Origin: Escherichia phage ECD7
Direction: 5' to 3' (one strand)
Length of the DNA: 64,000 bases
Sequence record: NC_041936.1
The notes under the pieces were generated by a model. That model saw only the letters and a list, made by a program, of their open reading frames with translations. It did no database searches and was not told the origin of the DNA. Below, piece by piece: positions 1 to 64,000 of the stretch (positions are counted from its first letter, which is position 1; the number at the start of each line of letters is the position of its first letter). The translations under genes were made by a program, and so were the position numbers.

Positions 1-92
1 TGACAGTTTAAAGTAAAGCCTTTTGTTAGTTGACCATCTGGAATATTGATCTGCCAGTTGCTAGGGTTAGCATAGTTAAAGAGATTAGACAT
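1..92 (-). CDS. hypothetical protein, 5' end only (first 30 codons; continues beyond window start); possibly tail completion protein gp3 by position
   Basis: ATG at 92..90 with GAGGA Shine-Dalgarno 8 nt upstream; frame open to position 1. Confidence 0.3.
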   Translation of the reverse strand, partial: MSNLFNYANPSNWQINIPDGQLTKGFTLNC

Positions 93-168
93 TACTGATT
101 CCTCAAATGAAAATATTTATTAACAATTGTCGCTTTGCGACGTGCCGGAGGCACTGACTACTTTTTAA

Positions 169-214
169 CCGAAACAAATTTTCTATTATTCTAAAGATCT
201 TTCTTCGTTTTGGT
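169..214. repeat. intergenic repeat copy A (exact 24-mer ttctaaagatctttcttcgttttg at 189..212 shared with copy C)
   Basis: Direct sequence comparison with 37544..37603 and 37703..37752. Confidence 0.7.
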
Positions 215-282
215 TATGTTTTAACCAATAACTATATTTTTATACAGTAATAAATAAAACGGGTACTATACGAGGACTTCTT

Positions 283-537
283 ATGACAGAAGACATTTTG
301 TTAAAACTCTATGATCGTCTGGATAACGAATTGGCAACATTGCGGGGTGAAGTTCTCTATTTGTCTAAATGCAATACAGATCTGCTTAAGCAGATTGCAG
401 AAAGGGATGATCAAATAAAATCCCTTTCAGGTGCATTACGTGATCGCGACAAGGCATTAGAGATTTTACAGCGTGTTACCAATAAGGAAGAATTAAAAGA
501 CTTCTTACATGGTTATGCTCATGCCATCGATCTATAA
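283..537 (+). CDS. hypothetical small protein (84 aa, predicted coiled coil)
   Basis: ORF with heptad-like charged/leucine pattern; followed by hairpin 544..562. Confidence 0.45.
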   Translation: MTEDILLKLYDRLDNELATLRGEVLYLSKCNTDLLKQIAERDDQIKSLSGALRDRDKALEILQRVTNKEELKDFLHGYAHAIDL

Positions 538-543
538 TAAAAA

Positions 544-562
544 AGCCCGTCAATGACGGGCT
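544..562. terminator. bidirectional hairpin terminator (agcccgtca-a-tgacgggct) flanked by A-run and T-rich tract
   Basis: Perfect 9-bp inverted repeat between convergent ORFs 283..537 and 568..1602; similar hairpin at 43141..43159. Confidence 0.5.
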
Positions 563-567
563 TAATT

Positions 568-1602
568 TTAATATGTATCAGCTAATTTAATTATGTTATC
601 AAGTTCCGTGATTGGTAAAGTTTCTGTGTATCCATCTTTCAACATGGATTTATCAACAACGCCACAATGATAAGTTCTCTTTATTTCCTTTTCAAGTTCC
701 CACGGAATCCAGCCATCAACACTTTGTTTGACGTAAACAAGTTTGTGAACAAACTTAGATTTCTGCATATGTTGTTTCATTCTGGTTTCCGGTAATTCAT
801 TGGTTACACCAAACTTTATAAATTTATCATCTAACGTCTGGATATAAAAATATCCCATCTCAGATGGACGATAGCCAGAAGAACTACATTTCGGACACCC
901 TTTAGCATTTCTGTTGAACGTACAATATCTTACAGAAAATTCTGCGTCATGTTTTGTACATTTAAGTTTTATCCATGAATTTGCAGTACCTATCCATTCA
1001 CCATCGACACCTATATATTCATACCCTAACTTTTTACATTTATCTTCTATTCTAGATAGTGCATCTTCCACGGGAACGACATATTCCGTCTTAAATTGTT
1101 CAGCCGCACATTTCTTACAACCACATGTACCATGATTTTTAAAATCAAAGAACTTTGTATTCTTCCAAATGTGGTCATGTTTCTTGCATCTAAGAATCAT
1201 CTTAGTAATTTGTGATTTCCAGCCACCAACAAATCCCAAAAATTCATAATCAAGATCTTTACATTTTTCTTCAATGAATTTGGTTGCTTCCTCTTCTGTC
1301 ATAACTCCCCTACATTGAGGGCAACCAACAATAACCTTTTTAGCATAGAAACTATTACTGGAAACATCATAGACAGTTCCATGCTTATTGCATTGGATAA
1401 CAGATCTAGTCAATTTTCCTTTCCATTCTCCAGAAAATCCTAAGAATGTATGGTCGACAAGTTTACATCTTTCAATAACTTTATCCGCAAATTCTCTAGG
1501 AGATTTTGTTACCTTGTTTACTCTGTATTCTATTTCTTCCGGTTGACGAAGATAATAAACGTGGGGATTGCTCCCCACGGAATTAATATTAATATTAAGC
1601 AT
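568..1602 (-). CDS. protein with three tandem Cys-rich (putative zinc-ribbon) repeats and a C-terminal GIY-YIG-like domain (344 aa from ATG 1602)
   Basis: Three ~60-aa repeats each with conserved W, C-x-KH and GCPxC/CGCxxC motifs; C-terminus GYFYIQ...KFGVT...R..H...E resembles GIY-YIG/T5orf172-type domain; start at 1602 has AGGAAGG SD and overlaps gene 2 stop; longer track ORF to 1704 overlaps gene 2 by 110 nt. Confidence 0.55.
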   Translation of the reverse strand: MLNININSVGSNPHVYYLRQPEEIEYRVNKVTKSPREFADKVIERCKLVDHTFLGFSGEWKGKLTRSVIQCNKHGTVYDVSSNSFYAKKVIVGCPQCRGVMTEEEATKFIEEKCKDLDYEFLGFVGGWKSQITKMILRCKKHDHIWKNTKFFDFKNHGTCGCKKCAAEQFKTEYVVPVEDALSRIEDKCKKLGYEYIGVDGEWIGTANSWIKLKCTKHDAEFSVRYCTFNRNAKGCPKCSSSGYRPSEMGYFYIQTLDDKFIKFGVTNELPETRMKQHMQKSKFVHKLVYVKQSVDGWIPWELEKEIKRTYHCGVVDKSMLKDGYTETLPITELDNIIKLADTY

Positions 1603-2416
1603 CCTTCCACACCTTCCTTGCATCATAGTTTTTACCTTTAGAAACAAATTTATATGTGTTAAGGTAGATAATATTGCTCCAGTCTTTCGGGCTAATCTCA
1701 ACAAGTTTTGTTTTAATGTGTCCAGGTAGATATGCTTTGATCATGTGGTCACTACCACGCATACCTTTTACATCGCTCCATTTGATTTTTAAGCGTGTTT
1801 TATTGCTCAAGGTAGGAGTAGATGCATATTGCTTTAAAAGTGCCTCTAAAAACTGCTGACGGGCTTTAGGCGTTACATAGTGTAAGTTAAGACCCAGCAT
1901 TACAGTATTACCCGCCTTTGTCTTAGAATCACCCAGACAAATGATCAGCGGGAAAACATCCCAATATGGCAAAGTGTCTTTATACTTCGCATCATACATA
2001 AAGGTATAGATTCGCCCTACTTGCGGTTTTACAATCTGGTGTCCCTTTATTCCCGCTTTTATTGTTTTAGTAAACCACTCCTGTGATTTTTCTTTAGGGC
2101 GACTCTTTGATACAGCACGCATAGACGCACGAAAATCATTAATCATCATCATTGCGCGTTGCTGCTTATTGAGACCCTTTGCGCCTTTCCCTTTTAGTTT
2201 TTCAACTTCTATTGCTGTTTTAATTTCGCTGGCATAACGAGACATACTTTTAGTGAAAGTCGCATAGGCTATTCCCTTAGAATCTGCAAATGCTTTAGCT
2301 GTCATTCCTTTGGCTTTTGCTTTCGCAAATTCTACACCCAATTCGACCCACTGTTTAGACTTTCTTTTTTGGGGAGACGGCTTTTCGTCTTCTGTGATTA
2401 TTTCAAATACGCTCAT
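1595..2416 (-). CDS. 2: DNA end protector protein gp2
   Basis: 273 aa, length and position (between 4 and downstream genes) as in T4; basic protein. Confidence 0.7.
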   Translation of the reverse strand: MSVFEIITEDEKPSPQKRKSKQWVELGVEFAKAKAKGMTAKAFADSKGIAYATFTKSMSRYASEIKTAIEVEKLKGKGAKGLNKQQRAMMMINDFRASMRAVSKSRPKEKSQEWFTKTIKAGIKGHQIVKPQVGRIYTFMYDAKYKDTLPYWDVFPLIICLGDSKTKAGNTVMLGLNLHYVTPKARQQFLEALLKQYASTPTLSNKTRLKIKWSDVKGMRGSDHMIKAYLPGHIKTKLVEISPKDWSNIIYLNTYKFVSKGKNYDARKVWKDA

Positions 2417-2427
2417 AATATTATCCT

Positions 2428-2901
2428 CTATTTGTTAAGCCCTTTAAAGCCAAACACTTTCTTTAATGCATGTTCGGTTATGATCTTAAACTCCATGTTA
2501 TGCTTTTGGCATAATTTCACGGCAGCTAACCATTTTTCAGTATTTTTTGTGTACGTCCATACTTCATGCATATATCGTTGCTTTGTCTTCGCGGTCATTC
2601 TTTTTGGCTTTTCCGGTGGCCTTGTCTCTTTAGCTGGTTTAACTTCCCATAAATGCTCCTTGCCATCATCAAACTTAACGTAAAAATCCATAAAGTATCT
2701 GTGTCTTTTCCCGTCTGTTGATGACTCATAAGGAATTACTACGGTCTCAGATCCCCATTTTGCAACTCTAGGATTGCGGTCTAGCCACTGCATGATCCAT
2801 CTTTCCCAGCTTGAACGGTATGTGATCTTACGTATATCCCCTTTATACTTTTCCTTATTCTCAGGAACATACTTGCCCTTATAAGTGTTAGATCCTCCCA
2901 T
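2428..2901 (-). CDS. 4: head completion protein gp4
   Basis: 157 aa, divergent from gene 53 as in T4. Confidence 0.65.
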   Translation of the reverse strand: MGGSNTYKGKYVPENKEKYKGDIRKITYRSSWERWIMQWLDRNPRVAKWGSETVVIPYESSTDGKRHRYFMDFYVKFDDGKEHLWEVKPAKETRPPEKPKRMTAKTKQRYMHEVWTYTKNTEKWLAAVKLCQKHNMEFKIITEHALKKVFGFKGLNK

Positions 2902-2916
2902 TTTAGCACCCTTTAT

Positions 2917-2924
2917 TATAAATA
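2917..2924 (+). promoter_or_regulatory. T4-type late promoter TATAAATA upstream of gene 53
   Basis: Exact TATAAATA 33 nt upstream of ATG 2957. Confidence 0.55.
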
Positions 2925-2956
2925 CATAATACTATTTATCAATTGAGGGTGATAAA

Positions 2957-3511
2957 ATGCTCTTTTCTTTCTTCCCTGCCATTGAATACAACGGCAAGAT
3001 GATTACTGACATTGTGCGCAATTACCGCGCATATTTCAACGCAATAATTTCTGATTATAACATACAAACATATTACATTCAAGGTAGTCCACGACCGGAA
3101 CAAGTTGCATATGAAGTATACGGAAACCAACAACTTTATTGGATCTTGCTGATGCTTAATGACGTATACGATCCGTTCCATGACTGGATCACCGATCAAG
3201 AGACAGCATATGAATCAGCCGAACAACGATATGCAAATGTAGGAGGAAATCAAGTATTATACCACGTTGATATTGACGGAAACAAGTATTGGAATCTTAC
3301 CGAATATCCGAAAGGATCAAGCAATTGGTATGATAAAGGGGATATTCATCACCGTCATTTGCAGTTTCAGGGTGCATTATCGGCAGTAGACACACTGGAA
3401 GATGCGATCCTCCGTAATGAGGAACGACGCAAGATCAAGATCATAGATCCTACACAAATTAAACAATTTATTAACGCATTCATTCGAGAAATGGAAAAGG
3501 CTGATGTGTAA
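2957..3511 (+). CDS. 53: baseplate wedge protein gp53
   Basis: 184 aa, synteny immediately upstream of gene 5. Confidence 0.75.
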   Translation: MLFSFFPAIEYNGKMITDIVRNYRAYFNAIISDYNIQTYYIQGSPRPEQVAYEVYGNQQLYWILLMLNDVYDPFHDWITDQETAYESAEQRYANVGGNQVLYHVDIDGNKYWNLTEYPKGSSNWYDKGDIHHRHLQFQGALSAVDTLEDAILRNEERRKIKIIDPTQIKQFINAFIREMEKADV

Positions 3512-3522
3512 GGTGATTAATT

Positions 3523-5322
3523 ATGCTAATGTTTAATAACTCCGTTAAATGGTTTACCGGAATTGTAGAAAACAGGGAAGACCCATTAATGCTGGGGCGT
3601 GTTCAGGTTAGGATTCATGGTATACATCCCTCGCTATCCGCACACGGTGACATTCAAGGTCTTCCAACCGAAGATCTATTATGGATTACGCCAGTACAAG
3701 ATATTACAAGCGCGGCGATCTCCGGTATAGGTCAAAGCCCTACTGGTATTGTTGAAGGTTCAATGGTATTTGGTTTGGCTTTAGATGAACGCTATTTAAA
3801 CTGCGTTATTCTGGGTACTATTGCCGGACAATATACAGAGAAACCACTCACTACAGAGGGTTTTTGCGACCCTTCTGGTGCATATCCTCGTTATATTGGT
3901 AATGATGTTAATATTCTTGCTCGTGGCGGTATTAACCCAGAAACCGGACAAACAACAAAACCTGATAGTGTCTATATTCGAGATGAAAACACTGGAGTTG
4001 CAGTAAATCCAGACGACGAGCCATTAGACCAAATTCCGGTTGATGATAATCCTGATTTTACAATCGAAAAAATGCTGCGGGGCGATGAGGGATATCGCGA
4101 GAAATGGTATCTTGATTCAGAAGGATATCCGACAATAGGCATCGGGCATTTGATCATTTATAAGAAAACCAGTGATCTGGGTATTATCAATAATGAACTT
4201 TCTAAGCTGGTAGGGCGTGAAGTTACAAACGGAAGACTTACCGCCGAAGAAGTTAGTAAAGTATTTGCCGACGATATAGAAAAGACTCGTCGTGATATGC
4301 GCAAGCATCCACGAATTGCACCTGTCTATAATAAATGTAATGCCTCACGTCGTATGGCATTAGAAAATATGGCGTTTCAAATGGGTGTTGGTGGATTGGG
4401 TAAATTTAAGAATAGTCTTGCTGCGATGTTAGCGGAAGAATGGAAACAAGCCTATGATGGATTACGTCAATCTGTATGGGCTAACCAAACTCCAGGACGA
4501 TCCAGCCGTGTTTCTAAAATTATTCTGACTGGTAACTTAGAATCATATGGCGTAATTGCTCCAAAGAAAGAGGAATCAATTTCGGATGACCCGCGAGCAC
4601 GTTTGAGAAATGCCCGTATTGCTGCCTATAAGACGCAGAGAGCAGAAGAAGACCCAGAAGCACCGTTTACCCCACAAGACACACGAATCATGTTTAAAGA
4701 GCCTAAGAGTTCGTATTCTGCGAGGTATCCTTATAACCATGTTTACGAGTCAGAGAGCGGTCATATTATCGAGATTGATGATACTCCTTCTCATGAGCGT
4801 TATCACCGCAAACATCCTTCTGGTACATTTGAAGAAACCAGACCGGACGGAACGAGGGTAGAAAAGATTGAAGGCGATGATTATCTGATCGTTAAACAAG
4901 GCCGGAAAGTAAACGTTAAGGGTAATTTGCAAGTTGTTGTTGAAGGTGACGCGCAAGTTTATTATATGGGTAATGTGATGCAAACCGTTGATGGTAACGT
5001 CACGGAATTTATTCGTGGCAATGTTAATCAGACCGTTGAAGGCACTGCTAACATGCATGTTGTAGGTGATGTTACCGCTCAGCTTGACGCTAATTTGACG
5101 GCTAATGTCAAGGGTAATGCTGAATTAATGATCGAGGGTAACACTACAGAGACAATTAAAGGTAACTATGATTTAACCGTTGAGGGTAATTTTAATATGA
5201 CCGTCAATGGCACTAAATCAGATCAGGTTAATGGTGATTGGTCCCGTAATTGTGGTGCAAGCGTTAAAGATATTGCATCTGGTACAGTTAAAATTGATGG
5301 TAGCCGTATTGATCTTGGGTGA
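3523..5322 (+). CDS. 5: baseplate hub/central spike protein gp5 with lysozyme domain
   Basis: 599 aa; N-terminal OB-like region, T4-lysozyme-like segment (DEGYREKWYLDSEGYPTIGIGH), C-terminal VxGxxxxxx beta-helix repeats. Confidence 0.9.
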   Translation: MLMFNNSVKWFTGIVENREDPLMLGRVQVRIHGIHPSLSAHGDIQGLPTEDLLWITPVQDITSAAISGIGQSPTGIVEGSMVFGLALDERYLNCVILGTIAGQYTEKPLTTEGFCDPSGAYPRYIGNDVNILARGGINPETGQTTKPDSVYIRDENTGVAVNPDDEPLDQIPVDDNPDFTIEKMLRGDEGYREKWYLDSEGYPTIGIGHLIIYKKTSDLGIINNELSKLVGREVTNGRLTAEEVSKVFADDIEKTRRDMRKHPRIAPVYNKCNASRRMALENMAFQMGVGGLGKFKNSLAAMLAEEWKQAYDGLRQSVWANQTPGRSSRVSKIILTGNLESYGVIAPKKEESISDDPRARLRNARIAAYKTQRAEEDPEAPFTPQDTRIMFKEPKSSYSARYPYNHVYESESGHIIEIDDTPSHERYHRKHPSGTFEETRPDGTRVEKIEGDDYLIVKQGRKVNVKGNLQVVVEGDAQVYYMGNVMQTVDGNVTEFIRGNVNQTVEGTANMHVVGDVTAQLDANLTANVKGNAELMIEGNTTETIKGNYDLTVEGNFNMTVNGTKSDQVNGDWSRNCGASVKDIASGTVKIDGSRIDLG

Positions 5323-5330
5323 GGTAACTA

Positions 5331-5897
5331 ATGGTTGAAATTCTTCCGATGAGTTCAAAATTGGAGGATATCAGCGAGCGAGAAATCTTTGAGGTGGTGT
5401 TCTCTTATAAAGCAACGCCACCGGATGCAAATACCACATACACGATTAAAGAGTTTAAGATCAGCGAGTATCGCCCTAATAAGGGCGTTACCGTTGAAGA
5501 AACTAAAATATCTGGTGAGTATCTGGATAGTTTTTCGCTTGGCGCGGATTCTCTTAAATATATAACGAAAGATCGAATTAAAAAATCTGCCGGAAGTTTT
5601 GATGATTTACCAGATCCAACTACCGCAGATCTATATTATTTTAACGCTCCTACACATCTACAGGAGGTTTATACTTATAAAGTAACCCTAACCTATATCC
5701 AATCTGTTTCAGAGTCTTCTGGGGGGTCTGGTGAAGGAAATAGTGGTGGTTCCAATAGCCGAGAGGGTGCTGGTGAAACTAATCCGCCTCCGGTAGTAAC
5801 CGAGCACACAATAGAGAAAGTTTATACTCAAACCGTTTTTGGAAATTGGGATGTGTGGAGTAAACAGTTAAGAGATTATGTACATAGGGGTGTTTAA
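5331..5897 (+). CDS. hypothetical protein gp5.1-like
   Basis: 188-aa ORF between genes 5 and 5.4; position only. Confidence 0.5.
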
Positions 5898-6190
5898 TGG
5901 CTGGATTATCCTACGATAAAGCTAAAACTACAGGGCACGGAAACTACCCACCTACGGTAATTAATGCAACTCAATCTAAGGTATTTGTTGAGGGTATCCC
6001 TGTATTAGTCGAAGGAGACCCAATTACACCACACACAAAAACAACAAAGCCTTATGATACACACGGGGGAACTACGGTCGCCAGTACCCCGAAAGTATTT
6101 GTTACCGGAAAGAAAGCAATTCAAATGGCAGATCGTATTAGCTGTGGCGATACCGTCGCTATGGCATCACCGAAGGTATTCATAAAATGA
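5897..6190 (+). CDS. 5.4: PAAR-repeat spike tip protein gp5.4
   Basis: 97 aa, PAAR-like composition, coupled to flanking genes (TAATG/ATGA overlaps). Confidence 0.75.
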
Positions 6191-8091
6191 CAAAGCAAAA
6201 GATTACACAAATTCCTGATATTTTTAATGCTGCTACATTCGATGAAATTAAAAGCGCATTAACAGACTGGATGAGAAACCAGGAAGAATTTAAAGATTTT
6301 GATTTTAATGGTGCTGGTATTAACGTATTGATGGACTTGCTCGCATATAATACCCTTTATATTCAGCAATTCGCCAACGCCGCGCTATATGAATCTTTTA
6401 TCAGAACGGCAATTAAGCGTAGTTCAGTTGTTCAAGCCGCGCAAGATTTAGGATATTTGCCAGCGAGCAAAACGAGTGCATCGACTACAATTATGTTGCA
6501 TGTATCACATCCGCGAAATCCGGCAAGTATTCGAATCCCACGAGGAACTAAATTTATTGCAAGTGTGGATCGCCAGACGTCTTATCCGTTTGTGACTACA
6601 GAAGACGTTGTGAGCGTTTTAGGTTCAAATGGTTTATATACGCCTATGCTTAAAGTCGCACAAGGTCGTATTGTTCGTACAGAAATGTTATTTGATCCGA
6701 AGAAACAAATTCTGATCCGTGATCCTGATATTGACCGCGCTCAGGTTAAGTTGTGGGTAGACGGTGCTGAATGGAAAGACTGGACGCGAGAAAGTATTGT
6801 TAATGCAACTGGCGCTAGTAATATTTTCTATCTGCGTGAAACCGTAGACGGACATACTGAAATTTTCTTTGGTGAGGGTGAATCAACTTTATCTGCTGCT
6901 GGCGGTGCACTGGAAGCAAATTATATTGGTGGACTTAAGCCGTCAACTGGCGCTAATATTGTTATTGAATATATCAGCACTAAGGGCGCGGAAGCAAACG
7001 GTTCAGTTAATTTCACATACGCGGATACCCTTGCATCTATCTCTATTGTTAAAATTATTGAGAATCCGACAAATGATCGTGATTATGTCGGTGCAGATGG
7101 TGGTGGTGATCCTGAATCAATCGAACGTATTCGTGAACTTGCTCCGGTAATGCGTGAATCTCAGCGTCGTTGTGTAACTGCGTCCGACTATGAGGCTTTT
7201 GTATCTAGCCGTTTTGGTAGTATTGTTCAGGCGGTACAATGTTTCACCGACCGAGAAAAACCGGGTTATGCTTTTGTTGCTGTTAAGCCTAAATCTGGCT
7301 TGCGCTTGACAACTGTTCAAAAAGAAGATATGCGGGATTATCTGGCAAAATATAATCTTGCCCCTATCACTCCGAGCATCATTGACCCTAACTATCTGTA
7401 TATTAAACAGAATATTAAAGTTTCCTATTCAATCAATGACTTGTCAGAATCAGAGCAGTGGTTGCGCGGTGCGGTTATTGATCAGATTGATGCATATTAT
7501 ACCGACGAAGTGGAAATTTTTAACCAGACCTTTAGTAAGTCTAAAATGCTTGCGCGTATTGACAAAGCTGATGTATCTGTGATAGGTTCTAGTGCAGAAA
7601 TAGAGATGGTGCGAGAGATCGACAACTTCTATAAAGCACCGATGGCTGGAATCAAGTTTTTAAACCAGTATAAGAGCGGAATCAAGTCTAGTTCATTCAA
7701 CTTCGAAAAGGACGACAAGCAATATCCAATCCATTATGTAAGTACAGAAATGAACAAAGAATCCGGTTTAGCTAAATTGCTGGTTGGACCTTTCCCTGTT
7801 GATTCTACAATCGCTTTACCGCACTATTCCGGCACTGATTTTGATAAAGAGGTTATCGACGGTGCGGACCTATACTTTGAGGTTGGAGAGGTTCAGCATT
7901 ATGACGACCTTATTTCATGGGATCTGGGTAAACTGAATATCAATAGCGATCGCTTTACTGGTTCATATATTGAGTTGACAGCTAAACCGATTGCTGATAA
8001 CATCTTTACTAAAGACGGTTCTTTGATCGTGTTTGAAAACGATCTCCGTCCTCAGTACACAACTATTAGTCTGGAGGCAATTGCTCAATGA
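6187..8091 (+). CDS. 6: baseplate wedge protein gp6
   Basis: 634 aa, synteny 5-6-7-8. Confidence 0.85.
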
Positions 8092-11000
8092 TTAAAGCGC
8101 CTAGTGTAACTAGCTTGACAATAGAAAAATTGTCTGCTAATCAGGCGTATATCACATGGGATGACGTAGGCGAAAACTTCTTTTATTTTGTGGAGTTAGC
8201 CGAAACCAGAACGCGAGACGGGGAGATCATCCCCGTCGATGAGTTAAGCTGGGTAAACCTGGGATATACTGCCGATCAAAACTGGTTTGAGGATAAAAAC
8301 CTTTTTCCAGAATATTATTACAAGTTTCGTGTAGCAGTAGCCGCAGAAGGATTTGAACAAAGTAAATGGGTTGAGACAGAAGAGTTTCAGACATTTAAAA
8401 CAAACGCATATAATTTTTCTATGATGCGAGAGTTCAACCTTGCAAACGAGTTTATAAAGGAAAAATTTACATACGATAATCGAGAGTATGTCAAGTTTAA
8501 TACTGACCTGATTCAAGCATCATTGATGAAGGAAGATTTTGTCTTTAGTCCTGAATATGCAAACATGACAAATATCTCAAACTACATTGTAGTTGATGAG
8601 AACTTTCATGAAATACAGGATCACATAGAAAAAGTTTGTACTGATATAAACCGCACAATGTTAGCGGAAATGAACGGTGTTTTGTACCTTTTCGAACGGT
8701 TCCAGCCGATCGTGAAAGTGTCAAATGATAAAGGTCAATCATGGAAAGCATACAAGGCTTTTAATGATCGTGTAGGCAATCCGGTTTCCCGCACATGCGT
8801 TTATCAGTCTAAAACCACTACTTACGTTTTAGGATATGACCGAATCTTTTACGGACGACAAGCTAGCGATACTCGATGGAGCGCGGACGATGTTCGATTT
8901 AGTGATGATACGATCACTTTTGCAAAGGTTGGTGACGAGAACGATTTAGGCTTTGATGTTGAGGTCTTTGGTGTATTTTCCAGATTAACAGGTGATACCA
9001 CAAAATACGCCGAAGCTATGGCGTGCAGTGATGACTATTTGTGGGTTGGTGCTAAAGATGTTATTCGCCGGATTCGTCTTAAGAATACTCCTGTTGATAC
9101 CGTACAGGGTTCGCCTACGTTTGGAGAAAAAATATTCGATCCTGATGTTATACGAGTAACAGGAAATGATAAAGCTGTCATTCAGAAAATGGATGTGATC
9201 GACGGTAAATTGCTTGTATTTGTTACGGGTGAAGTTAAACAGCGTTATCAAGATCCAACTAAACCAGAAAACGTTGTTCCGTCAGATGATGCGGGTGTAT
9301 ACTTAATAGGGAGTGATGGTCTGTCTTTTCAGAGAGTATTTGGCAACACTCCGCAGGAAAGGGAATATATTCAGCACGGGTTCAGTAATATGTCAACCAA
9401 TGGTGATGAGGTGTTCATAAGCCATTATAATCATCACTTCGAAAGCATTTTACCTGATCCAGAAACTGCCGCAAAATATGAATTAGGCGAAGCTGTAAAA
9501 TATTCTCAGGAGCCAACTTATCTAACTGATAAGAAAATACATCAAACTACTTTCAGAGCAAGTTATGATGATTTGCGTATTTGGGAGTTAGGACCGCAAG
9601 CGTATTATAACGAGGCTGATTATACATGGATGCGTCGAAACGGTGTCCGTGTGTGGATCACAAATGATAATCGCCCGTTGGTTGTTTATCCAGAGGTTGT
9701 CTATACTCAAGAAGTTGATACATCTGGCATTCTTGACCAAAATAGGGTTAACCGAGAAGTTTATGATAAAGGGACCGTGACCTGTTATCTTAACAATGTT
9801 AAATTTGAAGGATTCAAACAATATGCATCCGGTGTAATGTTCCATAAAAACACAGGAGAGATCATTGGATTCTATCAATTTAATTATCGTGTTCGTGATC
9901 AGGTTGGTGTATATTGGAAACCTACAAATGTAGCATTTGTTGCTGAATTGCAAAATCAGGTTAGAGAGGTTCCCTGGGTTCCGGTTCACTACGATCGAGA
10001 GCAAGATCCAGATTTGCGGCCTTTACTGAATAAGATGACCCCTGATAGCTTTTTACTTGAGAACGAAAATTTCAGAAAATTCTCTGAATATTATCTGCAA
10101 TTCTTAAGCGATGGTTCAGGAACATATTATAATAAACTAAAAAATCTGATTAAAAACAAATATCCACGCGAGAAAGATGCATATGAGTATCTTTGGTCAG
10201 AGATGAACAAACGAAACATCTATGCAGATAAAAACAAGCGAGATGCGGTAGTAAGATTCTTTGAATCCCGCAAATCAGATTTTTATTCCACTAAGGGCGT
10301 GGAGGCTTCTTATAAGTTCTTGTTTAAGTTACTTTATAATGAAGATGTGGAAATTGAGGTTGAATCACAAGCCGGACTAGAGTATGATATTGTTGTTAGT
10401 TCAACGAACATTGACGAGGATATCGTAGGTCGCACGATTTATACTCCAACCGGACGGGCTAACGTGACGTATCTTGAAAGGGAATATGAAGGTGGTCGCC
10501 TACGCTGGCGAGTAACCATTCATAACCTGATCGGGCGGTTCGAAGAAGGTCAAGTGATCAAATCAGAGAAAACAGCGTTTGAAGGGATGATCCTTGTTGG
10601 TGTACGTGGTAAAGAGTTGTTGAGTAGTTCAATCGACTATATCAACCGCTCACGAAGCCAATACACCATGAAGATTAAAAGTGCATTGCCAGTTTCGCGC
10701 TATGCAAATGATGTAATGCGATTCGTTCATCCTGTCGGCTTTGGGTTTATCGGTGTTACCCTGCTTACAATGTTCATTAACAGCGGGTTAAGCATGAAGC
10801 ACACCGAGACTATAATTCAATCTCTGAAAAATTATAAGTTTGACAGCGGATTGCCTAGCGTGTATCCTGATCGGGTGGCAGACCTTGACGTTGACGGAAA
10901 CATTAAGAAAGACCCGCTTACCGGAAAAGCATTATATTTGACTTCACCTTTAATTGGTGAAGAATTTCCGGTTCCTCCTGAATATGATCAGGAGAACAGC

Positions 11001-11174
11001 GAATTGTTCCACGGACTTAAAGCAAGCGAACGAAGATTTGCAATGAGTCCACTGTTTGACCAGTCGGCGGTAACATTCTCTATGTTCCGTGAACTTGTAG
11101 ATAAACGGTTGAAGGATAATATAGGGAATCCACGCGATCCGAAGAATCCGACACAGAGGAAAATTAATGGCTAA
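8088..11174 (+). CDS. 7: baseplate wedge protein gp7
   Basis: 1028 aa (T4 gp7 ~1032 aa), synteny. Confidence 0.85.
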   Translation: MIKAPSVTSLTIEKLSANQAYITWDDVGENFFYFVELAETRTRDGEIIPVDELSWVNLGYTADQNWFEDKNLFPEYYYKFRVAVAAEGFEQSKWVETEEFQTFKTNAYNFSMMREFNLANEFIKEKFTYDNREYVKFNTDLIQASLMKEDFVFSPEYANMTNISNYIVVDENFHEIQDHIEKVCTDINRTMLAEMNGVLYLFERFQPIVKVSNDKGQSWKAYKAFNDRVGNPVSRTCVYQSKTTTYVLGYDRIFYGRQASDTRWSADDVRFSDDTITFAKVGDENDLGFDVEVFGVFSRLTGDTTKYAEAMACSDDYLWVGAKDVIRRIRLKNTPVDTVQGSPTFGEKIFDPDVIRVTGNDKAVIQKMDVIDGKLLVFVTGEVKQRYQDPTKPENVVPSDDAGVYLIGSDGLSFQRVFGNTPQEREYIQHGFSNMSTNGDEVFISHYNHHFESILPDPETAAKYELGEAVKYSQEPTYLTDKKIHQTTFRASYDDLRIWELGPQAYYNEADYTWMRRNGVRVWITNDNRPLVVYPEVVYTQEVDTSGILDQNRVNREVYDKGTVTCYLNNVKFEGFKQYASGVMFHKNTGEIIGFYQFNYRVRDQVGVYWKPTNVAFVAELQNQVREVPWVPVHYDREQDPDLRPLLNKMTPDSFLLENENFRKFSEYYLQFLSDGSGTYYNKLKNLIKNKYPREKDAYEYLWSEMNKRNIYADKNKRDAVVRFFESRKSDFYSTKGVEASYKFLFKLLYNEDVEIEVESQAGLEYDIVVSSTNIDEDIVGRTIYTPTGRANVTYLEREYEGGRLRWRVTIHNLIGRFEEGQVIKSEKTAFEGMILVGVRGKELLSSSIDYINRSRSQYTMKIKSALPVSRYANDVMRFVHPVGFGFIGVTLLTMFINSGLSMKHTETIIQSLKNYKFDSGLPSVYPDRVADLDVDGNIKKDPLTGKALYLTSPLIGEEFPVPPEYDQENSELFHGLKASERRFAMSPLFDQSAVTFSMFRELVDKRLKDNIGNPRDPKNPTQRKING

Positions 11175-12162
11175 TGAAAATAGTGTGATCTATCGCTCAA
11201 TCATTACTAGTAAATTCAGAACGGAAAAACTTCTGAATTTCTATAATTCTGTAGGCGATGAGGCAAATCAAATTACAATTTATGGAACGTTTGGACGTTC
11301 GGAGCCGTGGTCAGAAAACGAAAAAGAGGTGGGCTTTGCCCCACCTTATCCGACCGATTCAACGGCTGGTGTTGTTGACATGTGGACCCATATGATGGGG
11401 GCGGTTAAGATTAACAAATCACTTCTTGATGCGGTTATCCCTCGTAAAGATTGGGGTGATACCGGACAGGATAACCCGCGCACATTCTTTATCAATGACA
11501 TTGTTGTTGTCAACTCAGCACCATATAACAGAACTGATGTTGGTAGCGGCTGGATGGTGTATCGCGTAACCGATGTTCCTGATCGCGGTTACTGCTCGAT
11601 TTCAAGCATTGACGCTAAAGTGGAGTGTTTGAAGTTGGGCGGAAAGTGGACCCCCACTCATGAATCAATTGCGCCACCTGTAGGAAAGGGCGATTCTATT
11701 GATATGGGTGATGGGTATCGTTGGGAATATCTGTACACAATTCCACCTGATGCGGCGATCAACCGTTGCACCAATGAACATATTGTTGTACCGTTCCCCG
11801 ATGAACTGCGACAAGATCCGGCGCGTTGGGGTTATGACAATGTGATCACCTGGTATAATGACTATAATCTGCTTTATCGGCTGAAAGTAGTAACTTTGCG
11901 TTTTCAGGCTTATATGGACTCTGCGCAATTCCCAACTACCGCGTTAGTGGGTAATACTGGTTTCCGTCAGTTAAGCATTATCCTTAACCCATTGGAAAAG
12001 AAAGCACGCCCTAGCGATCCAGACGTTAAAGCGGTCAAAGATAAGTACCGACCGCAAGACTTAGAGCCACACTCAGGCGAAATGATCTACATGGAAAACC
12101 GACAACCTATCGTTCGGTCATTAGATCAAACAGAACTTGTTTCTGTATTGTTTGAGTTCTAA
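11167..12162 (+). CDS. 8: baseplate wedge protein gp8
   Basis: 331 aa, synteny. Confidence 0.85.
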   Translation: MANENSVIYRSIITSKFRTEKLLNFYNSVGDEANQITIYGTFGRSEPWSENEKEVGFAPPYPTDSTAGVVDMWTHMMGAVKINKSLLDAVIPRKDWGDTGQDNPRTFFINDIVVVNSAPYNRTDVGSGWMVYRVTDVPDRGYCSISSIDAKVECLKLGGKWTPTHESIAPPVGKGDSIDMGDGYRWEYLYTIPPDAAINRCTNEHIVVPFPDELRQDPARWGYDNVITWYNDYNLLYRLKVVTLRFQAYMDSAQFPTTALVGNTGFRQLSIILNPLEKKARPSDPDVKAVKDKYRPQDLEPHSGEMIYMENRQPIVRSLDQTELVSVLFEF

Positions 12163-12173
12163 GTGTATGATTT

Positions 12174-12202
12174 AAAAGCCAATTCGAGAGAGTTGGCTTT
12201 TT
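12174..12202 (+). terminator. rho-independent terminator after gene 8
   Basis: Stem aaaagccaa/ttggctttt with 10-nt loop followed by T-run. Confidence 0.6.
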
Positions 12203-12214
12203 CTATTTTGGGTG

Positions 12215-12242
12215 TTGACAATCTTGTCTGATAAGGTATAAT
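12215..12242 (+). promoter_or_regulatory. sigma70-type promoter (TTGACA, 16-nt spacer, TATAAT) for the three-gene insert
   Basis: -35 TTGACA 12215..12220, -10 TATAAT 12237..12242, GAGGA SD 12261..12265, ATG 12272. Confidence 0.65.
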
Positions 12243-12271
12243 GATCACATCTAAACAACGGAGGATAAATT

Positions 12272-12529
12272 ATGGCACGTCGTAAATTTACAGATAATTG
12301 TGAAGCAATTCAGGTATCCCCTTGCGGTTGGGATGTGATCGCGAACGGTGAAAAGATCGGAGAGATCATCGATCATACTCATTCATCACTAGCCGATTAC
12401 ACCGATGAACTATTGGAGGGTATCAACTTCATGAATGACACTAAACGATTCAAGACTATCGACGAAGCTATCTATTTTGTGTATAATCCAACTTTCGGTA
12501 TGTGGGGTAATAGAAAATGGCACGCGTAA
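12272..12529 (+). CDS. hypothetical protein (85 aa), first gene of insert
   Basis: ORF with SD; overlaps next gene by 13 nt. Confidence 0.55.
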   Translation: MARRKFTDNCEAIQVSPCGWDVIANGEKIGEIIDHTHSSLADYTDELLEGINFMNDTKRFKTIDEAIYFVYNPTFGMWGNRKWHA

Positions 12530-12849
12530 ATATTAAATTGCATTACACAATGAATAAAGCTAAGTTCCCAATGCAAAAGCATTACTATGGTCTACGTGCA
12601 CAAGATCCTAAACTCTATGGTACTCATTGGTTTTGTAAACATGATAACCAATGGCACACATACGAAGAAATGCACGAGATGATGAAACAGGGTATTGAAT
12701 TTAGTTATTCTAATTATGACCATCGTATAACTTGCATTCGAAAATTGAAACGATGGATTCGTAAGAATCCGCAATTTAAAAACTTTGTGTTCTTTATGTC
12801 TCATGTTTATTTGGGACATAGCGTTACCGTCACAGCAAAGGTTAAATAA
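12517..12849 (+). CDS. hypothetical His/Trp-rich protein (110 aa), second gene of insert
   Basis: ORF; stop overlaps next start (TAATG). Confidence 0.55.
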   Translation: MARVNIKLHYTMNKAKFPMQKHYYGLRAQDPKLYGTHWFCKHDNQWHTYEEMHEMMKQGIEFSYSNYDHRITCIRKLKRWIRKNPQFKNFVFFMSHVYLGHSVTVTAKVK

Positions 12850-13688
12850 TGGCACGACTTTCTAAACAAGAACAAAAATTACACGATCGGGTGATGGAGT
12901 TGATTAATTCAGATCGCCCATTGACATATGAAGAAAAAGAATTTTGCTATAATAACTATCATGGCGATGGTCTAGGCGGTTCAGGTGCATTCTTTACCCC
13001 AGAAGGGCTTGCATGGGATTTTACCATCGATGCACATTGCACAGGAAAAGTATTAGATCTTTGTGCTGGGATCGGTCGCTTATCTTTTTGTATGTTACAT
13101 CGTTGTAAGCCAGAAAAGATCGTATGCGTCGAACTCAATCCAGAATTTGCGCGGATTGGCAAGAGACTATTACCGGAGGCAGAATGGATCACCAGCGATG
13201 TATTCGAATTTGAGTCAAACGAAAAATTCGATGTGGTGATCAGCAATCCACCTTTCGGGAAAATCAATACAACCAACACAAAGGATGTATTTGAGTACAC
13301 TGGCGGCGAATTTGAATTTAAGGTTATGACATTAGGCCAGAAGTTTGCCGATGTTGGCTATTTTATTGTTCCTGTGGGTTCCGCTGGTTTTGCTTATTCC
13401 GGCAGACCTTATTATGACGGGACCATGAAGTCTAATAAATATCTAAAATGGAGCAAACAAACTGGTTTGGTGACTTATGCCGGATGTGGTATCGATACAT
13501 CAATCTATCGCGATGAATGGCACAGTACCAACGTTTTAACAGAAGTGGTTGAGGTTCGGTATTACGAGAAAGAAGCCGTAGAAGCGCCTAAATCACGCCC
13601 TAACGAACAAATAGAAGAAAGTAAGGAGATTACCTTACCGAAACAGGAAAGCGAGTCTGGGACGCTCTCAGATTTGTTTGACATTTAA
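12849..13688 (+). CDS. SAM-dependent N6-adenine DNA methyltransferase, gamma-class motif order
   Basis: Motif X-like GAFFTPEG, motif I DLCAGIG, motif IV NPPF in that order; 279 aa. Confidence 0.7.
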   Translation: MARLSKQEQKLHDRVMELINSDRPLTYEEKEFCYNNYHGDGLGGSGAFFTPEGLAWDFTIDAHCTGKVLDLCAGIGRLSFCMLHRCKPEKIVCVELNPEFARIGKRLLPEAEWITSDVFEFESNEKFDVVISNPPFGKINTTNTKDVFEYTGGEFEFKVMTLGQKFADVGYFIVPVGSAGFAYSGRPYYDGTMKSNKYLKWSKQTGLVTYAGCGIDTSIYRDEWHSTNVLTEVVEVRYYEKEAVEAPKSRPNEQIEESKEITLPKQESESGTLSDLFDI

Positions 13689-13693
13689 TTATA

Positions 13694-13718
13694 AGCCGTC
13701 CTCGTGGGCGGCTTTTTT
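13694..13718 (+). terminator. rho-independent terminator after methyltransferase gene
   Basis: Stem agccgtcc/gggcggct (one G.U) with tcgt loop and T6 run. Confidence 0.6.
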
Positions 13719-13728
13719 GTATGTATTT

Positions 13729-13736
13729 TATAAATA
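13729..13736 (+). promoter_or_regulatory. T4-type late promoter TATAAATA upstream of gene 9
   Basis: Exact TATAAATA 28 nt upstream of ATG 13764. Confidence 0.55.
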
Positions 13737-13763
13737 ATACATCATAACATGAGGAATTAAACA

Positions 13764-14618
13764 ATGGCACAAGTTCCAAAGAAAAGAATAGACACAGGTA
13801 CTGTCGGCAATCCATCGACTGGCGATATCTTATATGATGGCGGTAATAAAATTAACGATAACTTTGATTCAATATATGACGCATTTGCTGATCAGCGGTT
13901 TAAAGACGTAGACCACGGCGTGGGAAGAATGGTTATTCATGCAACCGGATACTATCAGAAGCATCCACGTCAAAGCTACGCTGGTTCCGCTGTTGAGATT
14001 GGGAGTCTACACGATATCGATACAACTCAAGGCGCACTTATTGCTATTCTACCTAAAGCGAAGGTTGGTGAGGGTGTTGTATTCATAAATAGTAACGGTA
14101 GCCTTTCAACGACGACACCGCTCAATATTCGAACTCAAGCAGGTGATTCTATTAGCGGGTATTCCGGTGATGCTACAATAACACAACCATTTTCAAAAGT
14201 CACTGTTTGGTGTACTGCCGTTGAAGGTAGTCGCGTAACATGGCGATTGGGTATCGAAAGTATGTTTACCGATACAACAACGCCATTAGATAAAACAGTT
14301 AACGTAACTGGAGTAGCAACAAACGTTGCTATTGCCGCAAAAACAGAATACGTTTCCATCAAATTATTAACTACCGCTAGCAATACATCCGGTTCAAAAA
14401 TGCGTTCAAGTGAAACGCTACTAATGATTGATTCTAAAGCCGGAAAAGTTTATGCGACGGAATATGCAGTTTTGCAGAAGACAGAAGATGAACTATACAC
14501 GGTTCGTTATTTCATCGGTTCCGGCGATAAAGTATATGCAGAGTATAAGGCTACTGGCGAAAATATTCGTTTAGCAGTTAAAGCCGTAGACACTATTAAA
14601 ATCGGGGTTGCTACATGA
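13764..14618 (+). CDS. 9: baseplate wedge / long tail fiber socket protein gp9
   Basis: 284 aa; N-terminus similar to gp10 N-terminus; synteny. Confidence 0.85.
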   Translation: MAQVPKKRIDTGTVGNPSTGDILYDGGNKINDNFDSIYDAFADQRFKDVDHGVGRMVIHATGYYQKHPRQSYAGSAVEIGSLHDIDTTQGALIAILPKAKVGEGVVFINSNGSLSTTTPLNIRTQAGDSISGYSGDATITQPFSKVTVWCTAVEGSRVTWRLGIESMFTDTTTPLDKTVNVTGVATNVAIAAKTEYVSIKLLTTASNTSGSKMRSSETLLMIDSKAGKVYATEYAVLQKTEDELYTVRYFIGSGDKVYAEYKATGENIRLAVKAVDTIKIGVAT

Positions 14619-16417
14619 AACAATTAATTAATATCGGTAACGTTGTTGATGACGGTACAGGTGATTATCTAAGAAAAGGTGGTCAAAAGATTAATGACAA
14701 CTTTTCTGAACTTTACACTAAGCTGGGGGATGGTGATATCCCTCATGCATCCGGCGCGTGGAAAACTCACACACAACCAGTATTAAAACCAAATTTTGGT
14801 GATGCATGGGCGATTAATACAACGAACAACGCTGTTTCTGTTGAATTGCCTAAAGGAAGCGCGAGTGATTATAATAAAACAATTAAACTTCGTGATGTTT
14901 GGCGCTCATGGGCTGCACATAACGTAACGTTGAAGCCAGCACAAGGTGATACCATTAAGGGATCTCCAATCGACCGTGAGTTGTATAAAGATTTCATGGA
15001 TGTTGAATTGGTTTATTGTGCGCCTGGACGTTGGGAATATGTCGAAAATAAACGAGTAGATACTATCACCACTTCCGATTTAAGCACAGTCGCTAAGGAA
15101 GTTTATATTGCAACCGAAGGACAAACAGACTTCCCCAATGTGTTTGGTTCCAATACTTACAACATTCGAAATGTTGAAGTGTATTATCGCGGTAACTTGC
15201 TTTATTATGGCAAGGATTTAACCGATGATTCTAACTATGGTTCAATCGGTGAAAATGGTGATATTGTTCCGCTGGACGGTAAAAGCATTAAATTACGCTT
15301 CCCTTGTTCGGCGGGTGATACCATTCAAATCATCACTTATATGGACGGTATCGCATCCTTCCGGTCAAGCTATATTACTCATACAATCCGCGTTTATGAA
15401 ACAGGAATGACCACTTTGGAATCCATCCCAGGTGAAGTTTGGGTTGGTGAACTAGCTAATAAGAAAGAATTTACTAATGCTGAATTAGGCGTAAGTAAGC
15501 GAGATCTTATTAATCCAAATTCATTTGAATTGCTGATCAACGGCACACAAATGATTAAAGCGGGCGATGCGGATTTACCTTTCTTTATTTGTGAAGGTGC
15601 TGACGGTGAAACAGAAGAAACCTGCGTACTTGCTGGCGGTCAATGGGTGGAATCTGGCGAAGATTATTCATTGATGTTCGACGAAAACAGCGTGGTGACT
15701 GGTATTAAATTATCTAAAGCACTAGATAACCGAGACACTATCACAATTCGCTGGTTTAATAATGATATCGGAACATTAATGGAATGGGACGGTGTAGGTG
15801 GTATTAAAGAAAAAGCAGATAAAATCTATCTTAATAACGAAGATGAAGTTACTCTGACAAATCGAATTGAATATACCGATTTCCAGAATCCAAGCCAAGC
15901 GACTAAACGCCCAATGGAAGATTATACAGGTCGTGTGATGGATATCTATTCCATATTCGATATTTTCTATCCTATAGGCACAATTTATGAAAATGCGCAT
16001 AACCCAGCTAACCCAGCGACCTATATGGGATTTGGTACATGGGTACGTTATGCAGAAAAAGAATTTTTAGTTGGTTGGTCCTCTGACGCAAGCGATCAAA
16101 ACTTCGCACTAAACAACAACGATCTTGATACACATGGTCAACCTACACACACCGCAGGTGGTAACGGTGGTGATGTTGCATACCAGATCAAGAAAAATAT
16201 GATTCCTGAATTACAGAGCGACGATCGAGTTCTTGTAAAAGATGATAACGGAAATATTATTATCGGTGGTTGTCAGGTAGACCCTGATGCAGTAGGTCCA
16301 GCGTTTACCAAATATCGCGAAGATAATGTTAAAGTTAATCAGGGAAATACCGATCCATCAATGATTGGTATTCTTCCTCCATACAGAACTGTCTATCGTT
16401 GGCTAAGGGTAGGTTAA
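14615..16417 (+). CDS. 10: baseplate wedge protein gp10
   Basis: 600 aa, synteny. Confidence 0.85.
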   Translation: MKQLINIGNVVDDGTGDYLRKGGQKINDNFSELYTKLGDGDIPHASGAWKTHTQPVLKPNFGDAWAINTTNNAVSVELPKGSASDYNKTIKLRDVWRSWAAHNVTLKPAQGDTIKGSPIDRELYKDFMDVELVYCAPGRWEYVENKRVDTITTSDLSTVAKEVYIATEGQTDFPNVFGSNTYNIRNVEVYYRGNLLYYGKDLTDDSNYGSIGENGDIVPLDGKSIKLRFPCSAGDTIQIITYMDGIASFRSSYITHTIRVYETGMTTLESIPGEVWVGELANKKEFTNAELGVSKRDLINPNSFELLINGTQMIKAGDADLPFFICEGADGETEETCVLAGGQWVESGEDYSLMFDENSVVTGIKLSKALDNRDTITIRWFNNDIGTLMEWDGVGGIKEKADKIYLNNEDEVTLTNRIEYTDFQNPSQATKRPMEDYTGRVMDIYSIFDIFYPIGTIYENAHNPANPATYMGFGTWVRYAEKEFLVGWSSDASDQNFALNNNDLDTHGQPTHTAGGNGGDVAYQIKKNMIPELQSDDRVLVKDDNGNIIIGGCQVDPDAVGPAFTKYREDNVKVNQGNTDPSMIGILPPYRTVYRWLRVG

Positions 16418-16418
16418 T

Positions 16419-17063
16419 ATGATTTCGAAAACACGTTCAAAAGCTAGTGTATTTTCCAGCGATGCGGCGTTTATTTCATACGATCCAGGATCGAAAGATC
16501 CTGTTATCGGTGGTTCTCGTCCAATTGGTGGCGTTAATGTCGATCAATCAAGAAAAGGTTCCTATGTAAACAACGTTCAATCTGCAATTGATGACCTTTA
16601 TTCGTTGTCAATGATCCGAATTGGTGACGTTTTAGTAACAACAAATTCAACTGCACCACAATCGGCAGGGCAAATTGAAACATTAACATTTGCAGGAAGC
16701 GTTAATAATCAACATAACCCAGAAGCAAAGAAAGTATTAATTGATGTTTTGGGTTATCCATTTATTGTTGATGTTGGGTCTTCCGGCGTTTCTCTATGTG
16801 AGAAAGTAACGGAAAAATTTACCGAACTAATGAATAAAAACATTATGTTCAAAGAAGTAAAAAGAAAAGGAAGTAGCAACGACCAATTAGAAATTCATTA
16901 TATCGATTCTCTTGAACATCAACCAACCGATATTAACAAGTACGGAATTACAATCACAGGAAATGTTGATTCTCCTGCTCGTGTTGGTTATGGTTCATGG
17001 TCTCGCATGGGTACAGAAGAGAAATTTGGAACTACCCTATATTATTTCAAACGTATTGCATAA
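16419..17063 (+). CDS. 11: baseplate wedge protein gp11 (short tail fiber connector)
   Basis: 214 aa, synteny. Confidence 0.85.
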   Translation: MISKTRSKASVFSSDAAFISYDPGSKDPVIGGSRPIGGVNVDQSRKGSYVNNVQSAIDDLYSLSMIRIGDVLVTTNSTAPQSAGQIETLTFAGSVNNQHNPEAKKVLIDVLGYPFIVDVGSSGVSLCEKVTEKFTELMNKNIMFKEVKRKGSSNDQLEIHYIDSLEHQPTDINKYGITITGNVDSPARVGYGSWSRMGTEEKFGTTLYYFKRIA

Positions 17064-17074
17064 GGTGATGTATA

Positions 17075-18475
17075 ATGGCAAACAATACTATTAACCACGT
17101 AAAAGACGATGCTCAATACGTCAAGTTTAACCCTGTAAATGATTGGCCTCAAAACATTACCAACGTACAAGCGGCTTTAGCCGCTATTAACGGCTTTGCT
17201 GTAAATGGATTGCCGGACGCTACGGAAGATACAGCCGGGATCGCTGCAATCGCAACTCAGGAAGAAGTAAACGACGGTACTGTAGATAATAAGATCGTGA
17301 CTCCAAAAACACTGGCTGTTAAAATGTCACGTCCAGATGCTACAAAAGAAGTAAAGGGTATCACCCGATTTGCCACGATGGAAGAATCGCTGCAAGAGAG
17401 CAACGAGAACATGGCAATCGGTCCAGACACACTAAACCATTACTTCACCACTAAAAAGGCGTCAGAGAGCGTTCAGGGGACTATTAAGATATGTTCTCTT
17501 GAGGCAGCAAAGATTGGCAGTGATGACACAATGGCAGTAACACCGAAAAAGATGCACACTGCCATTGCACAGATTGTGCCGGGATTAATTCCAGATCAAA
17601 ACACAGCAACCGAAAGCGCACAGGGTTTAGTTCAGTTAGCAACTAATGCGCAGGTTTTACAAGGCCAGATTCGAGAAGGTTTTGCAATTAGCCCTTATGC
17701 ATTTGCAAATGCTCGCGCCAATGAGAATCAGGCGGGTACTGTTAAGATCGCCAGCCAGTCACAGATGAATGCTGGTTCAGATGATACTGTAGTTGTTTCT
17801 GCTAAGAAGTTTGCAAGCACTAAGGCAACAACGTCTCAATACGGCATTGTTAAACTACGAGACACCGTAGGAAGTGAGGCTAACGCTGCACTATCAGCAA
17901 ATGCTAAGGTTCTTCCTAGCACTGGCGGTACGGTAAGCGGAAACGTCTATAAAGGTTCAAACTCAGACGGCAACCAGTTTGTTACTAAAAATGAATTAGC
18001 GAATCACGCAATGCCAATTGGTGGTATTATCCTTTCTGGATTCAATGCCGATCGAGGTGACTTTCTGATCTGTAATGGTCGTTCACTGAATAAAAATCAA
18101 TATCCGCAATTATTTTCTGCGATTGGTTATACCTTTGGTGGTTCAGGTGACAATTTTAATATTCCTGATATGCGCGGTTTAGTTGCTCGTGGTTGCGATC
18201 ATGGAAGAAACCTTGATCCAGGTCGTCGATTTGGTTCTTATCAAGAAGATGCAATGCAGAGAATTACTGGTAAATTCCCTGTAGCTGACCGCTGGCGCGG
18301 TTGGTATGGTGGCGCATTTACTGCACAGCGCGGTCAATGGAGCACGAACTATAAAAACGGTGGTGGTGATGATTGGGGTTCTACTGTTAACTTTGATTCA
18401 GGAAGATCCGTAAGAACGGCTAACGAGACTCGCGTCAAGAGTCTGGCATTAAACTATATCATAAGGGTGCGCTAA
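17075..18475 (+). CDS. 12: short tail fiber protein gp12
   Basis: 466 aa, repetitive Gly/Ala/Thr-rich fibre with C-terminal globular region; synteny. Confidence 0.8.
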   Translation: MANNTINHVKDDAQYVKFNPVNDWPQNITNVQAALAAINGFAVNGLPDATEDTAGIAAIATQEEVNDGTVDNKIVTPKTLAVKMSRPDATKEVKGITRFATMEESLQESNENMAIGPDTLNHYFTTKKASESVQGTIKICSLEAAKIGSDDTMAVTPKKMHTAIAQIVPGLIPDQNTATESAQGLVQLATNAQVLQGQIREGFAISPYAFANARANENQAGTVKIASQSQMNAGSDDTVVVSAKKFASTKATTSQYGIVKLRDTVGSEANAALSANAKVLPSTGGTVSGNVYKGSNSDGNQFVTKNELANHAMPIGGIILSGFNADRGDFLICNGRSLNKNQYPQLFSAIGYTFGGSGDNFNIPDMRGLVARGCDHGRNLDPGRRFGSYQEDAMQRITGKFPVADRWRGWYGGAFTAQRGQWSTNYKNGGGDDWGSTVNFDSGRSVRTANETRVKSLALNYIIRVR

Positions 18476-20244
18476 TGATTGAACAATTAAACATCCACGA
18501 GATCCCACATGTTGACGGTGTACCAAGCGAAGGACAGCACCGTATTAACTGGATCAAGAATGGCGAATGTTTAAGCGCAGCAACGACACAGACGGGCAAT
18601 GACGGGACGCTTAACCGCGCCCCGGTTGCAATTCAAGAAAACGTTGCACGCGTAAACGAAAACGCAAAATCAACCGTCGCTAAAGTTAACGAGGTTGTAA
18701 CGGCGGTTAACGATATTAAAACAACTTTAGGGGTAATTTCTGACGGAAGTATCATTGATGTGGTTAACCAGACTGTCGCAAAAGTTGAATCCGTCGAAGA
18801 GAACTTAGGAGAAACAGCAAGAACTCTGCAAACAACGGTAGACGCTGTATCAGAACTTAACATCAAGATTGGTGATCGCCCCGCTGCCGATCCGAGCACA
18901 AGAACAATCTATGATGACATTTCTTTCATCAAACAAGAAATGGGTTCTTATCCTAACTTTAATATCAATGGTTCCCCTGATGCTGGCAGTTCCGGTTCTG
19001 GCATCAAATACCGAGTTATTCAGAATACCGCAGCATTAAATGACCACGGTCGCCGAATCATTCAGCTTGAAAACGACTGGCAAGATTCTGACGTAGGCGA
19101 GTTAACAAGACAAGTTAACAAAATGCGCAGTGAGATCGGCGACACGTCTCTTGCAACACAAGAAAATGTGTATGTTCGTCTCCGCACCAACGCAAGAAAC
19201 ATTGCTAACTTATCAAACGAAGTTCTAGAAGTCAAGAAAGCAATTTTGTTTGATTCAATCCCTGATATCGGGACTAAAGTCACTACGCTGGGAACTAATT
19301 ATGAACGTCTAAACAATGATGTTAATGGTGTAGATTCCGGTATTCGTCCTCGTCTTCTGGCTGTCGAGAATAAGATCGGAACGCCTCAATCGGCTGGAAG
19401 CATTGACTATCGATTAACCAACACAGAGCGAGAATTTTTAGATCTTAAACAGGTTGTTGGTGTAAGCGGTGCTGACGGTTTGCGCGGTGAAGTTGTTCGA
19501 CTTTCCAATGAGATTGGCACTGACAGCGATCGACATACTCTAGCCGGACGTATTAAAGTTGTAGAAAACACTCAGGGTCGGTTAGAAGCAAGCGTACAGG
19601 ACATGGAACAGATTGTAGGTGATCGCGAATCAGGTTTGACCGCTGGCGTTATTAAACTATCAAGTGATATCTATGGCGATGATGGTTCAGAAGATCCATT
19701 TACTCAGAAAGGCGTGATTAAAATCGTCAAAGAGCTACAAACATCTAACGGAAACAAAGTAGATGATGTACCTGATGACGGTTTCCATTATCTGCGTAAG
19801 CGCGGAGAATGGGTGCAAGTTGCATATGCTGCTGGAGCATTTAAAAATACCGCAGATATTACGGTTGAACTTGACGAACAGGATGTTTATAAACCGATTC
19901 CGCTAAACGATATGACCGAAGAAGTTCCTGCGCGTGGAATGGTTAAGAGCGAATCTCTTGTTACGGTTAACGACAAAGGATTATTCCGTTGTGATTTCCG
20001 TTGTTCTGTAAATGCGGCACATAACGCTACTTTCGTAGTCGGTATTGCTAAAAATGGTCTGATTGTACATGAGGTACGAAATGGTCATTATGGAGCTGAT
20101 GATTTAATTAGCTATTCTACCAGTGCTTTCCTAAATATTGAAAAGGGCGACCGGATCGATATTCGCATTAAGGGCGTATCCGAAGAAGCATTAGCGCAAC
20201 AGCTACAAATTAAAGAGTTCCTCTTTGGGATTTCTCCGGTATAA
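18475..20244 (+). CDS. wac: fibritin (neck whiskers) with foldon-like segment and extra C-terminal C1q-like domain
   Basis: N-terminus IPHVDGVPSEGQHRINWIKNGE, long coiled coil, foldon-like DDGFHYLRKRGEWVQV at aa ~431-450, then ~139 extra residues. Confidence 0.85.
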   Translation: MIEQLNIHEIPHVDGVPSEGQHRINWIKNGECLSAATTQTGNDGTLNRAPVAIQENVARVNENAKSTVAKVNEVVTAVNDIKTTLGVISDGSIIDVVNQTVAKVESVEENLGETARTLQTTVDAVSELNIKIGDRPAADPSTRTIYDDISFIKQEMGSYPNFNINGSPDAGSSGSGIKYRVIQNTAALNDHGRRIIQLENDWQDSDVGELTRQVNKMRSEIGDTSLATQENVYVRLRTNARNIANLSNEVLEVKKAILFDSIPDIGTKVTTLGTNYERLNNDVNGVDSGIRPRLLAVENKIGTPQSAGSIDYRLTNTEREFLDLKQVVGVSGADGLRGEVVRLSNEIGTDSDRHTLAGRIKVVENTQGRLEASVQDMEQIVGDRESGLTAGVIKLSSDIYGDDGSEDPFTQKGVIKIVKELQTSNGNKVDDVPDDGFHYLRKRGEWVQVAYAAGAFKNTADITVELDEQDVYKPIPLNDMTEEVPARGMVKSESLVTVNDKGLFRCDFRCSVNAAHNATFVVGIAKNGLIVHEVRNGHYGADDLISYSTSAFLNIEKGDRIDIRIKGVSEEALAQQLQIKEFLFGISPV

Positions 20245-20253
20245 GAAATTAAA

Positions 20254-20273
20254 GGGGCGTTAAGCCCCTTTTT
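20254..20273 (+). terminator. rho-independent terminator after wac
   Basis: ggggc-gttaa-gcccc hairpin followed by TTTTT. Confidence 0.6.
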
Positions 20274-20290
20274 CGTTTATAGGTGATATT

Positions 20291-21223
20291 ATGTCAGGAT
20301 ATGTAACAAATAACCCAAGAGAATTAAAAGACGCTATTCTGCGTCGTTTAGGCGCACCAGTAATTAACGTAGAAGTAACAGAAGACCAGATTTACGATTG
20401 TATTCAGAGAGCATTAGAACTCTATGGGGAATATCATTTCGATGGTGTGAATAAAGGATATAAAGTATTTCGTGTTAGTGCAGAGCAAGCTCAACACGGG
20501 GTATTTGATTTGAGCGATTCTGGAGTATTCGCAGTAACTAAAATAATTCGAACAAACGTAGGTAGCGCGGCTACGATGGATGGCACTGCCGTTTATCCGT
20601 GGTTTACTGACTTTCTGTTGGGTTTAGCTGGTGTAAATGGCGGTTTAGGATCTGGCTGTAGTAAATTTTATGGTCCAAATGCAATGGGCGGTGATCTAGG
20701 ATATTTCGAACAGCTTATGAGCTATCGAGCCACTATGCAAAATATGCTCAATCCGCTTCCAGACTATTGGTATAATAGCGCAAACGGACAACTTAAGATA
20801 ACAGGAAACTTCCGAGAAGGTGATCTCATTGTTGTTGAATTATATGTTAAAAGCTATGTAGACGTTCCTGATATGATCGGCGCGGTTGCTGGTTATGCTC
20901 ATGCTGGAGGATGTTCTACCGCTGGCGGGATTAGCGCCGTTTATGATAATCCAACTGCTGGTTTAAGCGGGATTGTTGCTGGCATGGGACCGATCAGTGA
21001 GAACAAGCAGGGCGCATATAATAACCGTTGGGTTAAAGACATGGCAACCGCTTTCACTAAGGAGGTGTGGGGGTCCATCATGGCTAAACATCAAGGTCTG
21101 CAATTACCCGGCGGTGTCACTGTTGATGGTATCCGAATCATTGAAGAAGCACGCGCCGACATTGAGAAATTGCGACAAGAACTAGAATTATTAGATCCTC
21201 CGTTCGGCATCCTCATGATTTGA
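20291..21223 (+). CDS. 13: neck protein gp13
   Basis: 310 aa, synteny. Confidence 0.85.
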
Positions 21224-21232
21224 TTAAATGTG

Positions 21233-21262
21233 TTGACTAATATGTTCTCGTTAGTGTATGAT
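21233..21262 (+). promoter_or_regulatory. sigma70-like promoter (TTGACT, 18-nt spacer, TATGAT) upstream of homing endonuclease gene
   Basis: -35 21233..21238, -10 21257..21262; overlaps a 9-bp inverted repeat 21242..21250 / 21267..21275. Confidence 0.45.
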
Positions 21263-21289
21263 CTGACGAGAACATAAAAGGAGAATCAT

Positions 21290-21874
21290 ATGGCATATTA
21301 TTATCTATATCAAATAACAAATAATTTAAATGGGATGGTCTATGTTGGTATGAGAACGTCCAAAAAACCAATAGAAAAGGATTCTTATTGGGGGAGCGGA
21401 AAACGAATTAAAAGAGCAATAAAAAAGTATGGAATAGAGAACTTCACAAAAACTATTCTTTCCACACACAACACGTTAGAAGAACTAGCTTTAGCAGAAA
21501 AAAAGATAGTGACTAAGGAATTTGTAGAAAGAGAAGATACATATAATATTGCTCTGGGTGGAGTGAATAGAGGTTCTTTGTGGGATGACATGGACGAAGA
21601 AACAAAAAATGAAGCAAGAAGAAAAATATCTGAAAAAGCATCCAGTCGAAAAAGAGAATCTCACTCAGACGAGACTAAAAATAAAATGAGTCAATCGGCA
21701 AAAAATAGAAAGAGAGATTGGGAAAATTTTAAAGGCGCAAGAAAAATTATGGCAGAAGGTGTTCTATACCTAACCACTCAAGAATGTTGTAGAAAGTATG
21801 GGATATCAGCCGCTTCTATGAGGAAACGAGTAAAGTCAACCGCAGAAAAATGGAAGGAGTTTTATTATGTTTGA
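21290..21874 (+). CDS. GIY-YIG homing endonuclease (Seg-like)
   Basis: N-terminal [17 protein letters not shown] (GIY...YIG), NUMOD3-like [12 protein letters not shown], basic C-terminus; inserted between genes 13 and 14; AT-rich. Confidence 0.8.
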
Positions 21875-22619
21875 CTCTACATTATTTGCCAGATTGGAGT
21901 CACAGAAGGATTATGAGAACACTAGACAAACAGAAATTCTCAATCCTTATGTGAATTTCAATTCACATACAAATACACAAACTCTAGCCGATATTATGGT
22001 TGCCGAGTCTATACAAATGCGCGGCGTCGAGATGTACTACATACCGAGAGAATTTGTTAAACCTGATATGATATTTGGGGAGGACGTACAAAGCAAATTC
22101 ACTAAGGCGTGGAAGTTTGCAGCGTACATAAATTCTTTCGATGGGTATGAGGGTGCTGGCAATTTCTTTCAATCTTTCGGTTATACCGCTAATGATGAAT
22201 TAACCATAACCATAAATCCAAATTTATTCAAACATCAAGTAGACAACCAAGAGCCTAAATCCGGCGATTTGTTTTACATTCCTATGAGCAACGATTTATT
22301 CGAAATCTCATACGTCGAGCCATATCAGCCGTTTTTTCAGGCTGGCAAAAATGCCATGCGTAAAATTATTGCAGAGAAATTCGTGTATAGCGGCGAGGAA
22401 TTGCGACCAGAATTACAACGCAATGATGGAATTAATGTTGATGAGTTTGCGGATCTGGATCTTGCACCGATCACTAATCTGGACGGGTTAACAGATATCA
22501 ACTTAGATCAGTACAAAGAAGATAAGCAATTCAGAAGCGAAGGACAAGATTTTATTGATCCGTTTGATCCTATTAATGCAAGGGTTCACCTTTCGCCGAT
22601 TTTTGATAAATACTCATAA
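21867..22619 (+). CDS. 14: neck protein gp14
   Basis: 250 aa, synteny. Confidence 0.85.
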
Positions 22620-22632
22620 ACAAGGGGGTCAA

Positions 22633-23466
22633 ATGTTCGGTTGGCACTATAATTCGTCAATTAGACGGTATATTGTATTGCTGGGTAATTTATTCTCCGG
22701 CGTACAAATTAAAAGGGTGCGTAGCGACGGTGAGCGTTTTATTAAAGTTCCTATCACCTACGCAAAGAAAGAAAAATTCATGATGAGTCTGGACAAATAT
22801 AACAACATCTCAAGTGAGGAAGACGTAGCAAAGGTAGAAACTATTTTACCGCGTATGTGTCTTTCTTTGATTGATATGACATACGCCCAGAACTTTAAAA
22901 CAAATATTGCAAATAAGACAGTACCAAAATATACGGCTGATGGAATCAGGAGCATAACACAATATAACCCTGTACCATATAAGTTTACTTTCGAGTTAGG
23001 GATTTATACGCGTAACGAAGATGATATGTTTCAGATAATTGAACAGATTCTTCCTTACTTCCAGCCTCATTTTAACTGTAAGATTAAAGAACTACACGGT
23101 AATGATGTATGGATTGATCGAGATATTCAGGTCACAATTAGTTCTATTACTCCAGATGAACAGGTAGGCGAAGATAAGTTTTCTCGTCGTCGTCTTGAGT
23201 GGACCATTATGTTCGAATTTATCGGGTTTATATATCCTCCAGCTACCGACGTTAAGGGGGAAATCAGAACGATTTATCTTGATTTTCATGCCAATTCTCG
23301 TGAATTGAATCCTAGCGGTAATTTTGAATCAGTGGATCACGAGGTCGTTAAACGTGACGTCGAGCAAGAAGAATGGGATGGAACAATCAAAGAATCATAT
23401 TCTAGTGATATTCCAATACCAGTTGCACCGACCCCACCGGGTCCACGTATTGTAAGAGAATTTTAA
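22633..23466 (+). CDS. 15: tail sheath stabilizer / tail completion protein gp15
   Basis: Start at ATG 22633 (AAGGGGGT SD) rather than track start 22555, which overlaps gene 14. Confidence 0.8.
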   Translation: MFGWHYNSSIRRYIVLLGNLFSGVQIKRVRSDGERFIKVPITYAKKEKFMMSLDKYNNISSEEDVAKVETILPRMCLSLIDMTYAQNFKTNIANKTVPKYTADGIRSITQYNPVPYKFTFELGIYTRNEDDMFQIIEQILPYFQPHFNCKIKELHGNDVWIDRDIQVTISSITPDEQVGEDKFSRRRLEWTIMFEFIGFIYPPATDVKGEIRTIYLDFHANSRELNPSGNFESVDHEVVKRDVEQEEWDGTIKESYSSDIPIPVAPTPPGPRIVREF

Positions 23467-23479
23467 GAGGTAATTTATT

Positions 23480-26790
<3,311 letters not shown>

Positions 26791-26824
26791 ATACGATAAT
26801 GCATAAAAAGATGAGGAAATTCTA

Positions 26825-28825
26825 ATGACTCTATTATCACCGGGTTTCGAAACGAAAGAAACTACTCTCTCCACTACCATTGTGCAATCTGCGACTGGTC
26901 GCGCGGCACTGGTAGGTAAATTCCAATGGGGTCCAGCTTTCCAGATTATTCAAGTAACTAATGAAGTTGAATTAGTTAATAAATTTGGTCAGCCGGATAA
27001 TAACACCGCAGACTATTTCATGAGCGGGGCTAACTTCCTCCAGTACGGTAATGATCTGCGTGTTGTTCGTGTATTGAATAAAGAAAAAGCGAAAAACGCA
27101 ACTGCCCTAGCTGGTAACGTCGAGTTTGAAATCACAAACGAAGGTTCAAACTATGAAGTAGGCGATACCATCAAGATTAAACATAACCGTCAAGATATTG
27201 AAACGGCAGGTAAAGTAACTAAAGTTGATGGTGATGGTAAAGTTAAGGGTGTATTTATCCCAACTGGTAAAATTATCGCTCACGCTAAAGCAATCGGTGT
27301 ATATCCAGAACTTGATGGCGATTGGACGGCAGAGTTCACTTCTTCGTCGGGTAACGGTAGTGCGGCGCTGTCAGTAACGAAAATTGTTACTGATTCCGGT
27401 CTTCTGTTAACGGATCTGGAAACTTCCCGCGCCAATATCACAAATCAAACTTTCTTGACTAAACTCAAGAAGTATGATATGCCAGCGGTAAGCGCGATCT
27501 ATGCTGGTGAGATTGGCAACTCGCTGGAAGTTGAAATTCTGGCGCGTAGTGCGTTTAAGAACACAGCACCGGAACTGACCATGTATCCTTATGGTGGCGA
27601 GCGCACCGCAGCACGCAACCTGATTCCATATGCACCGCAGAATGATAATCAATATGCATTTATTGTTCGTCGCGATGGTGTTGTGGTAGAATCCTATGTA
27701 CTGTCTACTCTGAAAGGGGATAAAGACGTATATGGCAATTCTATCTACATGGACGACTTCTTTGGTCGTGGTTCTAGCCAGTACATCTATGCAACCGCTC
27801 AAGGGTGGGTAGATGGTTTCAGTGGTATTATCTCTCTTGCCGGTGGTGTTTCTGCTAACGAAGCAACGACTGGTGGAGTTGGTGCTGATCCGTTCATCGG
27901 TGCGATGATGCAAGGTTGGGATCTGTTTGCTGAACGAGAATCTATTCACGTAAACCTGTTGATCGCTGGTGCATGTGCTGGCGAAGGCGATGCGTTCTCT
28001 ACCGTACAGAAACATGCTGTTTCCATCGGTGATGAGCGTCAGGATTGCTTAGTAATGGTTTCTCCGCCACGTAGCACTGTTGTTAATATTCCGGTGACTA
28101 CTGCAATTGATAACCTGATTGCATGGCGCGAAGGTTCAGGAAACTATAATGAAAACAACATGAACATTAATACCACTTACGCGGTTATTGATGGTAACTA
28201 CAAATATCAGTATGACAAATACAACGACGTAAACCGTTGGGTTCCGTTGGCTGCTGATATTGCTGGTTTGTGCGCTCGTACTGATGCTGTATCCCAGCCG
28301 TGGATGAGTCCGGCAGGTTATAACCGTGGTCAGATCATGAACGTGGTTAAACTGGCAATTGAGCCTCGCAAGGCGCACCGCGATCGTCTGTATCAGGCTG
28401 CAATTAACCCGGTGATCGGTGCTGGTGGTGAAGGGTTTATCCTGATGGGTGATAAAACCGCTACGACTGTTCCTAGCCCGTTTGACCGCATTAACGTTCG
28501 TCGTCTGTTTAACATGCTGAAAAAGAATATCGGTGATTCAAGCAAATACAAACTGTTTGAAAACAACGATAACTTTACTCGCGCTTCCTTCCGTATGGAG
28601 GTTTCGCAATATCTCAGCACGATTCGCTCTCTGGGTGGCATTTATGACTTCCGAGTACAATGCGACACCACGAATAACACGCCGGATGTAATTGATCGTA
28701 ACGAATTTGTTGCTAGTATGTTCATCAAACCAGCAAAATCGATCAACTATATCATGCTCAATTTCACTGCTGTTGCAACTGGTTCTGATTTTGACGAAAT
28801 TATCGGTCCAGTTAACCAGGCATAA
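26825..28825 (+). CDS. 18: tail sheath protein gp18
   Basis: 666 aa, synteny. Confidence 0.9.
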   Translation: MTLLSPGFETKETTLSTTIVQSATGRAALVGKFQWGPAFQIIQVTNEVELVNKFGQPDNNTADYFMSGANFLQYGNDLRVVRVLNKEKAKNATALAGNVEFEITNEGSNYEVGDTIKIKHNRQDIETAGKVTKVDGDGKVKGVFIPTGKIIAHAKAIGVYPELDGDWTAEFTSSSGNGSAALSVTKIVTDSGLLLTDLETSRANITNQTFLTKLKKYDMPAVSAIYAGEIGNSLEVEILARSAFKNTAPELTMYPYGGERTAARNLIPYAPQNDNQYAFIVRRDGVVVESYVLSTLKGDKDVYGNSIYMDDFFGRGSSQYIYATAQGWVDGFSGIISLAGGVSANEATTGGVGADPFIGAMMQGWDLFAERESIHVNLLIAGACAGEGDAFSTVQKHAVSIGDERQDCLVMVSPPRSTVVNIPVTTAIDNLIAWREGSGNYNENNMNINTTYAVIDGNYKYQYDKYNDVNRWVPLAADIAGLCARTDAVSQPWMSPAGYNRGQIMNVVKLAIEPRKAHRDRLYQAAINPVIGAGGEGFILMGDKTATTVPSPFDRINVRRLFNMLKKNIGDSSKYKLFENNDNFTRASFRMEVSQYLSTIRSLGGIYDFRVQCDTTNNTPDVIDRNEFVASMFIKPAKSINYIMLNFTAVATGSDFDEIIGPVNQA

Positions 28826-28858
28826 TCAGTAAATTAGCATAGATTAAAAGTTAAATCA

Positions 28859-28879
28859 AGCGGGGAGAAAATCCCCGCT
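28859..28879 (+). promoter_or_regulatory. conserved hairpin GCGGGGA-gaaaa-TCCCCGC between genes 18 and 19
   Basis: 7-bp stem, 5-nt loop, no strong T-run; paralogous hairpins at 29406..29424 and 51044..51070. Confidence 0.5.
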
Positions 28880-28898
28880 CTATTAAGGAATATCAATT

Positions 28899-29393
28899 AT
28901 GGCACTCGATTTGAATGATATTACACGCGGTTTCGAGTCTGGCGATTTTGCTCGTCCCAACCTGTTTGAAGTTGAGATCCCGTATCTGGGGCAAAACTTT
29001 AAGCTGATGTGTAAGGCTGCGACTGTCCCGGCTGCTACCGTAGAAAAAATTGCTATAGGCTATCAAAACCGTAAAATTAACATCGCTGGCGACCGTGTAT
29101 ACGACGACTGGACCATCACTGTATTCAACGATGACGCACACAAGATCCGTGATGCTATCGTTGCATGGAGCGATCAGACACACGGCACTGGTTCGGCGAT
29201 CACGGGTGCAACTCCTGCACAATATAAGAAACAAGCTATTGTTCGTCAACTTAACCGTAACACCGAATCAACTAGCGAAAAAACATTGTACGGTATTTTC
29301 CCGACCAACGTTGGTGAAGTAACCCTCGATTGGGAACAAAACAACGAAGTTGAAACGTTTGAAGTTACTTTTGCTATCGATTGGGTAGAATAA
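28899..29393 (+). CDS. 19: tail tube protein gp19
   Basis: 164 aa, synteny. Confidence 0.9.
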   Translation: MALDLNDITRGFESGDFARPNLFEVEIPYLGQNFKLMCKAATVPAATVEKIAIGYQNRKINIAGDRVYDDWTITVFNDDAHKIRDAIVAWSDQTHGTGSAITGATPAQYKKQAIVRQLNRNTESTSEKTLYGIFPTNVGEVTLDWEQNNEVETFEVTFAIDWVE

Positions 29394-29405
29394 ATATATT
29401 ATCAT

Positions 29406-29424
29406 GCGGGGAGAAGTTCCCCGC
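29406..29424 (+). promoter_or_regulatory. conserved hairpin GCGGGGA-gaagt-TCCCCGC between genes 19 and 20
   Basis: Same stem as 28859..28879. Confidence 0.5.
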
Positions 29425-29451
29425 CTAATTTCTCCCAATTCGAGGTGAATA

Positions 29452-31017
29452 ATGTTTAGTAGATTAAAAATGCTTGCGCGTTGGGCTGATTTTGACAACG
29501 ACAAATACGAAGAACAAATTAAAGATAAAGCAGAGTCTATCGCCGCACCTAAAAACAATGATGGTGCTACGGAAGTAGAAATTAATGATAATTTACCTGC
29601 TAGCGCGTGGAACTCTCTTACCCAGCAATTTTACAGCACCGACCAGAAAATCAGCACAACTAAGCAATTAGTTAACACATATCGCGGTTTGATGAATAAC
29701 CATGAAGTCGAAAACGCTGTACAAAATATCGTTAACGATGCGATTGTATTTGAAGAAGGTCATGAAGTTGTTTCATTAAATCTTGAGGCGACTGGCTTTA
29801 GTGAATCTGTAAAAGAGCGCATTCATGAAGAATTTAAAGATCTTTTAAACACTATCCAGTTTGATAGGCGCGGTCAGGATATGTTCCGTCGCTGGTATGT
29901 CGATTCGCGTATTTTCTTCCATAAAATAATCGGCAAAAATCCAAAAGATGGTATCGTAGAATTACGCCAGCTTGACCCACGTAATCTTGAATATGTTCGC
30001 GAGATCATTACAGAAGACACACCGGAAGGTAAAATTTATAAAGCAACGAAAGAATATTTCATTTACACTGTAGGCAATAGTTCTTATTGCGCGGGTGGTC
30101 AAGTATTCTCTCCTAATAGTCGCGTTAAAATCCCGCGTAGTGCTATTACATACGCTCACAGCGGCTTAATGGATTGCGATGATAAATATATCATTGGTTA
30201 TTTGCATCGGGCTGTTAAGCCAGCAAACCAGCTTAAATTGTTGGAAGACGCAATGGTCGTTTATCGTATCACGCGTGCACCGGAACGCCGAGTGTTCTTT
30301 ATTGATACCGGAAACATGAACAACCGCAAGGCTGCACAGCACATGAACTCAGTGGCACAGTCTTTTAAAAACCGCGTTGTTTATGATGCATCGACTGGTA
30401 AACTTAAAAACCAGCAAGCAAATCTATCAATGACAGAGGACTACTGGTTACAGCGTCGAGATGGTAAAGCAATCACCGACGTTACTACTTTACCAGGTGC
30501 ATCCGGTATGAGTGATATCGATGATATTCGCTACTTTAACCGTAAATTGTATGAAGCGTTACGCGTTCCATTGTCACGCAGCAATCTCTCCGATGCTAAT
30601 ATGGTGATCGGTGGTGATGGTTCAGAAATTACTCGCGATGAGTTGGAATTTTCGAAATTCATTAGAACTCTGCAATCACAGTTTTCGGAAGTATTGCGCG
30701 ATCCTCTGAAATATAATCTGATTCTCAAAAATGTAATTACGGAAGATGATTGGGATCGTGAAATAAATAATATCAAGGTGGTTTTCCATCGGGACTCTTA
30801 CTATACAGAAGTTAAAGACGCGGAAATTTTAGAACGTCGAATCGGTCTAATCGAACGTATTACACCTTACATTGGTAAGTATTTCTCTAACCAGACAGTG
30901 ATGCGTGACATTCTGAAATATACCGATGACCAGATGGACACCGAGAAGAAACAGATCGAAGAAGAAGCGAACGATCCGCGCTTTAAACAAACTCCCGATG
31001 AAATAGAGGATTTTTAA
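29452..31017 (+). CDS. 20: portal vertex protein gp20
   Basis: 521 aa, synteny. Confidence 0.9.
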   Translation: MFSRLKMLARWADFDNDKYEEQIKDKAESIAAPKNNDGATEVEINDNLPASAWNSLTQQFYSTDQKISTTKQLVNTYRGLMNNHEVENAVQNIVNDAIVFEEGHEVVSLNLEATGFSESVKERIHEEFKDLLNTIQFDRRGQDMFRRWYVDSRIFFHKIIGKNPKDGIVELRQLDPRNLEYVREIITEDTPEGKIYKATKEYFIYTVGNSSYCAGGQVFSPNSRVKIPRSAITYAHSGLMDCDDKYIIGYLHRAVKPANQLKLLEDAMVVYRITRAPERRVFFIDTGNMNNRKAAQHMNSVAQSFKNRVVYDASTGKLKNQQANLSMTEDYWLQRRDGKAITDVTTLPGASGMSDIDDIRYFNRKLYEALRVPLSRSNLSDANMVIGGDGSEITRDELEFSKFIRTLQSQFSEVLRDPLKYNLILKNVITEDDWDREINNIKVVFHRDSYYTEVKDAEILERRIGLIERITPYIGKYFSNQTVMRDILKYTDDQMDTEKKQIEEEANDPRFKQTPDEIEDF

Positions 31018-31260
31018 ATGAAACAATTTATCGAAGCAATTAAAACTCGCGATCTAACGCTGATCGAAAAAGAATTTGATAAGATCATGGAGGCTAAAAA
31101 AGCCAGATCATCGAATCCCAGCGTGTCGAAATCGCATCCAGTATCATGATCGAAGGTGAAGAAGAAAAAGACCGCGATGATGAAGAAGATATGGAAGATG
31201 AGGACGACGAAGACGAAGATCGCAAAGAAGATAAAAAAGACAAAGAAGACGACGAATAAT
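31018..31260 (+). CDS. 67: prohead core protein gp67, interrupted by a -1 frameshift at an A6 run (80 aa if corrected)
   Basis: N-terminal frame MKQFIEAIKTRDL...EAKK stops at 31147; acidic C-terminal frame ...IMIEGEEEKDRDDEED... runs 31098..31260; frames join at AAAAAA 31096..31101. Confidence 0.6.
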
Positions 31261-31271
31261 AGGAAGCCAAC

Positions 31272-31679
31272 ATGATTAAAGATTTTACTCCTAAAGCTGA
31301 CTTAGAAACTTTTCTGCCGGAAGCACAGGAAAAATTGGACATGTTGGCTATGTTTGAGTCAGAAGAACTATTGAAAATCGTTGAAGGTATCTCCGAGGAT
31401 GAGCCGGAACTGGCGGTAGCAATGCTGTCTATCATCGACGGAATTACTGTAAATGAAGCAATGGTTAAACATGTAAACGCACGCGGGGAAGTTGCACGTA
31501 AGAAAGATCGCAAAACCCGTGAGCGTAATGCTTACATGACTACTGGCCTAAGCAAAGCTAAACGCCGTCAAATTGCCCGTCGTGCTGCAAAAACCAAACG
31601 TGCAAATCCATCTATCGAACGTCATGCGGAACGTAAGCGCAAAAAAGCAATGCGTAAACGTAAGGCGTTAGGATTATAA
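31272..31679 (+). CDS. 68: prohead core protein gp68
   Basis: 135 aa, synteny. Confidence 0.8.
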   Translation: MIKDFTPKADLETFLPEAQEKLDMLAMFESEELLKIVEGISEDEPELAVAMLSIIDGITVNEAMVKHVNARGEVARKKDRKTRERNAYMTTGLSKAKRRQIARRAAKTKRANPSIERHAERKRKKAMRKRKALGL

Positions 31680-31690
31680 CAGGAAACAAC

Positions 31691-32386
31691 ATGGAAAAGA
31701 ACGAATTACTGATCGAACAATGGGGCGTTCCTTGTGCTCGCGGTAGTTCGTCATTGCTTGAATCATTTGATGATAAGGCTACAGGAAATCTCTATATTCA
31801 AGGGATTTTCCTGCAAGCCGAAACGGTAAACCGCAATAAACGCTGGTATCCTCGCAGTGTTCTAGAAAATGCGGTTACTAAATACATACATGAACAAGTT
31901 GAGACACATCAAGCTCTAGGCGAACTTAATCACCCAGCAAGAGCAATGCCAGATCCATCTAATGCTTGCATCATAATTGAAAAATTATGGTGGGAAGGTA
32001 ATAACGTGATGGGTAAAGCCCGTGTTATTGAAGGGGATAAAGGCGCAGGTGATAAACTTGCTGCACTGATTCGCGCTGGCTGGATTCCTGGCGTTTCATC
32101 CCGTGGATTGGGTCGTTTGAAAGACTCAGGTCGCGGATACAATATTGTACAGGAAGGTTTTGTGTTGACGGTTGGTGTTGATGTTGTATGGGGTCCGAGC
32201 GCACCAGATGCGTGGGTAACTCCGGTGGTTGAGTCAACGGATAGCGATTCTAGCGCGTCAGACGCACCAGAAAGCGATAAAACCGAAAAAGTGACTAACC
32301 CTACAGCCTCACAACAAAACATCGTAGAATCGAATAATAGCGCGTTTATGGCGCTCGCAGAAGCGTTATCTAAACGCTATAAATAA
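31691..32386 (+). CDS. 21: prohead core scaffold protein and protease gp21
   Basis: 231 aa, N-terminus LLIEQWGVP, synteny. Confidence 0.85.
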   Translation: MEKNELLIEQWGVPCARGSSSLLESFDDKATGNLYIQGIFLQAETVNRNKRWYPRSVLENAVTKYIHEQVETHQALGELNHPARAMPDPSNACIIIEKLWWEGNNVMGKARVIEGDKGAGDKLAALIRAGWIPGVSSRGLGRLKDSGRGYNIVQEGFVLTVGVDVVWGPSAPDAWVTPVVESTDSDSSASDAPESDKTEKVTNPTASQQNIVESNNSAFMALAEALSKRYK

Positions 32387-32417
32387 TAACGTCGTTATCA
32401 ACAAGAAGGTTATAACC

Positions 32418-33212
32418 ATGCTTAAAGAAATGCTGCTCGAAGAAGCAAAACAGATCACCGTAGACGTTGCTCTCGATGACCTGTTTGAATCCGTCGAACT
32501 GTCGCCGGAAGTAAAAGAAAATTTTGGTACTATCTACGCTCAGGCGGTAAAAGCTAATGCTGTTGCACTGGCAGAAAGCCACATTGAAAAAATCGCCGCT
32601 AAAGCCGATGAACTGGTAGAATCAAAGGTCGAAGAAGCACGCACCGAGATTGAAACCAAACTGTACGAAGATGCAGATAAATTCCTGAATCACTTAGGCG
32701 CTAAATGGCTGGCGGAAAATAAAGAAGCCGTTACCCGTAATATTAAAGCGGATCTGTGCGAATCCCTGATTGGTTCTCTGAAAGATGTTTTCGTTACTCA
32801 CAATGTTGTAGTACCGGAAGAATCTGTAGACGTTGTTTCTGAACTTGACGAAGCACTCAAAGAAGAAAAAGAAAAAACCTCCGAACTCTTTGATGCCAAA
32901 CTGCAACTTGAAAGCGAAATTCGTGGCATGAAGCGCGAACAAGCGATCAATGAAAGCACTCGTGATCTTTCCGATACTCAGAAAGAAAAAGTAACCGCGC
33001 TGATTGAAGGTCTGGAATATAGCGAAACTTTCGATAAGAAATTAACTGCAATTGTCGAAATGGTTGCTAAGAAAGAAGACAAACCAGCGAAGATTGAAGA
33101 ATCACTAAATACTGATGCCGACAAGCTGAATGTTATTGCAGAAGCTGTCGAAGAATCAGAGAAAAAGGCAACTGTAGATTCCGGCGTATCCCGCTACCTG
33201 AATTTCATCTAA
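32418..33212 (+). CDS. 22: prohead core scaffold protein gp22
   Basis: 264 aa, acidic coiled-coil protein, synteny. Confidence 0.85.
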   Translation: MLKEMLLEEAKQITVDVALDDLFESVELSPEVKENFGTIYAQAVKANAVALAESHIEKIAAKADELVESKVEEARTEIETKLYEDADKFLNHLGAKWLAENKEAVTRNIKADLCESLIGSLKDVFVTHNVVVPEESVDVVSELDEALKEEKEKTSELFDAKLQLESEIRGMKREQAINESTRDLSDTQKEKVTALIEGLEYSETFDKKLTAIVEMVAKKEDKPAKIEESLNTDADKLNVIAEAVEESEKKATVDSGVSRYLNFI

Positions 33213-33230
33213 TGTAATTCAAATCTACTT

Positions 33231-33238
33231 TATAAATA
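33231..33238 (+). promoter_or_regulatory. T4-type late promoter TATAAATA upstream of gene 23
   Basis: Exact TATAAATA 34 nt upstream of ATG 33272. Confidence 0.6.
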
Positions 33239-33271
33239 CTTTAGGTTAACAACAAACAAGGTTTAAAGAAC

Positions 33272-34858
33272 ATGAAAACTACCAAAGAACTGATGGAAAA
33301 ATGGTCCCCGCTGCTGGAGAACGAAAAACTGCCGGAAATCGCAACTGCGTCTAAGCAGAAACTGGTTGCTAAAATTCTGGAATCTCAGGAAGCGGATTTT
33401 GCTGTAGACCCGATCTATAAGGATGAAAAAGTTGTTGAAGCATTTGGTGGCTTTATCACCGAAGCAGAAGTTGCTGGCGACCACGGTTATGACGCATCTC
33501 AGATCGCGGCTGGTCAGACTACTGGTGCAATCACCAACGTAGGTCCGGCTGTTATCGGTATGGTTCGCCGTGCTATCCCTAACCTGATCGCATTTGATAT
33601 TTGTGGTGTTCAGCCGATGAGCACTCCGACTAGCCAGATCTTTGCAATCCGTTCTGTATACGGTCCTAACCCGCTGGCATCTCAGGCGAAAGAAGCATTC
33701 CATCCGATGTATGCGCCTGATGTGTTCCATAGCTCTCTGGCTGCTAAAGGTGCAACCACTGGTTCCCCGACTGGTACTCCGTTTGCTAAACTGGAAATCG
33801 GTACTCAGATTGCATCTGGTGATATTGTTCACCACACCTTCGCAGAAACTGGTATTGCATATCTGCAAAACGTTACCGCAGACGCAGTAACCCCTACCAA
33901 AGCAGGTCAAGAAACCGCAGACGAAACTGTTATGAAGCTGATGGAAGAAGGTAAATTGGCTGAAATCGCTTATGGTATGGCTACTTCCATTGCCGAAATT
34001 CAGGAAGGCTTTAACGGTTCCAGCAATAACCCGTGGGCTGAAATGTCAATGCGTATTGACAAACAGGTTGTTGAAGCGAAATCTCGCCAACTGAAAGCCC
34101 GTTACTCTATCGAAGTTGCGCAGGATCTGCGTGCTGTACACGGTATGGATGCTGACGCTGAACTGAATGCTATCCTGGCTAACGAAGTTCTGCTTGAAAT
34201 CAACCGTGAAATCGTTGACGTCATCAACTTTACCGCTCAGGTTGGTAAGACTGGTATGACTCAGACCGTTGGTTCTAAAGCTGGTGTATTTGACCTGCAA
34301 GACCCGATCGATACTCGCGGTGCTCGTTGGGCTGGTGAATCCTTCAAATCTCTGATCTACCAGATCGACAAAGAAGCTGCTGAAATCGCTCGTCAGACTG
34401 GTCGCGGTGCGGGTAACTTTGTTATCGCTTCCCGTAACGTTGTAAACATTCTGGCTTCTGCTGATCAGGGTATCAGTCTTGCTATGCAGGGTGCTGCAAA
34501 AGGTCTGAATACCGACACCACTAAAGCTGTTTTCGCTGGTGTTCTGGCTGGTAAGTACAAAGTGTTCATCGACCAGTATGCTCGTCAAGACTACTTCACC
34601 GTAGGTTACAAAGGCGACAACGAAATGGATGCTGGTATCTACTATGCTCCGTATGTTGCTCTGACTCCGCTGCGTGCAACTGACCCGCAGTCTTTCCACC
34701 CGGTTCTGGGCTTCAAGACTCGCTATGGCATCGGCATTAACCCGTTTGCAGACAGCAAATCCCAGGCACCGTCCGCTCGCATCACCTCCGGTATGTTGAG
34801 CAAAGACAGCGTAGGTAAAAACGCATACTTCCGTCGTGTATGGGTTAAAGGTTGCTAA
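33272..34858 (+). CDS. 23: major capsid protein gp23
   Basis: 528 aa; extended identity to remembered T4 gp23 (e.g. GPAVIGMVRRAIPNLIAFDICGVQPM, DAGIYYAPYVALTPLR). Confidence 0.95.
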   Translation: MKTTKELMEKWSPLLENEKLPEIATASKQKLVAKILESQEADFAVDPIYKDEKVVEAFGGFITEAEVAGDHGYDASQIAAGQTTGAITNVGPAVIGMVRRAIPNLIAFDICGVQPMSTPTSQIFAIRSVYGPNPLASQAKEAFHPMYAPDVFHSSLAAKGATTGSPTGTPFAKLEIGTQIASGDIVHHTFAETGIAYLQNVTADAVTPTKAGQETADETVMKLMEEGKLAEIAYGMATSIAEIQEGFNGSSNNPWAEMSMRIDKQVVEAKSRQLKARYSIEVAQDLRAVHGMDADAELNAILANEVLLEINREIVDVINFTAQVGKTGMTQTVGSKAGVFDLQDPIDTRGARWAGESFKSLIYQIDKEAAEIARQTGRGAGNFVIASRNVVNILASADQGISLAMQGAAKGLNTDTTKAVFAGVLAGKYKVFIDQYARQDYFTVGYKGDNEMDAGIYYAPYVALTPLRATDPQSFHPVLGFKTRYGIGINPFADSKSQAPSARITSGMLSKDSVGKNAYFRRVWVKGC

Positions 34859-34943
34859 TATAAGCCATTCCTGAAAAACTCCGGTCGGGTGCAATACCCG
34901 ACTTATCATAAACCTTATGACAGTGTAAAGTGTTAATTCCAAA

Positions 34944-34972
34944 GGGAAGACTCGAAAGGGTCTTCCCTTTTT
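34944..34972 (+). terminator. rho-independent terminator after gene 23 (GAAA tetraloop)
   Basis: gggaagactc/gggtcttccc stem, GAAA loop, TTTTT. Confidence 0.7.
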
Positions 34973-34988
34973 GCGTATTATATCCCGT

Positions 34989-34996
34989 TATAAATA
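34989..34996 (+). promoter_or_regulatory. T4-type late promoter TATAAATA in 23-24 intergenic region
   Basis: Exact TATAAATA immediately after the gene 23 terminator. Confidence 0.5.
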
Positions 34997-35186
34997 GGGT
35001 TGCAAGCTATATTCTATTGGGAGCGAAAATAGATACACACAACAAAGACAGGAAGATGCAGAACATCGGGGGTCGCGAGCCTAAATCCGGTGGCTATGAT
35101 ATGTGTAATTGCTTTTGATGCTGGATTTATTAAAACACAACAAACAATTCCACCAATTTTCGTAGTAACTGCATGGCAAAGGACCA

Positions 35187-35324
35187 ATGAATGAAATGAG
35201 CGTTCATGTTGATATTGGGTCGGATAGATTTGGTAGATATACAGATCTGGTGTATGTCGACCTTGTTATGGCATTCCAGCGTGACGCTAGCGGTAATTTT
35301 TGGTTTTGGTACGCTGTTCCCTGA
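35187..35324 (+). CDS. hypothetical small protein (45 aa)
   Basis: ORF with AAAGGA SD-like sequence; below ORF-track size cutoff. Confidence 0.3.
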   Translation: MNEMSVHVDIGSDRFGRYTDLVYVDLVMAFQRDASGNFWFWYAVP

Positions 35325-35356
35325 ATTAACCCAAAATTCTCCATAAGGAGGAATGC

Positions 35357-35509
35357 ATGAGTAAGAAAGAAAACAGCTATGTTATGACTCGTAAGGAATA
35401 CAACGAATTGATGTTAGCATTAGCTTATGCAATTATTCGTTCTGATCATGCAATTAATCTGGTAAACAAAGTTAACCGTAGCGTTGATAATGTTTCTAGG
35501 AAGAAGTAA
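35357..35509 (+). CDS. hypothetical small protein (50 aa)
   Basis: ORF with strong AAGGAGG SD; below ORF-track size cutoff. Confidence 0.45.
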   Translation: MSKKENSYVMTRKEYNELMLALAYAIIRSDHAINLVNKVNRSVDNVSRKK

Positions 35510-35594
35510 GTTTATTTTGGAATCCTTCGGATTCCTTTTTCTTTTTTTGTATAAATATGATATATCCATTAAGGCAAATACAGGATTCATAAAC

Positions 35595-36836
35595 ATGACT
35601 CATATTTTTACTGAACTGTTGCGGGAATCTACTTCCTCAGTAGCTAACCAGACAGCGCGACCGCAACTATTATCATTAACTCGCGCGGTAAACAACCTGA
35701 TTTTCTCTGATCTGGTAGCAATCCAGCCAACGGATCAACCAGTATCTGCATTGTACGGCCTACGTTATCTTAATCGTGATGGTCAGATGACTTTCCGAAC
35801 TGCTGCGACCTACGGTGGCGCGGCTGGTGATCGCACAGAGATTGAAGAGTTTTCAAAAGAAAAATCTTATGACGAAGGCGCACTGTTCAAATCAGGCGAT
35901 GTTGTATACGAAGTTGTGACCGCTGGTACAGTCGGTGAAGATGCCGAAACTCCAGAATCTGCAATCTTTAAAGGCGTAATGACAAACAAAATTCGTTTCT
36001 ATAGCGATTGTGCATCGGTAGAATACTTTGAAGATAAAAACACCGAAATTTCGTCTACCTCTATGCAGTTTGATAAATGGCAGGTTAATGTAGGTTCCCG
36101 TAAACTGAAAACCTCGTTCACCACTGAATTAATGCAGGATCTTGAGGCAAGCCAAATCAACTCTGAAAACTCTGTAATTGATCTTCTGGCTACTGTTGCT
36201 TCCGAAGAGATCAACAAAGATATTATTCAGAAGTTGATCACTGTATCATCTCGCTATAAAATTAAAGGGATCACCCCTGATGGCGTACTTTCTCTCGTTA
36301 GCGTTCAGGATGCACCAACACAAGCGCGTGAACTTTACCGCTATGCTTGCGAGATGAGCAATCAAATGTTGCGGACTTCCTCCTTTGCTGGTACATACGT
36401 TTTGGCGTCTTCTCGCGTGGTTGGCCTCCTGCAATCTACCGGATGGATGGAAGAAACCGACAATGCTCTAAGCGAAGGTCGTCTACGTTGCGGTCTGGAA
36501 GTGTACGCAGACACGACAACACCTTTCGATTATATGCTCGTTGGTTGTAAGCACATGATCGGTGATATGGAGAGTGTAGGTTCTTTGTTCTACTCCCCAT
36601 ATACAGAAGCCGACGGCGCTGGCGCGTATAAGAGTGTAATTGACCCTAATAGCTTCCAGCATCATGTAGCTATTATGAATCGTTATTCACTCTCTGTCAA
36701 CCCATACACATCAAAAGTTGATCAGGAAGAACACCAGGTCATCAAGGGTGACGATTGGGGTAAAATGGCTGGACGTTCAGAAATGTCCTACATTTTAGGA
36801 ATCGAACTGCCACCGCTTGAGATTGACAACGCTTAA
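35595..36836 (+). CDS. 24: head vertex protein gp24
   Basis: Start at ATG 35595 (N-terminus ELLRESTSS... aligns with T4 gp24); gp23-like fold motifs; track start 35484 gives an unsupported N-terminal extension. Confidence 0.85.
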   Translation: MTHIFTELLRESTSSVANQTARPQLLSLTRAVNNLIFSDLVAIQPTDQPVSALYGLRYLNRDGQMTFRTAATYGGAAGDRTEIEEFSKEKSYDEGALFKSGDVVYEVVTAGTVGEDAETPESAIFKGVMTNKIRFYSDCASVEYFEDKNTEISSTSMQFDKWQVNVGSRKLKTSFTTELMQDLEASQINSENSVIDLLATVASEEINKDIIQKLITVSSRYKIKGITPDGVLSLVSVQDAPTQARELYRYACEMSNQMLRTSSFAGTYVLASSRVVGLLQSTGWMEETDNALSEGRLRCGLEVYADTTTPFDYMLVGCKHMIGDMESVGSLFYSPYTEADGAGAYKSVIDPNSFQHHVAIMNRYSLSVNPYTSKVDQEEHQVIKGDDWGKMAGRSEMSYILGIELPPLEIDNA

Positions 36837-37424
36837 CTAAATATCTAACCAAGACAAGTCAGATCCGCCCAAGATTTTTTCGACGGCGGATCTATTTTCT
36901 TGATGATATAAGTTAAAACATGGTATCCCATGTCTACGGGCAACATAAACAGCAATTCGAGTTCCTCCCGAAACGATTCCATTAACTTCTTTCGCCCAAA
37001 ATATCACACAATCTACAGGGTCATCAAGTGTCTCACCTAAGACTTGAGCAACATTTCTAGAAAACAGATTTTGCATGTATAACGGTATAGAACGAGGATT
37101 ATCATAAACGTGTTCTAATTCATCCATCGCCAGATTTTTTTGTTCTAAGGTTTGCCATGCAATCACATCATGACCGTTATGCTTGTGGTCATAAAACTTC
37201 CAATTTGGAATGAAAATTTTTCTATAATCTGGATCGTAATACTTCATGAAAGCATTGTCCATACCGTAAGCCCCTCCAGAATGCGCTACAACGCGATTTT
37301 CTGACAATACCCTCCCAATGGTACTAGCCATTATCAAAATGTCGCTAGGCGCTTTTCTAGAGCCGATTAAAGCACATCTACGAAGTGGTTTTACTCCAAA
37401 TAGATCTTGTAACTGGTCAAACAT
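36837..37424 (-). CDS. DprA/Smf-like (SLOG-type Rossmann fold) protein
   Basis: ALIGSRKAPSDIL...VVAHSGGAYGMDNAF and later GGTRIAVYVARRHGIP resemble the DprA GSR / SGxAxGxD signature; 195 aa. Confidence 0.5.
   Translation of the reverse strand: MFDQLQDLFGVKPLRRCALIGSRKAPSDILIMASTIGRVLSENRVVAHSGGAYGMDNAFMKYYDPDYRKIFIPNWKFYDHKHNGHDVIAWQTLEQKNLAMDELEHVYDNPRSIPLYMQNLFSRNVAQVLGETLDDPVDCVIFWAKEVNGIVSGGTRIAVYVARRHGIPCFNLYHQENRSAVEKILGGSDLSWLDI
36861..36899 (+). terminator. terminator-like hairpin after gene 24
   Basis: 9-bp stem agatccgcc/ggcggatct with 15-nt loop then ATTTTCTT; overlaps 3' end of convergent gene. Confidence 0.4.
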
Positions 37425-37543
37425 AATATTTCCTCCATAGAAAGCAATATCATACTACAAGTTAATAACAAATACAAGTATCCGCGTAGCGGAAGCGAGC
37501 ACAGCGAGCAATAAAACACTTCCAGTAATTGATTAATAAATGT

Positions 37544-37603
37544 TCGAAACAAATTTTTATTATTCTATAAGATAAGTCTTCGTTTTGATCATAATTTAAT
37601 CAT
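37544..37603. repeat. intergenic repeat copy B
   Basis: cgaaacaaattttt-tattattcta-aaga...tcttcgttttgatcataatttaatca shared with copies A and C. Confidence 0.7.
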
Positions 37604-37702
37604 ACATGTAAAAACTACACAAAAGGATATCGCTTCGCGAACTCCTACGGAGTATAACATTTGTGTTACAATATGTAGTGATTAATAATTAACCAAAGAT
37701 AC

Positions 37703-37752
37703 ATTTTCTATGTTCTAAAGATCTTTCTTCGTTTTGATCATAATTTAATCAA
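37703..37752. repeat. intergenic repeat copy C (24-mer at 37713..37736 identical to copy A)
   Basis: Direct sequence comparison. Confidence 0.7.
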
Positions 37753-37804
37753 ACAGTATTAATATTGTGCACATGTAAACTAAAATTATGTTAATAACAG
37801 ATAC

Positions 37805-37829
37805 AAAAAAGCCGCCCCAAAGGACGGCT
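37805..37829 (-). terminator. rho-independent terminator (minus strand)
   Basis: On minus strand GCCGUCC-UUUG-GGGCGGC followed by T6. Confidence 0.6.
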
Positions 37830-37837
37830 AATGTTAA

Positions 37838-38275
37838 TTATTTGTTGATAACGATCTGATTTCGGCGAATGGTAACATTACTCTTAGAGATGATCAGATC
37901 ATCCGGCACTACGTTAGTTTTGTATGGTTGGAAGCGAACAAGCATCTGATTGCGTTTAGACCCTTCCTTAATCTTGATTTCCATCTGGATATTGTTGCCT
38001 ACGTGAGCAACCGCAATTTCACCTTTATTCTCATAGACCCACTTGCTGGTAACGTCTCCAGCAAAAGCCTTAATAACTTGCAATGCTTCGTCGTATGCGG
38101 TAGAGCTGTGAACTTTCAGAAGGCCAGCCGTAGCAAGACGTGAGCAGGTGATCGCCGGAGATTGCCAAACATCAACATTAATTTGCTCAATCAGAGTAAC
38201 ACCGCCCTGATCAACTGCTTTGAATGCTTCGAACATTGCCTTTTTCATTGCTACGTGGTTTTTACGGAATTTCAT
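37838..38275 (-). CDS. hypothetical protein (145 aa)
   Basis: ORF followed by terminator. Confidence 0.55.
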   Translation of the reverse strand: MKFRKNHVAMKKAMFEAFKAVDQGGVTLIEQINVDVWQSPAITCSRLATAGLLKVHSSTAYDEALQVIKAFAGDVTSKWVYENKGEIAVAHVGNNIQMEIKIKEGSKRNQMLVRFQPYKTNVVPDDLIISKSNVTIRRNQIVINK

Positions 38276-38321
38276 AATTAGTCACCTCTATTGATTAGTT
38301 ATTCAGAATATTAATTACAAA

Positions 38322-38597
38322 TCAGGACATTGCCCGTTTGAATGCGTCCATTATAACAGTGTTATTTGGCATGTCAACACGTTTTTGAACTTTATTTTTA
38401 AATTTTTTGTTGATGTGGTGTTTACGATAAACAACCTTTTCACGGTTGGCGTAAGCCTCGCGTGCGTCTTTTACCATCAACCATGCCTTAGCCGCATCTT
38501 GTCCGCTGATCCCGCCAATCTTCTTAGCAATATCAACAAAATTAAGACCGTGGTCTTCGCGTAGCATGTAAACCATTAACGCTGTTTTCTTGTCCAT
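38322..38597 (-). CDS. hypothetical protein, possible helix-turn-helix DNA-binding (91 aa from ATG 38597)
   Basis: Segment LNFVDIAKKIGGISGQDAAKAWLMV resembles an HTH; start overlaps stop of upstream gene (TGATG). Confidence 0.45.
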   Translation of the reverse strand: MDKKTALMVYMLREDHGLNFVDIAKKIGGISGQDAAKAWLMVKDAREAYANREKVVYRKHHINKKFKNKVQKRVDMPNNTVIMDAFKRAMS

Positions 38598-38794
38598 CAC
38601 TTCGCCCCATTGACGATTAACAGGATAGTGATTAGCACCGGAAACTGGATCATGATAGTGCCAATAAACCGGATAAATGCATTTTCTGACTTCCACACAT
38701 GACATGCGACTAGCTGATAGACCATTGTTGAAACCAGAACTAGGATATAAACCGAAAGCGGTGTAACTTCGATTAGTCGGGAAATCTCATTCAT
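38597..38794 (-). CDS. small hydrophobic protein, predicted membrane (65 aa)
   Basis: Two hydrophobic stretches; GAGGTGA SD before ATG 38794. Confidence 0.45.
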   Translation of the reverse strand: MNEISRLIEVTPLSVYILVLVSTMVYQLVACHVWKSENAFIRFIGTIMIQFPVLITILLIVNGAK

Positions 38795-38959
38795 ACTTCA
38801 CCTCATACATTCATAAACACAACAACGAATAATACAGTAACAGTTATCAACGCCATTTTCAACCCCATATTCATAATATGTTCTTCGCCTCACTATGGAC
38901 AGTAGCATGTCGATGCGTGCCATTATAGACATCTAAATCGCTCTGTCAAGCACAAAAAC

Positions 38960-38984
38960 AAAAAAGCCACCCCGAAGGATGGCT
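38960..38984 (-). terminator. rho-independent terminator after hoc (UUCG tetraloop)
   Basis: On minus strand GCCAUCC-UUCG-GGGUGGC followed by T6. Confidence 0.65.
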
Positions 38985-38995
38985 GATAGATTTCA

Positions 38996-40210
38996 TTAAG
39001 CAGGATGCGTTTCACGAATGCGTAGAACTCGCTCTAACGTATCTCGGTCCAGTTTATGTAACTCTTTGGAATGATACATGAAACCATTGCGAGATTCCAT
39101 GCAAGTGCAATCACTATATTTTTCTTCCGCTGCCGCGATTGTCTCCAGATCTTTGGCGTACTTGCTGGTTGAATAAACTTCTCGATCACGCCACTCTAAC
39201 CCAGACTCATTGAATTTAACAATCTCGTCAAATACCCACCATCCAATGTAGATAAATGAAGTTTTGCGCCACGGGATCGGGTGTACGTAACGAAACATTT
39301 TAACAACTTCCATTGAACATTTTCGGCTTGTACTTGCTGCAACTTCTACTGTTTCATCTTCGATCTGTTGATATAGTTTAGCAACACACCAGAATTTGGC
39401 TGTGTCATCGTAAGTAGCACTCTCTTTGAACAGATGACCGTCTGGAGTGATAGAAAATCCTTCCAGTGCTTCGCCGACCTCACTACCGATCAGAGTCGGT
39501 GACATTTGCCCTTCGCGCTGCAAATACCAGTTATATTTGATCGTCAAATTAGGCATACCGCTAGAATCGCCTACAATGTCCTCTGACACAACATAATTAA
39601 GTGATATCTCATTACCTAGTGCCACGGTCTTTGATTCCACCACATCCTGATCTACGTTCATTGTTGCCAGCATTATTTTAGTCGATGCGCTAGCGGCTGA
39701 ATCTTCCGACTCGCCCCACACTTTTACAGTATACACGCCGTTTTTATCTGCTGTAAATTCTTGGATCGTAATATCCTTTTTTGTGTCTATAACGTCATCG
39801 CCCTTACTCCAACTATAATGTAGTTCATAGTTGTCTGCTGGAGTCTTCCCACCAGAAAAATTTACTGTTGCATGTAATTCTACGTCTTTTTGTGATGATA
39901 CGTAGAAATGCTGCGGTTCGGTGATATTTACGATTAATTCAGCTTCTTCCATGAGGAAAACTTCAGATTCTACTGATGTCATCGTATCGGTATCTTGTAC
40001 CGTTACTTTATAGCTACCCGCATTTTCACTTGTTGCGTCTGCTACAGTTAGCGTAGCTGTGCTATTTTCATGCGGTTGGTCGTCTTTTGTCCATGTATAT
40101 GTCAAATTGCTGGGTAATGGTTCGTCACCCGCTACAGTCGCCGTTAAGGTGAAACCATCTCCAGCAAGAAAACATCTTTTGTTAGATTGTATTGATACTG
40201 TGAAAGCCAT
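38996..40210 (-). CDS. hoc: Hoc-like outer capsid decoration protein with Ig-like domains
   Basis: Repeated Ig-like modules (YTWTKDDQ...GSYKVTV; YSWSKGDD...GVYTVKV), ~404 aa; position between 24 and uvsW. Confidence 0.75.
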   Translation of the reverse strand: MAFTVSIQSNKRCFLAGDGFTLTATVAGDEPLPSNLTYTWTKDDQPHENSTATLTVADATSENAGSYKVTVQDTDTMTSVESEVFLMEEAELIVNITEPQHFYVSSQKDVELHATVNFSGGKTPADNYELHYSWSKGDDVIDTKKDITIQEFTADKNGVYTVKVWGESEDSAASASTKIMLATMNVDQDVVESKTVALGNEISLNYVVSEDIVGDSSGMPNLTIKYNWYLQREGQMSPTLIGSEVGEALEGFSITPDGHLFKESATYDDTAKFWCVAKLYQQIEDETVEVAASTSRKCSMEVVKMFRYVHPIPWRKTSFIYIGWWVFDEIVKFNESGLEWRDREVYSTSKYAKDLETIAAAEEKYSDCTCMESRNGFMYHSKELHKLDRDTLERVLRIRETHPA

Positions 40211-40305
40211 ATAAAGCCACTCCCATCGAAAATCCGAATTTAATTAATTGAAATAGTTGATTGTCATCAACCAGATAACCATTGCGAGATTCCAATACAT
40301 GAGTA

Positions 40306-40470
40306 TTAGAATAGTGATGCAACGAGGCCGAAATAATATCGATCTCGTCTGGGTATTTGTTCTGCTATAAAGTCTGCTGTACTAACAACAATCTTTAACA
40401 GAAGTGGATGACCAACGGAGCCATAAACCGGACCTTCTGTTTGATGTAATACATTGATTTTGTTAGACAT
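40306..40470 (-). CDS. hypothetical small protein (54 aa)
   Basis: ORF with AAAGGGAG SD; below ORF-track size cutoff. Confidence 0.35.
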   Translation of the reverse strand: MSNKINVLHQTEGPVYGSVGHPLLLKIVVSTADFIAEQIPRRDRYYFGLVASLF

Positions 40471-40549
40471 GTAGTCTCCCTTTTTAATTGCATAACGGAA
40501 CTACAATTAAAATTATAACAAATATTTCACAACTTTTATCACCCAAAAA

Positions 40550-41275
40550 TTACTTGAGTGTGTGGAATTGGCTATGTTTAGTCTCTCGCACCTTGACAGA
40601 CCCATCGCGTTTGATATAATAGATCAGTGACTTGAGGGTGTCGTGTACATACGCGTGCGGGAAACGCTCTGGATACTTCTTCCAATCTGGAGTATTAACG
40701 ATCCAGTCGAAAATCCACCACGGGCAGGAGTAGTAACCACGACCGCCACCGATCAAGCAAATGGTCGGACGGAAGCCAGTAAGATCGCAAAATGAATCAG
40801 TGTCATTTGCTGGGGAACGATGTTCTGCTTCGTCAGAGAAAATGTTTGCTACCGGAGATTCCACTTTAACTTCCGGTGCTTCTTCAACATCTGACTTAAC
40901 TTCTTCGACCACTGGTTCAACTGCTGGAGATTCTTCTTTTGTTTCTTCAATGACGATCTCAGGTTCTTTCATTGCTTCAACCAGAGACGGGTCAACTTCG
41001 TCGAATACCACTTTATCATCTGCGGTGTCTGCTGCCAGAATAAGATCGTTAATACTGGTTCCTTCTGCCGGAGTTTCTTCTTCCATTTCGGAAGCCAGTT
41101 TAGTTAATTCGGTTTCTACGAACTCGATCATGTTCTCTAGTGATAAAGTCTTTTTGACCTTAATATCAAATTGTTTTGCGTAGTCAGCTAATTCTGTTTT
41201 AGCTGTTTTCTGTGCTTCTTTGTCGTCGGACGCCGCAATAGCGCGGAGTTCTTCGAAATATTCTTTATCAAACAT
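40550..41275 (-). CDS. acidic hypothetical protein, Inh-like by position
   Basis: 241 aa, acidic central region; adjacent to hoc as T4 inh is; no motif support. Confidence 0.4.
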   Translation of the reverse strand: MFDKEYFEELRAIAASDDKEAQKTAKTELADYAKQFDIKVKKTLSLENMIEFVETELTKLASEMEEETPAEGTSINDLILAADTADDKVVFDEVDPSLVEAMKEPEIVIEETKEESPAVEPVVEEVKSDVEEAPEVKVESPVANIFSDEAEHRSPANDTDSFCDLTGFRPTICLIGGGRGYYSCPWWIFDWIVNTPDWKKYPERFPHAYVHDTLKSLIYYIKRDGSVKVRETKHSQFHTLK

Positions 41276-41301
41276 GTTATTCTCCTGATTGGGGGTGTTT
41301 G

Positions 41302-41309
41302 TATAAATA
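41302..41309 (+). promoter_or_regulatory. T4-type late promoter TATAAATA upstream of uvsW
   Basis: Exact TATAAATA 36 nt upstream of ATG 41346. Confidence 0.55.
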
Positions 41310-41345
41310 TTTGTATACTGTATTTATTGAGTGAGGCTATTCGCT

Positions 41346-42848
41346 ATGCAAGATATTAAAATTCACTTTCTGAACTATTCCCATGTTCAAATTGAATGTA
41401 GCGATTCAATTTTATTAGAAATGCGAGATTATTTTAGTTTTGAAGTCGAGGGAGCGCGGTTTCAAAAAAGATTTAAGTATGGTGGATGGGATGGGCGTAT
41501 TCGTCTTTTAGATTACAACGGAAAGCTGCCAATCGGCCTAACTAAAACCGTGGGAATCTTCGCTAAAAATATGGGCTATAGCGTATGGGTAGATCCTCGC
41601 TTATTCGAAAAAGAACAAGTTACAGAAGAAGAAATTACAAAATGGTGTAATGACTTAGAATTATATTCCGGTGCTAACAGGATCACCCCGCATTGGTATC
41701 AATCAAAGGCTGTCTTTGAAGGTATTCATCATAAACGCCGTATGTTAGTTTTGCCTACGTCCGCTGGTAAATCTGCGATTGCTTGTATGTTGTCTCGCTG
41801 GTACTTAGAGAACTACGAAGGGAAAGTGTTGATCATCGTTCCTACCACGTCGCTAGTGCTGCAAATGCGTGATGATTTTGTTGATTATCGCCAGTTTCCT
41901 TATGAAGCAATTCATACTATCATGAGCGGTACTAGTAAACACGTAGGTGATCGCCTGATCGTTGTTAGTACGTGGCAATCTGCATGTAAACAACCTCGTG
42001 AGTGGTTCCAGCAATTTGGGATGGTTATTGTTGACGAATGTCACAAAGCCACTGCTAAAAACCTGCTAAACATCGTTACTGATATGGATCATTGCCAATT
42101 TAAGATCGGCATGACTGGTTCCCCTCGTGACGGGAAAGCTAACATGATGCAGTATGTCGGGCTTTTCGGTGACATTTCCAAGATCGTGAGTATTGACCGC
42201 CTGATGGAAGAAGGCCAGGTGACAAAACTGAAAATTAACTGTCTTTTCCTTCGTTATACCGATGAGGAATGTAGCGCGGTTAAGGGTAGAGAATATGCGG
42301 AAGAGATCAAGTATATTACGTCTAACCCACGACGTAATAAGTTTGCTTGTAATTTGGCGCTAAAACTCGCTAAGAAGGGCGAAAACGTATTCCTGATGTT
42401 CCGCAATACTAAGCACGGAAAACTTATGTATGACGCGTTACAGAAGGTACACGACAAGGTTTATTATATTGACGGTGGAGTTAAGACAGAAGAACGTGAT
42501 GAATTTAAGAAATTAGCGGAAGGGGAAACCGGGATCATTTGTGTTGCGTCTTATGGTGTGTTCTCTACTGGTGTTTCAATTAAGAATTTGCACCATGTTA
42601 TTTTCGGTCATCCAGTGAAGGAATCAACTATCGTTCGTCAGAGTATCGGTCGTGCATTGCGTAAACATGGTTCGAAAGACATTGCAACGGTCTGGGATCT
42701 TATAGATCATCTGGCGGTGAAGACAAAGAGCAAGAATGCTAAGAAACAGTTTAGTCACCTTAATTATGCTCTTAAACATGCCCTTGAAAGAATAAAAATT
42801 TACAACACCGACCGATTCGAATATGTCACGAAAACCATCGAGATTTAA
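41346..42848 (+). CDS. uvsW: UvsW SF2 DNA/RNA helicase
   Basis: Start at ATG 41346 (MQDIKIHF...); Walker A PTSAGKS, DECH box VIVDECHKA; ~500 aa. Confidence 0.9.
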   Translation: MQDIKIHFLNYSHVQIECSDSILLEMRDYFSFEVEGARFQKRFKYGGWDGRIRLLDYNGKLPIGLTKTVGIFAKNMGYSVWVDPRLFEKEQVTEEEITKWCNDLELYSGANRITPHWYQSKAVFEGIHHKRRMLVLPTSAGKSAIACMLSRWYLENYEGKVLIIVPTTSLVLQMRDDFVDYRQFPYEAIHTIMSGTSKHVGDRLIVVSTWQSACKQPREWFQQFGMVIVDECHKATAKNLLNIVTDMDHCQFKIGMTGSPRDGKANMMQYVGLFGDISKIVSIDRLMEEGQVTKLKINCLFLRYTDEECSAVKGREYAEEIKYITSNPRRNKFACNLALKLAKKGENVFLMFRNTKHGKLMYDALQKVHDKVYYIDGGVKTEERDEFKKLAEGETGIICVASYGVFSTGVSIKNLHHVIFGHPVKESTIVRQSIGRALRKHGSKDIATVWDLIDHLAVKTKSKNAKKQFSHLNYALKHALERIKIYNTDRFEYVTKTIEI

Positions 42849-42854
42849 TAAATA

Positions 42855-42877
42855 GGGGCTTTAATGCCCCTTTATTT
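42855..42877 (+). terminator. rho-independent terminator after uvsW
   Basis: ggggc-tttaat-gcccc followed by TTTATTT. Confidence 0.55.
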
Positions 42878-42892
42878 CTACGGAGATTAAAA

Positions 42893-43129
42893 ATGATTAG
42901 CTTTAAACGTTTTTTGGTTGAGGCCGCTATTGACGGTTTCATGCGTAAGATTTATTCTTGTAATACTATCGAGGGATTAAATGAACTTGAGGAATATTAT
43001 GAGAAGCGCAAGAAAGAAACAGAATTGAAACCTGCTGATGATATTTCGATCCGTGATGCCATCGCTGGACGCCGTAAGCAATTGGAAGCGGACAACGAGC
43101 CAGAAGAGGAGCCGGAAGAGGATTTTTAA
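42893..43129 (+). CDS. uvsW.1: UvsW.1-like small protein
   Basis: 78 aa, directly after uvsW. Confidence 0.65.
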   Translation: MISFKRFLVEAAIDGFMRKIYSCNTIEGLNELEEYYEKRKKETELKPADDISIRDAIAGRRKQLEADNEPEEEPEEDF

Positions 43130-43140
43130 GATATAAAAAA

Positions 43141-43159
43141 GCCCCATCAATGATGGGGC
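43141..43159. terminator. bidirectional hairpin terminator (gccccatca-a-tgatggggc)
   Basis: Perfect 9-bp inverted repeat flanked by A-runs; nearly the same hairpin as 544..562. Confidence 0.5.
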
Positions 43160-43192
43160 AAAATAAACCAATTAAAATCGGTTATCAACAAA

Positions 43193-43369
43193 TTACATTA
43201 ACAGCATTGTTTGCTCTACGAGTTGTTCTTGTTCTTCGCCGTTCGCATCTTCACTAATCGAACGTTCTGTTACTAGCTGTAAGCAGTAGCCAGTGTGAAC
43301 AACGCCGTTTTCTGTCTGGACTGCTAACGCATCCTCGACAGGTTGTTTACAACAAATACAGATTTTCAT
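43193..43369 (-). CDS. small Cys-rich protein (58 aa), uvsY.-2-like by position
   Basis: GGAGG SD 7 nt before ATG 43369; CICCK motif; below ORF-track size cutoff. Confidence 0.5.
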   Translation of the reverse strand: MKICICCKQPVEDALAVQTENGVVHTGYCLQLVTERSISEDANGEEQEQLVEQTMLLM

Positions 43370-43390
43370 AAAAATTCCTCCTGCATGTAT

Positions 43391-43798
43391 TTAGCGACCA
43401 GATTCCAGCATACGCAATTCTATAGCATTCTTGATCGCAAATCCACGAGATTTAACGATATCAAGTGCGCGACCAGCAAAATCCATTACCATCTGGTAAT
43501 ATGCAATTTTCGTATCAAGCGGTAAGATCTCGTCGTCTGCTGCCATGACAACTTTCAATTCTGATTTCTCATATTCAGCACGACACCAGTCATCACTACG
43601 GTTAGTGTAAAAGTCAAGACGATTTTTCATAGCCTTTTTCTTTTTAGCCTCAAGAGCAATCGTCTCTCTTTTCGCCTCGCTGTAAATCCTTAACCACTTT
43701 GAGTATACTACCGGATTATTCAGCGCCTCCCATTGCAACTTAGTCGCATCGATCTTCATGTCAGCTTCTAATTGTTCTTTCAAATCGTTTAGGTCCAT
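43391..43798 (-). CDS. uvsY: UvsY recombination mediator
   Basis: 135 aa; resembles T4 UvsY (KLQWEA.NN...YSKWL, KSRGFAIK). Confidence 0.9.
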   Translation of the reverse strand: MDLNDLKEQLEADMKIDATKLQWEALNNPVVYSKWLRIYSEAKRETIALEAKKKKAMKNRLDFYTNRSDDWCRAEYEKSELKVVMAADDEILPLDTKIAYYQMVMDFAGRALDIVKSRGFAIKNAIELRMLESGR

Positions 43799-43845
43799 AA
43801 TATCCCCTTATTCACACTAAGACCTATATCATATCACACACAAAA

Positions 43846-44244
43846 TCACTTTGCAAGTCTTATGCGTAGTTGTTCAAGATCATCTGGGTTATCTATTACT
43901 GAAAAGTAGATTGATACTATGATTGAGTTATCGTCGTACTGCGGAGTTACTTCTACTGTCAGGTTTCGGACCCGTGGTTCATAGTTTCGGATCGCCTCAT
44001 TGATGTTTTTTGATAAGGTATCCACTGTCAGTGGGTTCATGTTCTCAAACAGTGATTTATTGAGATCGCATCCAAACAGTGGATCAAATGGACGAGATCC
44101 CTTGCGAGTAGTCACGATCAGTAGAATAGAATCCTTAACCGCTTTAATCCCTATGTTCTTTTTAACGTCGTTATTCCACGATCTGGATATATTGAGATCC
44201 AAATCAGTATACATCTGATTAATAGTTGCCATGTTATACCTCAA
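43846..44244 (-). CDS. 25: baseplate wedge protein gp25
   Basis: 132 aa, same length as T4 gp25, synteny. Confidence 0.85.
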   Translation of the reverse strand: MRYNMATINQMYTDLDLNISRSWNNDVKKNIGIKAVKDSILLIVTTRKGSRPFDPLFGCDLNKSLFENMNPLTVDTLSKNINEAIRNYEPRVRNLTVEVTPQYDDNSIIVSIYFSVIDNPDDLEQLRIRLAK

Positions 44245-44870
44245 AGAATTTTAAGGAAACTGGATAGACCTGATAATGAATATACACCAGATTCCCCGCA
44301 TTCGCACTTGATCGGTACTGCCAGCGTGATTTGATTTCTTGTTAGCTCGTCGATCACTTCTTCCACTTTATCCGTGGTAAGCATATCCAGCACGCGGTCA
44401 AAGTCCTGTGCGTTCAGGTCGTCTATATTGAATTGCTGATCGCCGATCACGATATATTCGATACATGCAATTACCATCTGCATAATATCAACATCTTCTG
44501 TAAACTTAGGTTGACGAAATTTTATTTTTACTTGCCCTAAGTCCAGAATATACGGTTCAACTTCTGGTATCTGTGTGCGTGAAACATCAAGAGAGTATAC
44601 TTTCTCTTTATTGCATACACCACACACCCAAGTAGCATCAATTTTCATCTTATTGAGGCTGTGACACCATAAGAGAAGAAAAATATATTCTGCTTCGCAT
44701 TTCTCTAGCTCTAATGCATTGATCCCCGTACATTCATGTATGATCTCTATAACAACCTCTGACAGCTTGCCAGTCTCTTTTGCTGCTACCAGTTTTTGAA
44801 ATTCGCCGAAGGTGAAAGCACGGGCGTGTATCAACTTTTCGCCTAATTGGATCTTGAAAAAGTATTGCAT
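44241..44870 (-). CDS. 26: baseplate hub protein gp26
   Basis: 209 aa, synteny. Confidence 0.8.
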   Translation of the reverse strand: MQYFFKIQLGEKLIHARAFTFGEFQKLVAAKETGKLSEVVIEIIHECTGINALELEKCEAEYIFLLLWCHSLNKMKIDATWVCGVCNKEKVYSLDVSRTQIPEVEPYILDLGQVKIKFRQPKFTEDVDIMQMVIACIEYIVIGDQQFNIDDLNAQDFDRVLDMLTTDKVEEVIDELTRNQITLAVPIKCECGESGVYSLSGLSSFLKIL

Positions 44871-44912
44871 AATAAAACACCCTTTATAAACACATAGAAT
44901 TATTTAGTATTT

Positions 44913-44920
44913 TATAAATA
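44913..44920 (+). promoter_or_regulatory. T4-type late promoter TATAAATA upstream of gene 51
   Basis: Exact TATAAATA 20 nt upstream of ATG 44941. Confidence 0.55.
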
Positions 44921-44940
44921 CCCGAAAGGGGGATTATACC

Positions 44941-45711
44941 ATGAATATTATCAGAATAAAACTACCGGAAGGTGTGCAGAGATTTAAACCATTCACGGTA
45001 AAAGATTATAGAGATTTCCTTCTGGTGTCAACTGAAATTAAGATGAATCCAGAAGAAGAACAAACGATTCTTGATGAGCTATTAGAAGAAATATATCCAG
45101 AAGTAGATCCGGCATTTCGTGAATATATTTTCCTGAATGTCTTTACTAGTTCAATTGGTAAAACTAAAATACCGCTTTGTTTTACTTGCCCGACTTGCAA
45201 CAAAGAAAGAAAAATGTTGCTTAACTTACAGGTTGAAGCACTAAAACCAATCGTTCTAGAGGCCGCAGGGCTTAAAATAACTTTCCGGTATGTTAAACCA
45301 TCAACCGACTATGCAAAAACGTTTCTGGATGCGATAGAGCGTGTATCTGATGGTATTAATGATTATCTATGGACTGAATTACCGGAAGAAGTTAGAGAAC
45401 AGGTTATCGATTCAATCTCATTTGCTGAATTTGAAGAAGTTGTTAAGCAGATGCACACAATCAAGATCGAACAAAAGATATCTTGTTGTGAAAGTCATGA
45501 CCTGAAATACATAGGTCTTCTTCCATTATTCAAATTGTTGTTGAATCCAGATGAGTTATTCATCTTTTATCGAATAAACCATCTATTGGCAAAATCAAAT
45601 TATTCTATCAGTGATCTTATGGATATGTTACCGGTCGAGAGAAACATTGCACTGACACTGGTCGAGAAAGACGTAAAAGAGGCAAATAATGCAAAGAACG
45701 GGGTTTCCTAA
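44941..45711 (+). CDS. 51: baseplate hub assembly protein gp51
   Basis: 256 aa, synteny. Confidence 0.75.
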   Translation: MNIIRIKLPEGVQRFKPFTVKDYRDFLLVSTEIKMNPEEEQTILDELLEEIYPEVDPAFREYIFLNVFTSSIGKTKIPLCFTCPTCNKERKMLLNLQVEALKPIVLEAAGLKITFRYVKPSTDYAKTFLDAIERVSDGINDYLWTELPEEVREQVIDSISFAEFEEVVKQMHTIKIEQKISCCESHDLKYIGLLPLFKLLLNPDELFIFYRINHLLAKSNYSISDLMDMLPVERNIALTLVEKDVKEANNAKNGVS

Positions 45712-46798
45712 TGTCTCAATAAAACTTTATCAGGATTATGAGGCATTTCTAAATCATCGCTTTATAGAATTGGGTGCTACCTTTGTTACAATGACTCTGC
45801 GTGATTCTATTCGTGGGGTGAACGAAGGATTGTTGCAATTCTATGATAATAAGGCGATGCATACAAAATTAAACGGGAGAGAGATCATTCAGATTTCGCT
45901 ATCAACTGCTAATACAGATGAAGTGTTTAACCGAATCTATGGGATCTCTCATAGTAATGTAACAATTGACCAAAAATCCGACAACATTTTAACATTCCAG
46001 TTAAAGAGCTATCACGAAACACTAAACCTTAAATTTTCCCGCTCATTGACAAATAACGCTGTTAATAACGTAACTAGCATGATTGATGCCATCTATAAGG
46101 AAGTTCCTTTATGGAAACCTACTATAAAGGGTGATAACGTTGTTATTCCTCGTTGTCCGTGGGTTAGTACCATAAATGACTATATGGATTTTGTGAGGGC
46201 ATACGGGCAAAGCGTAGAAACCGAGTCTTTCGTGTATTGCTGGGAAGATTTTGATGGTATAACGATCGCTGGACACGATACAATATTAAAAAATGAGCCA
46301 ATACCAGCTATAATCTGTGAGCCTAGACTCATGGGGCAATTTATTGATATGTCGCCTAATCTGATGGTTTTTAATTTCGAGTGGCAGACTAAGAGCAATG
46401 CTAAAGTTAAAAATTCATTTAGCAATGTGACATACACAACTATTGATTTTGTTACTAAGCAGTATAATAAAATTATTGTTGGTAATGGGGATAATATTGC
46501 ACACTTTGCTCATGGTGGAGCTTATGGTGATTTAACTTATAAGAATGCGTTTTTGGAAGGGTCTAAACTCGCCACAATAGAACAATATGATTCATATGCT
46601 ACCGCCGTGTGTCACGGTAATTTTTCGTTGCGCCCCGGTATGGTTATTCGATTCTTTGATGAGAAGCAACAAGCACGCAATGATTTTATTGTTGACGAAG
46701 TGGTGCATGAAATTAGCCGAGAGCAATCATTAACTCACCTGTATATGATCGGTAACAGCGAAGAATTACAGGAAGTCAAATTTGAAGGTAAGATATAA
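45689..46798 (+). CDS. 27: baseplate hub protein gp27
   Basis: 369 aa; N-terminus MQRTGFPNVSIKL similar to T4 gp27. Confidence 0.85.
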   Translation: MQRTGFPNVSIKLYQDYEAFLNHRFIELGATFVTMTLRDSIRGVNEGLLQFYDNKAMHTKLNGREIIQISLSTANTDEVFNRIYGISHSNVTIDQKSDNILTFQLKSYHETLNLKFSRSLTNNAVNNVTSMIDAIYKEVPLWKPTIKGDNVVIPRCPWVSTINDYMDFVRAYGQSVETESFVYCWEDFDGITIAGHDTILKNEPIPAIICEPRLMGQFIDMSPNLMVFNFEWQTKSNAKVKNSFSNVTYTTIDFVTKQYNKIIVGNGDNIAHFAHGGAYGDLTYKNAFLEGSKLATIEQYDSYATAVCHGNFSLRPGMVIRFFDEKQQARNDFIVDEVVHEISREQSLTHLYMIGNSEELQEVKFEGKI

Positions 46799-47316
46799 TG
46801 ACAGAAACTAAACCTATGTTAAAATTTGTTGTTCCTGTAAAAAAATTAGAGATAAACGGGAAACATATCAAGATCCCAAAAATGGGGATTAAGCAACATC
46901 GATTATTAAAAGATGTTCGTAGCTGTGATGAAACATTAAAGATTCTTCTTGATTCAATCTGTCCTGGGTTAAACGCTGCCGAGTCTGAATTGGTTATGCT
47001 TAACCTTTGTGCGTTTAATGGTAAGTGTCTGGAAGAAAAAGACGGTCTTAAGCTGTCTGATGTGTATATTTGTACAGAGACTGAATTTACTTTAAATGGT
47101 AAAGTCTTTAAATTTAAAAATCCAATGTATACTTCTGACCCCATTATCGATGACGCTGATTTCTTGAGTCATCATTATCACGATCCTAGTGTAGACTTCC
47201 ATGATTTCCCAGCTTTTATTATGGATTGGGCTACAGGATTAAGAAAAACTATTGCACTGGATACACCGGAAGGTACTATCTATGGTGGAATTAACATATT
47301 GGATCGCCTATCATGA
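46798..47316 (+). CDS. 28: baseplate hub distal subunit gp28
   Basis: 172 aa, synteny. Confidence 0.8.
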   Translation: MTETKPMLKFVVPVKKLEINGKHIKIPKMGIKQHRLLKDVRSCDETLKILLDSICPGLNAAESELVMLNLCAFNGKCLEEKDGLKLSDVYICTETEFTLNGKVFKFKNPMYTSDPIIDDADFLSHHYHDPSVDFHDFPAFIMDWATGLRKTIALDTPEGTIYGGINILDRLS

Positions 47317-49046
47317 ATGACGCATTAACATCATTTCGCGGGATGCGCAAGGAAGCGGAAGAAAACCCGATTGATAAACTTAACAAATTAGATAAACTTG
47401 ATTCTATTGATAATTTGCAAGCCGCTACCGAATTGGTGGCGGAGACAGTAGAACAAAAATCTAATGAAGTTGTTGGTGCGGTAGAGGATAACACCGCAGC
47501 CAATGAATTGACGGCAGAAAATACACAATCTACCGCTGGCAATACCAAAAAAACTTATGAAGAATTGCAAAAACTCAATAATTTCTCTTCTCAGATGAAT
47601 GAGAAATTACGTGGTTTTGGTGTTATGATGGAACGTAGATTTGGTGTTGTCAGTAAAATGGCTAGCGGTATTGGTGCGATTGAAGAAGCACTGAAAAAAC
47701 CGGAACAACCGCAAACAATGCCATCACCTCAGCCAGTTTTGCCTACTGTACCGGAACAGCCTAATAATGACAACTATCAAGGTCTTCCAAAGAAAAAACC
47801 AGATGTTGAGGAACGGAAGAAAAAGAACGCCACAGATAAGCGTAATGCCGATTCTATGGAAAATCTTCTTAAAGTTGTTCGTGGAGGATTTAAAGAAACC
47901 ATAGGTATCTCTAATAAGGTCTTAGGGATGTTATTTAAGATCACCTTGACCGCTATGGCAGAAGCCGCAAAATGGGGTGCTATTTTGATGGGTATTGTTT
48001 TTGTCATTGATACCCTGATGGTTCATTTCAGATATTGGAGCGATTTATTCGAGACAAAATTCAGTGAATTTATGGATAAAGCCGGAGAATGGGCTGGACC
48101 AATTAGTGATATTCTAACAACTATTCGTCAAGTTCGAGATTATTGGTCTAAAGGCGAATATGGAGAGTTAATTAAATCTCTTGTTATGGGTATTGGTGAT
48201 GCATTCTATAAAACCTTTATCCAACTTGATCGAATTATCACTACTGGTATTGCTAAAATTCTTCGCATGATCCCTGGTATGGGTGATTATGCCGATAAGT
48301 TAGAATACGGTGCTTTAAAGTCTGCTGTCGCTCAAGGCTATACGCCAAATGAAAGAGAACTCGAATTAATGGATAAGGTCGAGTCTGAACATGAAGAAGA
48401 CAAATATGGAGAGCGTACTGGTTGGACCGGAAAAGCCCGTGATATTGGCGAAGCTATTGGGGATTCTATTAAGGATAAAGTTAACGAAGGTCTTGTTAGT
48501 CTGGGCTGGCGAGATCAAAAGGATGTTGACGCAGAGAAACGACAAGAAGAATTAAAACGCGGGGAATATAAGTCTGTTTCTGCTGAACAACGATCTGCTA
48601 GTCGTAAACTTAGAATTAAAAGCGAGGGCGCGATCAATAATATTAATGAAGTTATGGAGAATTTGAGCGGTGACTATGACAAAGAAAGAATGGGAGAGTT
48701 GAAAAAGGATATTGATGTTTACCGTGAGCAAGTTCAAGATCCTACATTAGTTGAAAGTGATCGTTCTCAGTTAGAGCGTCTTATTGAAAAATTTGATGAG
48801 ATGTATGCTGATAAAACTAAGGGTGCGGTTCCAGCTAATCCTGTTCCTGCAACTGAAACGGAAACAGCAAAACAAGCGGAACGTACTGAACAAATGCAGA
48901 AACAAGCTGCAATCCAGCAACAAACGACAAATCAGACCTCAAACGTAAATAATACACAAATTGTAACAAACAATAGAACTGTTAAACAGGGTGCACCAAC
49001 AACTAGAATTGATGCCCCCGGTACAATTAATATGGGGAACTTTTAA
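47313..49046 (+). CDS. 29: tail tape measure / baseplate hub protein gp29
   Basis: 577 aa, synteny. Confidence 0.85.
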   Translation: MNDALTSFRGMRKEAEENPIDKLNKLDKLDSIDNLQAATELVAETVEQKSNEVVGAVEDNTAANELTAENTQSTAGNTKKTYEELQKLNNFSSQMNEKLRGFGVMMERRFGVVSKMASGIGAIEEALKKPEQPQTMPSPQPVLPTVPEQPNNDNYQGLPKKKPDVEERKKKNATDKRNADSMENLLKVVRGGFKETIGISNKVLGMLFKITLTAMAEAAKWGAILMGIVFVIDTLMVHFRYWSDLFETKFSEFMDKAGEWAGPISDILTTIRQVRDYWSKGEYGELIKSLVMGIGDAFYKTFIQLDRIITTGIAKILRMIPGMGDYADKLEYGALKSAVAQGYTPNERELELMDKVESEHEEDKYGERTGWTGKARDIGEAIGDSIKDKVNEGLVSLGWRDQKDVDAEKRQEELKRGEYKSVSAEQRSASRKLRIKSEGAINNINEVMENLSGDYDKERMGELKKDIDVYREQVQDPTLVESDRSQLERLIEKFDEMYADKTKGAVPANPVPATETETAKQAERTEQMQKQAAIQQQTTNQTSNVNNTQIVTNNRTVKQGAPTTRIDAPGTINMGNF

Positions 49047-50104
49047 TGAAAATTAGTGTTATCAATGATGCCGTTGATAGCTTTAAAGCGGGGGTTAAAA
49101 CCTCCGCTGGTTTTACCTCAAAAAATAAAGGGAAAACATTAACCGCTCAATTCCCCGCTGAACGTGCTAGCGGTAATGATGCTAGCGGTTATTATATCAA
49201 CGACTTATATAATAATGGTCTGTTATTCACTGCATACGATTATACATCTCGTACTACTGGATCGTTGCGTGATTTCAGGAAAAAGAAAAATGTTGCTAGC
49301 GGTTTTGGCGGTAGCGTTAATATCGCTGGTTTTGATTTAAATTTGGGAGGGAGAAATGCTGCATTTGACCGCGAGGCAATTGCTAATATTCTTCTTCCTC
49401 GTAGTCAATCTGACGTTGACGCTGCTAGCCATAAGTTTAATGATGTTGGTGAATCTGTCATTTCTCGCGGCGGTGGTACTTTAGGCGGTGCTCTTTCTAA
49501 TATGGCATCTACTGCCGTTTTTGGTGGTATCGAAAGTATTACTGGTGGATACCTTGCCGATCACGGTGAACAGATTTATAATACTGCGCGAAGCATGTAT
49601 GCTGGTGCTGACGCACGAACTAAAAACTACGTATGGCATTTAACCCCACGTAGTATTGAAGACCTTCGCAATATTCTGATCATATACGAAACGTTTTTAG
49701 AATTGTCTTATGGATCTAGTGGTATTTCCAGCACCGCAAAAGAATTAAAAGCGGAAGTTGATGCGTGGTATAAAAATACACTATTGAGAAAATCCACCCC
49801 AGAGGAAGCGAAGAGAAATGATACTCTGTTTGAAGGGATCACCGATTTTCTATCAAACGCAATTACTGTATCTAACCCGACAATATGGATGATCTCTAAC
49901 TTCGGTAAGCGTACATCGTTTGAAGGGCGTAGCGATGCATTTGGTCCCGCTCAGATCTCAAGTGTACGTCTGGACAAGTCGCCGGATGGTAAGTTTAATG
50001 GCCTTGCTATTTCTCCTAACTTGCCGAGTACCTTTGTTCTGGAAGTATCATTTAGAGAGATCTTGACACTTTCCCGTGGTACTATATTTGGGAGTGCGGT
50101 ATAA
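49046..50104 (+). CDS. 48: baseplate tail tube cap protein gp48
   Basis: 352 aa, synteny. Confidence 0.85.
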   Translation: MKISVINDAVDSFKAGVKTSAGFTSKNKGKTLTAQFPAERASGNDASGYYINDLYNNGLLFTAYDYTSRTTGSLRDFRKKKNVASGFGGSVNIAGFDLNLGGRNAAFDREAIANILLPRSQSDVDAASHKFNDVGESVISRGGGTLGGALSNMASTAVFGGIESITGGYLADHGEQIYNTARSMYAGADARTKNYVWHLTPRSIEDLRNILIIYETFLELSYGSSGISSTAKELKAEVDAWYKNTLLRKSTPEEAKRNDTLFEGITDFLSNAITVSNPTIWMISNFGKRTSFEGRSDAFGPAQISSVRLDKSPDGKFNGLAISPNLPSTFVLEVSFREILTLSRGTIFGSAV

Positions 50105-51036
50105 TGTTTGATTTAAATGATTTTAACGAACAAGCCGCTAACCTTGACTTTCAGCGATCCAACTTATTCAGCGTGGCATTTGCCACCACTCCAAGTAATA
50201 AGACACAAGCGATCCTAGAAAGTATGGGCGGTGCGGTATATGATATTATACCAAATGCATTAAATGACTATTTCGGGATTACTCGTGGTGATTATACTGA
50301 CGCATTAACAAATCTTGCTGTACAGGGTGTTAGGCGTGCTGTTGATTCATCCGGTGTCAAAAAGTATCTTTTAGGTGCAATGTCATCCCGCGTAGTTCAA
50401 TCTCTTCTGGGGCAATTTGATGTTGGTACATATGCGCTTGACTGGTTCAATATGGCATATAAGACAAGCGGTCTTCTGGTGTATGCTGTTAAGGTTCCAG
50501 AAAACAGATTGAATTATGAAATGGACCGTAACCACAATGCACCAAACATTCGAATTACCGGACGTGATTTTGATCCGCTTGTGTTGAGCTTTAGAATGGA
50601 CTCTAGCGCATCAAACTATAGAGCAATGCAAGATTGGGTTAACTCAGTAGAAGACCCCGTCACAGGGCTTCGTGCGCTTCCTGTTGACGTTGAAGCGGAT
50701 ATTCAGGTCAACTTACATAACCGAATGGGAGTCCCTCACACGATCATGATGTTTAATGGTTGTGTTCCTGTTGGTGTGAGTGCACCGGAATTAACCTATG
50801 AAAACAACAACGAAATTACAACATTCGATGTTACTTTTGCGTATAGGACTATGCAAACTGGTGCTGTAGGAGAGCAAGCCGCGCGAGAATGGATTGAGGA
50901 TAAGGCAATAAACGCAATAACAAACACTTTCGGCAATAATTTACTTGATAGTGGGTTATCTGCTGCTGGTAATGCTTTATCGCGTCTAAATGGCGTTGGT
51001 GGGCGTGTGGTGAATACTGTCACCAACTGGTTCTAA
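50104..51036 (+). CDS. 54: baseplate tail tube initiator gp54
   Basis: 310 aa, synteny. Confidence 0.85.
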   Translation: MFDLNDFNEQAANLDFQRSNLFSVAFATTPSNKTQAILESMGGAVYDIIPNALNDYFGITRGDYTDALTNLAVQGVRRAVDSSGVKKYLLGAMSSRVVQSLLGQFDVGTYALDWFNMAYKTSGLLVYAVKVPENRLNYEMDRNHNAPNIRITGRDFDPLVLSFRMDSSASNYRAMQDWVNSVEDPVTGLRALPVDVEADIQVNLHNRMGVPHTIMMFNGCVPVGVSAPELTYENNNEITTFDVTFAYRTMQTGAVGEQAAREWIEDKAINAITNTFGNNLLDSGLSAAGNALSRLNGVGGRVVNTVTNWF

Positions 51037-51043
51037 TAAGCGA

Positions 51044-51070
51044 AAGGCGGGGATAATCCCCGCCTTTTTA
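51044..51070 (+). terminator. rho-independent terminator after gene 54 (core GCGGGGA...TCCCCGC)
   Basis: 10-bp stem aaggcgggga/tccccgcctt, 3-nt loop, TTTTTA. Confidence 0.65.
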
Positions 51071-51553
51071 TTTTGCTAAATCATTGCAATATTTTAGTGC
51101 CTTAGTTTGAAATTCTGCGCTGTTAAGTTCTTCATAACGGTCATAATCACCGTTTAATGCTGCCTTTCTTGCTTCTTGCTCTATCTGCATGTCAGACATG
51201 ATAATACAGCGATCCCGCGCTTTCATCTTCTCAAGTTGTATAGACTCTTCTTTCTGCTTGCGCAATTCTTCTTGACGCTTCTTTTCTTCTTGTGCTTTCT
51301 CTTCCCGCGCTTCTTTGATTGCATCCTTGAACATCTGCGTTTGTGGTGCTAAACCAACTTTAACGCGATCCACGTCTCGACGTTCCATTTTAGAAATAAA
51401 GCATGATTCGATCTGATCATCACTTGCATATGCTGCTTTACATTCACGAAGCAAGAAAACCGGATCTGATTTAGCATTCATCATAGCTTCCATGTTGGCA
51501 CAACCAGTAAGCATGAATGCAGCCGCAAGACCAATCAGTTTAATCATTTTCAT
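51068..51553 (-). CDS. lipoprotein (signal peptide with lipobox LTGC), coiled-coil body
   Basis: N-terminus MKMIKLIGLAAAFMLTGC; start overlaps stop of upstream ADP-ribosyltransferase gene (ATGA). Confidence 0.65.
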   Translation of the reverse strand: MKMIKLIGLAAAFMLTGCANMEAMMNAKSDPVFLLRECKAAYASDDQIESCFISKMERRDVDRVKVGLAPQTQMFKDAIKEAREEKAQEEKKRQEELRKQKEESIQLEKMKARDRCIIMSDMQIEQEARKAALNGDYDRYEELNSAEFQTKALKYCNDLAK

Positions 51554-52374
51554 TTAGTCACCTCACCGAAAATTGTAAATTGTCTACGATTCTCATCGCC
51601 GAAAGATTCTACTACGTCGTTTACCTTGACGCAAGTCCCGCGCGGTAAAATTACTTCACATTCGCAAGGGTTCCATGCAATTGACCCAACAACAAAACCT
51701 TTATGATCTTTTACGTCAATTACCCATGATACATTACAAGAATGTTGCATCTTTCCGGTCATTGATTCATATCGATTCTCGCAATAAAGGCTAGTGCTGT
51801 TTGATAGCCATCCTCCAAAGATGATTGGTGTCATGCTGGTTGACACAAAGTTTTTAAAGGTAAATTCCTTATCTTCAATAATACGCTCTATTGTCTGAAT
51901 GTCAAGATGTTGACCGCGATAAAGAGTACCGTTTAACTTTTCGGTTTTATCCATGACACAATCCATCAAATCAACAATCTCTGATATCTCATCGGTCATG
52001 TCTTCTTCCCCTAAGAGAGCACCATTTACCCATTCGTATTGTTCGGACACATAATCACAGATTGCATTATATTCTGCTGGGGTTATGTTGTTATGTTTGT
52101 AATGTTTGAATACATTATCTCCAAAGTCTTCGGAGTGTACTTCATACATCACATTAATGATTTTCTTGACAAATCCATAATCTTGTGTCTCACGCTCAAG
52201 GAAGCGGATAACCTTCACATAATCATCAAAGTTAATCTGATCGCTGATCATCTCAGTGATCATGTAACCATTAATCCCCTCAATGTCATATGTTTCGATG
52301 TAATTATCCATACGTTCCATCATTGATTCGCGTGATTCTTCTGAAAGACGAAAATCCTGTAATTTCTTGAACAT
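51550..52374 (-). CDS. ADP-ribosyltransferase, Alt/Mod-like paralogue (274 aa)
   Basis: R-S-E triad: LYRGQ, FVSTS, CECEVILPRG; closely resembles the C-terminal domain of the adjacent Alt. Confidence 0.7.
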   Translation of the reverse strand: MFKKLQDFRLSEESRESMMERMDNYIETYDIEGINGYMITEMISDQINFDDYVKVIRFLERETQDYGFVKKIINVMYEVHSEDFGDNVFKHYKHNNITPAEYNAICDYVSEQYEWVNGALLGEEDMTDEISEIVDLMDCVMDKTEKLNGTLYRGQHLDIQTIERIIEDKEFTFKNFVSTSMTPIIFGGWLSNSTSLYCENRYESMTGKMQHSCNVSWVIDVKDHKGFVVGSIAWNPCECEVILPRGTCVKVNDVVESFGDENRRQFTIFGEVTK

Positions 52375-52452
52375 TTTAAACCTCCCATATAACAGAAAAC
52401 GGGGCTAGTATAAAACTAGTCCCCGTTTGAGTCAACCATTATTTCTTAAAAA

Positions 52453-54504
52453 TTACATTTTAAATTTATCTGGCATTGCGTCTACAGATACCAGATCAGC
52501 GATAAGCTGACGTAGAGTTGCCTTATCTGCTTTCTTACGTTCGGTTTTAGCTTCGCTAATGAAGCTGGAGAAAGACAGGTCAGAAGCAGGTTTAACAACA
52601 CCCTCACGGATGAATGCATCACCGTCCGCGATCATCTCACCAGATTCTTGTAATGCTGCCAGTTCACTTTTGTTCATAATATGTGCCTCAATGTAATAAG
52701 TTTCTTGTGAATCCGTCGATGCCGTAGCACGAGTTACCGTATCAAAGGATAACACAACACCGCGAGGAAGTAAAATCTCGCATTCTTTGTAAGCAAATGC
52801 TTTGTTACCTACTGGCAATACAGGGATGTTTTCCGCGCCAGCGATAGAGAAAGCAACATTAGCGCCACCTTCACCGCGAGAGCCAGCCATAGAATCAACA
52901 CCAGCAACGGCACTAGCCACGTTTGCATTCCAGCCACCAAAAATATTAGGCGCAAGGGAAGTGCTCACATAGTTTTTAAAGTAAAACGCTTTTTGCTTAC
53001 GTGCAGTTTCCCACATTTGCGACCGGAAGTCCATACCACGATACAGAATAGTACCCGGATCAAGTTTAACACCATAGTTAGAGAAGGCATTATCCAGTGC
53101 ATCGCACATCTTGACCAATTCTTCTGGATCTGCGATTCCCTCAAACTCTTCCAGCTTGCGATCAGTTAGGAAGTTGTTCATATTGATGTATGCTGCATCG
53201 GCATATTCGCTCAACACAAAACCTTCCGCGCCCGGCAGATCAAGATCAATATCTGCCATCATTTCACCCATGTTGCTAGCAATTGCTTCAAACATACCGG
53301 ACGCAACATTACGAAGGGCATCGGTTTTAATCTGGGTGATATGACTACGCAGCATTTCAGCTTTTACATCTGCTGGCATAGACTGGTCTACTCGATCCAT
53401 TGCCAGGGCGGTGATCTTGTTTTCGAATACTTCCTCGCTCATGATTTCTTTTAAGCGTTTGATTGAGGCTGCGATAACTTCCGCAGACAACGGATCATAT
53501 TGATCCTGAACTTTTACCAGTTCGCTTACTGCGTATTTTGCATCGGCTTCGCTTTCAAAAATAGTACGCATGAAACCATAGCGAGTGATAATATCACTTG
53601 TCCAGTCATTCAGAGAACGGGCGGTTGAACGTTCTAAGGCTTGACGGTCAATCAGAGTATTAAACTGTTTCTTAGGTTCGGCTTCGGTGATATCTTCTTC
53701 CGGTTTAAGATTAATTTTTTCTGGATGATTCACGTAGTCGCTGTTATAGGTCGCTTGAGTTTTCAGCATTTCTTCTTTAGTCAAACGAGATTTAGCCGCT
53801 ACGCGTTGTTCTGCTTCCGCGTTTCGTTCTTCTTCTGACACAAGACTAGCCGCATACGCCTCATCTTTAGTCAGAGATTCACCAGTAGCCTTAGATACCC
53901 AGCGATCACCTAAATCACTTTCTACTTTAGTGAACAAGGATTCATCAAGTTTAATCCCTTTAATCTTATCAATCGCCATCCCGCGACGTTTGACAACAAC
54001 TAAAGCGATCTTTTTGCTGGTCATTACTTCCTGCTGGAATACTTCAAACTTCGGTGTACGACGCACCAAACGCTCTATAACGCGCTTAACCAGTTCGGTC
54101 TTACCTTTCATGCGGGATACGTTAAAACGGAACATAACAGCGTCTAATTGCGCTTTACGGGCTGTTTCCATAACCACATCAAAAGCACTTGCCATAACTG
54201 CAATCGGGTTATCACCTAGACCATTTTTAAGCTGTACAATACGACCGCTTTTGTTCATTTCACACAGTACAACGTGTGCGGTCTTGTCACCCATACGAAT
54301 AATTTTAGGTGTTTTGTTGGTGAAGTTGCAAAGACGGACAATCACATCTTTATCGCGTGTCTGTACTGCAAAAAGCTGTTTAGGATTCTGCTTAGGCTTT
54401 AAGCATTGTACCGGAGCAATACTGCCAAAGTTTTCTTCCTCTTCCGTCAACAGCCATTTCTCGAAAGATTCAATCATTAGATCGTCGATTTCTAAGTTAA
54501 ACAT
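52453..54504 (-). CDS. alt: Alt ADP-ribosyltransferase (head-packaged)
   Basis: 683 aa (T4 Alt ~682); C-terminal ILYRGMDF...YVSTSLAP...ECEILLPRG. Confidence 0.85.
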   Translation of the reverse strand: MFNLEIDDLMIESFEKWLLTEEEENFGSIAPVQCLKPKQNPKQLFAVQTRDKDVIVRLCNFTNKTPKIIRMGDKTAHVVLCEMNKSGRIVQLKNGLGDNPIAVMASAFDVVMETARKAQLDAVMFRFNVSRMKGKTELVKRVIERLVRRTPKFEVFQQEVMTSKKIALVVVKRRGMAIDKIKGIKLDESLFTKVESDLGDRWVSKATGESLTKDEAYAASLVSEEERNAEAEQRVAAKSRLTKEEMLKTQATYNSDYVNHPEKINLKPEEDITEAEPKKQFNTLIDRQALERSTARSLNDWTSDIITRYGFMRTIFESEADAKYAVSELVKVQDQYDPLSAEVIAASIKRLKEIMSEEVFENKITALAMDRVDQSMPADVKAEMLRSHITQIKTDALRNVASGMFEAIASNMGEMMADIDLDLPGAEGFVLSEYADAAYINMNNFLTDRKLEEFEGIADPEELVKMCDALDNAFSNYGVKLDPGTILYRGMDFRSQMWETARKQKAFYFKNYVSTSLAPNIFGGWNANVASAVAGVDSMAGSRGEGGANVAFSIAGAENIPVLPVGNKAFAYKECEILLPRGVVLSFDTVTRATASTDSQETYYIEAHIMNKSELAALQESGEMIADGDAFIREGVVKPASDLSFSSFISEAKTERKKADKATLRQLIADLVSVDAMPDKFKM

Positions 54505-54537
54505 TTTATATCCTCTAGTTGATAACCTATAAACCTA

Positions 54538-54545
54538 TATTTATG
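54538..54545 (-). promoter_or_regulatory. late-promoter-like CATAAATA upstream of alt
   Basis: 7/8 match to TATAAATA on minus strand, 34 nt upstream of alt ATG. Confidence 0.3.
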
Positions 54546-54570
54546 AAAAAGGGGCTTAACGCCCCCTTTT
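54546..54570 (-). terminator. hairpin terminator (aaaaaggggc-ttaac-gcccccttttt)
   Basis: GC stem flanked by A5 and T5; follows gene 54572..54784. Confidence 0.55.
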
Positions 54571-54571
54571 A

Positions 54572-54784
54572 TTATAATGCACCATCAAGCAATTGCTCTA
54601 AGGTGTATCCTGAATAGTCTTTTTCAATCAGGATATATTTTCCTACTCGTTTAATCCAACCGCGCATTTCAACGTATTCTGCGTAGTTGATGGTGCGAGT
54701 TGTTCCATCTTCCAGTAATGCAGTACCGATTTCGTTGATGCGGTCATAAGTTACGTCGGTAATGATGATTTCGATGTTAGCCAT
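54572..54784 (-). CDS. hypothetical small protein (70 aa from ATG 54784)
   Basis: Begins MANIE like the product of 56662..56913; track ORF has 17-codon extension from a GTG. Confidence 0.5.
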   Translation of the reverse strand: MANIEIIITDVTYDRINEIGTALLEDGTTRTINYAEYVEMRGWIKRVGKYILIEKDYSGYTLEQLLDGAL

Positions 54785-54820
54785 TTGATACTCATTAGTA
54801 GTTCGTTTCGGTATGTGTGC

Positions 54821-54849
54821 ATTATAGGGGATCACCGATCCCTTGTCAA
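54821..54849 (-). promoter_or_regulatory. promoter-leader cassette copy a (TTGACA, 17-nt spacer ggggatcggtgatcccc-like, TATAAT)
   Basis: Minus-strand -35 at 54844..54849, -10 at 54821..54826. Confidence 0.6.
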
Positions 54850-54857
54850 CAACTTTT

Positions 54858-55376
54858 TTAGTTATTTTTTAATTGCTCATCTTGCAATAGGGCAATCACA
54901 TGCTGGCGATGTTCTTCCGATTGAGGCACACCGAAAAAGTTTGTTTTGTAGAAATACTCTAATCGGTCTTCTCGTGTGCTCTCTTCCATCATGATCGCGG
55001 GTAGTCCGAGATTTCGGAAACGTCGCTTTTCTGCTGGCGTAAAATCACTGTAATACAGCATATAATCATCATTACCAGCAATGCTAAACTCATCCTTCAT
55101 GAAAGAGAATATTGCGTTTAAACGCTGTTTACCGTCCACGATTTCGATTTCATAGCGAGAGCCATCATCAATCTTAGCCATTGCGATAGCACCAACCGGA
55201 AAATCATTAATCAGGTTTTCGATAAACATACGTTTGTTTTCTGTGTCCCATACCAAAGGACGCTGATAATCTGGGTTCATGTTGATATAGCCATCTTCTA
55301 ACCATGCTTCGTAAACAGAGATGACAAAGTTTTTAGTATTGGTATAGTAACGGCGTTTAGGCGTTAAACGGTTCAT
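54858..55376 (-). CDS. DUF262/ParB-like nuclease-superfamily protein (172 aa from ATG 55376)
   Basis: Motifs DYQRPLVW and IVDGKQRLNAI; start has GGAG SD and abuts upstream stop. Confidence 0.55.
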   Translation of the reverse strand: MNRLTPKRRYYTNTKNFVISVYEAWLEDGYINMNPDYQRPLVWDTENKRMFIENLINDFPVGAIAMAKIDDGSRYEIEIVDGKQRLNAIFSFMKDEFSIAGNDDYMLYYSDFTPAEKRRFRNLGLPAIMMEESTREDRLEYFYKTNFFGVPQSEEHRQHVIALLQDEQLKNN

Positions 55377-55377
55377 A

Positions 55378-55707
55378 TTATAGTCTCCTGAATGGATCAT
55401 CACGTAAATCAATATCTTTTAAGAACTCATCCCATGAATGGCGGATATTGTTCTTAATTCTCCAGATAAGCGCAGGGATTGAACGCTCTCCCATCTGGAA
55501 GTAAGGATCATATGATCCGTATGCCCAATATGCTACTACAATTCCACAATCAGCGCAATAGTATTCTATTTCACTTGCTGGCGACCAAAGTCCATCAATA
55601 TGATCAGTGATCTTGCTTTCGATGTTATGGCTATGACAATCAGGGCAACGGATGCAATGACCTTGTTTATCGTAATTTGACGTTAGAGAATACTTAAACA
55701 ATCTCAT
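55378..55707 (-). CDS. small zinc-ribbon protein (109 aa)
   Basis: CIRCPDCH ... CADCG Cys pairs. Confidence 0.55.
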   Translation of the reverse strand: MRLFKYSLTSNYDKQGHCIRCPDCHSHNIESKITDHIDGLWSPASEIEYYCADCGIVVAYWAYGSYDPYFQMGERSIPALIWRIKNNIRHSWDEFLKDIDLRDDPFRRL

Positions 55708-56423
55708 TATAGATCCTTATTGGCTTCAAATACTGCCTTTGCGAATCCTCGCGGCGTAAGTGACCTGATAGTCTTTGTTCTGGTTCCTTTCCCGCCTAGC
55801 TTAGAATGCTGTTTGCTGTACCCTTTATTAATCTGCAACGGTTTCTTTTCTGGCATTATAAAGCCTTGTCCGGTCCATAAGCAAGTCTTTTTCGGGTACA
55901 TATCACGGGCGGCAATATACTCAGGAAACGTAGGATGCTTATCATCTTCCGGCAAATAACCGCCATATTCCCACGGATGGAACATGTAATCAGGCTTACG
56001 CCACATACTAGAGATAACGCTTACAGGATTCTCTATCATATAGGGAACTCCTAGCCATTCACCCAAATAAGCGGTTATTTTAGCTGCCCGTACATCATGA
56101 ACTTGAATCAATGGTCCTTGTTCTCGTTTCTTTCGTTCAAAGTGTGCAGCGCCACTAACAGCTAAATTGGTGCACGGTGGGAATGCAAATATAATATCCG
56201 GTTTCCCCCATTCAAGGTCCATTGCTCTTTCCAGCCAGTTCAAATCAATCCAGGTGTTTACATAGGTAATGTTTGGATGTTCAAATCTGGTATTATACTT
56301 TTTGTATGTACCGTGGTCGGCGTCATCCGCATTAAAGCAGACTACCTTATGACCTGCTTTAGCCCATTCTAGCCCCATTATCCCCGATCCGTCAAAGTTG
56401 CAGAATATTAATTTTTGTTTCAT
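55707..56423 (-). CDS. C5-cytosine methyltransferase-like protein (238 aa)
   Basis: FDGSGIMG (motif I-like), FAFPPCTNLAVSG (PC motif IV-like), MIENPVS (ENV motif VI-like); shorter than typical C5-MTases. Confidence 0.5.
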   Translation of the reverse strand: MKQKLIFCNFDGSGIMGLEWAKAGHKVVCFNADDADHGTYKKYNTRFEHPNITYVNTWIDLNWLERAMDLEWGKPDIIFAFPPCTNLAVSGAAHFERKKREQGPLIQVHDVRAAKITAYLGEWLGVPYMIENPVSVISSMWRKPDYMFHPWEYGGYLPEDDKHPTFPEYIAARDMYPKKTCLWTGQGFIMPEKKPLQINKGYSKQHSKLGGKGTRTKTIRSLTPRGFAKAVFEANKDL

Positions 56424-56665
56424 ATACGACCCTTTAACCCAGCACAGATTTTAGTCGGTTCTTTACCGTGCCACATTAAGTAAAGTCCGTTAGTGCGGCC
56501 TTGTTTTGTATATGATTCTTTTCTGATCTTCTTATAGTATCGTGCTTCCTCAGCCGATTGTTTAGAATGCCGATCATAAAGGAAGAGGAACAAAGGCCAA
56601 CCATTAGCGGCCTTAATGCAGTTATTAAGAAATTCCTTATTGCGTTTAATTAATTTTCTTTTCAC
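56420..56665 (-). CDS. hypothetical basic protein (81 aa)
   Basis: ORF coupled to flanking genes by 4-nt overlaps. Confidence 0.5.
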   Translation of the reverse strand: MKRKLIKRNKEFLNNCIKAANGWPLFLFLYDRHSKQSAEEARYYKKIRKESYTKQGRTNGLYLMWHGKEPTKICAGLKGRI

Positions 56666-56913
56666 GCTGCCCCCATTGGTTTGATAGTAACAGAATCTAA
56701 AAGACCTTTGTTAGCCAGTTCGCGGCAAGTTTTCAGATCCGTAACTTCCCAGCCAGCCGCAATCAGGTTATCAATGAGGCTGTTAGCAACTTCCTCGCTC
56801 ATGAAAGAGCACTGTTTGCCGATGGTGTAGCGCACACGCTGTAATTTCAGTTTACGGAAGCCTTTAACGTTCAGGTCTTTAGCGATTTTCTTTGCGGTTT
56901 CGATGTTAGCCAT
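56662..56913 (-). CDS. hypothetical protein (83 aa)
   Basis: ORF with GGAGAATC SD, downstream of promoter copy b. Confidence 0.55.
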   Translation of the reverse strand: MANIETAKKIAKDLNVKGFRKLKLQRVRYTIGKQCSFMSEEVANSLIDNLIAAGWEVTDLKTCRELANKGLLDSVTIKPMGAA

Positions 56914-56953
56914 TGTTTGATTCTCCTAAGTGGTATCTCGTCTTGATGGTTGT

Positions 56954-56982
56954 ATTGTAGGGGAGTTATCCTCCCCTGTCAA
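56954..56982 (-). promoter_or_regulatory. promoter-leader cassette copy b (TTGACA, palindromic spacer ggggaggataactcccc, TACAAT)
   Basis: -35 at 56977..56982, -10 at 56954..56959. Confidence 0.6.
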
Positions 56983-56996
56983 CACTTTTTATAAAA

Positions 56997-57164
56997 TTAT
57001 TTGTTAATTTCTGGTGCGTTGCTCGGATAGTAACCTTCTTTAACGCCCAGGTATTTCGCAACCATCCCTACAATCTTCTGTGCTACTACAATGTCAAATT
57101 TCAGATAATCTTCGCCGTGGGTTTCAATGATATATGCTTCACATGCTGCTTTAGTCTCGAACAT
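56997..57164 (-). CDS. hypothetical small protein (55 aa), paralogue of 60255..60422
   Basis: MFETKAACEAYIIETHGEDYLKFDIVVAQKIVGMVAKYLGVKEGYYPSNAPEINK; below ORF-track size cutoff. Confidence 0.6.
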   Translation of the reverse strand: MFETKAACEAYIIETHGEDYLKFDIVVAQKIVGMVAKYLGVKEGYYPSNAPEINK

Positions 57165-57197
57165 TTTGATTCTCCTATTTCGTTTCGGTATGGGTGT

Positions 57198-57226
57198 ATT
57201 ATAGGGGATCTCCCGATCCCCGTCAA
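57198..57226 (-). promoter_or_regulatory. promoter-leader cassette copy c (TTGACG, spacer ggggatcgggagatccc, TATAAT)
   Basis: -35 at 57221..57226, -10 at 57198..57203. Confidence 0.6.
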
Positions 57227-57240
57227 CAACTTTTTTAAAA

Positions 57241-57522
57241 TTATTCGTGATTAGTTTCGATGTTGTGCATTTTGCACCAGTTCAGCCAATCGCCCAGATC
57301 TTGATAGTTGATGCTTTTATCTGCTGCCATCGTTTTTGTCTTGATACCCATATGTGCGTTATGAGTAAGCATTTTTACAGTGAACTCAATTTTATCGCCT
57401 TTAGCTTTAACATCAACCAGTTTGGTCCACTGGCTACCAGCGCCGCGAATGTTCATGCCAACGATGTTTCCGATGTATGCTTCTTTGTTTTTCAGGATTT
57501 CGGTTGCTTTGATGAATTTCAT
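57241..57522 (-). CDS. hypothetical protein (93 aa)
   Basis: ORF downstream of cassette copy d. Confidence 0.55.
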   Translation of the reverse strand: MKFIKATEILKNKEAYIGNIVGMNIRGAGSQWTKLVDVKAKGDKIEFTVKMLTHNAHMGIKTKTMAADKSINYQDLGDWLNWCKMHNIETNHE

Positions 57523-57565
57523 TTTTGATTCTCCAGTTCGTTTCGGTATGGGTGTATTATGCTAT

Positions 57566-57594
57566 GTTCTTACTTTGGTGTCAACAACTTTTTA
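57566..57594 (-). promoter_or_regulatory. promoter-leader cassette copy d (TTGACA, 17 nt, CATAAT; non-palindromic spacer)
   Basis: -35 at 57589..57594, -10 at 57566..57571. Confidence 0.55.
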
Positions 57595-57861
57595 GATATT
57601 TTCAGAAATAAATTTTAAAACTTGACGTAAATGTTTCTCATCTTTGATAGTCGCCGGAAGTTCTTCTTTTACTTCCTGTGCAAGATAGATATTTCCGTTC
57701 CAAGTGAAAGATCCGTCTTCGTTTACGCGATAGCTGAACATCCACTCGCAATCATTTTCGATTTCATATACACACAGAAGGGTGTAATCGTTAAAGCTAT
57801 TGATTTCAAGGTCGAAGCCGTGACGTTTTGCAAAGTTGGTAGTGGTTTTAGTCAGTGCCAT
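57592..57861 (-). CDS. hypothetical protein (89 aa)
   Basis: ORF downstream of cassette copy e. Confidence 0.55.
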   Translation of the reverse strand: MALTKTTTNFAKRHGFDLEINSFNDYTLLCVYEIENDCEWMFSYRVNEDGSFTWNGNIYLAQEVKEELPATIKDEKHLRQVLKFISENI

Positions 57862-57901
57862 TGTTTGATTCTCCTAAGTGGTATCTAGTTTCGATGGGTG
57901 T

Positions 57902-57930
57902 ATTATGCTATACACAGGATCTGGTGTCAA
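57902..57930 (-). promoter_or_regulatory. promoter-leader cassette copy e (TTGACA, 17 nt, CATAAT)
   Basis: -35 at 57925..57930, -10 at 57902..57907. Confidence 0.55.
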
Positions 57931-57954
57931 TGCCTTTTTTAAAATTTTATGCAA

Positions 57955-57980
57955 TAAAAAAGCCGACGCTATGGTCGGCT
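57955..57980 (-). terminator. rho-independent terminator (agccgac-gctatg-gtcggct, T6 on minus strand)
   Basis: Follows gene 57988..58296. Confidence 0.6.
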
Positions 57981-57987
57981 AATAAAA

Positions 57988-58296
57988 TCATTTAGACAAA
58001 TAATCATTCTGTGCAATCCGGTCGGCGTATGCTGGTGTTATGTCAATCGCCAGCACTTTAACGCGTGCTTTCTTGCGACCTGGGTTTTCTCGTAACCAGT
58101 GCTCATGACCGTGAATATTTTTATACTGCGATGCTTCTTCGAAGGTACGGATCGGACCTGGGTAATCAGCGTAAAGGATCTCTAGATCTTCGGTGATGTA
58201 AAAATATACATCGTAATTGCTGTTCTCTAGCTTAAGCAGAGACTTTCGGAACATTGGGAGATTTTCGCGGGTAAATTCAAAGATATTATCTTTCAT
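57988..58296 (-). CDS. HxHW-family small protein, member 1 (102 aa)
   Basis: HGHEHWLRENPGRKKARVKVLAIDI. Confidence 0.6.
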   Translation of the reverse strand: MKDNIFEFTRENLPMFRKSLLKLENSNYDVYFYITEDLEILYADYPGPIRTFEEASQYKNIHGHEHWLRENPGRKKARVKVLAIDITPAYADRIAQNDYLSK

Positions 58297-58320
58297 AGTA
58301 TTATCCTCAATAGTTGGATG

Positions 58321-58340
58321 AAAAGGGGCGTTAACGCCCC
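58321..58340 (-). terminator. rho-independent terminator (ggggcg-ttaa-cgcccc, TTTT on minus strand)
   Basis: Follows gene 58347..58634. Confidence 0.6.
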
Positions 58341-58346
58341 CATATA

Positions 58347-58634
58347 TTAAAACAGTCCTTCCTGTACACCGTAGTAGAGTTCGTCGCTGATAATTTCATT
58401 AATGCGACGGTGTGCATATTCCTGATTTGCGAAGTTGTCAGCAAGTTCTACTTTAGTTTCGCCGTCATGAGTCCATTTAGTGATAACTTTACCATCTGCA
58501 AATTTGAAGTTGAACTCTTTAGCTACTGCATCGCGTACCAGACGTGCAAACTTATTGTTGCGGATTGCATTGTCGGTTTCGTGTGCAGCGTGAGCAAATT
58601 TGTTAACTTTCAGAGTGATAGTGATGTATGCCAT
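58347..58634 (-). CDS. hypothetical protein (95 aa), AKEFN-family with 61640..61951
   Basis: RLVRDAVAKEFNFKF vs LIREVRKALAKEFNTKI. Confidence 0.55.
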   Translation of the reverse strand: MAYITITLKVNKFAHAAHETDNAIRNNKFARLVRDAVAKEFNFKFADGKVITKWTHDGETKVELADNFANQEYAHRRINEIISDELYYGVQEGLF

Positions 58635-58680
58635 AATTTGATTCTCCTAGTTAGAAAGTGTATCTCGTTTCGATGGGGAT

Positions 58681-58709
58681 ATTATGCTATACCCCCGATC
58701 TGGTGTCAA
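58681..58709 (-). promoter_or_regulatory. promoter-leader cassette copy f (TTGACA, 17 nt, CATAAT)
   Basis: -35 at 58704..58709, -10 at 58681..58686. Confidence 0.55.
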
Positions 58710-58715
58710 CACTTT

Positions 58716-59009
58716 TTATAAAATAATTTTTTGATATTTTTCTATGATGTTCGTGTAAGTCACATCAACCGCTAGCACCGTTGCTTCGAATCCACCGTTT
58801 AGCCAATGGCTATGATCATGGTCGTGAAAGAAACCTAGTCCAGTACGAAGACCTTCTTTATATTCTGCGCGTACATTCAGTTTGTCGTCGATAAACAGAT
58901 AAAACCATGAATTTTTACTAGGATTGATGATACAACCTTTCAGATTAGGGAGAATATCACGACTAAGAATAAATTTATCACCTACTTTGAACATAATATT
59001 AGTCCTCAC
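58716..59009 (-). CDS. HxHW-family small protein, member 2 (97 aa)
   Basis: HDHDHSHWLNGGFEATVLAVDV. Confidence 0.6.
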   Translation of the reverse strand: MRTNIMFKVGDKFILSRDILPNLKGCIINPSKNSWFYLFIDDKLNVRAEYKEGLRTGLGFFHDHDHSHWLNGGFEATVLAVDVTYTNIIEKYQKIIL

Positions 59010-59319
59010 TTATAAGGTCAAACCAATTGTTTTTCGCATAATGCTTAATGCGTGCTTGATCTGCTTCCGCTGGTGATAGATTCCATGCAACCACTACAAC
59101 TTCTGACGCATCGTCATCAGTTTCTGATACCCAATGATTGTGATTCATACAGTTATTTGCTATCGAGTGAGCAAATGATTTCATCACTGGAGACGTATAA
59201 TCATAGTAACGGATTTTCAGATTTTCATCAACATACAAATAGATCGTATAAGGTTTATATTCAGTAACCAGTAACAGACAGTTACGCAATTCTGGGAAAA
59301 TCTTTTTAGTTAATTTCAT
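58999..59319 (-). CDS. HxHW-family small protein, member 3 (106 aa)
   Basis: MNHNHWVSETDDDASEVVVVAWNL. Confidence 0.6.
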   Translation of the reverse strand: MKLTKKIFPELRNCLLLVTEYKPYTIYLYVDENLKIRYYDYTSPVMKSFAHSIANNCMNHNHWVSETDDDASEVVVVAWNLSPAEADQARIKHYAKNNWFDLISED

Positions 59320-59521
59320 ATTCTAGTTCTCCGTAATACACAGTAATCCATTTTTCTTCATACTTTGTATCTTTCCAGCACACAACCCCGTTTACTGTGC
59401 AATCTTTGGAATTGACGAATGATTCATATTGTTCTGCATCTTCCATCATTTCATGAGCGGTCTTTTCATCGAATATATCGCAGATCGCTTTATATGCTCG
59501 ATAATCTTTAAATTTGCTCAT
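59306..59521 (-). CDS. hypothetical small protein (71 aa from MSKFKDYRAY), tandem paralogue 1
   Basis: N-terminus and MMEDA motif shared with 59524..59733. Confidence 0.55.
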   Translation of the reverse strand: MSKFKDYRAYKAICDIFDEKTAHEMMEDAEQYESFVNSKDCTVNGVVCWKDTKYEEKWITVYYGELEYEIN

Positions 59522-59523
59522 AA

Positions 59524-59733
59524 TTAACACCACTCAAGAGTTTTTGAAAACACATCTATCCATTGTTGAGTATATGCGGTTTCTTTCCATGATACAATAC
59601 CAGTCGAATAATGGTTTTTGTTTCCAGAAAAGGACGGGCATTTTGATGCATCTTCCATCATCTTTTCGGCGAACTCTGGTGCGTATACTCGCAAGATCTG
59701 TTGATATGCTTTGTAGTCTTTAAATTTGCTCAT
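59524..59733 (-). CDS. hypothetical small protein (69 aa), tandem paralogue 2
   Basis: MSKFKDYKAY...EKMMEDASK. Confidence 0.55.
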   Translation of the reverse strand: MSKFKDYKAYQQILRVYAPEFAEKMMEDASKCPSFSGNKNHYSTGIVSWKETAYTQQWIDVFSKTLEWC

Positions 59734-59998
59734 AATCGTTAACTACCTTATCAGCTTCTTTTATTGTTTTTACATCAACTGCGATAATACGTAAAGGTTC
59801 GTCGAAGGTCCACCAATGATCGTGAATATCAGCTTGTGATTTATCACCAAAGGAATCACGAATATCATTTTTACATTTATAGCTAATGTGACCGTTATAG
59901 TCAACATAAAGGTAATTATCGAAAATCGGCGTTTTTAAGATCATACCGAAAAATCTTTCTTTGTGTGTCTTATCCAGCGTTGCAGTAATTCGCATCAT
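59720..59998 (-). CDS. HxHW-family small protein, member 4 (92 aa)
   Basis: ADIHDHWWTFDEPLRIIAVDV. Confidence 0.6.
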   Translation of the reverse strand: MMRITATLDKTHKERFFGMILKTPIFDNYLYVDYNGHISYKCKNDIRDSFGDKSQADIHDHWWTFDEPLRIIAVDVKTIKEADKVVNDYEQI

Positions 59999-60010
59999 AA
60001 TATATTCCTC

Positions 60011-60190
60011 TTAGAAAGGGATGGTCATTTCTTGAGCTTGTACATTCTCGTTAGGATTAAACTTCATCCAACCGATATTGTCTACCAGCATATACACATT
60101 TTTATCATATCCTACGTGAGTAGTCAACACTAAATGTGCTTTACCTTCAACGATGATTTCCATGTACTTCTGAACTTCGATAGCTTTCAT
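60011..60190 (-). CDS. hypothetical small protein (59 aa)
   Basis: ORF with GGAGAATC SD; below ORF-track size cutoff. Confidence 0.5.
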   Translation of the reverse strand: MKAIEVQKYMEIIVEGKAHLVLTTHVGYDKNVYMLVDNIGWMKFNPNENVQAQEMTIPF

Positions 60191-60222
60191 TTTGATTCTC
60201 CGTTTGTTGTCTTGATGGGAGT

Positions 60223-60251
60223 ATCTTACTACTCCCTTTAATCATTGTCAA
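60223..60251 (-). promoter_or_regulatory. promoter-leader cassette copy g (TTGACA, spacer with palindrome gggagta-n6-tactccc, TAAGAT)
   Basis: -35 at 60246..60251, -10 at 60223..60228. Confidence 0.5.
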
Positions 60252-60254
60252 CGA

Positions 60255-60422
60255 TTATTTGTTAATTTCCGGTGCGTTGCTTGGATAGTAACCTTCTTTA
60301 ACACCCAGATATTTTGCAACCATTCCGGTGATCTTCTGTGCCACTACGATATCGAATTTCAGGTAGTCTTCACCGTGGGTTGCTACAATGTATGCTTCGC
60401 ATTCTGCTTTAGTCTGGAACAT
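60255..60422 (-). CDS. hypothetical small protein (55 aa), paralogue of 56997..57164
   Basis: MFQTKAECEAYIVATHGEDYLKFDIVVAQKITGMVAKYLGVKEGYYPSNAPEINK. Confidence 0.6.
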   Translation of the reverse strand: MFQTKAECEAYIVATHGEDYLKFDIVVAQKITGMVAKYLGVKEGYYPSNAPEINK

Positions 60423-60455
60423 TTTGATTCTCCTTTATCTCGTTGGTATGTGTGC

Positions 60456-60484
60456 ATTATAGGGGATCACCGATCCCCTGTCAA
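60456..60484 (-). promoter_or_regulatory. promoter-leader cassette copy h (consensus TTGACA, 17-nt perfect palindrome ggggatcggtgatcccc, TATAAT)
   Basis: -35 at 60479..60484, -10 at 60456..60461; two GATC sites in spacer. Confidence 0.65.
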
Positions 60485-60489
60485 CAACT

Positions 60490-60783
60490 TTATAATGCTT
60501 TATATGCGTATTTCATAAATTTGTCTGCCACTTCATTGGCATGTTCAGATTCTACGCCTGATTCGAGAACAATAGCTAGGTCGGTTTCGTCATTCCCGCC
60601 GTACCAATGATTTGATGTTCGATTTTTTTCAATTGGAAATTGGTCACTTTTATCTGTGCGACAAAATACATCTAAATGCTCGTCGATGTAAAAGATCCAA
60701 TCTTCATAAAGAATAACGGTATTAGCCAGATTTTTATTGCCTTCAACGAAAGGTTCGGCTACAAACAAATTAGTATGTTCCAT
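60490..60783 (-). CDS. HxHW-family small protein, member 5 (start likely ATG 60783)
   Basis: TSNHWYGGNDETDLAIVLESG; track ORF extends to 60840, overlapping upstream ORF. Confidence 0.5.
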   Translation of the reverse strand: MEHTNLFVAEPFVEGNKNLANTVILYEDWIFYIDEHLDVFCRTDKSDQFPIEKNRTSNHWYGGNDETDLAIVLESGVESEHANEVADKFMKYAYKAL

Positions 60784-60799
60784 AGTAATTTCCTCAAAA

Positions 60800-60991
60800 T
60801 TATACAGCTTCGTAAACTTCCCAATGTCCAACACCAGCACGCTTAACGAAAAGGTTTTCTTTGATGTTATTCATAAACGTCTGGATGGATTTAATGCGGT
60901 TTGAAGGTTTCCATTCTTCGTTGGCATTGCGTCGATACATCATAACATTACCAGTTCGCTTATATTCAGCAACCATTTTAAGACCACACAT
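60800..60991 (-). CDS. hypothetical small protein (63 aa), ends with GHW motif
   Basis: GAGGA SD before ATG 60991; C-terminal GVGHWEVYEAV may be a truncated family member. Confidence 0.4.
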   Translation of the reverse strand: MCGLKMVAEYKRTGNVMMYRRNANEEWKPSNRIKSIQTFMNNIKENLFVKRAGVGHWEVYEAV

Positions 60992-61048
60992 AATATTATC
61001 CTCAATTTGCGGGAGAGTATTACCCCTCCCAATGATTGTTATGTTATA

Positions 61049-61369
61049 TCACACAAAATGGCGTGTCAATGCTTCTTTTGCGGTTCCGCTAAGACTTTCG
61101 ATCTCGCCTGGCATAACATCAACCGCCAGAACTTCTACAACATCCTCGGACCCTAACCAGTGAGTATGGCCTTTGTAGAACTTGATAACCAGACTACCTT
61201 CCTCGTCCCATTTAACGCTATCGCTAGCCCACCACACATCACCGTCGATAAAGTTGATGTAAAGCACACTACGCAACATTGAATTAATTACTTTCAATAC
61301 TGCGCCTTTCATCTCTTCCACGGTATGGTCTTCCATTTTGAAGACCATACCTACCTGAACTTTTGCCAT
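61049..61369 (-). CDS. HxHW-family small protein, member 6 (106 aa)
   Basis: KGHTHWLGSEDVVEVLAVDV. Confidence 0.6.
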   Translation of the reverse strand: MAKVQVGMVFKMEDHTVEEMKGAVLKVINSMLRSVLYINFIDGDVWWASDSVKWDEEGSLVIKFYKGHTHWLGSEDVVEVLAVDVMPGEIESLSGTAKEALTRHFV

Positions 61370-61386
61370 TTAGTCACCTCTCTTTA

Positions 61387-61566
61387 TTACATAACAATCA
61401 CGCCAGCCGTTGAAAGTTGATGTTTCAACTGAGCATTTTCTGCTACCGTCAAATCAATGATTTCTTGTGACGCTGCAATCATATATCCATTGGTGATATT
61501 GTTTTGCATCAGTTCAATGGTTTCTTCGTTGTAGCGGATTTTAGCGATGATTTCGTTGAAGTTCAT
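61387..61566 (-). CDS. hypothetical small protein (59 aa)
   Basis: ORF directly downstream of cassette copy i; below ORF-track size cutoff. Confidence 0.5.
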   Translation of the reverse strand: MNFNEIIAKIRYNEETIELMQNNITNGYMIAASQEIIDLTVAENAQLKHQLSTAGVIVM

Positions 61567-61600
61567 GATTGATTCTCCTAGTTCGTTTCGGTATGTGTGT

Positions 61601-61630
61601 AGTATAGGGGATCTCCCGATCCCCTGTCAA
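61601..61630 (-). promoter_or_regulatory. promoter-leader cassette copy i (TTGACA, 18-nt palindromic spacer ggggatcgggagatcccc, TATACT)
   Basis: -35 at 61625..61630, -10 at 61601..61606. Confidence 0.6.
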
Positions 61631-61639
61631 CAACTTTTT

Positions 61640-61951
61640 TTAAAGTTTTTCCATGATAACGGTCATAATTACATCTTCTGCGCGAGCGGTCAGATTATCA
61701 GCGTCAGCATGTGGGCGGTTGGTTGTTACAGAGATAACACCGTTGCGCACTGGTTTGATATTGATATCAAGATGATCCGCGAAACGTTCGCCAGTTACAG
61801 AATGAATTTTGGTGTTAAATTCTTTTGCCAGTGCCTTGCGAACTTCACGAATCAGGGTAGCGTTTTTCAGTTGGTTCTCCGCGCTCATGGTCTTCTGGGT
61901 GTTCATGGTTCCGTCGAAGTCAATCATTGGCAGCGTTACGATGTATTTCAT
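61640..61951 (-). CDS. hypothetical protein (103 aa), AKEFN-family with 58347..58634
   Basis: Shared AKEFN motif. Confidence 0.55.
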   Translation of the reverse strand: MKYIVTLPMIDFDGTMNTQKTMSAENQLKNATLIREVRKALAKEFNTKIHSVTGERFADHLDINIKPVRNGVISVTTNRPHADADNLTARAEDVIMTVIMEKL

Positions 61952-61996
61952 TTTTGATTCTCCGTTTAAGAAAGTGTGTTTCGTTTTGATGTGTGT

Positions 61997-62025
61997 AGTA
62001 TAGGGGATACGTGATCCCCTGTCAA
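61997..62025 (-). promoter_or_regulatory. promoter-leader cassette copy j (TTGACA, spacer ggggatcacgtatcccc, TATACT)
   Basis: -35 at 62020..62025, -10 at 61997..62002. Confidence 0.6.
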
Positions 62026-62038
62026 CAACTTTTTTGAA

Positions 62039-62515
62039 TTATTTTTCTTGATGCTCGCGCTCGTACTTTTCGAAATAAAATTCTACTGGCTGGTCATGAA
62101 TTGACAGCAAGCCAAAGCGTTTAGCCGCTCGCAATCCCATATTGCGCTGAATGTACTTCTGGAAGTTCTCGCGTATACACTTACGCCAGTATTCTAAGCC
62201 CATACAGCTTTTATAAAGATTGCATTGTACACACGCCGGATTCATGTTATCAAGTATATCATGTTCCGGTTTATGCATTCCTACAACCTTATACTTCCAC
62301 GACCCATCATCATTACGGGCAATTCGTCCATTTTCATCATAGACTACCTTTGAGCGTCGCAATACTGGTTTGATATGGTCTGCGTGCCAGCGATCCCCTA
62401 GTTCCTCGCCACAATAGGCACAACGCCCACCGTATTTCATTTTCAGGATCTGGCGTTGCTCTTTCTTTGACAATTTTTTAGGTTTAGGGGCTTTCGCCCC
62501 TTCATTATCACACAT
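62039..62515 (-). CDS. HNH endonuclease
   Basis: CAYCGEEL...WHADHIKP...NMNPACVQCN; 158 aa; start overlaps ligase stop by 8 nt. Confidence 0.7.
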   Translation of the reverse strand: MCDNEGAKAPKPKKLSKKEQRQILKMKYGGRCAYCGEELGDRWHADHIKPVLRRSKVVYDENGRIARNDDGSWKYKVVGMHKPEHDILDNMNPACVQCNLYKSCMGLEYWRKCIRENFQKYIQRNMGLRAAKRFGLLSIHDQPVEFYFEKYEREHQEK

Positions 62516-64000
62516 CGAATACCTCTTTTACTGTATTTGCAGTGGTCTTGTCGTAGCGAATACGTTTGATGATTGGGAGAAATAAAGAGAACTCCGGTTC
62601 ATCTTCTTTACGTGATTTGCTGCGGATATACCCGTTGCATGTCATCTCAATGACTTTTCCAATCAGGTTATGACGGTCAGTCCATAACATTTCTCGGTCG
62701 AGTTCATTTCGACGATCGAACGGAATTACACGTTCAGTACCATCATCACCTTTTTCGGTTGTAGTGTCGGTTAATCCCGATCCGGTGTTAGTCATCATTC
62801 GTCCGCACGCACTACGGACAGTAAAACCGCCTACCTTATTGGGGTCTTTACTATGCGGATATACATCAACAATTTCCGCGTCGAAGTCAATCACTTCTTT
62901 AAATTTAACCTGATCTTTACTACGGCGATCTTCAAATACACCATGTAAATTTTTAAGGATAATACCTTCTAAGCCCATGTTTACATAGCGATGATATACT
63001 TCGCGAGCTTCATCGATATTGTTAACTACAGTGTTTTCGATTATCTGAACACGAGGATCGTTAAGTTCTTCAACAATCTGTTTTAGCTCTTCGAATCGAT
63101 CTTTATATTGCTTCGTTGCTTTCTCGTTTCCGTAATACACATCACGGTCGATAACATCCCAGACAGTGTAAACAATACATTGGGCTTCTTCTTTTGGAAT
63201 AGTTCCTTTCAGTGATTTGTTGAGGATACCATTTCCGGTCTGACGATCTGCAACAACGGATTCTTTCACCGCTTCCGCTACTGGCGTTAATGGCATTTCC
63301 TCTTCTTCAAATATCCATGACAGAGTACCATCATAAACGCTCTCAACGAAGTTCTGCGCTGGTGTTTGCGAAAGGGTAGGCATATATACCAATTCGCCAT
63401 CTAGAACAATTCCACGGCCTCGTAGACTCTCTAAAACCGCAAACAAATCATCAAGCCCTTGATAGGTATTACCTGAACGGGTATAGATTGCTAATGTTTC
63501 CCCGTCAATATCAGCCATACCACGAGCGCCATCGCTTTTAAGTTGTGCATACGCCGGATATTTGATATTGGCAATGGTCTTATCAGAACATGACGATGCA
63601 AGGTGGCACGGCTGCTGGGGGATCAGTTTCTTCCATACCTTGTTTGCAGTGGTAGCGGAACAACCGCATTCCAGGTCACGATTCAGGACCATCATTGCAA
63701 CTTTAGCATCATCTTCTGACAAGCAAGTCAGAGTATCGGTAACTAGCTGTAATGCTGCATTACCAGTTACTTGACGTGTGGCAAGTTTATTTTTAAAGAC
63801 TTGTAATGCACCGGATAAAGACAATACAGACGAATAGCGCGATGGTTTATCGTATTTCTTTACGCCAAACGTAACCTGTTTGCAATATGCCAGATAAAAG
63901 CATTCTTTCAGTGTTTCATTGCTTGCAGATTCTTTCAGGATCTTTTCTTTCAGCGATGTTTTGTCTGTTGCTGCAAGCTGATTAATGATATTAAGAATTG
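62508..64000 (-). CDS. 30: ATP-dependent DNA ligase gp30, 5'-truncated by window end
   Basis: KxDGxR adenylation motif in QLKSDGARG; resembles T4 ligase (TGNAA, RDLECG, ASS); minus-strand frame open from 63825 to 64000 with no stop. Confidence 0.85.
   Translation of the reverse strand, partial: ILNIINQLAATDKTSLKEKILKESASNETLKECFYLAYCKQVTFGVKKYDKPSRYSSVLSLSGALQVFKNKLATRQVTGNAALQLVTDTLTCLSEDDAKVAMMVLNRDLECGCSATTANKVWKKLIPQQPCHLASSCSDKTIANIKYPAYAQLKSDGARGMADIDGETLAIYTRSGNTYQGLDDLFAVLESLRGRGIVLDGELVYMPTLSQTPAQNFVESVYDGTLSWIFEEEEMPLTPVAEAVKESVVADRQTGNGILNKSLKGTIPKEEAQCIVYTVWDVIDRDVYYGNEKATKQYKDRFEELKQIVEELNDPRVQIIENTVVNNIDEAREVYHRYVNMGLEGIILKNLHGVFEDRRSKDQVKFKEVIDFDAEIVDVYPHSKDPNKVGGFTVRSACGRMMTNTGSGLTDTTTEKGDDGTERVIPFDRRNELDREMLWTDRHNLIGKVIEMTCNGYIRSKSRKEDEPEFSLFLPIIKRIRYDKTTANTVKEVFDV

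Follow-up and report, generated by a model that had tools for sequence, protein, structure and literature searches.

Ten small genes between alt and the DNA ligase gene of Escherichia phage ECD7 are preceded by similar promoter-leader repeats, most of them with a palindrome and several with GATC sites, which raises the question of what these repeats are and whether they tie early transcription to DNA methylation. The window, i.e. the whole 64-kb stretch of DNA analyzed here, belongs to a Krischvirus (RB49-like) and is 94-98% identical to Krischvirus genomes. The region harboring the repeats is syntenic and orthologous with ORF185-ORF212 of phi1 and RB49 and is flanked by alt and gene 30 (DNA ligase); it corresponds to a hyperplastic region of the T4-type genome, the location typical of promoter-early stem-loops (PeSLs). 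The PeSLs were defined in the ORF185-ORF212 region of phi1/RB49 (Arbiol, Comeau, Kutateladze, Adamia and Krisch 2010, Genome Biol Evol 2:140; PMC2839356). We are highly confident that these repeats represent PeSLs of Krischvirus, the RB49-type T4-like phages, in view of how they are built, their non-random occurrence, their stable hairpins, covariation and mapped junctions, and reporter assays published for sequences that are identical or nearly so. The preliminary description had likened them to the stem-loop cassettes of T4-type phages, which named the right type but understated the relation, as they are actual RB49/phi1 PeSLs. The repeats are thus already known, since this is the genome region in which PeSLs were first defined and tested, and their only aspect that is not ordinary is an unproven hint concerning the GATC sites.

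The ten cassettes, numbered here by descending coordinate, are about 65-95 bp long, occupy about 11% of the region and lie on the minus strand in the alt-DNA ligase interval, each upstream of a small minus-strand ORF. Each consists of an A-tract, TTGACA, a spacer of 17-18 bp, a -10 box and a conserved leader. The match to TTGACA-N17/18-TATAAT amounts to 11-12 of 12 positions in nine copies and 10 of 12 in one, always on the coding strand. Nine matches of at least 11/12 compare with 0.43 expected (maximum 3) in Markov simulations of the region. The ten promoter-leader cassettes originally described are confirmed. Mapping of 5' ends is consistent with the early-promoter consensus of RB49 (PMC1524935), and a promoter activity of about 13,000 Miller units was reported for PeSL206/205 (Arbiol et al. 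2010, PMC2839356). The A-tracts upstream of the -35 hexamer are AT-rich (AAAAAAGTTG) and, as in PeSLs, hold a stop codon, located 3-14 nt before the -35 in nine cassettes and 57 nt before it in cassette 6. The leader CAYACCGAAACGA or CATCRAAACGA is conserved across the cassettes, as is the Shine-Dalgarno sequence GGAGAATC. The latter is followed by ATG after 3-5 nt in nine copies, whereas cassette 10 harbors a weaker GAG (AATGAGTATC), so that GGAGAATC precedes the ATG in all copies but one. The ATG is located 61-75 nt downstream of the -35. Pairwise identity of the cassettes averages 69% and reaches 89%.

Cassette 1 (61952..62038, minus strand like all following), the ortholog of PeSL211/210, precedes an ORF210-like gene (61640-61951) and is identical to the RB49 element at 91/91 positions; the stem-loop of PeSL211/210 is the construct of the published terminator assay. 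Its -35 (62025-62020) and -10 box (TATACT, 62002-61997) enclose the spacer hairpin AGGGGAT-cacgt-ATCCCCT (62020-62002; -10.1 kcal/mol, z -2.6) with one GATC at 62013 (GGGGATcacgtATCCCC). Cassette 2 (PeSL210/209, 61567..61639; -35 61630-61625, -10 61606-61601) has an 18-nt spacer formed by the palindrome GGGGATC-GGGA-GATCCCC (61624-61607; -14.9 kcal/mol, z -4.2) with GATC at 61610 and 61618. Cassette 3 (PeSL206/205, 60423..60489), upstream of a 55-aa ORF, matches the promoter consensus at 12/12 positions (-35 60484-60479, -10 TATAAT 60461-60456), differs from RB49 PeSL206/205 by one nucleotide over the stretch shown and contains GGGGATC-GGT-GATCCCC (60478-60462; z -3.1; GATC 60465 and 60472). 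In cassette 4 (PeSL205/204, 60191..60254; -35 60251-60246, -10 TAAGAT 60228-60223), which lacks GATC, the hairpin GGGAGTA-gtaaga-TACTCCC (60236-60217; -11.9 kcal/mol, z -3.2) overlaps the -10 box and belongs to a class showing covariation. The same placement occurs in cassette 5 (PeSL199/198, 58635..58715; -35 58709-58704, -10 CATAAT, one GATC at 58697), where GGGGGTAT-agcata-ATATCCCC (58696-58675; -13.5 kcal/mol, z -3.3) is extended by GAT/ATC pairing to 58700-58672.

Cassette 6 (PeSL197/194, 57862..57950; -35 57930-57925, -10 CATAAT, one GATC at 57918) forms only the weak hairpin GTGTAT-agcata-ATACAC (57915-57898; -5.6 kcal/mol, z -1.6); a canonical intrinsic terminator lies just upstream of it (57980-57961). 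Cassette 7 (PeSL194/193, 57523..57591; -35 57584-57579, -10 CATAAT) harbors no GATC and no hairpin (0 kcal/mol), and the same is true in all 15 genomes with this promoter. Cassette 8 (PeSL193/191, in RB49 PeSL192/191; 57165..57240), upstream of a paralogous 55-aa ORF, has TTGACG as -35 (57226-57221), TATAAT as -10 and the palindrome (G)GGGATC-GGGA-GATCCCC (57221-57204; -13.9 kcal/mol) with GATC at 57207 and 57215. Cassette 9 (PeSL191/190, 56914..56996; -35 56982-56977, -10 TACAAT, no GATC) contains the spacer hairpin AGGGGAG-gataa-CTCCCCT (56977-56959; -13.6 kcal/mol, z -3.5). Cassette 10 (54785..54857; -35 54849-54844, -10 TATAAT 54826-54821), upstream of an ORF185-like gene, contains (A)GGGATC-GGT-GATCCCC (54842-54828; -8.1 kcal/mol, z -1.1) with GATC at 54830 and 54837. 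A further PeSL-type element is present outside the ten, upstream of alt (52391..52455, minus strand), and is conserved in relatives; its TTGACT at 52435 is accompanied by a hairpin, AAACGGGG.CTAG/CTAGCCCCGTTT, that overlaps TATACT (-19 kcal/mol).

A stable stem-loop, as found in PeSLs, thus occurs in nine of the ten cassettes, six times in the spacer and three times over the -10 box, with energies from -5.6 to -14.9 kcal/mol. The z-scores range from -2.3 to -4.2 in seven copies and are weaker in cassettes 6 (-1.6) and 10 (-1.1). Palindromes of the GGGGATC type were found in five copies, four of them with two GATC sites, instead of the six with paired sites that had been counted; of the two deviating palindromes, ggggag/ctcccc (cassette 9) is indeed in the spacer, but gggagta/tactccc (cassette 4) overlaps the -10 box. 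A hairpin inside the promoter spacer is not unusual, as the spacer and an overlap with the -10 box are the commonest placements of GGGG...CCCC stem-loops in PeSLs (Arbiol et al. 2010, PMC2839356). Among relatives, self-complementary spacers of different sequence replace each other at orthologous promoters; the cassette 2 promoter alone shows three distinct ones in 15 genomes. Examination of the stems for covariation, as had been suggested for the spacer arms, revealed three covarying pairs (UA<->GC, GC<->AU, AU<->GC) with G·U intermediates, a modest number among related sequences, for which shuffle controls may be inflated by shared ancestry. At the cassette 5 promoter, for example, GGGGATAT/ATATCCCC alternates with the compensatory GGGTGTAT/ATACACCC. 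Single stem mismatches are G·U on the sense strand in seven cases and A·C in one, and phi1 harbors at least seven different stem sequences at equivalent positions. This supports the earlier suggestion of selection on structure rather than sequence.

The terminator scan listed no cassette hairpin; the region contains three canonical terminators at other places, which pass the scan or are annotated as such. As no U-run follows any of the stems, TATAAT-like boxes being present instead, the cassette hairpins are not canonical intrinsic terminators. The stem-loop of PeSL211/210 nevertheless terminated transcription to an extent comparable to rrnB T1 (Arbiol et al. 2010, PMC2839356). On the basis of this one published reporter construct, the hairpins plausibly terminate read-through transcripts, as the preliminary description had proposed. 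The near-consensus sigma-70 early promoter with its upstream A-tract would be read by unmodified host RNA polymerase straight after infection, and the short standardised leader with its GGAG Shine-Dalgarno would drive a single small accessory ORF or short operon. The inverted repeat, upstream of the cassette's own start, would be transcribed solely by polymerases arriving from the upstream gene, and a G/C-rich hairpin would form in the read-through RNA and attenuate or terminate transcription. We infer that each individual copy may act in this way at the RNA level, and each module would be insulated because its hairpin attenuates or terminates read-through. A hairpin in the spacer or over the -10 costs no intergenic space, since spacer sequence barely affects sigma-70 recognition. 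At some sites the hairpin appears to be dispensable, because cassette 7 lacks it, two copies are weak and the hairpin of the ORF194 promoter (cassette 6) is missing in most relatives, which retain the GATC.

Comparison with eight relatives placed most of the indel junctions in cassettes: among the non-redundant indel or replacement events, about seven have junctions inside or at most 29 nt from cassettes, as anticipated for elements at module boundaries. The alignment ends at these junctions typically overlap by 56-97 bp. Gene content of the region varies across 16 genomes; the modules of ORF186, ORF192, ORF195/196 and ORF211 are missing from the window, whose spacer and -10 variants form a combination of their own. 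Cassette 8 is the joining point of RB49 ORF192 and of a JSE insert. Cassette 10 is the chimeric junction that remained when the ORF186 module was lost: GEC-3S, Phi1, RB49, JEP8 and JSE carry an extra segment of 191 bp, and the overlapping alignment ends of 56-57 bp are inside the cassette. Mini-circles were reported for ORF192 and ORF210 (Arbiol et al. 2010, PMC2839356). With 60-90% identity over 65-95 bp, the cassettes would therefore offer patches of homology to the phage recombination system, by which the flanked ORFs may be deleted, inserted, duplicated and swapped.

Exchange could also be initiated at the DNA level, if the GGGG...CCCC palindrome were the target of a specific DNA-binding protein or of a structure-specific one, or if it extruded as a cruciform that endonuclease VII cuts. 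Speculation along these lines was offered by Arbiol et al. (2010, PMC2839356), who localized one crossover of an RB49 mini-circle to the loop. The loop is also found in both orientations (GGT, ACC) at one promoter with identical flanks, and the region contains an HNH endonuclease gene (62039-62515) and a gene with a GmrSD_N domain. However, the junction overlaps of 56-97 bp are not limited to the stem-loop and are expected of ordinary homologous recombination, and the wobble asymmetry fits an RNA hairpin rather than a symmetric DNA site. The arms, at 6-8 bp, are moreover short for cruciform extrusion, and cassette 7 is conserved without a palindrome in every genome with this promoter, although it contains none of the junctions mapped against the eight relatives; a dedicated recombination site is thus unlikely. 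It is least credible that the cassettes are functionless by-products, i.e. duplicated strong promoters with hitch-hiking palindromes. The family does spread by duplication, one copy lacks a hairpin and others have lost it at some orthologous promoters, but the variety of stems in phi1, compensatory changes with G·U intermediates, folding z-scores down to -4.2 and the published terminator assay (Arbiol et al. 2010, PMC2839356) indicate a function.

The GATC sites could make promoter strength, or binding of the hairpin or a protein, dependent on adenine methylation by host and phage, and could set the fully methylated DNA of infection apart from freshly replicated DNA. The cassettes contain 11 GATC sites in seven of the ten copies, each of which has GATC in its spacer, and phi1 encodes a Dam protein of the D12 class (PF02086, E 8e-31); the cytosines of RB49 DNA are unmodified (PMC4041780), which likewise counts for this reading. 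GATC occupies spacer positions 4-7 in both the GGGGATC and the CCAGATC class, the latter represented by cassettes 5 and 6 with hairpins over the -10, and shows no variation among 27 orthologous ORF194/ORF198 promoters, in which the triplet and hexamer beside it do vary. Against this, GATC is abundant (384 sites in 64 kb, observed/expected 1.09), and because it is its own reverse complement, one site in a perfect inverted-repeat arm forces another; the paired sites are therefore an automatic consequence of the palindrome and not an independent feature, although they had been called unusual. Many sister cassettes lack GATC, in 6/15 genomes a hairpin without it (GGGGAGGTTAAACTCCCC; GGGGAG...CTCCCC) stands at a promoter that elsewhere has the GATC type, and its loss from a single arm (GGGGGTC, GTATCCCC) is tolerated. 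Most phi1 PeSL hairpin families are free of GATC (about 2/7 contain it after collapsing paralogues, judged not significant), the GATC positions exceed their neighbours only moderately in information content, and the sites are in neither the -35 nor the -10 hexamer. GATC is not mentioned in the PeSL papers (RB49/phi1 2010; T4/PST, KVP40/nt-1 2014). The published reporter assay used only the dam+ strain DH5alpha (Arbiol et al. 2010, PMC2839356). As GATC is common, doubled by the palindrome and replaceable by GATC-free hairpins, methylation control is weakly motivated and very improbable. GATC would most simply be part of one successful stem (GGGGATC/GATCCCC) spread by duplication and conversion. 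This neutral view accounts only partly, through GAT/ATC pairing in the class overlapping the -10, for the retention of GATC at one spacer position in two structurally different classes with varying flanks. Selection for GATC at positions 4-7 (about -26 to -23) in a subset of cassettes, which would link these to adenine methylation by host and phage Dam, is likewise very improbable. If true, fully methylated infecting and new DNA may differ in early-promoter or terminator behaviour; alternatively, nicks made by MutH at these sites might start the conversion tracts by which the cassettes are shuffled.

The GATC of known Dam-sensitive promoters, such as IS10 pIN and dnaA P2, overlaps one of the two hexamers (-35 or -10) or the site of a regulator. 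The cassettes share a GATC inside a sigma-70 promoter, but in the spacer, and many sister cassettes lack it. Agreement with the RB49/phi1 PeSLs extends from genus and alt-to-ligase hyperplastic region (ORF185-212) to the AT-rich tract with upstream stop codon, TTGACA-N17-TATAAT, the GGGG...CCCC stem-loop in the spacer or over the -10, Shine-Dalgarno and ATG of a small ORFan, and cassette-bounded indels; the elements differ in allele content only, and the original paper (PMC2839356) does not comment on GATC in the stem. The PeSLs of T4/PST and KVP40/nt-1 (Comeau, Arbiol, Krisch 2014; PMC4122927) are likewise composite cassettes in hyperplastic regions at indel or replacement junctions, but with the promoter consensus TTTACW or TTGYVH and stems of AGNA/TCNT or A3-4G3/C3T3-4, whereas the present ones combine RB49-type GN-loop-CN stems with near-perfect sigma-70 boxes. 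With intrinsic (Rho-independent) terminators they share a G/C-rich RNA hairpin directly after the stop codon in the read-through transcript and reduced reporter read-through (PMC2839356), but a UAUAAU -10 box takes the place of the U-tract after the stem. Like lambdoid-phage morons and integron gene cassettes, they involve single accessory genes moving with their own expression signals; here, instead of an integrase or attC-type site, the conserved regulatory cassette itself supplies the homology for exchange.

The region was compared with about 60 genomes of Krischvirus (RB49-like phages, Straboviridae), to which it is 94-98% identical; the top match was phage JEP8 (97.7%). Based on the annotated records of these relatives it is bounded by alt (window 52453-54504) and the DNA ligase gene 30 (from 62508), and it shows synteny with ORF185-ORF212 of phi1 and RB49. 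Reading the minus strand of 54500-62400, one repeat was found ten times, with -35 hexamers starting at 62025, 61630, 60484, 60251, 58709, 57930, 57584, 57226, 56982 and 54849; these positions serve as names of the copies. The stop codon of the preceding ORF lies 3-14 nt before the start of each cassette, except in copy 57930, where the gap is 57 nt and contains a canonical terminator; each cassette then runs for 61-75 nt to the ATG that opens a small ORF. All harbor an A-tract and a conserved leader, a -35 box TTGACA (TTGACG in one), a spacer of 17 nt (18 nt in one) and a -10 box that occurs as TATAAT, TATACT, CATAAT, TACAAT or TAAGAT. The sequence GGAGAATC, which the preliminary description had placed before the ATG of all ten, is found there in nine, and copy 54849 shows a weak Shine-Dalgarno sequence. 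In nine copies, all on the coding strand, 11-12 of 12 positions agree with the sigma-70 consensus, whereas Markov simulations of the region gave a mean of 0.43 and a maximum of three such matches. The ten-cassette repeat is real and far from chance, and in the GEC-3S record these sites are already labelled promoters, with their -35 and -10 signals marked. Identity among cassettes averages 69% and reaches 89%, with 65-95 bp of shared homology.

The likeness of these cassettes to promoter-early stem-loops (PeSLs), which had been pointed out from the sequence, was borne out. PeSLs were defined by Arbiol et al. 2010 from a comparison of phi1 and RB49 and consist of an AT-rich tract holding the stop codon of the gene upstream, a promoter with the sigma-70 consensus, a stable stem-loop in which polyG followed by polyC is frequent, and then a Shine-Dalgarno sequence and a start codon (PMC2839356). 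The elements tested in that study (PeSL206/205, PeSL211/210, ORF192 and ORF210) all stem from the alt-ligase region studied here. Copy 1 (62025) is identical to RB49 PeSL211/210 at 91 of 91 positions, and copy 3 (60484) has, over the stretch shown, a single nucleotide difference from RB49 PeSL206/205, an element that drove lacZ to about 13,000 Miller units (PMC2839356). Because PeSLs were defined in 2010 in the same region and tested elements are identical or nearly identical to copies 1 and 3, the ten cassettes are a rediscovery of what was already known. In the phi1 genome this TTGAC-type promoter design recurs about 45 times, with no fewer than seven different stem families, in agreement with the reported ~50 PeSLs. 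Three further PeSL-type elements occur in the window: a strong one upstream of alt with a hairpin over the -10 box (52435, minus; -19 kcal/mol), one upstream of a virion-module gene (21233, plus; -19.9 kcal/mol, followed by AGGAGAATCATATG) and a degenerate candidate, whose GGGAG/CTCCC hairpin comes after its -10 box, in the 3' end of an ORF208-like gene (61069, minus).

The hairpins are placed somewhat differently than first described. A GGGGATC-type palindrome is present in the spacer of five copies instead of six, and two GATC sites occur in only four (61630, 60484, 57226 and 54849); the arms of copy 62025 are GGGGAT/ATCCCC with one GATC. Of two other palindromes assigned to spacers, GGGGAG/CTCCCC is indeed found in that of copy 56982, but the hairpin of copy 60251 lies across the -10 box, as in copies 58709 and 57930. 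Copy 57584 lacks a hairpin. RNA folding gave -5.6 to -14.9 kcal/mol, with z-scores of -2.3 to -4.2 in seven copies and weaker values in 57930 and 54849. A hairpin inside the promoter spacer had been regarded as unusual; it is the canonical arrangement, as stem-loop position divides PeSLs into five subclasses, the commonest having it in the spacer or across the -10 box (PMC2839356).

Orthologous promoter variants were compared over 16 genomes from GenBank Krischvirus records; an IMG/VR scan (ATAGCATAAT-class promoter, unconstrained spacer) yielded no more than four contigs, which would not allow an unbiased census, and was dropped. The spacer-hairpin class was described from raw variants, and the MAFFT alignments A1 and A3 were excluded from pair counts because the loop-length gap was put at the end or rows were misregistered; the combined alignment A2 of all -10-overlapping hairpins mixed two registers one nucleotide apart and was therefore split into A4 and A5. 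Different self-complementary spacers occupy the same promoter: GGGGATCACCGATCCCC (6 genomes), GGGGAGGTTAAACTCCCC (6) and GGGGATCGGGAGATCCCC (3) at ORF209, and GGGGAGACACCCTCCCC at ORF190 of PHB13. In the -10-overlapping hairpin of the ORF198 promoter, GGGGATAT/ATATCCCC swaps with GGGTGTAT/ATACACCC, with two compensatory pairs and G·U intermediates, and in a second such class GGGAGTA/TACTCCC swaps with GGGGGTA/TACCCCC. Covariation of this modest extent among related sequences is only supportive of the suggested selection on structure rather than sequence. Lone stem mismatches on the transcribed-sense strand comprised seven G·U and one A·C, which fits an RNA hairpin formed in read-through transcripts better than a symmetric DNA element. 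At one promoter (window 60462-60478; orthologues in Sf20, GEC-3S and KMB43) the spacer palindrome has a loop of 3 nt that occurs as GGT and as its reverse complement ACC with otherwise identical flanks, and all four combinations of loop and -10 variants exist among the genomes. Hairpin inversion or conversion between cassettes could account for this switch.

Host RNA polymerase would start at each cassette, and the RB49 early-promoter consensus fits mapped 5' ends (Nolan et al. 2006). As this start lies downstream of the -10 box, the cassette's own transcript would lack a complete hairpin, and the whole inverted repeat would be read only by polymerases arriving from the upstream gene. In such read-through RNA the hairpin may act as an attenuator or terminator that insulates the modules from each other. 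The earlier terminator-hairpin reading agrees with this. The PeSL211/210 stem-loop cut read-through about as well as rrnB T1 (PMC2839356); hairpin action is taken from this one published reporter construct, and copy 1 is equated with the assayed stem-loop by element name and sequence identity to RB49. A terminator scan detected no U-run after the cassette hairpins, which thus are not canonical intrinsic terminators, and termination, pausing or 3'-end protection could each be involved. An antisense terminator, formed by the hairpin and the T-run complementary to the A-tract, was ruled out, as the T-run begins ~13 nt past the stem. The GGAG Shine-Dalgarno sequence coincides with the motif that RegB is known to target; phi1 encodes RegB, and a link to the cassettes may exist.

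The shared homology of the cassettes would also make them substrates for phage recombination leading to deletion, insertion, duplication and swapping. PeSL-bounded mini-circles of ORF192 and ORF210 were detected by inverse PCR (PMC2839356). As had been anticipated, cassettes mark module boundaries when indel and replacement junctions are mapped by aligning the window to eight relatives. Junctions fall in cassette 54849 (ORF186 module, missing in the window), at 57226 (ORF192 in RB49, another insert in JSE), at 57930 (RB49/MIZ4 ORF195-196) and at the upstream edge of 62025 (ORF211). Deletions span cassettes 54849 to 57226 in MIZ4 (2.3 kb) and 60484 to 62025 in phiS (1.5 kb), and one in Cognac begins in 57226 and takes out the stretch between paralogous 55-aa ORFs. 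Junctions inside cassettes usually show 56-97 bp of overlapping alignment, which is the repeated cassette. About four lie elsewhere: ORF189.1 (JSE, phiS), the JSE replacement end near 59515 and the JSE insert at 61367. The association is strong, as cassettes make up only about 11% of the region. Reassortment at fine scale of spacer, -10 and leader variants among genomes shows that crossovers happen within cassettes too.

Several genes of the region were noted alongside. The 55-aa ORF (MFETK.../MFQTK...) occurs twice on the minus strand (56997-57164 and 60255-60422), each copy with its own GGGGATC-type cassette, and Cognac lacks roughly 3 kb between them. One block of three genes (54858-56423, minus) has no internal cassettes and is entirely missing in MIZ4. 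It encodes a GmrSD_N/DUF262 domain standing alone as a protein (E 6e-20), a small ORF resembling a zinc ribbon, and an ORF of 238 aa that records of relatives label Dcm/C5-methyltransferase and whose Pfam match is only weak (E 0.014). An invariant His-Trp motif and a strand resembling V-L-A-V-D-V unite six paralogous minus-strand ORFs of about 100 aa (57988-58296, 58716-58994, 58999-59319, 59720-59998, 60490-60783 and 61049-61369), which are 15-32% identical; a Pfam scan of two gave no match. They form an expanded family in the hyperplastic region.

The paired GATC sites had also been considered unusual. Since GATC is its own reverse complement, one such site in an arm of a perfect inverted repeat forces the second. 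Seven copies carry 11 sites in total, and the enrichment this seems to indicate (7 of 10 cassettes; in phi1 about 15 of about 45 promoters versus about 5 expected) was rejected as evidence because the copies are paralogous and the palindrome doubles the count. A special function linked to GATC is very unlikely: the motif is common throughout the window (384 sites; 1.65x the mononucleotide and 1.09x the Markov-2 expectation, with no enrichment in the region) and absent from most PeSL stem families, the copies bearing it are paralogues of a single stem sequence, orthologous promoters carry GATC-free hairpins instead, and in phi1 and RB49 it is lost from one arm with a G·U pair kept (GGGGGTC). 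However, spacer position 4-7 also holds GATC in the structurally different CCAGATC class, and GATC is invariant in 27 orthologous ORF194/ORF198 promoters, where three bases before and six after it vary. This position is mildly curious; in -10-overlapping hairpins it is partly accounted for by pairing of GAT with ATC of the leader CCCATCG, yet hairpin-less ORF194 promoters still retain GATC. Methylation of the sites is plausible, as Krischviruses encode a D12-class Dam and have unmodified cytosines. GATC is unmentioned in either PeSL paper (PMC2839356, PMC4122927), and literature searches turned up nothing relevant on a Krischvirus transcriptome or on GATC/Dam at RB49 promoters. Within the ORF194 promoter spacer (window 57902-57924; orthologues in 12 genomes), GATC and TATAG enclose six hypervariable bases: at least seven versions occur in genomes otherwise about 95% identical, and the flanking GATC and TATAGCATAAT are fixed. 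GGCC is markedly scarce over the whole window (23 sites, where a Markov-2 model predicts 72 and base composition 109); AGCT and GTAC fall short as well (ratios 0.62 and 0.74), and GATC is not avoided. This scarcity would fit the avoidance of restriction sites by a phage whose cytosines are unmodified.

The preliminary description is thus confirmed with corrections in its observation and partly right in its interpretation; its claim of unusual features fails. PeSLs were extended to the T4/PST and KVP40/nt-1 pairs by Comeau et al. 2014, who restated the RB49 type as GN-loop-CN with TTGACA-N17-TATAAT (PMC4122927). That PeSLs pack a promoter together with a transcriptional insulator into a shared ~30 bp, and that the same sequence acts as a portable recombination linker driving modular evolution of accessory genes in T4-type phages, was established between 2010 and 2014. 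The window adds a further allele set and a 16-genome comparison that agrees with the PeSL model.

Follow-up and report, generated by a model that had tools for sequence, protein, structure and literature searches.

Five packed genes between two PeSL cassettes

The window analyzed here, 64 kb of the Escherichia phage ECD7 genome, comes from a Krischvirus (RB49-like coliphage) that is 97-98% identical to RB49, Phi1, and GEC-3S. All five ORFs of the initial annotation were present at their coordinates on the minus strand, tightly packed, and were confirmed as real genes. In order of transcription, an 83-aa ORF (56662..56913) with an AGGAGA ribosome-binding site is homologous to RB49p190 and restricted to Krischvirus, and an 81-aa ORF with a GTG start (56420..56665) is homologous to RB49p189.1, variable, and dispensable. 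They are followed by the RB49p189 homologue, a predicted 238-aa short Dcm-like cytosine-C5 methyltransferase (55707..56423), by a 109-aa four-cysteine zinc-ribbon protein homologous to RB49p188 (55378..55707), and by a 172-aa stand-alone DUF262 (ParB/Srx-fold) protein homologous to RB49p187 (54858..55376). An alternative TTG at 55412 would extend the last protein to 184 aa; the ATG start was preferred because AGGAGA lies 7 nt upstream and every public annotation uses it. The ORFs had been described as joined throughout by overlaps of 1-4 nt, which holds for three junctions: GTGA between the 83- and 81-aa ORFs and ATGA between the 81- and 238-aa ORFs (4 nt each), and TAATG between the 238- and 109-aa ORFs (1 nt). 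The last junction, between the 109- and 172-aa ORFs, reads TAA-T-ATG and is instead a 1-nt gap.

Each ORF matched a PHROG family, with E values from 5e-34 to 8e-91. These matches, together with an excess of synonymous changes, exclude a chance origin of the ORFs. Four of the five genes are under clear purifying selection, the exception being the 81-aa gene. The 238-, 172-, and 109-aa genes have accumulated many more synonymous than non-synonymous changes (21 versus 5 in the 238-aa gene compared with RB49), whereas constraint on the 81-aa gene is relaxed (7-10 non-synonymous versus 3-8 synonymous changes; 10 versus 8 in the comparison with RB49).

The 83-aa ORF (phrog_14908, E 6e-59) had tblastn homologues in 55 records, all of them Krischvirus, and in PADLOC it weakly matched the C-terminal portion of RT_UG35 (E 2e-5). 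Homologues of the 81-aa ORF (phrog_7065, E 8.5e-37) occur in T5-like phages and in other T4-like phages, and a clean deletion has removed the gene from the JSE lineage and from one IMG/VR Krischvirus contig. For JK32, G2248, UPWr_E1, E26, and pEJ01, only 89% of the operon was covered, in two pieces, which is consistent with the same gap at the 81-aa gene as in JSE.

The genes are bordered on both sides by PeSL cassettes (early promoter plus stem-loop), which have been described for RB49 and Phi1 (Arbiol et al. 2010, PMC2839356). The upstream cassette (56933..57002, minus strand; repeat families D2, D4, and D5) carries a sigma-70-like promoter before the first ORF, TTGACA-17-TACAAT (56982-56954, minus strand), with 11 of 12 consensus matches. 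The downstream cassette (54789..54869, minus strand; repeat families D3 and D4) terminates the unit, and the next gene is driven from its promoter TTGACA-17-TATAAT (54849-54821, minus strand; 12 of 12 matches), just beyond the last stop. A promoter scan found no consensus-grade promoter (11-12/12) inside the unit. Three weaker minus-strand matches (9-10/12) and two weak terminator-like hairpins within coding sequence were seen there, neither in numbers above those in shuffled sequence.

With a PeSL cassette at each border, the ECD7 unit resembles the PeSL-flanked modules of RB49 and Phi1 (PMC2839356), as it does in its surroundings, where neighboring PeSL units have been gained, lost, and duplicated among close relatives; at the downstream cassette itself, relatives show PeSL-associated insertions and deletions. 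It differs from most neighboring units, which have one gene per cassette, in being long (five genes, 2.1 kb), and also in being stable across about 55 genomes, the 81-aa gene excepted.

A short Dcm-like methyltransferase

The 238-aa protein had been likened to C5-methyltransferases on account of the strings FDGSG, FAFPPC, and ENP, and the core residues of all three proved invariant among 25 homologues. In motif I (FDGSG), these are F10, G12, S13, and G14, on the loop that connects strand 5-9 to helix 15-22 in the predicted structure. The motif IV residues P82, P83, C84, and T85 directly follow strand 77-80 of the model, and the motif VI residues E131, N132, and P133 stand at the end of strand 128-133. 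K178 is as invariant as C84 and E131, and the pair K177/K178 is conserved. QxRxR (motif VIII) is missing from the protein, with W141 and R142 invariant at the corresponding place, and the C-terminal R220-S-L-T-P-R225-G-F-A resembles, by eye, motif IX (R-x-L-T-x-R-E). One apparent exception, a JSE methyltransferase without motif I, was rejected, as it reflects an internal ATG start in RefSeq; read from a GTG, the protein is full-length.

The overall fold of the model is closest to solved C5-methyltransferases, and among structures it matches the small-TRD DNMT3 enzymes best. Compared with the classical enzymes of PF00145 (M.HhaI, M.HaeIII, and E. coli Dcm), the protein is about 90-230 residues shorter. 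Where those enzymes have a large variable TRD, it has only about 60 residues (approximately 150-210), which are among its most conserved, in agreement with the earlier remark that it is too short for a canonical TRD. Its PF00145 score was 15.2 bits against a gathering threshold of 22 (E 0.014), over residues 10-100 only, and 5 of the 25 homologues matched PF00145 at E <= 0.01 (best 1.3e-6). PDB sequences searched with the protein and with the 25-sequence profile gave no match, and neither did an NCBIfam search with the 238- or the 172-aa protein. Since the Pfam score is below the cut-off and PDB sequences did not match, the tie to classical C5-methyltransferases was drawn from the predicted structure and the motifs. 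The proposed likeness is thus borne out by fold and by motifs I, IV, and VI, with a sub-threshold Pfam score.

At the level of sequence, the 238-aa protein belongs to an already characterized family of short phage Dcm-like enzymes. It matched phrog_757 over residues 1-237 (E 8e-91). The phrog_757-type family comprised 7,322 homologues, nearly all of about 230 aa (220-260 aa), and 1,163 clusters at 50% identity. Members are present in 1,586 phage records and are annotated as Dcm-like in BASEL phages. Over its full length the ECD7 protein is 56% identical (E 4e-95) to the 236-aa Bas07_0054 of Bas07 JakobBernoulli, in which C82, E128, K175, and K176 align to C84, E131, K177, and K178.

The same four residues, in the same numbering as in Bas07_0054, were mutated in the study of K42 Dcm, where the inactive enzyme was the quadruple mutant, C82 among the mutated residues. 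Expressed by itself from a plasmid, K42 Dcm showed activity, and LC-MS found 5-methylcytosine (5mC). It triggers retron Ec86/Eco1, and Ec86 escape mutants had lost dcm. The ECD7 enzyme shares with K42 Dcm and Bas07_0054 its size class, the positions of the catalytic Cys, Glu, and Lys-Lys residues, the DNMT3-like minimal architecture, and the character of a stand-alone early gene. It differs from them in its carrier, a T4-type myovirus where theirs is a T1-like siphovirus, and in sitting within a PeSL-bounded five-gene unit. RB49 is routinely propagated on E. coli B, a lineage with retron Ec86, and such growth would be unexpected if the RB49 enzyme acts like K42 Dcm.

CCWGG has been proposed as the target of K42 Dcm on the basis of msDNA motif mutation rather than methylome mapping. 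As a separate observation, CCWGG is depleted about two-fold in the 64-kb window, which is suggestive and cannot reveal the specificity of an enzyme.

Probably sparse rather than global DNA modification

The initial annotation had raised a noncanonical cytosine modification. For this, the C5-methyltransferase-like enzyme would have to add a non-methyl group or act on most cytosines, and it might then bear on Krischvirus SAP, for which 5-hmdC and gentiobiosyl-mdC, with fully modified cytosines, have been reported. Two other phages that carry the operon speak against this idea, which we regard as extremely unlikely: HpaII and NheI both cut RB49 DNA, and TB34 DNA shows no modified nucleosides. The published RB49 and TB34 data thus weigh against cytosine modification of a global or exotic kind. 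The operon was also considered as the cause of the SAP modification and rejected, because unmodified TB34 carries an identical copy; there are zero substitutions between the two, and the sole difference is a downstream 78-bp PeSL duplication.

Sparse, site-specific 5mC is the likely product. Full methylation of CCWGG would affect just 0.21% of cytosines, so that 5mC confined to these sites would escape the TB34 nucleoside assay. Alternatively, the enzyme might leave virion DNA alone and methylate another substrate, for instance RNA or host DNA, as part of host takeover. Sparse site-specific 5mC would, however, be missed by the assays used, and K42 Dcm methylates DNA, which makes such a substrate very unlikely.

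Independent genes in a proposed transcription unit

The 172-aa protein had been assigned to DUF262 proteins of the GmrSD type. The DUF262 part of this assignment stands: the protein has an N-terminal DUF262 domain with a DGQQR-type motif, YQRxxVW and VDGKQRL are invariant among its homologues, and the DUF262 (ParB/Srx) domain occupies the whole predicted model. The GmrSD-type nuclease part falls away, as a DUF1524/HNH nuclease domain is absent both from the protein, which had no further Pfam match, and from the neighboring genes; its stop codon is directly followed by the PeSL cassette and an unrelated small gene. The protein thus shares with the DUF262 plus DUF1524 nucleases GmrSD, BrxU, and SspE the ParB/Srx domain and the YQR...W and DG(K/Q)QR motifs, and differs from them in stopping after DUF262, without DUF1524/HNH, and in forming a separate family. 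Members of this family, encoded by phages and prophages, measure about 160-190 aa and have a C-terminal NFxGVPQSxEH motif of their own. For the mini-DUF262 gene of KP27, where a nuclease was likewise sought, an overlapping 304-aa ORF had no Pfam match.

A stand-alone DUF262 protein could act as a decoy or poison of GmrSD/BrxU/SspE-type enzymes and so offset the Type IV liability of the 5mC made by the co-expressed methyltransferase. The 172-aa protein superposes on the N-terminal domain of BrxU over 135 residues, BrxU cuts 5mC-type modifications, and TB34 is immune to it. Mini-DUF262 relatives also lie in early accessory regions: a P22-like phage has one beside abc2, and in Salmonella prophages the gene is flanked by RecT and int. 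If the idea were true, the mini-DUF262 of a large phage and prophage family would be a new kind of counter-defense factor. However, unmodified DNA already accounts for the immunity of TB34, the fully conserved NTP-binding motifs of the family suit an enzyme no less than a decoy, and mini-DUF262 and methyltransferase genes do not co-occur elsewhere, so that we give this function only an outside chance.

For the 109-aa protein (phrog_2993, E 5e-34), Pfam zinc-ribbon models matched below their cut-offs only, Zn_Ribbon_TF with 19.8 bits. Four cysteines in two CxxC knuckles (C21, C24, C51, and C54) and WAYGxYxP are invariant among four homologues of 31-44% identity, and on these cysteines the earlier description as a zinc-ribbon protein is upheld.

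The five genes had further been taken together as a DNA-modification or anti-defense module. A minimal-TRD methyltransferase might need the zinc-ribbon protein, the DUF262 protein, or both as DNA-targeting or NTP-driven subunits. Parallels for such an arrangement are DpdA with its ParB-like partner DpdB and the ParB-methylase fusions. Translational coupling, a four-to-five-gene order that is constant in about 55 Krischvirus genomes, purifying selection on the 238-, 109-, and 172-aa genes alike, and the short segment in place of the TRD would all fit a joint function, and the constant order means that the genes may be functionally coupled inside Krischvirus.

The distribution of the genes outside Krischvirus points the other way. 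An IMG/VR scan with the single methyltransferase protein returned one close relative only and was repeated using the alignment. Among the resulting methyltransferase loci, 80 were examined by tblastn, and in none did one of the other four genes, the zinc-ribbon and DUF262 genes included, lie within 6 kb. Clustering of neighboring ORFs gave no family in more than 23 of 78 loci and hence no universal partner. The commonest neighbor (23/78 loci) was a Dam-type methylase by our reading of WQTP...NPPYS, made by eye and not checked against profiles, and the commonest neighbors as a group resemble, also by eye, Dam, RusA, and NinG. Conversely, the mini-DUF262 and zinc-ribbon families are found in phages without the methyltransferase; the mini-DUF262 gene occurs alone in other phages and prophages, among them a complete P22-like genome with no methyltransferase homologue. 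The phyletic distributions of the five families are disjoint, and K42 Dcm, as noted, was active on its own.

These observations indicate that the five accessory genes are of independent origin and do not form a dedicated multi-protein machine. With independent distributions, no co-occurrence at 80 loci, and the loss of the 81-aa gene from the JSE lineage, the module as first proposed is not sustained, and a co-functional complex built around the methyltransferase is quite unlikely.

The reading we prefer, with a probability of roughly 70%, is that of one early PeSL-bounded unit of independent accessory genes, among them an orphan short Dcm-like methyltransferase and a nuclease-free DUF262 protein. 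It would be a single early transcription unit in the hyperplastic region of Krischvirus adjoining alt, with the five genes expressed from a common promoter and translationally coupled. The 238-aa product is predicted to be an orphan SAM-dependent DNA cytosine-C5 methyltransferase, in which C84 would attack C6 of a flipped-out cytosine and E131 would protonate N3, the methyl group then passing to C5 to give 5mC. Its target would most probably be a short fixed motif, CCWGG being the proposal for K42 Dcm, so that about 0.2% of phage cytosines would be marked. We infer that the 5mC made in this way presumably blunts cytosine-sensitive restriction; against such an anti-restriction role stands the BASEL result that, in Drexlerviridae, restriction resistance did not simply follow from the carriage of methyltransferase genes. 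A known liability of such enzymes is that retron Eco1/Ec86 senses them. The 172-aa product consists of a complete DUF262 NTP-binding domain with no nuclease and the 109-aa product is a zinc ribbon, and these two, like the 83- and 81-aa proteins, most likely have separate host-takeover or counter-defense functions.

A Krischvirus gene annotated as "hypothetical" or "DNA methyltransferase" is thereby tied, at the level of orthologues, to the phage Dcm known from experiment to set off retron Eco1. Two predictions follow, namely sparse 5mC on RB49-like DNA and possible sensing by Eco1. The practical value of the finding is limited, and the remaining biology of interest lies in the abundant stand-alone DUF262 family and in the zinc-ribbon family.

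Architecture and borders of the operon

The five-ORF unit lies on the minus strand (56913-54858) and encodes, in order of transcription, proteins of 83, 81 (GTG start), 238, 109, and 172 aa. All five ORFs of the initial annotation were borne out, as each is preceded by a Shine-Dalgarno-like sequence and matches a PHROG family (E 5e-34 to 8e-91). The 1-4-nt overlaps described there hold for three of the four junctions (GTGA, ATGA, and TAATG), whereas the last reads TAA-T-ATG and leaves a one-base gap. Synonymous changes outnumbered non-synonymous ones in the 238-, 172-, and 109-aa genes in a comparison with five relatives (21/5, 11/3, and 4/0, respectively, versus RB49). For the 81-aa gene, the ratio versus RB49 was 8/10, and constraint on this gene looks relaxed.

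More than 50 Krischvirus genomes (RB49, Phi1, GEC-3S, JSE, TB34, and others), T4-type coliphages without the hmC pathway, match 2.8 kb around the operon at 97-98% identity. The region adjoins alt (52453-54504, minus strand) in a stretch rich in small early genes. A near-consensus sigma-70 promoter is located 5' of the first ORF (56982-56954), and a promoter with perfect sigma-70 consensus directly past the last stop (54849-54821). Inside the unit, a minus-strand promoter scan gave only three weaker matches (9-10/12), which is not above chance. The two border promoters are contained in repeated cassettes at 56933-57002 and 54789-54869, which are PeSLs of the promoter/stem-loop type known from RB49 and Phi1 (PMC2839356); further copies occur at 57166, 57535, 57881, 58660, 60424, and 61569. 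Because the ORFs are coupled and the promoters are part of PeSL cassettes at both borders, the unit is a real, early, translationally coupled polycistron.

The surroundings carry traces of cassette movement. A 238-nt direct repeat with 84% identity (56996-57233 and 60254-60491) represents a small ORF (55 aa, 56997-57164) duplicated along with its own PeSL cassette. RB49, TB34, SAP, JSE, and GEC-3S share a 247-bp unit that is flanked by PeSLs and contains a gene for 59 aa (phi1p186/RB49p186 homologue). It is absent from the window at 54801 (between 54789 and 54853), and this difference beside the operon is a clean case of PeSL-mediated gene loss or gain.

The predicted methyltransferase and cytosine modification

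By sequence alone, the link of the 238-aa protein to classical C5-methyltransferases is weak. Pfam PF00145 scored 15.2 bits (cut-off 22) and reached E <=0.01 in 5 of 25 homologues, PADLOC MTase_II matched at E 3.6e-4, and PDB searches with the sequence, also as a profile, returned zero matches. The C5-methyltransferase-like assignment was instead supported at the level of the fold, as an AlphaFold2 model from a 25-homologue alignment was confident (pLDDT 88.9, pTM 0.88) and the invariant residues are placed where the fold would have them: F10/G12/S13/G14 follow strand 1, P82/P83/C84 follow strand 4, and strand 5 ends in E131/N132/P133. About 60 residues stand where the large variable TRD would be; their high conservation argues for a single substrate common to all members and against a diversity of specificities.

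This family is large and already studied. A word-indexed search gave 7,322 homologues, nearly all of about 230 aa, an exhaustive search gave 1,163 clusters at 50% identity, and a tblastn search of 50,697 phage records detected it in 1,586, with Drexlerviridae, Dhillonvirus, Vequintavirinae, Phapecoctavirus, and Klebsiella T1-like phages among its carriers. In the BASEL collection, it is annotated as “Dcm-like C5 cytosine methyltransferase”, and the 711-bp gene bas07_0054 of Bas07 JakobBernoulli encodes a protein 56% identical to the 238-aa protein over its full length (E 4e-95). Its residues C82, E128, K175, and K176, corresponding to C84, E131, K177, and K178 in the window protein, are those altered by mutation in a study of K42 dcm, a 711-bp phage gene that is lost in mutants escaping retron Ec86 (bioRxiv 10.1101/2023.08.16.553469). 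In that study, K42 Dcm, modelled on DNMT3A, functioned when expressed alone and increased 5mC on msDNA as measured by LC-MS, the quadruple mutant gave no such rise, and CCWGG specificity was based on msDNA motif mutation, not methylome mapping. Dcm as the Ec86 trigger has been accepted in later papers. E. coli B, on which RB49 was both propagated and plated, is a lineage with native Ec86 (PMC4041780; bioRxiv 10.1101/2023.08.16.553469). As RB49 grows on this lineage and a homologous Dcm triggers Ec86, either the Krischvirus enzyme fails to trigger Ec86 or the phage counters it.

The proposed noncanonical cytosine modification was not supported. Both RB49 and TB34 carry the operon, yet RB49 DNA is digested by HpaII and NheI, two enzymes that cytosine methylation blocks (PMC4041780), and no modified nucleoside was detected in TB34 by HPLC/MS (PMC13390438). 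Sparse site-specific 5mC from the predicted methyltransferase would be compatible with these assays, as CCWGG fully methylated on both strands would make only 0.21% of cytosines 5mC. The CCWGG (Dcm/EcoRII) site is about 2-fold depleted across the window, with 27 observed against 54.4 ± 6.8 expected from dinucleotide-preserving shuffles.

Phage SAP, 99.96% identical to TB34, was reported to contain 5-hmdC and gentiobiosyl-mdC, for which no pathway is known (PMC13390438). Over 54600-57513, we found zero substitutions between SAP and unmodified TB34, and SAP differs solely by a 78-bp tandem duplication of the PeSL cassette just 3' of the 172-aa gene; the operon therefore cannot explain the SAP modifications and was rejected as their cause. 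The duplication, at about 520-600 of the SAP locus examined (OZ034687.1; window 54853), creates the annotated 38-aa ORF SAP_052 and could be missed by an SNP-based comparison such as that in PMC13390438. It is probably irrelevant to the reported modifications.

The DUF262 protein and the smaller ORFs

The DUF262 assignment of the 172-aa protein was confirmed by Pfam GmrSD_N (E 4.8e-20, 73 bits, cut-off 33.2) and a confident model (pLDDT 92.9), and PADLOC NsnA and PD-T4-2_A also match. A complete ParB/Srx-type DUF262 domain takes up the whole protein. Since no DUF1524/HNH domain was found within it or beside its gene, a GmrSD-type nuclease was ruled out. Short DUF262 proteins of its kind (about 160-190 aa; YQRxxVW, DGKQR, and NFxGxPQSxxH invariant) form a populous family with members in Slopekvirus and other T4-type phages, P22-like phages, and enterobacterial prophages, and the W115 homologue is already annotated as a DUF262 protein. 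These genes always sit in early accessory regions, such as beside abc2 and ead in UPF_BP1 or in the RecT-int interval of Salmonella prophages. In the Slopekvirus Klebsiella phage KP27 (3980-5418 of the locus examined), there is an overlap between the family member KP27_190 (175 aa) and the beginning of KP27_188, a 304-aa ORF without a match in a Pfam scan.

The zinc-ribbon call for the 109-aa protein also stood, as neither its four cysteines (C21, C24, C51, and C54) nor WAYGxYxP vary among homologues from Nonagvirus, Felixounavirus, and an Acinetobacter phage; it is a four-cysteine zinc ribbon found in varied contexts. The 83-aa protein (56662-56913) was found in Krischvirus only, and in PADLOC its residues 12-75 match positions 722-785 of the defence reverse transcriptase model RT_UG35, weakly but not trivially (E 2.3e-5).

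Relatives of the 81-aa protein are encoded by T5-like and by other T4-like phages. In JSE, a precise 242-bp deletion removes exactly this gene (window 56418-56659) and apparently runs between two similar TGAAA(AG/CA)AAAATTAAT sequences found where the 81- and 238-aa genes start. The JSE methyltransferase consequently starts at a GTG overlapping the stop of the 83-aa gene, which gives the full-length protein instead of the 223-aa product without motif I from the internal ATG in RefSeq, a start that we reject. The 81-aa gene is also missing from an IMG/VR relative, and in five further records coverage of the operon is only 89% and split in two.

Probably independent accessory genes

The initial annotation suggested, as speculation, that the combination is a DNA modification or anti-defence module. 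The evidence is against this. At 80 IMG/VR loci with methyltransferase homologues (46-64% identity), tblastn (E <=1e-3) of the 6 kb around the gene gave no hit to the remaining four proteins. No neighbour is universal either, as clustering of neighbouring ORFs gave no family beyond 23 of 78 loci, and the commonest ones resemble Dam-type methylase, RusA, and NinG when read by eye from the sequence, with no profile check. Short DUF262 genes elsewhere had no methyltransferase neighbour at the loci examined, and the whole UPF_BP1 genome contains the DUF262 gene and no methyltransferase homologue. The loss of the 81-aa gene in JSE and the self-sufficiency of K42 Dcm likewise speak against a dedicated module. 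What remains is co-transcription in one genus, and this alone is no demonstration of shared function.

Homologues in RB49, Phi1, and GEC-3S already carry a DNA methyltransferase annotation. The operon is best read as an early unit between PeSLs, made up of independent accessory genes, in which the 238-aa protein is a predicted Dcm-like orphan methyltransferase that would be expected to produce ordinary sparse 5mC and the 172-aa protein is a stand-alone DUF262 domain.

Follow-up and report, generated by a model that had tools for sequence, protein, structure and literature searches.

Two short open reading frames (ORFs) on the minus strand of Escherichia phage ECD7, each accompanied by a promoter cassette, raise the question of whether they are genuine genes, how they came to resemble one another, and whether promoter and gene were copied together. 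Our window, a 64,000-nt stretch of sequence record NC_041936.1, comes from a Krischvirus, i.e. an RB49/phi1-like T4-type coliphage, and 57 Krischvirus records match it at 93-98% identity by megablast. Judged by gene order relative to RB49 and phi1, the pair sits in hyperplastic region HPR3, which extends from ORF189 (DNA methyltransferase) to the gp30 ligase. In the ORF list, both frames consist of 55 codons plus a stop, copy A at 56997..57164 and copy B at 60255..60422. Synteny and profile matches identify them as the orthologues of RB49/phi1 ORF191 and ORF205, respectively: the genes flanking both copies are those found around RB49p191/p205 and phi1p191/p205, and both translations match PHROG 8009 (E 7e-38 for copy A and 1e-38 for copy B) over residues 1-55 of its 55-position profile. 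The RB49 (NP_891762.1 and NP_891776.1), phi1, and PHROG 8009 proteins are 98-100% identical in amino acid sequence to ours, have the same length and the same neighbors, show no difference of substance, and are all labeled as hypothetical proteins. The copy A protein occurs at 100% amino acid identity in 42 phage records and the copy B protein at 96-100% in 55. Far from being unannotated novelties, both ORFs are already deposited as ORF191 and ORF205, and such a pair is ordinary for this type of phage region. The basic observation of the original prediction, two 55-aa ORFs about 3.26 kb apart, each with a promoter cassette, was confirmed.

Stem-loop promoters around the two genes

The promoter cassettes of the pair are the published promoter-early stem-loops (PeSLs), which were described in RB49/phi1 by Arbiol et al. 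(2010, Genome Biol Evol 2:140; PMC2839356). Upstream of copy A, PeSL193/191 (57165..57233, minus strand) carries a -35 element at 57226-57221 and a -10 element at 57203-57198, which together form an 11/12 match to the sigma70 consensus (TTGACG-17-TATAAT, 57226-57198), followed by a leader and the Shine-Dalgarno (SD) sequence GGAG. Its counterpart upstream of copy B, PeSL206/205 (60423..60491, minus strand), likewise has a leader and an SD, with a -35 at 60484-60479, a -10 at 60461-60456, and a perfect 12/12 consensus match (TTGACA-17-TATAAT, 60484-60456). It is only one mismatch away from PeSL206/205 of RB49, a strong promoter whose fusion to lacZ gave ~13,000 Miller units (PMC2839356). Both upstream PeSLs have a GGGGATC-loop-GATCCCC hairpin between the -35 and -10 hexamers and AAAAAAG/TATAAAG tracts upstream of the -35, and a strong SD stands at the correct spacing before each of the 55-aa ORFs.

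As predicted, the promoter scan located not only a cassette just upstream of each ORF, but also another -35 just downstream, beginning 3 nt past the stop codon of copy B (60251) and 14 nt past that of copy A (56982). Downstream of copy A, PeSL191/190 (56914..56996, minus strand) has a GGGGAGG/CCTCCCC stem-loop (-19.4 kcal/mol, z -4.9) inside the ORF190 promoter (56982-56954, 11/12), while downstream of copy B, PeSL205/204 (60191..60254, minus strand) combines the ORF204 promoter TTGACA-17-TAAGAT (10/12) with a GGGAGTA/TACTCCC stem-loop that overlaps the -10 (-15.7 kcal/mol, z -3.8). The PeSL191/190 stem-loop is a predicted attenuator of the copy A transcript, and the hairpin of another family member, PeSL211/210, was reported to terminate transcription like rrnB T1 (PMC2839356). 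The leader sequence GGAGAATCAA is common to nine PeSLs between 56.9 and 62.0 kb, and the leader sequence GGAGAATCAAAATG, on the side of the SD and the ORFan start codon, is found in nine units over the same interval. The cassettes of the pair therefore show the features by which PeSLs are recognized: a near-consensus sigma70 promoter, an AT-rich tract, a G-run/C-run stem-loop, an SD with an ORFan start codon, a location in a hyperplastic region, and recombination between PeSLs that yields insertions, deletions, or replacements among related genomes.

Origin and age of the probable duplication

Alignment of the two copies defined a repeat unit of 238 nt (56996-57233 and 60254-60491) with 84% DNA identity and a spacing of 3258 nt. 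The repeat spans the promoter/leader and the ORF, with one end lying a single base past the stop codon and the other just upstream of the -35. Since the alignment takes in both the upstream part and the ORF, the similarity goes beyond the cassette, and the proposal of a duplicated module is upheld. The two proteins share the C-terminal APEINK and are identical at 50 of 55 residues (91%; BLASTP E 2e-38), differing at five positions (E3Q, A7E, I13V, E14A, and V32T) rather than the four counted originally. The description of the copies as near-identical is apt for the protein, but not for the coding DNA, which is 85% identical with 25/168 nt differing. By the Nei-Gojobori method, dS is ~1.0, dN ~0.047, and dN/dS ~0.05.

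We consider it likely that an old cassette duplication gave rise to ORF191 and ORF205 as a pair of paralogous early genes, both protein-coding and each a small, self-contained PeSL-based transcription unit. Each unit opens with a near-consensus sigma70 promoter whose -35 and -10 elements enclose a G-run/C-run hairpin, continues through a ~35-nt leader bearing a strong SD into the 55-codon ORF, and is followed directly by the hairpin of the next PeSL, which would attenuate read-through. Long ago, such a ~238-nt "PeSL + ORFan" cassette was presumably copied to a second PeSL site within the same hyperplastic region by homologous recombination between PeSLs, either through re-insertion of an excised mini-circle or through unequal crossing-over between replicating genomes. 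Continuing recombination between PeSLs or repeats would then give rise to natural variants without the 3.26-kb interval or without ORF191 alone. The two portions of the repeat may not share their entire history, as PeSL193/191 is nearer to PeSL210/209 (92%) than to PeSL206/205 (85%), and thus the promoter part may derive from swapping among PeSLs instead of having been passed on together with the gene.

The age of the duplication was assessed from the distribution of the two types. Across the genomes examined, identity within a type is 97-99% for A copies and 97-100% for B copies, whereas A and B are 84-87% identical in each of the four two-copy genomes compared, so the copies group by type and not by genome. 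Because the A/B gap is similar in every two-copy genome compared and the types are separately conserved, the duplication is older than the diversification of the Krischvirus genomes sequenced to date. A dS of ~1.0 between copies residing in genomes that are otherwise 93-99% identical could also be accounted for if two diverged cassette alleles had been captured independently, at different times and from different phages, via PeSL-mediated insertion. The mini-circle model explicitly permits the insertion of a foreign cassette (PMC2839356), and the family is also present in unrelated siphoviruses, which indicates that it moves horizontally. We nevertheless regard such separate captures as unlikely, given that the A and B proteins resemble each other (91% amino acid identity) far more than either resembles any homologue from outside Krischvirus (≤72%), that no third donor lineage was found among 1.84 billion representative proteins or in IMG/VR, and that the PeSL and leader upstream of A and B are co-similar at 78-85%, the same level as the gene.

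It is less probable still that the pair is the remnant of an old ~3.3-kb tandem segmental duplication, in which divergence, loss, and replacement affected the other genes and left the 55-aa genes as just its best-preserved members. Several other relationships across the region would fit such an event: ORF198 and ORF210 both match phrog_7474 and have ATGs 3317 nt apart, compared to 3258 nt for the 55-aa pair, six H-x-H-W paralogues of ~100 aa are scattered through the two halves, and ORF201 and ORF202 form a tandem paralogous pair. However, DNA similarity between the copies breaks off exactly at the stop codon on one side and a little before the -35 on the other, with the flanks beyond the repeat unit falling to 27-36% identity, a direct comparison of ORF198 with ORF210 detects no similarity, and the gene order of the two halves is not colinear. 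The remaining paralogues are only 15-44% identical, and would thus need a much greater age or a much weaker constraint than the 55-aa genes.

With an old cassette duplication as the favored explanation, the original interpretation survives insofar as it proposed a duplicated module that combines a promoter-leader cassette with a genuine small gene. Its further reading, in which a gene derived from or adapted to the host was duplicated recently, is highly improbable and was rejected. The 91% identity of the proteins and a handful of E. coli-preferred codons recognizable on inspection are set against a dS of this size, the fixation and separate conservation of both types across the genus, and a GC3 (0.39 and 0.43 for the two copies) that lies within the 0.30-0.51 range of neighboring phage genes in a window of 0.41 G+C, which leaves no host-like codon usage. 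A search of related phage and host genomes had also been proposed; both types were found across Krischvirus, while blastn detected no DNA match to the pair in 5,426 complete E. coli genomes and no encoded relative was confirmed by tblastn at any locus in 185,579 GTDB species genomes.

Coding status and protein family

The conserved 168 nt are hardly likely to be a non-coding part of the regulatory cassette or an RNA gene, even though the ORFs are short and functionally unannotated and PeSLs are themselves conserved non-coding repeats, because 19/25 nucleotide differences fall at third codon positions (binomial p 1.6e-5), distant homologues maintain the reading frame at 44-72% amino acid identity (the one examined, from swi2, without a G/C-stem PeSL), no Rfam match was obtained, and a strong SD is appropriately placed. 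There are 17 synonymous and 5 non-synonymous codon changes between A and B, and strong purifying selection on the protein has preserved both copies.

Outside of Krischvirus, homologues with 68-72% amino acid identity are encoded by the unrelated 45-48-kb siphoviruses swi2, Bas81, SeSz-2, D10, and Pu29, and others with 44% identity by Sasha-type phages. The proteins of Swiduovirus swi2/Bas81, SeSz-2, D10, and Pu29 (51-53 aa) and Sashavirus gp04 (62 aa) all belong to the same family and, like the window copies, are single small genes with their own promoter, but they are present in single copy, adjoin terminase genes, and lack the C-terminal APEINK. In swi2, the gene has a standard sigma70 promoter with no G/C-stem PeSL. 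Sixteen residues are invariant across the family (F2, T4, K5, C8, E9, Y11, I12, G17, Y20, A28, K30, L39, G44, Y45, S48, and N49). A first AF2 model was poor (pLDDT 68), and a model built with a 7-sequence alignment reached a pLDDT of 79 with two helices. The protein is accordingly modeled as a helix-turn-helix-shaped, two-helix hairpin, with predicted helices at residues 5-16 and 18-39 and a conserved, extended EGYYPSN tail.

A word-indexed search of a 5.8-billion-protein collection returned just 4 clusters, all close, and an exhaustive HMMER search of 1.84 billion representatives returned 9 matches, of which only three are credible, all of them tiny phage proteins; long multi-stretch matches from this search (P0008-P0012) were dismissed as compositional. 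There was no match in Pfam, NCBIfam, PADLOC, the PDB sequence profile, or Rfam, and no significant sequence or fold match to known anti-defense, defense, or other curated families. A weak match to PHROG 485 (E 0.01) leads to a family that itself has no known function.

Natural recombinants and possible roles

We found 107 matching places by tblastn in the 57 Krischvirus records covered by this count (the ligase gene matches 58): 50 records have two copies, of the same A and B types, 7 have one, and 0 have none. The single-copy genomes include several apparent recombinants. In Cognac and FL04, the order is ORF206, a single 55-aa gene, and ORF190, such that one repeat unit and the 3.26-kb interval are absent; in the window, the interval between the repeat units (57234..60253, minus strand) holds the ten genes ORF193, 194, and 197-204. 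In Cognac, a B-type promoter, hairpin, and leader precede a coding sequence of the A type, the crossover falling between the SD/ATG and codon 3. The FL04 crossover lies instead in the -35/hairpin region, and this different position marks an independent event. In JK32, Brandy, and UPWr_E1, ORF191 is precisely absent and a chimeric PeSL193/190 occupies its place, although these genomes could instead preserve an ancestral state from before ORF191 was inserted, and need not be deletion products. Larger deletions occur in MIZ4 and in an IMG/VR locus (L004). Based on these genome comparisons, the repeat units and neighboring PeSLs still serve as recombination substrates.

These rearrangements closely parallel the PeSL system of Arbiol et al. 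2010, which concerns the same genus, the same HPR3, and the same elements. A mini-circle carrying ORF191-194, and hence ORF191 itself, was detected in that study, and crossovers inside PeSLs, between the -35 and the ATG, were mapped for ORF192 and ORF210 (PMC2839356), similar to the presence or absence of ORF191 and the Cognac/FL04 crossovers inside PeSLs seen here. The 238-nt repeat of the window differs in being longer than a PeSL, because it includes the gene. The paralogy of ORF191 and ORF205 is not mentioned in PMC2839356 or its 2014 sequel (PMC4122927), neither of which describes a duplication via the PeSL mechanism or a 3.26-kb deletion between the pair. Likewise, the genes of the pair are not discussed in the 2006 five-genome paper or the 2022 Cognac/Brandy paper, and a literature search for Krischvirus transcriptomics yielded nothing relevant. 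As a discovery the locus carries little weight, since the genes were deposited as hypothetical proteins and both the cassettes and the shuffling mechanism were published in 2010. Its value is rather that ORF191/ORF205 provide a clean example of a duplicated PeSL + ORFan cassette, an outcome expected from the mini-circle model, while Cognac, FL04, JK32, Brandy, and UPWr_E1 are natural recombinants with crossovers inside PeSLs that lend comparative support to this model.

We infer that the product most probably serves as an accessory protein, made very early and in abundance, that binds to a host component in the course of takeover or counter-defense; having two diverged copies would then offer dosage or a back-up. 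A more ambitious proposal, which we hold only tentatively and consider rather unlikely, is that it is an important immediate-early effector (a host-takeover/counter-defense binder) whose two types have perhaps diverged in their targets, with the 238-nt repeat perhaps acting as a recombination handle. At least one copy is present in all 57 Krischvirus records with this region despite recurrent PeSL-mediated deletions, and unrelated enterobacterial siphoviruses share the family. Four fixed substitutions at the surface (E3Q, A7E, E14A, and V32T) set the A and B types apart, and the types might have diverged in target specificity. The gene-containing repeat, for its part, may be an extra-long recombination handle through which the ten-gene block of 3.26 kb leaves and re-enters as a mini-circle. 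Purifying selection, the retention of at least one copy everywhere, and the spread of the family to unrelated coliphages and Salmonella phages together make this tiny protein a reasonable candidate for functional study.

Two paralogous 55-aa genes in a hyperplastic region

The original prediction described a near-identical pair of 55-aa ORFs, and both are indeed present, at 56997..57164 (copy A) and 60255..60422 (copy B) on the minus strand, as is every gene of the surrounding stretch. The encoded proteins both end in APEINK and are identical at 50 of 55 residues, although five positions differ (E3Q, A7E, I13V, E14A, and V32T) rather than the claimed four; they are by far the closest paralogue pair within the 64-kb window. 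A Megablast search with 56500-61000 matched 57 phage records (93-98% identity), and every one belongs to the genus Krischvirus, which comprises the T4-type coliphages RB49, phi1, JSE, and their relatives. Copy A is the orthologue of RB49p191/phi1 ORF191 and copy B that of RB49p205/phi1 ORF205, each deposited as a hypothetical protein, and both give full-length matches to PHROG 8009 (function unknown). The stretch, hyperplastic region HPR3 in Arbiol et al. 2010 (PMC2839356), is bordered by a DNA methyltransferase gene (55707-56423) on one side and by HNH endonuclease and gp30 ligase genes (62039-63824) on the other. Its topology in the window is that of phi1, with ORF192, ORF195, and ORF196 absent.

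Other paralogues are found in the same region. Six ORFs of 92-106 aa (ORF197, 199, 200, 203, 206, and 208; 57988-58296, 58716-58994, 58999-59319, 59720-59998, 60490-60783, and 61049-61369, all minus) can be aligned end to end with 15-32% identity, and all contain an invariant H..HW motif and, after it, a strand resembling 'VLAVDV'; they are apparently a family of divergent paralogues that takes up a large part of the hyperplastic region. ORF201 and ORF202 (59306-59521 and 59524-59733, minus) are tandem paralogues with 44% aa identity, an MSKFKDY start in both, and a 97-nt DNA repeat of 70% identity common to their 5' ends.

The repeat unit and its promoters

A repeat finder returned a 238-nt direct repeat (56996-57233 vs 60254-60491) with 84% identity and 3258-nt spacing. 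With the two copies anchored at the ATG, 78% of leader positions, 79% of those between -10 and -35, and 85% of ORF positions are identical; the figure is 27% further than ~76 nt upstream of the ATG and 36% directly past the stop codon. Since identity drops at both borders and the ORF is 85% identical, the repeat unit consists of promoter, leader, and ORF; the duplicated module is thus a cassette plus its gene, as predicted, rather than a similarity limited to the cassette. The promoters proposed directly upstream of each copy were also recovered by a consensus scan, as TTGACA-17-TATAAT for copy B (60484-60456, minus; 12/12 matches) and TTGACG-17-TATAAT for copy A (57226-57198, minus; 11/12), and the next promoters begin 3 and 14 nt past the two stop codons. 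Both upstream cassettes are promoter-early stem-loops (PeSLs), which occur upstream of ORFans within hyperplastic regions and combine a sigma70 consensus promoter, preceded by an AT-rich tract, with a G-run/C-run hairpin and a Shine-Dalgarno/ATG (PMC2839356). The leader GGAGAATCAA is common to nine PeSL units located from 56.9 to 62.0 kb. The two genes have the anatomy of monocistronic early units, with hairpins downstream of copy A (-19.4 kcal/mol, z -4.9) and copy B (-15.7 kcal/mol, z -3.8). Fused to lacZ, PeSL206/205, the unit between ORF206 and ORF205 that drives copy B, reached about 13,000 Miller units, and a PeSL hairpin was as good a terminator as rrnB T1 (PMC2839356); one base of PeSL206/205 differs between the window and RB49.

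The hairpin loop of PeSL206/205 (60462-60478) is inverted between genomes: where the window, RB49, and Cognac have GGGGATC-GGT-GATCCCC, phi1 and JK32 have ...GATC-ACC-GATCCCC, which suggests template switching or recombination inside the palindrome. PeSL193/191 (57165-57233), which drives copy A, is 92% identical to PeSL210/209 (61567-61640) and 85% identical to the PeSL of its paralogue, suggesting that PeSLs exchange sequence independently of the genes they drive. The sole canonical rho-independent terminator of 56.6-60.7 kb (AGCCGAC...GTCGGCT then TTTTTAT; 57980-57961, minus) directly follows ORF197, genes elsewhere in this interval being separated by PeSL hairpins only. Rfam gave no match in the region.

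Coding status and spread of the 55-aa family

Both ORFs are real coding genes. Copies A and B differ at 25 of 168 nucleotides, with 19 of the 25 at third codon positions (binomial p 1.6e-5), and their codon changes comprise 17 synonymous and 5 non-synonymous; the Nei-Gojobori estimates (dS ~1.01, dN ~0.047, dN/dS ~0.05) reveal purifying selection on the protein. Frame-keeping homologues with 68-72% aa identity are encoded by Swiduovirus swi2 and Bas81 and by SeSz-2, D10, and Pu29, all unrelated siphoviruses of 45-48 kb, while those of Sasha-type phages have 44% aa identity; 16 residues are invariant throughout the family. In the siphoviruses, the homologue heads a short operon of tiny genes adjoining the terminase genes (3001-3358 in swi2, L005; 2492-3125 in Sasha, L012). 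The swi2 promoter is an ordinary one, without the G/C hairpin of the window's PeSLs.

The family is tiny and phage-only. A 5.8-billion-protein search yielded four clusters, HMMER, run exhaustively against 1.84 billion representatives, yielded only three credible matches, and a pattern plus tblastn scan of 185,579 species, one genome each, found no relative. In two database proteins (P0004, 77 aa; P0006, 73 aa), a B-type N-terminus (~52 and ~22 residues, respectively) is joined to unrelated sequence; they probably reflect chimerism or frameshifts in short assemblies, not real variants. The suggestion of host-like codon usage was not borne out: GC3 (0.39 for copy A, 0.43 for copy B) is within the range of 20 neighbouring phage genes (0.30 to 0.51; window G+C 0.41), and sensitive blastn with the whole repeat unit found no match in 5,426 complete E. 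coli genomes.

An AF2 model from a seven-sequence alignment (pLDDT 79, pTM 0.56) predicts two helices (residues 5-16 and 18-39) followed by an extended tail (40-55) with a conserved EGYYPSN; searches by sequence and by fold gave no significant match. Judging only from the class of promoter, the pattern of selection, the persistence of one copy or more, and the occurrence of the family in several enterobacterial phages, our best guess is a small protein that is made abundantly very early and binds a host component, for which two copies may give dosage or back-up.

Age, origin, and recombination of the copies

Copies were compared from the window, G2494, RB49, phi1, JK32, Cognac, and one IMG/VR contig. 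A-type sequences (orthologues of copy A) are mutually 97-99% identical and B-type sequences 97-100%, whereas A vs B identity is 84-87% in each two-copy genome of this set, and the copies show no trace of having been homogenised. The duplication is consequently old, not recent as originally proposed, and these identities indicate a split that predates the divergence of sequenced Krischvirus members. By tblastn, 57 Krischvirus records contain 107 places, with both copies in 50 and one copy in 7; none of the 57 records with the region lacks both (the ligase gene matches 58, one untraced).

The pair probably originated through the copying of a PeSL + ORFan cassette to a second PeSL site, with mini-circle re-insertion or unequal crossing-over as the presumed route; PeSL promoter and terminator activity and the existence of mini-circles are known from the literature (PMC2839356). 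Copies A and B could instead be diverged alleles that were acquired separately, which we consider unlikely. Less likely still is an old segmental duplication of larger extent, as similarity ends exactly at the unit borders and BLASTP found no pairwise similarity between ORF198 (58347-58634, minus) and ORF210 (61640-61951, minus), even though both match phrog_7474 (~E 1e-43) and the distance between their start codons, 3317 nt, is near the 3258-nt spacing of the 55-aa pair.

Copy-number variants have arisen via recombination within PeSLs. Cognac and FL04 lack the 3.26-kb interval along with one repeat unit, so that their gene order is ORF206, a single 55-aa gene, ORF190. The -35, hairpin, and leader of Cognac are B-type and its coding sequence is A-type from codon 3, placing the crossover within the shared AGGAGAATCAAAATGTTC, while the hairpin and leader of FL04 are already A-type, placing it at the -35/hairpin. 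Judged by these junctions, the deletions are two independent events, and the 238-nt repeats still recombine. The essentials of this system are already in databases and the PeSL literature; the ORF191/ORF205 paralogy and the Cognac/FL04 deletions, which have no mention in the PeSL papers (PMC2839356, PMC4122927) or the 2006 five-genome and 2022 Cognac/Brandy papers, are minor additions to it. In JK32, Brandy, and UPWr_E1, ORF193 is followed directly by ORF190 with a single chimeric PeSL (PeSL193/191 hairpin, PeSL191/190 leader), an arrangement like the published ORF192 polymorphism. Larger deletions are present in MIZ4 and in a metagenomic Krischvirus contig from IMG/VR (IMGVR_UViG_3300045988_033703). 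The latter deletion takes out ORF198-191 without a PeSL junction, fusing the ORF199 coding sequence to that of ORF190 (~6338-6776).

Follow-up and report, generated by a model that had tools for sequence, protein, structure and literature searches.

What do the six small genes between positions 57988 and 61369 of the window (the whole 64,000-nucleotide stretch of Escherichia phage ECD7, sequence record NC_041936.1) encode, and do they form one family? The window belongs to a Krischvirus, an RB49-like T4-type coliphage, and the region, 94–98% identical to Krischvirus genomes and equivalent to RB49 ORFs 197–208, lies in the early hyperplastic region that separates DNA ligase gp30 from the Alt ADP-ribosyltransferases, the flanking genes being the ligase, an HNH gene and the Alt-type genes. 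All six open reading frames were found where the sequence-only reading had placed them, on the minus strand, as were the six histidine motifs it had quoted: A (57988–58296, 102 aa, RB49 ORF197, phrog_9345, HGHEHW, HW codons 58096–58101), B (58716–58994, 92 aa, ORF199, phrog_17255, HDHDHSHW, HW 58803–58808), C (58999–59319, 106 aa, ORF200, phrog_9345, NHNHW, HW 59131–59136), D (59720–59998, 92 aa, ORF203, phrog_15972, IHDHWW, HW 59813–59818), E (60490–60783, 97 aa, ORF206, phrog_15965, SNHW, HW 60604–60609) and F (61049–61369, 106 aa, ORF208, phrog_16486, GHTHW, HW 61157–61162), the RB49 genes being orthologues. Each has a Shine-Dalgarno site and an ATG (GAGGA in A), and for B and E the shorter starts, ATG at 58994 and 60783, are favoured by ribosome-binding sites and the RB49 annotation. 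The proteins are soluble and neutral to acidic, and their pI of 4.5–6.9 argues against nucleic-acid binding.

The six proteins are a genuine paralogous family in a cassette-rich phage region, and that they are real coding paralogues is close to certain. A V-L-A-V-D-V strand follows each histidine motif by 10–15 residues, and the similarity goes beyond composition, with shuffle z-scores of 4–20 among A, B, C, D and F. BLASTP joins A and C (E = 3e-10), and hhalign gave co-linear alignments every time (A-C 98%, A-E 92%, A-B 90%, A-F 89%, B-D 64%). When HMMs were built leaving out one paralogue at a time and the omitted one was sought among the 725 ORFs of the window, it was the top match in 6/6 cases (A 1.3e-13, B 6.9e-9, C 7.9e-13, D 3e-5, E 2.5e-3, F 7.4e-9), the best noise match having E = 0.45. 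E is the weakest link, being supported only at the profile level, with single-sequence comparisons that are not significant. The N-terminal halves, described earlier as divergent, are so but nevertheless homologous, sharing an [LF]-Y-[IV]-D motif, while the acidic stretch proposed as a common feature is not universal and is basic in A. Each paralogue matches a PHROG orphan family (E 1e-49 to 1e-72), but these split the six genes over five families, with only A and C in a common one and all five listed as "unknown function"; the profile and structure evidence joins them into one superfamily. A text search of the two studies describing cassettes in this region (PMC2839356, PMC4122927) found no mention of paralogy of ORFs 197, 199, 200, 203, 206 and 208. 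What is new is an unnamed protein family, not a new mechanism.

A seventh ORF (60800–60991, minus strand, 63 aa, the ORF207 orthologue, phrog_16334) had been suggested as a remnant of the family, but it is not a detectable member, having a family HMM E-value of 62 and shuffle z-scores of ≤1 against all six. Its C-terminal GVGHWEVYEAV is replaced in phage FL04, where ORF207 is fused in frame to E, and the gene is absent from UPWr_E1. A divergent member of 88 aa, matched by fold only, was found in JSE, G2248 and UPWr_E1, with GNGHLI where the family has HxHW.

Structure prediction, one of the checks proposed with the sequence-only reading, gave a common fold for A (AF2; pLDDT 86.3, pTM 0.81) and B (pLDDT 88, pTM 0.84), an alpha/beta arrangement in the order b-a-b-b-b-loop-a-b-a. 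Foldseek against BFVD retrieved the independently modelled C and two further family members (E 5e-7 to 5e-4), no PDB structure was found to match the predicted A/B fold, and searches of Pfam, NCBIfam, PDB and folds returned no match pointing to a function. In both models HxHW is placed at the start of a helix, in the region of lowest confidence (pLDDT ~69). Among 18 representatives below 60% identity the conserved positions are H66 and W67 (18/18 each), H64 and Y33 (17/18 each) and D35 (15/18), the remaining conserved columns all being hydrophobic; the conserved polar residues are limited to the Asp of Y-I-D and both His of H-x-H-W. The His codons differ between CAT and CAC, which places the conservation at the protein level.

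Three short operons are predicted, all on the minus strand. A PeSL-type early promoter (TTGACA-18-TATACT with a stem-loop, 61601–61630) heads o59 (61387–61566), F, ORF207 and E, and a promoter-like site matching 10/12 (60223–60251) heads a tight operon of o59 (60011–60190), D, MSK2, MSK1, C and B with gene gaps of -14 to +12 nt. A further PeSL promoter (58681–58709) heads ORF198 (58347–58634) and A, while one with a 12/12 consensus and the stem-loop AGGGGATCACCGATCCCCT (60456–60484) heads the second copy of a 55-aa gene (60255–60422). The array is closed by an intrinsic-terminator-like hairpin just after A (57961–57980), and phage G2248 carries a terminator annotation at the same site. In RB49/phi1, experiments have demonstrated that PeSLs act as promoters and terminators (PMC2839356). 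The family genes are always operon-internal, each with its own Shine-Dalgarno site, and judging from these sites A–F appear to be co-transcribed early, as three short operons that follow gene 30 and start from σ70-type PeSL promoters.

A–F are probably early accessory genes. Small early accessory proteins also form multigene families in other T4-type phages, an example being the cluster of non-essential early ORFs by gene 30 of T4; these, in our view, share with A–F their place in the early region, their small size, their dispensability and a copy number that varies by lineage; A–F differ in having no sequence relative outside the Krischvirus-like lineage in an exhaustive HMM search. The best explanation as a whole, to which we give a little less than an even chance, is one of old, lineage-restricted subtypes of early accessory proteins with a putative metal or ligand centre. 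As to function we suggest, with low confidence, an Asp/His/His centre binding a metal or ligand. Metal binding is a reasonable hypothesis given the conserved His cluster, and such a centre in A–F is possible though doubtful; the Y-I-D aspartate and both histidines would form a small site for a metal (most likely Zn2+) or ligand and fasten the long b4-a3 loop onto the sheet, with the invariant Trp as its anchor in the core. Through its subtype-specific N-terminal face and loop each paralogue could then have a separate host target in takeover or counter-defence, a role in host takeover or anti-defence being likewise tentative.

Just as tentative is the alternative that HxHW and Y-I-D are purely structural, serving core packing and hydrogen bonds, and that the proteins are metal-free, stoichiometric inhibitors or adaptors that would each bind a distinct host protein through the variable surface. 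Binding to other proteins is typical of small acidic early phage proteins, the conserved columns are mostly hydrophobic core with an invariant Trp, and the 88-aa relative lacks HxHW. Substitutions at the putative ligand positions point the same way (at D35, A has Thr and F has Asn; at H64, the E of this window has Ser and other E alleles have His), and a strict three-ligand site is thus not universal. Against this, an HxH pair that is invariant across subtypes of 15–30% identity is unusual for a structural role alone, and natural alleles missing one His are limited to one E clade. The conserved polar triad could also be catalytic, in small enzymes (a phosphodiesterase or hydrolase, for instance) whose substrate would be a nucleotide signal, RNA or a small metabolite and would differ among the six subtypes. 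This we consider improbable, since neither fold nor sequence searches matched a hydrolase family significantly, an enzyme of this kind would be very small at 92–106 aa and five strands, the motif differs from HxHxDH, and ligand positions are missing in some functional-looking alleles under purifying selection.

The preferred reading takes the subtypes to be old, whereas the sequence-only reading had envisaged a diversifying family produced by cassette duplication, taken here as a recent expansion through PeSL cassettes. The dense PeSLs, a truly recent duplication of the 55-aa gene with its PeSL (84% nt, 91% aa identity) and two E-type copies in the distant relative L005, a lineage-specific duplication, would fit such a history. 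Identity between the paralogues is, however, 15–32%, with no residual nucleotide similarity past the motif codons, and no family gene is individually PeSL-flanked or promoter-proximal in a cassette, which speaks against cassettes as the origin. Among orthologues from ten Krischvirus genomes dN/dS indicates purifying rather than diversifying selection (A 0.19, B 0.035, C 0.20, D 0.18, E 0.15, F 0.15), and the E alleles are strongly diverged (dS 0.77). Metagenomic members fall into the same subtypes, with 47–142 bits for a single subtype HMM against ≤30 for the rest, exceptions being P0089, which is weakly B-like, and the A/C pair; the distant ones belong to subtypes B–F and include D-type P0098, five E-type and the F-type P0093 and L002_229, L002 carrying five domains in four adjacent genes. 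L005 retains two members downstream of gp30 ligase. The subtypes are older than the split from these relatives and gene order is constant in the eight six-member genomes examined (8/8). The purifying dN/dS and the sorting by subtype mean that the paralogues are old and stably retained, and a recent, diversifying expansion through PeSL cassettes, which all these points contradict, is highly unlikely. The exhaustive HMM search (1.84 billion protein representatives) returned 20 matches, 19 of them family members, with no relative beyond the Krischvirus-like lineage and no T4-type protein of known function apparent among the 20; on this sequence evidence the family is phage-only and restricted to Krischvirus and a few uncultured relatives.

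The demonstrable effect of the PeSL repeats is gain or loss of a 3.26-kb block. Two direct repeats of 238 nt, each a 55-aa gene with its PeSL leader (56996–57233 and 60254–60491, spacing 3258), bracket the block with the four members A–D, and in FL04 and Cognac one hybrid copy is left and everything between is gone, with different crossover points in the two phages. Loss in these natural phages shows that A–D are dispensable, even though each of the six genes is held under purifying selection. The array resembles the PeSL-bounded ORFan cassettes of RB49/phi1, which lie in the same hyperplastic region of the same genome type, in its near-consensus σ70 promoters and stem-loops between groups of small orphan ORFs and in deletion of the block by recombination between PeSL repeats. 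It differs from the single-gene cassettes in that the family genes are operon-internal, and from cassette shuffling in the much older origin of the family. For ORF191-194 and for ORF210, experiments have demonstrated minicircles (Arbiol et al. 2010, PMC2839356; Comeau et al. 2014, PMC4122927).

Distant homology to the streptococcal histidine-triad (Pht) zinc-binding repeat (PF04270; PDB 2CS7; t-PhtD) is, like a recent expansion, highly unlikely. In a profile search of PDB sequences Y-I-D-E...HxHW aligned to several PhtD repeats, e.g. YTTEDGYIF...HMTHSHWIKKD, both having an acidic residue and, some 20–30 residues further on, a His cluster with an aromatic residue at its end; in Pht an acidic residue ~21 residues upstream and the His triad bind Zn tetrahedrally (PMC3842936). 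With E = 2.2 this match lacks significance, and Pfam Strep_his_triad gave none. The family has HxH, not HxxHxH, the first His of the triad not being conserved, and the aligned acidic ligand is two residues off D35. The predicted secondary structure differs, with HxHW at a helix start and not in a three-stranded sheet, Pht structures are absent among the fold matches listed, and Pht proteins are surface lipoproteins whereas A–F are cytoplasmic, leaving the resemblance as analogy only. A chance motif or non-coding ORFs, to which the non-significant single-sequence comparisons with E might point, are virtually impossible and already refuted by the leave-one-out HMMs, hhalign, concordant confident AF2 models, Shine-Dalgarno sites, purifying selection and conservation in >50 genomes and distant relatives.

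The interleaved genes noted earlier as duplicates all proved to be real paralogue pairs. Besides the 55-aa pair these are the tandem MSKFKDY genes between C and D (59306–59733, minus strand; 59306–59521 and 59524–59733; phrog_8471; 44% identity, E = 6e-21) and the AKEFN pair, the ORF198 orthologue (95 aa, minus strand) and its remote paralogue ORF210 (61640–61951). The latter pair gave no significant match in pairwise BLASTP, but each matches phrog_7474 at ~1e-43 and a local match of 24 aa has z = 5.8. One copy of the 55-aa gene (56997–57164) and the ORF210 copy of the AKEFN pair lie outside 57988–61369.

The six minus-strand ORFs and their His-Trp motifs are located exactly where the sequence-only reading had placed them (A, 57988–58296; B, 58716–58994; C, 58999–59319; D, 59720–59998; E, 60490–60783; F, 61049–61369), and considering ribosome-binding sites and the annotation of phage RB49 the ATG at 58994 is preferred for B (92 aa) and the ATG at 60783 for E (97 aa). 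Despite a pairwise identity of only 15–32%, the six genes constitute a true paralogue family. The motif similarity goes beyond amino acid composition, with shuffle z values of 4–20 among A, B, C, D and F, and BLASTP aligned A with C at E 3e-10. Membership of A–F is defined by a co-linear profile match of ~90 residues spanning [LF]-Y-[IV]-D, H-x-H-W and the V-L-A-x-D-V strand, and profile-profile alignments of the subtypes were co-linear with probabilities of 98% (A-C), 92% (A-E), 90% (A-B), 89% (A-F) and 64% (B-D). When one paralogue at a time was left out of the family HMM, the omitted one was always the top non-training match among 725 ORFs of the window (E 1e-13 to 2.5e-3, the best noise match being at E 0.45). 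The weakest member is E, which is supported at the profile level only. This merges five separate PHROGs of unknown function into one superfamily with the sharp signature Y-I-D ... H-x-H-W ... V-L-A-x-D-V. The family proposed in the sequence-only reading is real, but its description as diversifying, made by cassettes and including a seventh member did not hold.

The 3.5-kb interval harbouring the array shows 94–98% identity to more than 50 genomes of Krischvirus (RB49-like "pseudo-T-even" Straboviridae), phage JEP8 being the closest overall match, and corresponds to RB49 ORFs 197–208, every one of which is annotated as hypothetical protein in RB49. All genes of the array are on the minus strand and within an early hyperplastic region, flanked on one side by the HNH gene (62039–62515) and the DNA ligase gp30 (62508–63824) and on the other by a DNA methyltransferase (55707–56423) and two Alt-type ADP-ribosyltransferases (51550–54504). 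In the same region Arbiol et al. demonstrated promoter-early stem-loops, PeSLs (PMC2839356). The duplicated genes interleaved with the family are genuine, as had been proposed: the 55-aa genes are 91% identical, the MSKFKDY pair (MSK1 and MSK2) 44% identical, and both AKEFN genes, ORF198 (58347–58634) and ORF210 (61640–61951), belong to phrog_7474.

A word-indexed search returned orthologues of at least 70% identity only, while an exhaustive HMM search, covering 1.84 billion cluster representatives, gave 20 matches in all, the last of which, P0101 (532 aa, E 1.3e-4), looks spurious. About a dozen of the 20 are more distant members, all with the H-x-H-W retained, and no member found in this search is fused to a known domain. 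Across 50,697 deposited phage genomes the family is confined to Krischvirus; short metagenomic contigs are the source of the distant members, and IMG/VR scans seeded with two of these members revealed no relatives. One of these contigs (L005, 20 kb) represents a Krischvirus-like T4-type phage with about 71% nucleotide identity in the gp30 ligase region and carries two family members, likewise downstream of gp30, while a 2.1-kb contig (L002) contains five family domains distributed over four adjacent genes. Scoring with subtype HMMs assigned the distant members clearly to types F, E, D and C, and weakly to type B, for example with 111–142 bits on one subtype and <25 on the others. Since these members fit the same subtypes, the subtypes are older than the genus, and the array is an old one. 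In one protein on the 2.1-kb contig (P0089, L002 823–1434; 203 aa) two family domains are naturally fused in tandem, which may point to the domains acting as dimers.

Of ten Krischvirus loci examined, the window being one of them, eight contain all six members in unchanged order. For all six genes the dN/dS between orthologues is 0.035–0.20, i.e. purifying selection, which contradicts the proposed diversification. The allelic divergence of E is far above that of its neighbours (dS 0.77 versus 0.1–0.3), with 70–99% amino acid identity among Krischvirus genomes, and its first motif histidine shows a His/Ser polymorphism in one clade, serine being found in the clade of RB49, JEP8 and the window. 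A is split by a frameshift in the phages kvi (L009 1295–1752) and JSE (L011 5697–6085), and E of JSE is truncated N-terminally; these may be pseudogenes or sequencing errors. The window array is itself a mosaic, as its two parts differ in their closest relative: the A–D block is nearest to MIZ4 (98.6%), and the E–F block to JEP8, KFS-EC and Cognac (about 99%), with MIZ4 at only 90% there.

The ORF at 60800–60991, orthologue of RB49 ORF207 and previously regarded as a remnant of a seventh member, is not detectable as a member (family HMM E = 62, shuffle z ≤1) and was rejected as such. The terminal GVGHWEVYEAV of ORF207 is missing from phage FL04, where ORF207 is fused in frame to E, and phage UPWr_E1 lacks ORF207 entirely. 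The fusion in FL04 forms a single ORF of 172 aa (L015 3246–3764, corresponding to 60490–60991 of the window); in the window the two genes are in different frames and the last 11 codons of ORF207 overlap the region upstream of E. Some Krischvirus genomes contain an extra 88-aa gene (YVTEDD...GNGHLI...LLAHSV) immediately upstream of F, found in JSE (L011 2581–2847), G2248 (L013 2651–2917), UPWr_E1 (L014 2828–3094) and one further locus (L004 763–1032), and missing in the window, where it would lie between 61369 and 61387. It matches the predicted structure of A in Foldseek (TM 0.60–0.68) and gave no match to the family HMM (E about 0.8), and probably represents a seventh subtype which has diverged strongly and lost the HxHW.

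When analysing the promoters of the region, near-consensus σ70 promoters with embedded stem-loops were identified on the minus strand at about 62025, 61630, 60484, 58709, 57930, 57584, 57226 and 56982, together with a weaker site at 60251 on the same strand. Each promoter-proximal gene has the stereotyped leader GGAGAATCAAA-ATG, while the family genes are never promoter-proximal and have Shine-Dalgarno sites of their own. The layout suggests four operons, the first with o59, F, ORF207 and E, the second with a 55-aa gene alone, the third with o59', D, MSK2, MSK1, C and B, and the fourth with ORF198 and A followed by a terminator (57980–57961). The promoter type, together with RB49/phi1 reporter assays, points to early transcription of the family genes. 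A, E and ORF207 have a common 18-nt translation-initiation region, ATTGAGGATAATAYTATG, which is 83–94% identical between them (58294–58311, 60781–60798 and 60989–61006) and unlike the PeSL leader found at every promoter-proximal gene.

A direct repeat of 238 nt, consisting of a 55-aa gene and its PeSL leader, is situated at 56996–57233 and 60254–60491, the copies being 84% identical. In FL04 and Cognac A–D are wholly missing and one hybrid copy of the repeat is left; the stretch lost comprises 3,258 bp with ORF193, ORF194, A, ORF198, B, C, the MSK pair, D and an ORF of 59 aa. Crossover positions are not the same in the two phages, whose backgrounds are divergent (89% versus 99% identity in E–F), and from these sequences we read the losses as independent recombinations between PeSL repeats. 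As both phages lack A–D, it is possible to do without four of the six paralogues, at least when growing on laboratory E. coli. The presence or absence of the 3.26-kb A–D block between related phages, with a crossover inside the PeSL repeats, resembles the PeSL mobile cassettes of Arbiol 2010, and PeSL minicircles have been demonstrated during infection for the neighbouring ORF191–194 and ORF210 (Arbiol et al., PMC2839356). However, only multigene blocks are bounded by PeSLs; a single family gene does not have a PeSL on both sides and is never promoter-proximal, which speaks against the cassette-mediated duplication proposed for these genes. In the Cognac record (MZ504877.1) the coordinates of the 55-aa gene, E, ORF207, F, o59 and ORF210 exceed those of the window (60255–61951) by exactly 60,000, and on the left side of the deletion the difference is 63,258; this is probably a coincidence.

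To describe the proteins themselves, AlphaFold2 was run on family alignments for A (pLDDT 86, pTM 0.81) and B (pLDDT 88, pTM 0.84). Both models are confident and show the identical order of elements, b-a-b-b-b-loop-a(HxHW)-b-a: a strand and a short helix are followed by three strands and a long variable loop, after which come a short helix starting at HxHW, the strand V-L-A-V-D-V and the C-terminal helix. A Foldseek search of BFVD with the A model retrieved C and two other family members and nothing else, and the fold as predicted has no solved counterpart. Among 18 representatives below 60% identity the only conserved polar positions are H66 and W67 (both 18/18), H64 and Y33 (both 17/18) and D35 (15/18), all remaining conserved columns being hydrophobic. 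Histidine is encoded by CAT as well as by CAC, so it is the protein and not the DNA that is conserved; a conserved DNA or RNA element was rejected on this ground, the sole repeat being a 17-nt stretch coding for VLAVDV. The proteins are neutral to acidic (pI 4.5–6.9), and DNA or RNA binding was rejected because of their acidity.

From Asp35, His64 and His66 a putative metal-binding (Zn-like) or ligand-binding centre is tentatively proposed, in which Trp67 would serve as the core anchor; metal binding by the family is plausible. The HxHW might instead be a structural motif free of metal, a possibility we hold with similar reserve, and a catalytic role is improbable. If the Asp/His/His centre does bind metal, the family would represent a new minimal metal-binding fold; if not, an ordinary lineage-specific orphan family.

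No functional annotation was obtained from Pfam, NCBIfam or PHROGs, the only matches being weak and below threshold (PROCT, Cupin_2, TTL and an F1 epsilon subunit), and a sequence-profile search of the PDB matched vicilin and PhtD, neither significantly. A JAMM/MPN protein, suggested by the weak PROCT match, was rejected as no Pfam match above the gathering score combined with an MPN fold was found. A cupin, defined by a double-stranded beta-helix and the motif G(x)5HxH(x)3-4E, was also rejected, the vicilin match being at E 1.6, one Cupin_2 match at E 0.2, and the model consisting of five strands and helices with no beta-barrel. In the streptococcal histidine-triad (Pht) repeat zinc is bound by an upstream Asp/Glu and the three histidines of HxxHxH (PMC3842936), and PhtD segments align to the Y-I-D-E...HxHW of the family. 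However, the PhtD profile match is at E 2.2, the family conserves H-x-H only and not HxxHxH, the predicted secondary structure differs and the family has no Pfam match to this repeat (PF04270); homology was rejected on the E value, motif and secondary structure, and the analogy kept.

The proteins are real, old, selectively maintained, accessory and phage-restricted, with an invariant HxHW; they form a lineage-specific orphan family that has no name yet, located in a phage region of a well-known type. Their age, individual maintenance and collective dispensability on laboratory strains are what one would expect of factors for host range or counter-defence, and subtype-specific surfaces could direct the members to different host targets. 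More speculatively, and rather unlikely, they may be phage metalloproteins of about 100 aa that form a hitherto unrecognised class, with a novel fold, a site of one Asp and two His and an invariant Trp buttress, the six acting as specialised early effectors against targets of host takeover or defence, as homo- or heterodimers; the latter is hinted at by the natural fusions P0089 and FL04 ORF207-E. The literature contained no paper on these ORFs or on Krischvirus and anti-defence, and no relevant Krischvirus or RB49 transcriptome. T4-type hyperplastic regions are full of orphan early genes, the roles of which are the main gap in phage-host biology. The natural deletion mutants and the sharp motif make this family experimentally tractable, FL04 and Cognac being existing four-gene deletion mutants whose phenotypes are directly testable.

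On the gp30 side of the array, RB49 carries between the HNH gene and ORF210 an additional gene, ORF211, which Arbiol et al. (PMC2839356) discuss as a homologue of an integron ORF, while in the window (62025–62039), as in phi1, the HNH gene is followed directly by a PeSL and ORF210. On the opposite side a 184-aa protein (54858–55412, minus strand) matches the GmrSD_N/DUF262 ParB-like nuclease domain (E 6e-20), apparently without the C-terminal DUF1524 nuclease half, and its gene adjoins a Zn-ribbon-like ORF (55378–55707) and the DNA methyltransferase gene.
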